Source: Guillardia theta CCMP2712
Taxonomy: Eukaryota; Protista; Cryptophyta
Assembly (NCBI RefSeq): GCF_000315625.1
Contig: NW_005434390.1
Coordinates: 1 to 33,506, forward strand
Reading direction: 5' to 3'
Length of the DNA stretch: 33,506 bases
The translations under genes and the position numbers were made by a program. The notes under the pieces were generated by a model. That model did no database searches. It saw only the letters and a program-made list of their open reading frames with translations, and was not told where the DNA came from. Shown in pieces: positions 1-33,506 of this stretch. Within the stretch, counting starts at the first letter, position 1. Every line of letters begins with the position of its first letter.

Positions 1-223
1 ACGAGATAGAAAGGAGCCAAGCAAAAGAGGAAGAAGGGAGGAGGAGAGGTAACACTGCAGCGAGAAGTGGAAGGAGGGGACAACAGGAGGAGGTAGCAAC
101 AGGAGGTAGAGGGTAGGGAGAGGGGCAAGGAGAAGGAGAAGGGGAGGGGAAGGTGGAGGTGGAAGGGGGGAAGAGGAGGGGGAGGGGGGAATGGAGCTAA
201 GAGCAGAAAGGAAGGGTTCTTAC

Positions 224-1105
224 TTAGCATGAGCAATGTTGGCCCATCGAACCAGGAGCCAAGGGTCCAGGTCACGAACAGCACGCCCACCACCTGCCCA
301 GCTGGTGAGGATTTGGGATGTCAAGATCGTCAGCTCACCTTGCCAGCAGTCATGACGTCCTCTCCTCGGAGAAGCTCCGAATACCACACGATCGCTCGGT
401 TGACATGCTCCACAGCCTTCTTGGCCAGCTCCGGGTCCACCTGCAGGGGTTTGCTGCCCTTGCTCATGAGTGCCTCGGCACGGGAGGGGAGGGGAGGGGG
501 AGGGACGAGGAAGACGAGGGGGAGAGGGGGAGGAGAAGCTGCGCAGGAGGAGGAAGAAGGGATGAGGAGAGGGTGGAGCGAGGAGTGTAGGACGGAGAAA
601 GGAGGAGGGAAAGAGAAAGGAGGGACAGGCGAGGCAAGGATGGGGGATGGAGGAGGGTGACTGCAAGAAGCAGGGACAGTGGGTGGGTGGGGAGGGGGGG
701 GGGGGGAGGGTCGGACACACCCTTGCGGCGTGGACTTGCCCTGCCATCTCGCCACCAACGTCATCGCGAGGCTGATGAGGAGGTGGGTGAGGAGGAGGAG
801 GCTTGTGAGGGAGAGGTAGGTGTATCCTCTGAAGCTAGTAAGCACGTAGAGGACGATGCCTGCCCCTAGCGCTGCTCCGCTCATCTTGGCATCTTTCCAG
901 TAGATGAGGTCCACAACTACCACCATCGTCACTGATCCACAAGCCTCTCGTTGCGCTTCAAGTACCAGGCTTAGGGAGGCTGCGCAAGGGAGGGCGAGAG
1001 GTCAGAGCGAGAGGAGCAACAGCAATGCACAAGGTACCTGCTGTCCTTCTTGGTGAAATCAGCATAGTAAGGCTCAGAATCGTCTCCTGTCTTGGACTCG
1101 ACCAT
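224..1105 (-). CDS. Reticulon-family ER membrane-shaping protein, multi-exon, 3' part continues left of 224
   Basis: ATG at 1105-1103 (MVESKTGDDSEPYY...), GT donor at 1037. Exons give VVDLIYWKDAKMSGAALGAGIVLYVLTSFRGYTYLSLTSLLLLTHLLISL (typical reticulon DL+YW+D start plus hydrophobic hairpin), LQVDPELAKKAVEHVNRAIVWYSELLRGED and VVGVLFVTWTLGSWFDGPTLLML (GS.F...TL motif), ending at a GTAAG donor at 223. Confidence 0.8.
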
Positions 1106-1570
1106 GTCTGCTACTTCGCATGAGCAAAATTCTTACGTCTCTACTCTCCCTTTCCCTCATCGTTTGCCCACAGAGCACATGCAGAAACTTGTCGTGAACG
1201 AATCATTCCCATCTCTATTCATTCCATCGCCTGGAGCTGTCCCATACCCTTCTCTCCTACATCATCGCGTGAAGCAAGGCTATCTGCTTCATGTTTGCTC
1301 TGCCCTTCTCTCCTCCTCCTCCTCCTCCTCTCCCTTCTTCTGATACTGCCCCATCGCCCTCCTTGTTCCGGTTCTCCTCCTCCTCCCTACCCTCAACCAC
1401 AAGAAATTCGGTCAGGAAGAGAATTTTCAGGAATGAGAAGAGAAGATGGTATTTCAAAGTGAAATTTCAGACACAGACCAGATGACATAAGGCTGATGAA
1501 ACTTGAGAAGAGTTTGTTGGATCTTTTGCTTCTGTCCTACCATGTTCCCTCCCCGCTTCCTTGTCCTTGA

Positions 1571-1677
1571 CTGCCCTGCCCTGCCCTGCCCTGCCCTGCC
1601 CTGCCCTGCCCTGCCCTGCCCTGCCCTGCCCTGCCCTGCCCTGCCCTGCCCTGCCCTGCCCTGCCCTGCCCTGCCCT
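1571..1677. repeat. (CCTGC)n pentanucleotide microsatellite, followed by a CT-rich low-complexity tract to ~1970
   Basis: About 21 visible tandem CTGCC units; source of the spurious LPCPA/GQGRA ORFs. Confidence 0.95.
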
Positions 1678-2280
1678 ACACAATTTCTCCTGCCTCTCTC
1701 TCTCCTCAACGTTTTGAACTTCTCTTGTCTCTTCTCTTCTCTTGTCTCTCTCCTTCTCTTCTCTTCTCTCTCTTCTTCCCTTCTCTTCTTCTCTTCTCTT
1801 CTTCTCTTCTTTTCTTTCTTCTTCTATTTCTTCTTTTCTTCCCTTCTCATCTTCCCTTCTTGTCTTTTCTTCTCTCCTCTCTCTTCTCTTCATCACTTCT
1901 TCTCTTCATCTCTTCATCTCTTCTTCTCTTCTTCTCTTTTGTCATTTTTCGCTTTCTCTCTTTCTCTTCCCCCGTCCGTGTTGCACCAACAGACCTTGCT
2001 CGACCCCAATGCTAATGACCCCTATTTTAGTACCTACCCCCACTTTTTCTTTACAAAAACTCACCCTCACCCCCATTATTTCGATGAGTACCCATCATCA
2101 CCCATGTAAAATATGTTTAATGAAGGGGTATCAATTCAAATAATACACCCCCTACCTACTGACTAGGAGTGTCTTTCTGCACATACCCCAGGTCTTTATA
2201 CCACCCCTCAGAAGCCCTCTGATTTCAAACTACGACAAGCCAGCAAGACAAAAAGGAAATGAGGGGGATGAATCAGCATA

Positions 2281-2826
2281 GTGCCCGGCCCGGCCCGGCG
2301 GCCGCGGCGCCCGGGGCCGGCGGGCCCGGGCCGGCCGGAGTCTCATGATCCGTGGCAGTGCGCTCGGGGGCCGGACACCGTGGCCGCCCGGCCCTTGCCG
2401 GGCAGGAGTTCCGATGTTCGGACGGTTCAGTGCCTCCGTCCGCCGGCCGTCCCGGGTACACCAACAATGGGCCGCCGGAGTTACCGTACAGTCGGACACT
2501 TCAATTACCGTAGTACAGGCCCGGAGCCGCGGCCGCAAACTTGAAACTTCAAACTTCGGAACAAGCCTTGAAGGGATCTGATCCGATCACCGATGATCAT
2601 TACTGCGGCAGCCTGTGCGGTGACGCCGGGCCGGGGCCGGCGCTCCGGGACCGTACTCGGGACTCAGTGAGTCTAGCTGTGCTCCGACCGTGGCAACTCA
2701 GTTGATCTACTACAGTACTGAGGCTCTTTTCAACCGGGCCGCCGAGACCTCCGGGACCGTCCGACCGGGGACCGGCGGTGGCCTGGGCGCCGGGCGACCG
2801 TCGCGCGGTCCCGGCGGGCCGAGGCC
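2281..2826. other. GC-rich palindrome-dense intergenic island (continues at 4368-4440 after the LTR insertion)
   Basis: Dense CCGG/GGCC/CCCGGG/GCGGCCGC words, GACTCAGTGAGTC (2662) and AAACTTGAAACTTCAAACTT (2537); no credible ORF. Confidence 0.7.
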
Positions 2827-3157
2827 TGATGGAGCGTATGCCAGCCGTGCCAGTCAGATAGCGCCGAGTTAACAAAAACTCTCCTGTAAACCAAGACGAC
2901 TTACGTGTTTTGCGAGGCGGCATGTAGTACGTGTGGACGAAGAGGGGTCTTTCCTAGCCGTCTTGCTAAGGTCCTCTCATGTCTGGATGCTTGGGTCTCA
3001 CATCCTAGCATACAGTCTATCTCTCATGTGCTCCTCAATTCTGTTTTTGTGTGCATTAAACTCGGACTTGAGCAAAAACTGTCTTGTTACAACGAAGGTC
3101 GATGTGATATCTGCGTGACTTTGGACTAGTACAAGTCTAACAAACTTGTATTCCGTC
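2827..3157 (+). repeat. 5' LTR
   Basis: Matches 4037-4366 at an offset of 1209; ORFs 2905/4114 and 2933/4142 translate identically. Confidence 0.92.
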
Positions 3158-3168
3158 GGTTATGAGCC
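3158..3168 (+). promoter_or_regulatory. Primer-binding site (GGTTATGAGCC, Copia-type, initiator tRNA-Met fragment)
   Basis: Lies directly after the 5' LTR; matches the GGTTATG(A/G)GCC PBS known from Copia elements primed by a half tRNAiMet. Confidence 0.8.
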
Positions 3169-4028
3169 TCGATTACATGCTCAATCATGTTGATCTTATG
3201 TTTGGTTAGTTGAATTGTTTACTGGAGTTTTTTCTTTCTTGGTGTTGTTTCCGTTGCTGTTGAAAATTCATGCAATTCTATCAAGCCTTACACATTCGGA
3301 TGACTCCTCTCTTCAATCAGGCTCTCTCTCTAGCCGCAAGTTGTTTAGGCCTCTCATCTCAGCCTCAATTTGTTTGATTGATCTTCGAATAGGAAAAACA
3401 AGCCTTTCCCCAGCCAGATTGGTCGGTCGAATATCTGCTTAACCGTGTGGAAACGCACTTGAAGCTGATTCGATTCTTATTTTAATCTTCTTGATCTTTG
3501 AGTAGGATCAAATGGAACTACCAGGAGATCTGGCGGAAGTTTCATGTCATGGAGCTAGGCTGTGGCATGCATAACTGGAGCTACTTCTGGATCGGCGAAC
3601 AAGGTACTACTGCACAACAATCTTCAGATGCCTTGAAACGGATGTTCCAATCTCGCGGCAGCAATCTCTGGTCACAAGTTCTTTACGGTTCAAAAATTTA
3701 TCTTTTGGTCTTCAAATGCCGGCGGGCACGCTCTCTCTCTCTCTCTCTCTATCTCTCTCTGTTATTCTCTCCTCAGACTCTCTTATCTTATCCTCCTTCT
3801 CTCGTCATTGCATCAGCTCGCCAGGCATCTCCCCTTATCTCTGCACTGCACATCTAATAGCCCTGCATGAAAATCTTCTTCAGAATGGACAATCTTTGAA
3901 TGGTTATTGCCCACTCAGCATGACTGTGAACTTGACGTTGTATCATCGTATCTTGACTTGGATCTGCTGACATTCTCTTGTTTGAGTGACTTTCTGACGT
4001 CCGATGTAACGTACTATTTCAGAAACTC

Positions 4029-4036
4029 GGGGGGAG
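4029..4036 (+). promoter_or_regulatory. Polypurine tract
   Basis: GGGGGGAG directly before the 3' LTR. Confidence 0.75.
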
Positions 4037-4367
4037 GATGGAGCGTATGCCAGCCGTGCCAGTCAGATAGCGCCGAGTTAACAAAAACTCTCCTGTAAAC
4101 CAAGACGACTTACGTGTTTTGCGAGGCGGCATGTAGTACGTGTGGACGAAGAGGGGTCTTTCCTAGCCGTCTTGCTAAGGTCCTCTCATGTCTGGATGCT
4201 TGGGTCTCACATCCTAGCATACAGTCTATCTCTCATGTGCTCCTCAATTCTGTTTTTGTGTGCATTAAACTCGGACTTGAGCAAAAACTGTCTTGTTACA
4301 ACGAAGGTCGATGTGATATCTGCGTGACTTTGGACTAGTACAAGTCTAACAAACTTGTATTCCGTCA
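4037..4367 (+). repeat. 3' LTR
   Basis: Copy of 2828-3157, ending CCGTCA and followed by the TSD AGGCC. Confidence 0.92.
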
Positions 4368-4468
4368 AGGCCCCCCCGGGAGCCGCAGTGACTCAGTGAG
4401 GCGGGCCCGAGTCCCAGGCAGCGAGTCGGGGGGACGAAAGTTTGTGGCACTGCTTCCCGCCTTTTTTG

Positions 4469-4599
4469 CCTACCCCCCACCCTCCCAATACCTACTACAT
4501 ACTAGACTACCCCCACCCTCCCACCGTCAGTGTACCTACTACATATCAAACTACCCCACACCCTCCCAATACCTACTACATATCAGACCACCCACCACC
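4469..4599. repeat. Degenerate ~37-45-bp tandem repeat (about 3 units)
   Basis: Recurring CTACCCC..CCCTCCCA..TACCTACTACATA(T/C) units. Confidence 0.7.
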
Positions 4600-4786
4600 C
4601 GTGGGGACAACTTCGTTGTTTGTGGCATGTCGGCGAGGGAGCAGGGCGGGCGAGCGGCGGGGACTATGACGATGAGGCAGGGAGGGAGCGGGAGACAGGG
4701 AGAGAAGATGTCGTTAGCAGCAGAATCGAAGCTCTAAGGAGTGAGTTGGAAGGTTTGAGGTTACAGGCGTCCGTCAACAAGGACAA

Positions 4787-6330
4787 ATGGAGGGAAGCAA
4801 TCGAGATGTTGGGGAGGAAATAAGTAGATTAAAGAAGAAGGTTGAAGCTCTGCAGGAGGAACGAATCCGTGAGAGACAAGAATCATACTGGAGGAATGAT
4901 GCTCTGCTAGATGAAATAATGGAAGCAGCAAAGAGGAATCAAGCTCTGCAGGAAGATCGAATCCGTGAAAGACAAGAATCAGAGAAGAGGAATCAAGCTC
5001 TGCAGGAAGAACTGATCGACTCAAAAAATACAATTAAAACTGTTCTCAAAGTACTAAGAGAAACAAAAACAATGATCCACGCTCTCCAGGTCGACATGAA
5101 GCAAAGTATTCAAAAATTGCTGTTCAAGGCACAAATGGCGGACAACTTACGATTCGCCTACTTCGACGACCTTGGCTCTGATTTGGTCAAGCTTCCAAAC
5201 TCTCCTGCTGTATTCGGCCAGCGCGTTTGCTTTACTTTCTTCCAGCATGCATTGACCTTACCTGATCAATGTGTGGGTCATAAAGCATCAGACTGCAAAG
5301 ACCGCAAGGAGGACCACGTCCAAGACAGCCACAGAGACGTCGGAGCATACGACATAGATGGCCGTAAGGTCACAACCTCATCGGTGGTAGAGAGAGCGCA
5401 TTTGATCCCATTCAGCCAACCATGTCGGCTTGACTGGTCGACTGCTGTGCAGAATACCCTTCCTGAGGACATGCGGTCGCATGACATGATTGAGAAGGTT
5501 TTGTTTGGGTGTTACGATCGAAGCGGGAGCTACATACCAGGCATTGCGGAAAGCTCGATCAACTTCATCTATCTCTATTCACAACGCGAGCACTTGGACA
5601 ACAAAGCAGCTCTGATGTTGATTCCGTTTCTATCTCCTGAGCAGCAATTCGATTGGAACGGTGAAGGGTATGACGCGATCCTAATCTGTGCACATCAGAG
5701 AGTCTATCATGAAATTTATTTCGAGCTTGATACTGGACCAGTCCGGGCAATCAACTCAGAGCACAATCATCACGCGTCACAGGTTGACGAGGAGTCTCTC
5801 CTCCAGGAGATCTACAAGCCAATGAGGGAGAAATATTTGATTCCCAGCGTGTATCAAGGTAGTGTTGCATTGTATGATGTATAGACCGTACCAGTGAGCG
5901 TGTTCTAGATGACAGGCAAAAGCTTCATCAGGCTCTAGAGTACATCGAGACCCTGTTGAAAGATATTTGCGTGGTCAAGTGCGAAGAAAGCTTAGCAAAG
6001 CTACAGCAGGACGCCAATATCTGGACCGATGTCTTGAAACGTGACAATCTAGACAAGGTTGCGGCGTGTGATGATCTGAGGGAGAAGTTGAGAACAGAGA
6101 GGATGGTGAAGGTTTTCAAGGGTCTCAAGTCTGAACCTGTACCCGGCAAGCTTGCATGTTTTCGCGTGATCAAATTCAAAGCCAACGGTCCTGAAGAGGA
6201 GCCTCAGCCAGCACACACGGCCCCGCATCCTCTTCTTCTCTCCCTTCGCTCGATGAACTCAATCACCAATCATTTCTACGGAGACTTGCCAAATGGGAAA
6301 TCCAGCATGCTTCTTCTCACATCCTGTTAA
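4787..6330 (+). CDS. Coiled-coil protein with HNH-like (HNH_2-type) nuclease motifs; possibly a pseudogene
   Basis: Exons 4787-5858 and 5909-6330 join in frame across a 50-nt GT-AG intron. N-terminal repeated ALQE(E/D)RIRERQES coiled coil, then VERAHLIP, GIAESSINFIYL...HLDN and C-terminal APHPLLLSL, resembling the AH++P / N+I+L..(F)D / P.P.LL motifs of eukaryotic HNH_2 proteins. The frame continues past the TAA at 6328. Confidence 0.6.
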
Positions 6331-6739
6331 ATCGGCATGGAGGAAGGGATGGTATTCTACTGTGAGCATTGCTTACGAAACAGGTGGGGCCACCATTGTG
6401 CTGAGGAAGGAAAGACTTCTGTCATGGGACCCTACGGTCCTGAGATCCATTAGGAATCCAGCTCGTCGATGTGTGCAGACAATAGTCTTGAGGCGTCACA
6501 CTGTGCGGCCAAGCTTGGTGGATCGGATCAACGAGTATCCTCCGACATGAACCAAAAGTTGTCTCAAAGCAGCGCCCGCAAGTGATGTCCCATGAGACCT
6601 TCCTGGTTGTTGAATCTGTGCCTTAACAAAATAAACTTAGTTCTGGGCCTGCACAGCGTGCGGCTCAACCAGGAGCATGATCCATGGCCACTGAGCTGCC
6701 GCACCGAGTGCAGGTGGATAGCGGAGTTGTGAGCTTCTC

Positions 6740-8400
6740 CTCTATCCGCACTCTTCTGACCTCCGTCCTGTGCAGCATCTGGTAATAGGAATAGGCGAAA
6801 GCAGAGTCAGGATTCCTTCCGTCATTACACGCATTTCACAGGTTAGCTGCAGGATTGATAGGACAAACTTGTACCACTGCTGCCTCCGTCTCGGCCTCCT
6901 CTCCCACTTGCTCTCTGCTTCTACTTTCGGGCATCCTTCCTGTTTCTCCTTGCTTCCCTCCTTCCTCTCTGGACGCATCAGGAGGTGCTCAAGTGTTCTC
7001 AGAGCAGGATGCAGCTCTCTGCCATGGTTGATCGTTGCGAGCAGCCATTCCTTTACCTTGGGCGCAGCCGTCCTCTCCTCTACCGTGCTTGACCGCCCTT
7101 CCTCCCCCTCTCCTTCTCCCTTCAGCTCCTCGCTCCTCGGGGACAAGCAAGTGTAAAACGTTTTTTTTGTTTGCGGAGAGGGAACGAGACGAAGGCGAAG
7201 GGGAGGATGAGAGGAGAGACGAGGAGGGACGAGGGAGGGAGAGGAGGGACGAGGAAGTAGAGCAGAGCAGAGACAAGGAGATGAGAGGAGGTAGGAGGAG
7301 GGACGATGACGACTCGAAGGGCACCATGTGAGGTTGACTTCTTGGTTTGTCTTTGTAGCTCAAAGGAGATCTCATCTCGTCTTTCAACGTACCATTGTTC
7401 TGATCTTCGTGTGGCGGCGACAGTCTCACATTGATGTACTTGTCGACCAGATCTCTTAGACTTGGCAACGCATGACCTGTTTATCATTCTCAGGTGATTG
7501 TATTGGCTATCTTCATCATCATATCAGGTGCTCGTATCGGCTATTCCTATCCTTGTCCTTGTCAAAGCGTCTCATCTCAATCATTTGTCAATGCAGCATC
7601 TTGCCTTGTGTGCTGCTCGCAGTTGAATGGAGTGTCTTTCATTTGACCAAGGGAGAGCACAGGGACATACCATCATAACAACAATGGCTTTCATAGGAGA
7701 TGTCAAGATGAGTGTTCTCTTTCCTGGGAGTTGCTCAGCGGGGTTGGGATGCTTTCGTAGAGGTGTTCGAAGATCTATGATGCTGAAAGGAAGTGTTGAC
7801 TTGATTTGTTGACAACGAAATAGAAGCGCGTCGGGACGATTTCGCACGCCGATGATGTTCAACTCAGTGTCTTGACATGACATGACACACCTTGCACTAG
7901 TGGGGGGTTCTGCAGGTTCCGTCGCCTTCTTCCTCCTCTTCCCTTGCTGCCGGTCTCCTCCGTTTCAGGCCACTCACGATCAGCTGTGCGTGTGTTAATC
8001 CATGCTGACAAATCAGAGCGAACTTTAGCTGCCGGCAGCAGCTCTCGGTCAGAATCCTCGGGTCTCCAAGACAAGGATCAGTCCACTTGTTGCTTATTAG
8101 AACAAGTCTGTTATGATACAGGGAGCGTCTTGTTGTCCACACGCTCTCGCCGAGCCTGCGACCTGAAAAGGCTTCCGTCCCACCTCGTTGCTGCTCATAG
8201 AAAGTTGGAGGGGCAGCAAGAACGAGACTCCCTCTCAGTCCCTCAGAGACAAAAACCTTGTCCTAAGAGGCGCCGACATGGGCAGTTGCGAAGCTACCTC
8301 TGCAGCCCTCCTACCAGCAACAAGCAACGAGATAACAGAGCGATCTGTGGGTTCTCCATGACTTGACCATGCTCGGCTACCAGCTGCTTGCCGCATGCGT
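6740..8400 (-). CDS. Probable multi-exon hypothetical protein (exon structure unresolved)
   Basis: Several minus-strand coding-like segments (7859-8074, 7581-7883, 7326-7468, 7056-7146) separated by GT..AG and microsatellite stretches; no recognisable domain. Confidence 0.3.
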
Positions 8401-10006
8401 CATCTTAGAAGAGAGGGAGCGTCACTGCTCGCCGTTCGCTTGTTGCTACCCGACCATGGCGCCGGTTGAAATGTAAAGCGGGGAGGGGAGAAAGCCAAGA
8501 TGGTGATTTTTCAAAATACAGAGAGAGATTTGAAACATTTCAGACATTTTTTTACCCTTGTAAGGACATTTACTACAGAAGCTGTACCCTTTTAAGAAAT
8601 TCGATATCAGTACAATTTATTTGTACTAGATGTGATAGAAAGCGAAGAAAACTGGTACAAATGTTTACTCACATATAATTCCCCACCCTGTTGCTGTGAT
8701 CTTTTTTCTCATTTCAACTTTTCTCGTGGGGAAGAAAGCTGGTCAATTGTTCACCCAAAAAATGAATATAAAACATTTTAAGGTGTTAAAAAACACTTGT
8801 AGCTGACCTTTACACCCACCCCCTTGGGTCTTCCATTCCTTTGCAGATGGGGTTTGCAGATGGGGGGTGGGGTATATCAGTCATAGACCAGGCAGTGCTC
8901 TAGAAGATTGAGAGCCTGAAATGTACGGGGGAAACGAGAGGGTGGGGGGTGACAGGGTGGTCTCTATATTGAACCAACAACATATCAGCAGATAACGGGT
9001 CCTCCCCCCAGAAGAGGGGTGCTCCGTCGGAACCGAAACTGATGACATATAAGGCGAGTTATAAAAGGGGGTGGTGGTTTCAGTTGTAGAGTGAGAGGGG
9101 GGTTCGAGCTGGATGAATTGAGTCATGTTGACCATAATGTGGAGGGTGGGGTACCAGGGTACGTGGAACCCCACCGGGTGACCCCAGAAAAAAAAATTTG
9201 AACTTTTGGATTTTTAACTCCATATAACAGTTTTAGAGCTACAACACATTTTTAAGTTACCAAGAGTAGGAAGGTGCCGATTCGACACTTGAGTGGCATA
9301 ATTATACAATATTTGTAGAATATTATACATAAATAGTATAATTATATCAAAATTTCACAAAAGAATAAACTATTCAAAAAAATTGCTGTGAGTCGGTTCA
9401 GTTCAAAAGGTCAACCACTTATTGACTGCGAGGACCCACCCCAACCCCTCCACCCACCCCCACCTCATACTCCTCAAATCCAAATTCTAACAAGCACCGG
9501 TACTTGACACAGACCACCCACGGTCGCCCAAACCTGACAAAGTCACTGTTGACTCTCTGGAAAAGTACCCGTGTACCACATGACCCCTACCCCACTAAAG
9601 TTCGCTTTACATCGCCACCACCCTCCGCCGCTTTACCTAAACATTTACTACCCACCCTGAGCAAGAACGTTAGGATTTTTTTTTTACATATAATAACACA
9701 TAGTTTTTTTATCTCACTTTATAATCAGATTTTCATCCCTTATAACCTGGTCATTCCCGACGCCCCCTTCTGTCCCAGCCATGGCAGCTGCCGTGTGAAC
9801 GGGAGCGCTGTCTTCATGGCGTATGCGAGATAATCTCCTCCCTCCCTCCCTCCCTCCCTCCCTCCTCCTCATCTGATTCCTCTCTCCATTCCATCCTCAG
9901 CTCTCTCCGTACTTCACCTCCCGCATCTTAATTAAGTACCCCTCCCCCTCCCACTCGTCCCTTTCGCCCTCTTCCTCCAGAGGTCCTCTGAGAACCTCTC
10001 CTCAGC

Positions 10007-20670: not shown

Positions 20671-23600
20671 ATGGACATTGAATCTCCACCAGAGGACAAC
20701 TCTGATGCCCCTCAAGACCCGATGAGATCGCTGGATGCCGAGCTTAGAGAACACTTCAAGTTGTTGTACATGCTCGAGCCTGGTGATCATCTCAACTCCA
20801 AGCTTGGTCTGCAAGACCTGTACAGGACGAGCCTCCTGACTGCTGTTTTCTGCCGTGAACCTCTCACTGCGTTGTATACACACTCTGCGTTTCAAATGAT
20901 TTCTGTCATTGCCGGAAGCTACCTCGTCATCCGAGCGTACCTGCGATCCTCGCAGTACCGCGATGATCAACATCGGATGGTGAAGGTCGACACGGTCTTG
21001 ATCCAGACTCCTTACCAGAGGAACCCAACATGGATCGACTTCAGCTTGGCAAGCTGTGCCTGGGAGGAGAACCTGCATCTCGTACTTGAGCTCGTACAGG
21101 GATTCGCAATCATCTTGTCCTCATTGTTCGCTCACTTCTGCATTACAAGAGCGCCGAGAAAGGTGAATGATGGAAACTCTACTCCTCCCTCTCCTTTCTG
21201 CTATTCCTCCTCCCTTCTCTCCCCCCCCCCCCCCCCGGCCTCCCTCTTCGTTCTCCTCTTACTCAATCCTCTCCTCCTGCGCCGCTCCTCCTCCTCCTCC
21301 TCCTCCTCCTCCTTTCATTTGTGTTCCCTTGACACCATGTTTGTTTTAGATCTTCGCGTTGGCTGGTTTGATTGTTGGACTTGGAAATCTGGTCCTATTC
21401 ATCGGGTCCGACGGAAGTTCTGCATACGTGGTGGCATACGAGTGCTTGACGACATTCTTTGTGGTGAGTGAAACTTTGTTTGAGCTTCAGATGACTTCTA
21501 ACCCAATGATGCAGTCCATCTTTGTATTTCCTTGTCCCATTCTCTTCATGGAAACTTTTGTGCTTGAGCTGATAGCGGCATCACTAAGTATCAGGATGAT
21601 TGCTGATGGTGTGAACAAGTCTATCAAAGTAGAAGTGCTGGTTGCCTTCGTCTTGTTCAGCCTGGCGTTGCTCCTGAAGGTTGCCCAGAAAGCCAAGGCA
21701 TCACAAGCAATGAAAGAAGACGCTGTCAAGTTTGACTCTGCATGGAGAGCGATGATGGAGACGTCAGCATCGCAATCTTTCCTTGAAGACACTGACAGGA
21801 TCTTGAAAGACTTCTTCGCGCTGTACCCGACCAAGTCGCTTCCCAACTGCAAGCATACCTTCATGATGCCAGAGTCTCTGGTGAAAGAGCCCTCGGCGGG
21901 CAAAGTGAGCCAGGCGACCTCGAGGAGCTCTAGAGTGCTTCCGATGGACAGCATGATCTCCCTGCCTATCAGCACCTTCACAGACTCTACTCCCTCCTTC
22001 CCTGTCCTCAACTTGGATCAACTTTACGCGAGGTCAGTCGTTGTGCTGCCGATGTTCTTGCGCAAAGTCGTGGCAGTAGGGAGAGATTGGAGAGGACACT
22101 GTTGCTACCAGCTTCCGGGGACGAGTGAGAAGCAGTACATGTTGTACAAGGACTTGGAATCGTCTCCTGAGGTGCTTCGAAGTGTTTACTTGTCGAGCAT
22201 CAAGAACGTCCAACGGTCGGTGAAGAAGACCTTGACTTTCCTGCATGGCGACGTGTCGCAGTTGACCGACATTGTGAGACAGAGCATCCTCTTCGACAAC
22301 TTGCAAGATCTCAATGGAGCTCTACAGCAACTCATCGACGACGGCGAGATTGAGGTCGTCTTCATCAGAAACCGACTGAGCGGCGGCGGCGGCCAGCGGG
22401 ATATTACAATCAACATCTGCTTCACCCACGACTTGGCGGTCAGGACCAACCTGCTGGGCCACGTCTGTGAACTTCGCCTCGGCCTCAAAGAGATCCACTC
22501 CAACATATCCCCAGCAGACCACGAGCTGTTCCTCGAGAGGAAGCTAGTGCTGCAGACGCGCAGGATAGAGCGAGGGAGGGGGAACAGCTCGCTGGTGATG
22601 ATGCGGCAGGGGAGAAAGTTGCTGCTCGCTTTCTCCTCCTTCCTTCGGATGAAGATGCGCAACGAGAGCTCAGGCGCAGACGCCGTGGCACCGGGCCAGC
22701 TCCTCATGACAGTCAAGGGGATGATGCCGGGGGGGCTGCTGGACTTTATGATCCACTCGGCGGAGGCCGGGGTGGAGGAGGCGGAGACTGCGAGTGTTAT
22801 GTTTTCATCCCGCCCAGTGACCAATGTGATTCGAAAGCGTCTGTTTCAGATGATCCTTGTGGTGCTTGGGGTTGCGATGATAGCGAGTTGGATGCTCAAC
22901 GACAGCATTCCCATCAGGATGCTCTGGAGGGATCGGCAATACGATGTCTTCCACGCTCGTATCACTGTGTTGCAAGTCAGGTCTCCCGATGCTGAGACAG
23001 CGTCCTTGGGTAGAGTGAGTTTCTTCAAGGACTGTCAACGGTTCACTCCAACCTTGGTGGCGTCAAATGGAACTCGATTCTTCTTCACCTTCAGCAGCCA
23101 AGTGGTTGTGAATGGATGGGAGTTCTACACAGATTCAGCAGAATCCTCCTTCGATCATGATCCGATGTCTCTGGAGATGCACGTGAGCGATCAGATCGTG
23201 AAGCTAGATCCGACTGATCTCACTGAATCTCAGTGGAGGTTGATTACCAAGTTCGATTGTGCTCTCAGTGCCAAGACCGAGCTCTGCCGATCTTCGGTCG
23301 CCAACGTCACTGCAACGCGGGGTCAACGGTACTACTTCGATCTGAGGGACTCATGGCAGACGGTAGGGGAGATAATCAACATGGGGCTACGACTCTTGGC
23401 AACCTTCGGAACTGCTGCGCTGGCTAGCATGGGCTTCATCTTTCTGGGAAAGACAACCTTGGCAAGCTCCTTCCATGGAGCAGGAGTCATAGACATAGTA
23501 ATCGCTGCCTTCACTCCCCTTGACGCACTCGGCTTCCTTCAGTCGATCCTCTGGGGGCTCTTGGAGCTGGTCTACGGGCTGATCGTACAGTTCAGGGAGG

Positions 23601-24646
23601 AGCATACTATCTCCTTCATGCCCGTGTACTGCCTGTGCGGGTCCGCCATGAACCTGCTGATGACAAACTTGAGGCAAGCTCGCTTCAGCCTCACCCCCAA
23701 CACCCTCAGGTTGGACTTGACCTTCCCCTTCTACGCCTGGGCCCTCTTCTACCTCTGGCGCCAGTACCTTCTCTTCAAGTCCTTCAGCAAGATCCGGGCA
23801 GACCTCGCACAGTACCAGCAGCTCTGGCAGCAGCTGGAGAGAGACGCTGCCGCCTTAGCTGAGCTCGGCGACTCGCTCGCCAAGATTGACCTGCAGCCTC
23901 CAGCAGCTCAATGCCTCTCTCGCGCCTCCGCTGCCGCAACTTTGCCCAGCACGCCGATAGGGCTTGAGAGCAGCAACAAGAGTAGAGAGGAGAGGACAAG
24001 CCTGATGCGACGAATATCGGGAAGAGCAGGGATGATGTCGCGAGCACAGGCCATCCCTCGGCAGCTGAGAGTGGGCTCGCTCGAGCAGCTGTACGCTCAA
24101 GCTCTCGTCATCCTGCCCGCCTTCTTCGACAAGATCAAGGAGCTCGGGTCGAGATGCGACTGCCTGTTTCTGCTGGAGGAGGAGGCGGAGGGAGGGCCGC
24201 GCTACGTGTCTTGGGCTGAGACCGAGGAGGATCCCTTGCTGAAGTCGCTCATCCGACGACCAGCCCTCAAGGCCGCCACCCGATCCATCGCCAAGGTCCT
24301 TCGATCGTACAAGGGCGACGCGTCGCGGCTGACCGACATCGTGCGGTATGCTCTCGTGTTCGAGGACCTGGGAAAGCTCAGGAGGGCTGTGGAGGTGGCG
24401 AGGGAGGACCCGGAGATTCTGATTGCTAGGATGAAGAACCGGTTTGACCCCTCCTACAACTCGATGAAGACAGGTGGGTATCGCGACATCTGCTTGAACA
24501 TTCGCATCAGCAACGACTACACGCGCAGGAACTTGGTCGACTCACACATCTGCGAGCTGCAGCTGGTGCTCAAGAGCTTCATGGAGCTGAGAACTGACAA
24601 GGGACACAAGAACTACCGCGTGTTCCGCGACCAGCGATGCGAGTAG
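20671..24646 (+). CDS. ~1262-aa membrane protein: 6TM - RelA/SpoT-like domain - 6TM (with extracellular domain) - RelA/SpoT-like domain
   Basis: Exon 20671-21162, intron 21163-21349 (GT..AG, phase 0), exon 21350-24646. Domain 1 (~22009-22557): IKNVQRSVKKTL...DVSQLTDIVRQSILFD...IRNRL..GGQRDITINI...HVCELRL. Domain 2 (~24077-24643): LKAATRSIAKVLRSYKGDASRLTDIVRYALVFED...MKNRFD...TGGYRDICLNI...HICELQL. Six hydrophobic segments precede each domain. Confidence 0.85.
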
Positions 24647-24839
24647 ATGAAGTCATCCTGCTGAGATAGCTCCTTCTCTGTACAGTATAATGAATAACTT
24701 GATAGCTTTTTACTCTGTGCTGCACTACGGTAGCTAACCATTCTTTCAGTCACGGTGCTCACTTGGGCCCCTGCAGACTCTAAGGTGCAAAACCGTACCT
24801 GTCGGGAAGAGACTGGCACAGTCATACTAGTAGCCTGTC

Positions 24840-25590
24840 ACTGTCTACCCTGACTCAAAGTTTCAAGTGACTGTGAGGGTTTTGTTTTGACTCACTGTCA
24901 CAGTGACTCAGCCACGGTCACTGACTGGCAGTGTATTGAAACTTGGTCCAGTGGACGTGACTCAGTCGGACCGTGACGACCGTCACCGCCGCGCACGGAC
25001 GGTTCCGGGCGGCCGAGTACCGTCGTGCGGCCCTCGCCGCCCTCCGACGGGGGCCCGCCCCTCGGGCCCGGAGTCCGGCGGGCCGGCGGCCGCCCGGGCC
25101 GCCCCCCGCGCCGGCCGGCCGCGGCGTCGGACTCCCGGAGGTCCCGCGACGCGGGGGCCCGGCGGAAGTTACTGTGACGGGGCCGACCGTAGGCCCCCCC
25201 GGCCCGGCCGCCGCCGCGGGGCGCCCTGTGCCAGGCCGCTCAGCGGCGGCGGGAGTCACGGTGCCACGGTGGGCCCGGGCGCCCGAGTCGAGTCCGAGTC
25301 CGTCGGAGGCGGCTCGCGGAGTCGGGTCACCGGGTCACTGAGATCATGCCGGGCCGGCGGCGGCCGGCCCCCGGTGCCATCATTGCCGGTCCGACCGGGT
25401 GACTCTGTGATCATCCGAGTCGGCACTACTAGAAGTTCATCAGTGTGCTGTCATACGTTAACTTTGTCAGTTAACTTATTAAGACGGTGGTGAAGTTTGA
25501 CAGTCCGGGGCTGCCGCAGTGCCTCAGCCGATCAGTTAACCGGTCATTAGTACCGGTACTGCCAGTACCGGTACTAATGATTGACCGGGT
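24840..25590. other. GC-rich palindrome-dense intergenic island
   Basis: Multiple TGACTCA, AAAGTTTCAAGT, GTTAAC, (A)GTACCGGTACT palindromes, and dense CCGG/GGCC. Confidence 0.7.
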
Positions 25591-25811
25591 CAATGGTCAA
25601 ACCTGCTGCTGGAAGACGGTGGGGTGGGGTAGAGCCCGACCGCGTCCACTGGCCCCCAGCAGAGGGTCACGTGGTGCCGGAGAGGGGTGGGGTGGTACCC
25701 CGACCTTACGAGGGGCGGCTTGGCACGGTGGGTCCATGGGGTCAGACAGGGGGGTATAGGGGGCCGGGGGGGAGGTGTGATAGGGGTAGGCGATCAGGTG
25801 AACAAACCAGC

Positions 25812-27197
25812 ATGAGAGCTGTGGCAATGGCAGGAAGAGTTGAAGCCCCAGCGCTGATCACGCTGCTTGTGATCGGGGGATGGACAATGCAGACACATTG
25901 CGCAGATTACTTCATCTGCGGGGGCTGCTCCTTCACTGTATCAGATGAAGGTCTGCTTCAAAGGACGGGAAGCTGCTCGTTGGGTGCCGCTGGGGCTAAC
26001 TGTATGTTGATGTATGCTGGGATTGTTGACATTGAAGAAGGAACTTTCGATGGACTTCATGACATGACTTATCTGGACCTTTCACAGAACCAGCTGACAA
26101 ACATTCCAGGAGGATTGTTCGATGGTCTGAGTGGTCTACAATATCTTTCGCTCTCCTACAATCAGTTGTCAAGCATAGCACCGGATGCATTTTCAAACTG
26201 CACTCAGCTGTCTTATGTCGACGTTAGTTTCAATCAGCTGACGTGTTATTATGCTTCTTGGCCACTAGAAATTATGTCATTAGATACGATTGCAGCAGGA
26301 AAGTTGTGCCAGAATATGACCACCAACCTGACCGGGAATGTGACCACCAACCTGATCGCATGCTATCCGCATATCAGTGTTGAGTTGGATTCGGCAAACC
26401 TCCCATCGGACATGGCAGGGCAATACTGTGAGGCCTTTGACTGCAAAAGGGATGAAGGAGGTTCCTGGTTTGGCGGAGTTGATTACGCGCACTGCTTTCG
26501 CAAGAACGACGACAAAACCTGGAAAATATGGAACACGGGGTGTGGGTGGGAGATAGGACAGTATATCAGTGTTAATGCCCCGTCTCCTGGAATTTCATGG
26601 CAGCGGTATGCTCGTACCTACAGCGGATACTGCCACCCAATCCCCCCCTCACAGCTAGACATTCGTGCTCTTGTCAACACTTCGACCTTTTACGACTCAC
26701 TCGGAAATATGCTTGTTGGCGTTCACTCAGTCCTGGTGTTATCCCCTCACAATTCCAGCGCTGATGCCGTCAGTGCTGTGGAGGACACAACTGATACCTT
26801 CAACGCGTCCAGTGCTGTCAATTCCAGCTCTGCAGACAGTTCCCCGCTCCCGTTGGTCGATACTGCTTTGCTATCCTTCCCGGAGTGTGTTGAGCGAAGG
26901 GACTGGGGAGCGATGCTGGAGCTGATGAACAACGGAACAGCGGCAACGGGAGGGCTGGGGCTGTTGATGGAGCCTCCTCTGGAATCCTGGATTTGCATCC
27001 AAGAGCACCCTTGCCTCCAGAGGGTCGCTGACGCCCAGCCAAGCGATATGATGTGCTTCGTGTACCACGAGGTCGATCGAGTCTTCCTGCCATGGTGAGG
27101 ACCTATCAATGGCCGTTGGCTTCCGACTGAGACTCGCAGCGCTGACTGTTTCCTCTGCAGGAGCATCAATTCTCTTCTGAAGCTCGTGATGCCTTGA
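25812..27197 (+). CDS. Secreted/extracellular leucine-rich repeat protein
   Basis: Signal-peptide-like N-terminus (ALITLLVIGGW..THCA), Cys cap, 3-4 typical 24-aa LRRs (LDLSQNQLTNIPGGLFDGLSGLQYLSLSYNQLSSIAPDAFSNCTQLSYVDVSFNQLTC), then a Cys/Trp-rich domain and a Ser-rich linker. Probable intron 27095-27160 (CTGAC branch point) gives the ending WSINSLLKLVMP*. Confidence 0.8.
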
Positions 27198-27399
27198 AGC
27201 CGCCGGCCACTTGCTAAGGCTGCCACTGTCCGGACCAGCTGCAGCCTGAGAGCCTCTTCGACGGCAGCCCGCCTCGGTGGTGTTGGTCTGGCACTGAGAC
27301 GGACTCTGAGTAGGCTGATTCAACTTGCGCCTGATCGCCGACTCCGGCGAGCCGTCGTCGGGTGTCTGTCACGGAACATCGCGGGGATCTGATGCGGCA

Positions 27400-27732
27400 T
27401 ACCTTTTAACCGTAACTTTGAATGGTTCAACTAGCGGCATCATTTGGCCCCCAGTAACTTGCGTTGAGTCACAAGTTCAAGCAACCGCCCCGCACTGGCC
27501 CGCGGCCGGGAGTGGCCGCGCCCTGACTCGGACCGTCCGGGCCGGGGGGGCGGCGCGGGCCGCCCGGCCGGGCCCGGCCCCCGGCCGGCCCCCGCCTCAG
27601 CGGCACTGCGGCACAGCCTCACGGTGTCCGGCCGGCGACTGGCACTGGGCCCGAACTGCCCCAGACCCGGTGACCCGAACCGGCCCCCGGGCCTGCGAAC
27701 CGGCACCGTGACCGCGGCCCGCTCGCGCGGGG
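27400..27732. other. GC-rich palindrome-dense intergenic island
   Basis: AACTTTGAA..TTCAACT, TGAGTCA, CAAGTTCAAG and dense CCGG/GGCC. Confidence 0.65.
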
Positions 27733-28416
27733 ATGAGGGGATTAATGCTTCGGGGCAATGGTGGGATGAGGGCCTGGGAATTGGAATTGAGTAATAGTTG
27801 TGGTACTCTGACGTGGAACTCCAGCCGCTGCAGCCGCCGCATGCGCGCAATGGGCGATGGCAGGAGGGAGGAGGAGGGAGAGGCGTCGAACATGGCACTC
27901 CCCCTCCTCCTCCTCCTCTTCCTTCACATTGTTCGTCATAGCGTGATCGTGAAGTGAAGAACGAGGAGAGGGGATCTAAGGATAACTCGGCTGTGAATCC
28001 TCCAAACTTTTTCAGAGATTTTTGCTGAGGATGTAAACACTTGGAGGTTCTGTGGGACGAGAATCAACCATAATGAGTTATTATGCTCTTTGCAATTTGT
28101 CAAAGCCTTTGTTTGTGAAGCTCACCTGTGTCTGATTCCTTGATTGATATCCCTTTCCTCTGCCGTTGCTTCACGACCTGATCGGCATTGCTAGTTTGCT
28201 GAGTCTTTTTTCGTCTAGCGGCGATCCTCATGAGCTAGGATCGAGAACAGCTTGATTTGTCTTACAATGTTCCACTTCTGCCTTCTCTCCTTCTTCTGTG
28301 TTCACTCATGAACCAGCCCTTGTACCTCACTCTCCCTCTCCCCGCTCAGCTTTAGGCGTTTTTCTTCCTACTGTGCCTTTCCTCTCCATTTCTGACTTGC
28401 GCGTCTTTCTCAGGCG

Positions 28417-31400
28417 ATGCAGCCACCGCCGCAGGGTAGCTTGAATTGGCAACAGCAGCCTCCCAGCCAGGGTCAGTCTTATCCACAAGGAGGAATGCCT
28501 CCCCCTCCCTCGCAGGGCATGCCTCCTCCTCAAGGCTACCCTGGTGGCAACCAGCCGGCTCCTCCTACAACCTACCAGCAGTCAGCACCCGGGGGAATGC
28601 CCCCACCCCAGCAGCCTGCCGGGCAAACCAGTGCCCCCCCGATGTACAACCCGATGACGACTGGCTCTTCACGTCAGTATCCTCAACCCATGCCTGGCCC
28701 GAGCCCAGCTCAAGGAACGGGGCACCCACCGCAACAGCAGCAGTTCCCTCCCCAGCAACAGCAGCAGCAGCAGTTCCCACCTCAAGCTGGTAGCCAGCCT
28801 CCAGCAGCTCCGCCTGCGGCACCCCAGTCTTCTTATCCCTCGCAATCCCCGTATCCTTCCTCTTCTCAAGCGCCTCCTCAGGCTGGGTTCCCTGGAGGAC
28901 AACAAGGCGGGTATGGAGCTCCACCCTCGGCTCCTCCAGGGTTCCCTCCGATGCCGGCGGCAAGTCAAGGCCCTCCTTCCGGAGGTATGCCTCCTCCTCC
29001 TACGGGGGGTATGCCTCCTCCTACAGGAAGCATGGCTCCTCCTCCTACGGGAAGCATGGCTCCTCCTCCTACGGGAAGCATGGCTCCTCCTCCTACAGGA
29101 AGCATGGCTCCTCCTCCTACAGGAAGCATGGCTCCTCCTCCTACAGGAGGTATGCCCCCACCTATGGGAGGTATGCCTCCTCCTACAGGAGGTATGCCTC
29201 CTCCTACAGGAGGTATGGCTCCTCCTCCTATGGGAGGTATGGCTCCTCCTATGGGAGGTATGGCTCCTCCTACGGGAGGTATGGCTCCTCCTACGGGAGG
29301 TATGCCCCCACCCACGGGAAGCATGCCCCCACCTACTGGAGGCTATCCTACCGGAGGCTATCCTGGCAGCAGTGCTGTCCCTCAAGGTCCTTCACCGGAC
29401 TCTTCCGCGGCGACTCATGCTGACTGAGTATCAGGCTTCGCAGACCCAGAAGGAGGCTCGTGGGACAGCCAAGGGTACGGAGCTCAGCCGAACCAGGGTG
29501 CTCAGGTCGGTGGACAGCTTTCCTCCTCTCCACCTCTCTTCTCTTCTCCTCTCCTCTCCTCTCCTCTCCTCTCCTCCTCTCCTCTCCTCTCCTCTCCTCC
29601 TTACCAAACTTGCCAGGCTCCTCAAGGAGGAACGAGGAACGCTATCCCAATGCCCCCAGGAGGGATGCCCGGTGGAATCCCACCAGGAGGAACAACAGGC
29701 CCGGGCGCTACCCCAGCACAGCCACAGGTGCAGTTCTTCAACCCAGCGGCCATCCCTTCGAAGAAAGCAGGGCCGGCCGGTAACCATCTTCCTTGACTCC
29801 TCTCCCGCTGAGGCAAGTGGCAGGTGCTGGAGCCCCAACGGAGCAGATGGCTGGCATGAGCATCGGCGGGCGCGGCCCAGCGCAAGCGTTCAACCTCGGG
29901 GAGATCCCGCAGTGCCCTCAGGATGGTGTCCGCACTGCTCAGTCGTACATCGAGGACCAAGTGGGACAGTCGAATCCGCGCTACATGCAGTGCTCCGTCG
30001 GAGGTGAGGAGAGCTGGCTGTGTTTCTGTCCTGACCTGTTGTCTCCGACCAGCCATCCCTGCATCCCAGGCGGTCGCCCAGAAGTTCTCGCTCCCGATGG
30101 CCGTCACCATCCACCCCCTCAACGACCCCCCTGTCGCCCCAGGCTACTCTGCCGTGCCCGTGGTAACCGCAGCTTCCTCCTCGTCTTGCCTGCACTTGTC
30201 TTGTCCTCTCGCTACTAGTCTTCCTGCCTTTCTCTTCCTCTTCCTTCCCACCTCTTTCAAGTTCTTACGCCCAAGTCTTGAAGGTGAACTTCGCAAATGC
30301 TGGGGTCGTTCGTTGCCGCCGATGCCGAACTTACATCAATCCGTTCGTGACGTGGCTGGACGCGGGAAGGAGGTGGCGGTGAGTAAACATCGCTTCCGAG
30401 GAATAGGAGGGGATGGGTGAGGGAAGGAGATTAGGGGAGGGGAAGGGTGGAGAAGGGAGAACAGGAGGAGAAAGGGTACGGACTGGGCGGTGGTTTGCAG
30501 GAGTTGGAGACGGCTTGTTGGGCAGATGAGGAGGGAAGAGGCAGCCAGCTAATGAGAGGACAGAGCGAGAGGAAAGAAAGGTCATGACGCAGATGCAGGT
30601 GCAACGTGTGTGGCCTGCTGAACGATGTGCCTGCGGACTACTACTGCAGCCTCGACTCATCAGGTGATGCAAAAGGCAGTGACTACCAGCGTCCCTGTTT
30701 GTTGTGCATGCGCTGCGCGGAGGGAACAAGAGGACGCTGGCCTTAGCTGAACGTTGATCCTCAGGCAAACGCCGAGACCATGCTGAGAGGCCTGAGCTCA
30801 ACTTCGGGTCCGTGGAGTATGTCGCTCCTGCGGACTACATGGTACGTGTCTGTCGTATCGCTCCTTCCCTCCCATGCTAGCTCACTCGCTCGCTTGCTTT
30901 CTTGTAGTCGGCCTTATAATCCTGACCTCTTGACATACTTAGCTATCTCGAGTAGATCACCCCCCCCCCGCCCCCGCCCCTTATCATTCCCCTTTCACCT
31001 CCTTCCCAGCTCCTTTCCCAGCTCAGCTTTTTTTCCGTCTCGACAGGTTCGCCCTCCCCAGCCTCCCACTTACGTCTTCTGTATCGACGTATCTGCCCGG
31101 TAGCTCCTCAACCACAACGGAACTGACCTCCTTCCTTGCTCTTTCTTCCCTTCCTTTGTATTCTCCCTTCATCTTCTTCTTTCCCACTACTGCATCTTGA
31201 CGTTCCCGCAACCCGCTAGTCTCCTTCTTGTCTTTCCTTTACCCTTCCTCCCTCTCTCCCTCCCTCCCTCTACCCTCCCTCCCTCCCTCTCCTCCTTCTC
31301 TTCCTCTTGTGACGAGCTCCTTTCTTTCTCTTGGCGCTCAGGTCTGTTCAATCTGGACTGCTCACAGAGGTTGCCAACACGATCCTCGCTAATCTCGACA

Positions 31401-33352
31401 AGCTTCCTGGAGGAAGCAGGACGCAGGTAAAGGATGAGGGCGGTGCAGGATTTAAGGGGGGAGGAGCATGAAGGAGTGAGGGAGTGAGGGAGTGAGGGAG
31501 TGAGGGAGTGAGGGAGTGAGGGAGTGAGGGAGTGAGGGAGTGAGGGAGTGAGGGAGTGAGGGAGTGAGGGAGTGAGGGAGAGCTTGGAGGGTGAAAGAGA
31601 CCAATGCAGAATCAACGAAGTTAGAGGGATCAAGGAAAGAATGAGAGTAGGTGAAGGAGGAGGGAAGGTGGGAGGGGAGAGGAGGGAGGAGAGTGTGTGG
31701 TAATCGAACTCGGCAGATTGGGTTTGTCACGTTCGACTCGAGCTTTCACTTCTACTGCCTTAAGAGCTCCCTGCAAGAACCTCAGATGCTCTGCGTGGCT
31801 GGTCTGTCTCCTCCCCCTCCCCCTTCCTCCTCCCTACCTTCAAGGAGAATTCTTTGCGCTCTCTCCCAATTGTTCTCCCCACATCTCCCCTTCATCCGCG
31901 CCTACGTCCTCCCCTTCCCCCGTCTCCTTCCTCTTAACCCCCCCCCCCCCAATCCTGTGTCGCTGCCTTCATTTCTTCCTCTGATGTTTGTTTCAGACTT
32001 GGATGACCCCTTCCTCCCTCTTCCTTCTGAGTTGCTTGTCAACCTGGTGGACAGCAGGGAGCAGGTATATTTTACTCTCCTCCCTCCTCCTCCTTTTGGC
32101 TCCCCCCTTGGTTTTCTCTGTCCTCATCCCCTTCCTCTCCTCCTGCCTCAACCTCCTCCTTCACTTGGCACTCAAACCTCCCGCAGGTCGAGTCTCTCCT
32201 CCGCAAGCTCCCAAGCATGTTTAGCGCCACTGTCAACCCAGACTCTGCATTCTATCCTGCGTTGCAGGTGGGCAGGAGGACGAAGCGGAGGGAGAGAAGA
32301 AGAGAGGAAGAGGAGGAAGGATAGAAGAAGAGAGGAGGAAGAGGAGGAGGAAGGAGGACGAGGAACCAACTCCTACCTGCGACTGGCAGGACAGAGTGCA
32401 GACTCAAAGATGGTGAAGTATGGGTTGAGGCGACACAGAGGAAGATCGGATTTGGAGACTCCCTCCTCTCTCATCCCTGCTCGTCCTCACCTCTCCTGCA
32501 GCCCACCGTTCGTCCTCGGGAGGACACGAGCCTTCTTGGCAGCGAGCATGAGGCGAAGATTCTGAACCCAGCCAACGACGTGCTCAAGCCACCTGCGACA
32601 TGGACAAGTCCTTCTCCTGCGACCTCATGCATGAAGAGCAGAACCTGACATGCTCCCACGTCTGCATCCAGGTGCTCCCCCCCCCCCTTCCCCCTCTTCC
32701 CTCCTTGCTCCTGCTCCCTCCTGCACCTCCTGCACCTCCTCCTGCTTCTCCTGCTCCTCCCTCCTCCTGCTCCTGCTCCTCTTCCTGATCCTGCTCTCGG
32801 TCCCTCTCTCGGTCCCGCACACTCTCTCGCTCGTGCTCCTTCACTTGCTTTCGATGCCGTCCCTCCCCTCTCTCTTCTCCTCTTCCCCTTCCTTGCTGAT
32901 GACCTCTACCTTACAGAGTGCTCTTCTCTACACAACCTCGGACGGCGAGAGGAGGATACGCGTTCATAACCTCAACGTCCCCGTCACGCAGGTCAACCTC
33001 CTTCCTCCTCCTCCTGCGATCGTTTGCCTGACTCTTTCTCCTCCCCCCTGCTACTGCCCCTCCTACAACAGAACTTCGTGGACCTCTACAGCACCATCGA
33101 TGTGCCCACTACCATGAACTCTCTCCTCAAGTCTGCGGTCGAGCAGGTTAGCCCCTAGGTGTTTGCAATGGAGTTGATACTGACTCCTCCTCCTCCTCCT
33201 CCTCCTCCTCCTCCTCCTCCTCCTCCTCCTCCTCCTCCTCTCATTTCCTCGCACCCTCCTCTTCCTCATCAGGCGCAGAACACCAAGCTGATTGATGCTC
33301 GAAGCAAGATTCAGAGCGCTTGCGTGCAGTCCCTCCGAGCTCATCGGTTGAT
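28417..33352 (+). CDS. SEC24: COPII coat protein Sec24 (continues beyond the window; apparent internal deletion)
   Basis: Pro/Gln/Gly-rich N-terminus; zinc finger [14 protein letters not shown]...[11 protein letters not shown]; [34 protein letters not shown]; trunk [23 protein letters not shown]; beta-sandwich [19 protein letters not shown]. Many short exons with GT-AG introns. Confidence 0.93.
28981..29340 (+). repeat. Coding minisatellite (21/24-nt units, G(G/S)M(A)PPP(T/M)) in the Sec24 N-terminus
   Basis: Roughly 15 visible tandem units of GGAAGCATGGCTCCTCCTCCTAC / GGAGGTATGCCTCCTCCTAC. Confidence 0.9.
31473..31579. repeat. (GGAGTGAG)n intronic octamer repeat
   Basis: About 13 tandem units within a Sec24 intron. 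Confidence 0.92.
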
Positions 33353-33430
33353 GTGAGTCCTCCTGCTTGTACTGCTCCTCCTCTCCTCGTCCCCTTGTCT
33401 TGTTCTTGTGACCTCCCCTCCCCTCTCCTC

Positions 33431-33506
33431 CTCTTGCTCTTGCTCTTGCTCTTGCTCTTGCTCTTGCTCTTGCTCTTGCTCTTGCTCTTGCTCTTGCTCT
33501 TGCTCT
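33431..33506. repeat. (CTCTTG)n intronic microsatellite
   Basis: Tandem units running to the window end. Confidence 0.92.

Follow-up and report, generated by a model that had tools for sequence, protein, structure and literature searches.

Tandem membrane-spanning modules with predicted RelA/SpoT-superfamily domains in a nuclear gene product of the cryptophyte Guillardia theta

Described synthetases and cyclases related to the locus

Nearly all characterised RSH enzymes are bacterial cytoplasmic proteins, according to a 2025 paper (PMC12691689), those characterised from plants and algae all work in the plastid (PMC6881373, PMC10107265), and, as of a 2022 review, no report of (p)ppApp from a plant or an alga existed (PMC10107265). 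The bacterial enzymes RelP/SAS2 and RelQ/SAS1 (PDB 6fgk, 6ex0, 5dec) have their fold in common with the Guillardia theta CCMP2712 protein analysed here (VIA Z 11.0-11.5, Foldseek E about 1e-5), and the alignment of RelP with the profile of the protein's family covers the K..K, D motif, GYR, ExQ and H..Y elements. RelP and RelQ are, however, soluble single-domain bacterial homotetramers, whereas the G. theta protein is membrane-integral, tandem and eukaryotic, and it differs from them in carrying Arg in place of Ser (KxxxRxxxK) and an Arg at position +3 after the catalytic Asp and in having no Pfam match. The best profile match (E 3e-4; VIA Z 10.7) was obtained for Tas1 (Apk1), the (p)ppApp synthetase toxin of the Pseudomonas aeruginosa type VI secretion system (PDB 6ox6), which shares K-x3-R-x3-K, YKGD and D-x2-R with the G. 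theta family in a local match of 43 aa. As a toxin, Tas1 is secreted by its bacterium and is accompanied by an immunity protein, whereas the G. theta gene is nuclear and lies in no delivery or immunity context. The RSH fold is also found in the bacterial exported alarmone synthetases (SaEAS, PDB 8vx3; Foldseek E 1.2e-4, VIA Z 9.8), which indicate that RSH enzymes can work beyond the classical cytoplasmic stringent response (PMC12691689) but which, unlike the G. theta protein, are secreted, soluble and bacterial.

The long RSH enzymes (Rel/RelA/SpoT, plant RSH1-4 and CRSH) combine an HD hydrolase with TGS/ACT or EF-hand domains, all of which are absent from the G. theta protein (Pfam). The RSH1-4 and CRSH enzymes of plants and algae are, like the G. 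theta protein, eukaryotic members of the RSH superfamily, but they are plastid-targeted, and in eukaryotes both RSH enzymes and their alarmones are regarded as belonging to the plastid. Divergent, unplaced, synthetase-only eukaryotic SAS, some of them from diatoms, were reported as divRel (Atkinson et al. 2011, PMC3153485); the papers on plant and algal RSH enzymes and on divRel make no mention of TM domains or of a tandem architecture. Given that 2011 report, and the automatic UniRef naming of some G. theta paralogues as 'RelA/SpoT domain-containing protein', the assignment of the domain has partial precedents. Literature searches, with subscription-only papers outside their scope, returned no description of membrane-bound eukaryotic RSH proteins, in agreement with an initial sequence-only reading of the locus that knew of no characterised system of this kind.

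In its layout (6TM-C1-6TM-C2, one catalytic copy being canonical and the other degenerate) the protein resembles the class III transmembrane adenylyl cyclases. The likeness is one of layout only, since the catalytic fold is unrelated (RSH instead of PF00211, for which there is no Pfam match), and module 2 of the G. theta protein, unlike these cyclases, has an ectodomain inserted after TM1. The active site of RSH enzymes lies within one domain and a shared site of the C1-C2 type is unnecessary; a complex prediction for the two G. theta domains returned a score of 0.00, which speaks neither for nor against a pseudo-heterodimer.

Gene structure and two-module architecture

The window, that is, the whole analysed stretch of 33,506 nucleotides (contig NW_005434390.1), contains at positions 20671-24646 (+) a spliced and transcribed nuclear gene that is interrupted by introns of 187 and 51 nt and has a product of 1245 aa (Table 1). 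The start at 20671 and the stop at 24646 had been placed correctly beforehand, and the proposal of a eukaryotic gene was borne out by the splicing of two GT..AG introns in the G. theta contigs. These introns, which the sequence-only reading had not mentioned, are absent from transcript-like contigs of two independent studies (X1 and X2); since the contigs splice out both, the mature protein has 1245 aa. Intron 2 is in frame, so that an unspliced reading adds 17 spurious residues, which are absent from paralogue P0001 and from the Hanusia protein P0002. Upstream, a second UTR exon ending near 20298 implies a UTR intron (~20299-20580), and the spliced leader holds a short upstream ORF and in-frame stops before 20671. 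One read from a raw RNA run (X15), of which about 6% was covered, fell on the gene.

Table 1. Coordinates, in window numbering, of the exons, introns and protein regions of the gene.
Feature	Position	Strand	Evidence
5' UTR exon	20581..20670	+	X1 and X2 transcript-like contigs align from 20581; loose 5' end maps to 20269
Coding exon 1, aa 1-164	20671..21162	+	ORF, splice joint, hydropathy
Module-1 TM1	20881-20943	+	Hydropathy
Module-1 TM2	21070-21138	+	Hydropathy
Intron 1, 187 nt, GT..AG, CT-rich	21163..21349	+	Joint 21160->21348 (cut +2), X1 and X2 contigs; sequence
Coding exon 2: module-1 TM3, beginning of TM4	21350..21463	+	Transcript contigs, hydropathy
Module-1 TM4-TM6, across intron 2	21419..21691	+	Hydropathy; hhalign to module-2 TM2-TM6
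Intron 2, 51 nt, GT..AG	21464..21514	+	Joint 21462->21514 (cut +1), X1 and X2
Coding exon 3 up to stop codon	21515..24646	+	ORF, transcript contigs; transcript extends to ~24691
Juxtamembrane helix 1, EDAVKFDSAW	21716..21745	+	Sequence; family D..F/Y..W motif
RSH-synthetase-like domain 1, diverged	22001..22537	+	Profile E 2.5e-43; residue table
Module-2 lead-in helix and TM1	22814..22897	+	AF2 helices 14-20, 22-41
Module-2 beta-sandwich domain between TM1 and TM2	22940..23341	+	AF2 strands 56-189
Module-2 TM2-TM6	23354..23779	+	AF2 helices 194-218, 222-246, 251-273, 275-301, 313-355
Juxtamembrane helix 2, continuous with TM6	23780..23881	+	AF2; contains ADLAQYQQLW, 23798-23827
Disordered Ser/Arg-rich linker, contains RRIS	23936..24058	+	pLDDT <50, module aa 388-428
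RSH-synthetase-like domain 2, family-canonical	24068..24640	+	Profile E 2e-67; AF2; residue table

The internal duplication is genuine and well beyond chance, as had been proposed from internal homology: domains 1 and 2 are 31% identical (BLASTP E 6e-29), and the membrane regions of the two modules align with an hhalign probability of 99.0% (E 2.7e-18, 248 columns). The motif strings quoted in the sequence-only reading were all located in the window sequence, in both modules, as were both of its lead-ins, the first of which (AVFCREPLTALY) is encoded by exon 1 together with an acidic N-terminus and TM1 and TM2 of module 1; the similarity claimed for the lead-ins held less well, their mutual alignment being weak (E 0.002). 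In each module, six TM helices are followed by a conserved juxtamembrane helix and, after a linker, by a domain of ~190 aa. The predicted count of about six helices is supported by AF2 secondary structure in module 2 and by hydropathy and homology in module 1, and the order 6TM-domain-6TM-domain by the AF2 model of module 2 and the hhalign homology of the modules. In the juxtamembrane motif, D, Y and W are each at least 90% conserved among 61 single-module relatives.

The beta-sandwich of module 2 carries NGT and NVT sequons and a family-conserved Cys pair, and in a VIA comparison it matched the beta-sandwich of galactanase BT0290 (Z 7.2, rmsd 2.3 over 90 aa). A Foldseek search with the whole module-2 model left the membrane part without a match. 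No kinship of the TM bundle with GPCRs or rhodopsins is assigned, as VIA returned only generic 7TM-like matches (TMEM45A Z 9.8, LYCHOS 8.5, rhodopsins 6-7.6) under the tool's noise level for helical bundles. A positive-inside count over the loops, which are very short, gave no clear signal. The N-terminus, by sequence and hydropathy, is acidic and lacks a signal-peptide-like hydrophobic start; because of this, of the even number of helices per module and of the need of the reaction for ATP, we infer that both RSH domains face the cytosol, in which case the beta-sandwich loop would be extracytosolic.

Fold, residues and family of the synthetase-like domains

The two soluble domains are assigned the RelA/SpoT-superfamily (small-alarmone-synthetase-like) fold. 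The AF2 model of domain 2 has a pLDDT of 92.3, its best 50 Foldseek matches are all RSH synthetases (best E 1.4e-5), and VIA places it with SAS2 (Z 11.5, rmsd 2.9 over 149 aa), SAS1 (11.0), Tas1 (10.7) and CapRel (10.6), the structural matches of the two programs including SAS, RelP, Tas1, CapRel and FaRel2. Searched against PDB sequences, the family profile retrieved, besides Tas1, RelP/YwaC (E 5.6e-3) in an alignment spanning all motifs, whereas single-sequence phmmer found no match there. Scanning the protein and its single domains with Pfam, NCBIfam and PADLOC produced no meaningful match: neither domain matches PF04607 RelA_SpoT at gathering score, or even at E 10, and matches to Lactamase_B_5 (E 0.17, chance-level) and MgtC_SapB_C (E 0.18) were discarded. 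The proposed comparison with PF04607, RelQ and toxSAS structures succeeded for structures and profiles and failed for Pfam with the window domains; for one relative, P0198 (profile E 9.8e-54), the RelA_SpoT score in Pfam lies above the gathering cut-off (27.8 vs 27 bits).

K82, D104, R107, R153 and E177 are invariant in 106 domains of the family. D104 and E177, which line up in RelP/YwaC with the D of HDIAGVR and the E of EIQIRT, respectively, are present in both window domains, which supports, together with the profile matches and, for domain 2, the models, the earlier assignment of a synthetase fold with catalytic Asp and Glu to each. D104 corresponds to RelSeq D264, the Mg-binding Asp, and E177 to E323, the catalytic Glu of ExQ. 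Motifs occupy matching places in the two copies (LDQLYA at 22013 and LEQLYA at 24080; LTDIVR at 22262 and 24329; RNR/KNR, GGQRD/GGYRD and HVCEL/HICEL in domains 1 and 2, respectively). The domains are, by their residues, not equivalent, which corrects the earlier description. Domain 2 keeps 23 of 23 family-conserved positions, including D104 (LTDIVR), G151-Y152-R153 and E177 (CELQ); domain 1 retains K82, R86, K90, D104, R107, H174 and E177, with the changes R93T, Y95L, R135F, Y152Q (GGQRD, without the G-loop Tyr) and Q179R. The Gly-Tyr of the G-loop stacks on the acceptor base in RSH synthetases, and its Tyr is found in 21 of 23 D2 domains; across the two-module proteins (n=23), domain 2 is intact in nearly all and domain 1 is relaxed. 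In the ATP-binding motif RxKxxxSxxxK, K82 and K90 are kept; the family lacks the Arg at -2 and has Arg in the place of the Ser (KxxxRxxxK), a pattern shared with Tas1, and the classical DxxGxR spacing is altered, the Arg following the catalytic Asp at +3, again as in Tas1. With RxKxxxS and DxxGxR so altered, activity and acceptor are therefore not readable from sequence.

The gene is not unique. The family profile yields 106 domain matches at about 51 loci of the G. theta genome, partly in tandem (e.g. contigs C30, C206, C1 and C62), and none of these loci matches PF04607 at E 0.01; canonical HD_4 and RelA_SpoT matches fall at only two other loci, which are canonical long RSH genes. Mean pairwise identity is 41% for the RSH domains versus 20% for the ectodomain and 16% for the TM region. 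A Pfam scan of the 61 single-module relatives detected no extra fused domains. The named relatives among the matches listed are all from cryptophytes, one of them from the non-photosynthetic Cryptomonas paramecium, which retains a leucoplast.

Candidate functions of the protein and its family

The combination of a variable ectodomain and bundle with a strongly conserved output domain suggests a receptor-enzyme. On balance, it is rather likely that the protein is a polytopic receptor-enzyme that controls nucleotide synthesis and arose by duplication of a single ancestral module. Each of its modules joins a bundle of six helices to a conserved juxtamembrane helix, which leads through a flexible linker to a RelA/SpoT-superfamily synthetase domain. 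Domain 2 would most likely move the beta,gamma-pyrophosphate from ATP onto a purine nucleotide at its 3'-OH, with AMP and either (p)ppApp or (p)ppGpp as products; the motifs of the protein are nearer to those of the (p)ppApp synthetase Tas1 than to those of classical (p)ppGpp synthetases. Domain 1, in which the G-loop Tyr and several basic residues are gone and the metal-binding and catalytic carboxylates are kept, is probably a regulatory, weakened or differently specific copy. A ligand and a receptor function are presumed, and nucleotide synthesis may be controlled by an outside cue that TM6 and the juxtamembrane helix relay. For the family as a whole, we tentatively envisage a cytosolic alarmone-type messenger system in cryptophytes, possible rather than probable, in which ~50 membrane RSH receptor-synthetases with diversified ectodomains would be the drivers; its messenger would be (p)ppApp, (p)ppGpp or a hitherto undescribed pyrophosphorylated nucleotide. 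No stand-alone small alarmone hydrolase that would end a signal was found in G. theta, which counts against the messenger model and favours an immune or conflict effector instead.

Such an effector, whose receptor would sense a virus, a bacterium or a non-self cue and release a toxic RSH activity leading to growth arrest or death, seems unlikely on present evidence, though not strongly so. It could deplete ATP via (p)ppApp in the manner of Tas1 or pyrophosphorylate tRNA 3' ends as CapRel and FaRel2 do, in keeping with a toxin as best sequence match (common K-x3-R-x3-K..YKGD..D-x2-R) and with CapRel and FaRel2 among the structural matches, and the ~51 partly tandem loci, with variable ectodomains and a conserved output, follow a pattern typical of recognition families; paralogues also give a weak PADLOC match (PDC-S33, E 0.002). 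The lack of an evident antitoxin or immunity partner argues against it, as do the retention in domain 2 of the G-loop Tyr of nucleotide-acceptor enzymes and the expression of the gene in ordinary culture transcriptomes. It is improbable that the RSH-like domains form a pseudoenzyme or scaffold, binding nucleotides (e.g. as ATP or alarmone sensors) without catalysis beside a 12-TM part that transports or channels. The loss of several family-conserved residues from domain 1, the altered classical motifs without a Pfam match and the frequency of 6+6 TM layouts among transporters would fit this, but nearly all 23 two-module proteins keep every conserved position of domain 2, its Mg-binding Asp and catalytic Glu among them, no other part of the protein is as conserved as domain 2, and no transporter fold was matched by Foldseek or VIA. 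Finally, a (p)ppGpp synthetase of plastid or periplastid membranes supplying the known plastid stringent-like pathway, as the plastid action of characterised plant and algal enzymes and the origin of most named relatives in plastid-bearing cryptophytes might suggest, is similarly improbable given the acidic N-terminus without the signal peptide needed for cryptophyte plastid import, the separate canonical long RSH genes of G. theta and the relative in non-photosynthetic C. paramecium, even if that species retains a leucoplast.

The receptor-enzyme reading is open to direct enzymology, given the small size of domain 2, its confident model and its obvious catalytic residues. Taken together, the results suggest that this eukaryote has a receptor-driven system, either for nucleotide messengers or for defence, that is so far undescribed. 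The layout of two bundles and two catalytic domains with one degenerate copy, known from adenylyl cyclases, would here have a second, independent case. About 50 transcribed, membrane-integral, receptor-like tandem RSH synthetases in a model alga would point to a new eukaryotic nucleotide-messenger pathway or to a novel type of eukaryotic immune effector akin to the bacterial toxSAS and Tas1 toxins; the messenger pathway, if true, would be a eukaryotic counterpart of the receptor cyclases, using a chemistry known in eukaryotes only from plastids.

Fold and divergence of the soluble domains

The sequence-only reading had assigned an RSH-synthetase fold to the two soluble domains of the window protein, and every motif string that it quoted was found at its given position. 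Scans with library HMMs (Pfam, NCBIfam, PADLOC) yielded no match to these domains. With domain 2, the soluble domain of the second module, as query, exhaustive HMMER searching retrieved 1,821 cluster representatives (E<=1e-3), and in a 106-sequence domain alignment K82, D104, R107, R153 and E177 (family numbering) were invariant, with R86, K90, R93, Y95, K137-N138-R139, G151-Y152, H174, Q179, H194 and Y197 near-invariant. Searched against PDB sequences, the 106-sequence profile matched only Tas1 (E 3e-4), with K-x3-R-x3-K, YKGD and D-x2-R in common, and RelP/YwaC (E 5.6e-3), aligned over K..K, the catalytic Asp, KxY..GYR, ExQ and H..Y. The best 50 Foldseek matches of the domain 2 AF2 model (pLDDT 92.3) were RSH synthetases only, and an independent all-against-representatives structural alignment gave Z scores of 11.5 for SAS2, 11.0 for SAS1, 10.8 for RelP, 10.7 for Tas1 and 10.6 for CapRel. 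The family relative P0198 (profile E 9.8e-54) reaches the Pfam RelA_SpoT gathering score, three G. theta paralogues are already named 'RelA/SpoT domain-containing protein' in UniRef, and ESM-Atlas feature and shape searches also pointed toward RSH synthetases. On this evidence, the fold assignment is supported; the RSH catalytic fold itself is already known.

The 23 conserved positions are essentially all intact in domain 2 across 23 two-module proteins; domain 1 of these proteins keeps K82, K90, D104, R107, H174 and E177 and is variable at R93, Y95, R135, R139, Y152, D154 and Q179. Domain 1 of the window protein carries R93T, Y95L, R135F, Y152Q, Q179R and Y197F. In the profile alignment, Y152 occupies the position of the RelP G-loop Tyr, a residue that in RSH enzymes stacks on the acceptor base. 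Judged by these substitutions, the two domains are not equivalent. With one canonical and one relaxed copy, the family recalls pseudo-symmetric enzymes such as the transmembrane adenylyl cyclases, but the RSH active site is contained in a single domain.

Gene structure and membrane architecture

The longest open frame of the window gene (1,095 codons, 21359-24646, + strand) is preceded by a coding exon starting with ATG at 20671. Intron 1 was predicted from the window sequence and a paralogue, and a second, in-frame mini-intron from a 17-residue stretch that is missing in homologues. A 3,909-nt transcript-like contig from the public sequencing run X1 (2014) covers 20581-24691 with exactly two GT..AG joints; both were seen again in X2 (2019, a separate study), and the genomic, unspliced form is present in X11 (2011). 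Public data thus confirmed both predicted introns, and the spliced gene encodes a 1,245-aa mature protein. The loose 5' end of the transcript-like contigs maps to 20269, and therefore an extra 5' UTR intron and a short upstream ORF are indicated; this ORF, in the spliced leader (within 20269-20670), runs from ATGGCG... to a TGA ahead of 20671 and could confer translational regulation. In one X11 genomic-type contig (depth 5), a T is inserted after 22022 that would shift the frame inside domain 1; the X1 and X2 transcript-like contigs lack it, and an assembly or read error, or else a rare allele, is the probable cause.

Features of the window and family clusters elsewhere in the G. theta assembly
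Feature	Position	Strand	Evidence or remark
353-aa ORF	10007-11068	+	immediately upstream of second family member; no Pfam match, no usable ESM-Atlas neighbour
Second, more distant family member	11115-12800	+	homology to domain 2
Assembly gap (N)	about 12890-13400		
Long low-complexity tracts	13571-14514	-	Leu, Ser, Pro, Cys runs and ALPCP repeats; like the (CCT)n tract, passed over as repeat in read mapping
5' UTR intron	about 20299-20580	+	loose 5' contig end
Intron 1	21163-21349	+	187 nt, GT..AG, X1 and X2 contigs
(CCT)n low-complexity tract	21207-21321		in intron 1
Intron 2	21464-21514	+	51 nt, GT..AG, in frame, X1 and X2 contigs
Leucine-rich-repeat ORF	25581-27098	+	downstream of window gene; LRR_8, E 4.6e-24
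Tandem or inverted clusters	C30 477-529 kb, C206 46-57 kb, C1 834-843 kb, C62 107-114 kb, C13 133-140 kb		

Domains 1 and 2 share 31% identity (E 6e-29), and the membrane-region profiles of the two modules aligned with an hhalign probability of 99.0% (E 2.7e-18, 248 columns) over TM2-TM6 and the juxtamembrane helix, the lead-in and TM1 segments aligning weakly (E 0.002). By these alignments, the duplication is real and extends over the entire module. The AF2 model of module 2 (33 aligned sequences, pLDDT 84.7, pTM 0.76) comprises a short lead-in helix, TM1, a ~135-residue all-beta domain and five further TM helices, with TM6 running on as one long helix into the conserved juxtamembrane segment, then a disordered Ser/Arg-rich linker and the C-terminal domain. 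Hydropathy of module 1 of the window paralogue gave six hydrophobic helices, with a TM1-TM2 loop of just ~40 residues, and together with the AF2 helices and the match between modules bears out the proposed 6TM-domain-6TM-domain layout. At least one paralogue, P0007, keeps the beta domain in module 1 too. This domain weakly resembles the beta-sandwich of the carbohydrate enzyme galactanase BT0290 (Z 7.2, rmsd 2.3, 90 aa); the helical bundle gave only generic 7TM-like matches, which score under the noise threshold for helical proteins. Two Cys columns of the beta domain, conserved in 58-70% of the family, and its NGT and NVT sequons would fit an extracytosolic location. The orientation of the protein was inferred from the lack of a signal peptide, the six helices per module and the requirement of the chemistry for ATP.

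The second family member in the window has hydrophobic helices, a juxtamembrane-like helix and DLQQLY, carries KSVARAIQKTVRSYGRDASCLTDIVR, which over 43 aa is 47% identical to domain 2 (E 2e-6), and, beyond an apparent intron, GGYRD near 12760, and extends into the assembly gap. The leucine-rich-repeat protein has a C-terminal part rich in Cys and sequons, and is possibly a further protein of the surface or receptor-like type.

The family in cryptophytes and its proposed activity

The best database relative of the window protein is G. theta GUITHDRAFT_104621 (63% identity), followed by one from Hanusia phi. Another locus of the window's own assembly (87.1 Mb, 669 contigs) encodes GUITHDRAFT_104621 with 100% identity, and the window gene is therefore its paralogue. 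The domain profile gave 106 matches in this assembly at E<=1e-5, of which ~84 strong ones group into about 51 loci, ~31 of them with two domains ~2.1 kb apart; tandem and inverted clusters point to recent local duplication. A further ~22 matches are weak and partial (E 1e-7 to 1e-11, profile positions ~42-120 only); they sit in 800-1080-aa ORFs (e.g. C4:1071678-1071887, C37:146496-151204, C100:16381-24837) and may be intron-split members or a further divergent subfamily. Canonical HD_4 (RSH hydrolase) and RelA_SpoT Pfam matches occur at only two other loci, presumably long plastid-type RSH genes. Named relatives are all cryptophytes (Guillardia, Hanusia, Rhodomonas salina, R. abbreviata, Hemiselmis andersenii, Cryptomonas paramecium); ESM-Atlas neighbours bear ciliate and diatom labels.

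The 'divRel' listing of 2011 covered RSH proteins of a few eukaryotes that are divergent and synthetase-only, with membranes going unmentioned (PMC3153485), and algal surveys report plastid long RSH enzymes only (PMC6881373). According to a 2022 review, no plant or alga has been reported to contain (p)ppApp (PMC10107265), and a 2025 paper that adds exported bacterial RSH enzymes places nearly all those characterised earlier in the bacterial cytoplasm (PMC12691689). No account of RSH proteins that are membrane-integral, tandem or receptor-like, or of a cryptophyte expansion of a membrane RSH family, came up in our literature search, in keeping with the earlier statement that no characterised system of this kind was known.

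On balance, we favour the view that the window protein is a membrane receptor-enzyme, in which domain 2 would face the cytosol as a putative ATP-dependent pyrophosphokinase, its pyrophosphotransfer yielding a 3'-pyrophosphorylated purine nucleotide, and domain 1 would be a regulatory copy or one with altered specificity. Because the motifs are Tas1-like, adenine nucleotides are a serious candidate acceptor. The similarity to Tas1 and CapRel, the expansion of the family and the failure of the HD_4 Pfam search to reveal a stand-alone small alarmone hydrolase in the G. theta assembly speak for the main rival, a conflict or immune effector acting through a toxic product or tRNA modification, which we regard as unlikely. 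A pseudoenzyme or transporter is very improbable, and a plastid-envelope ppGpp synthetase marginally more so. For the receptor-enzyme, mean pairwise identity within the family is 41% for the RSH domain, 20% for the ectodomain and 16% for the TM bundle; at the level of sequence, such conservation of the RSH domain against a variable ectodomain and membrane region is as expected of a receptor family, in which diversified inputs would feed a common output.
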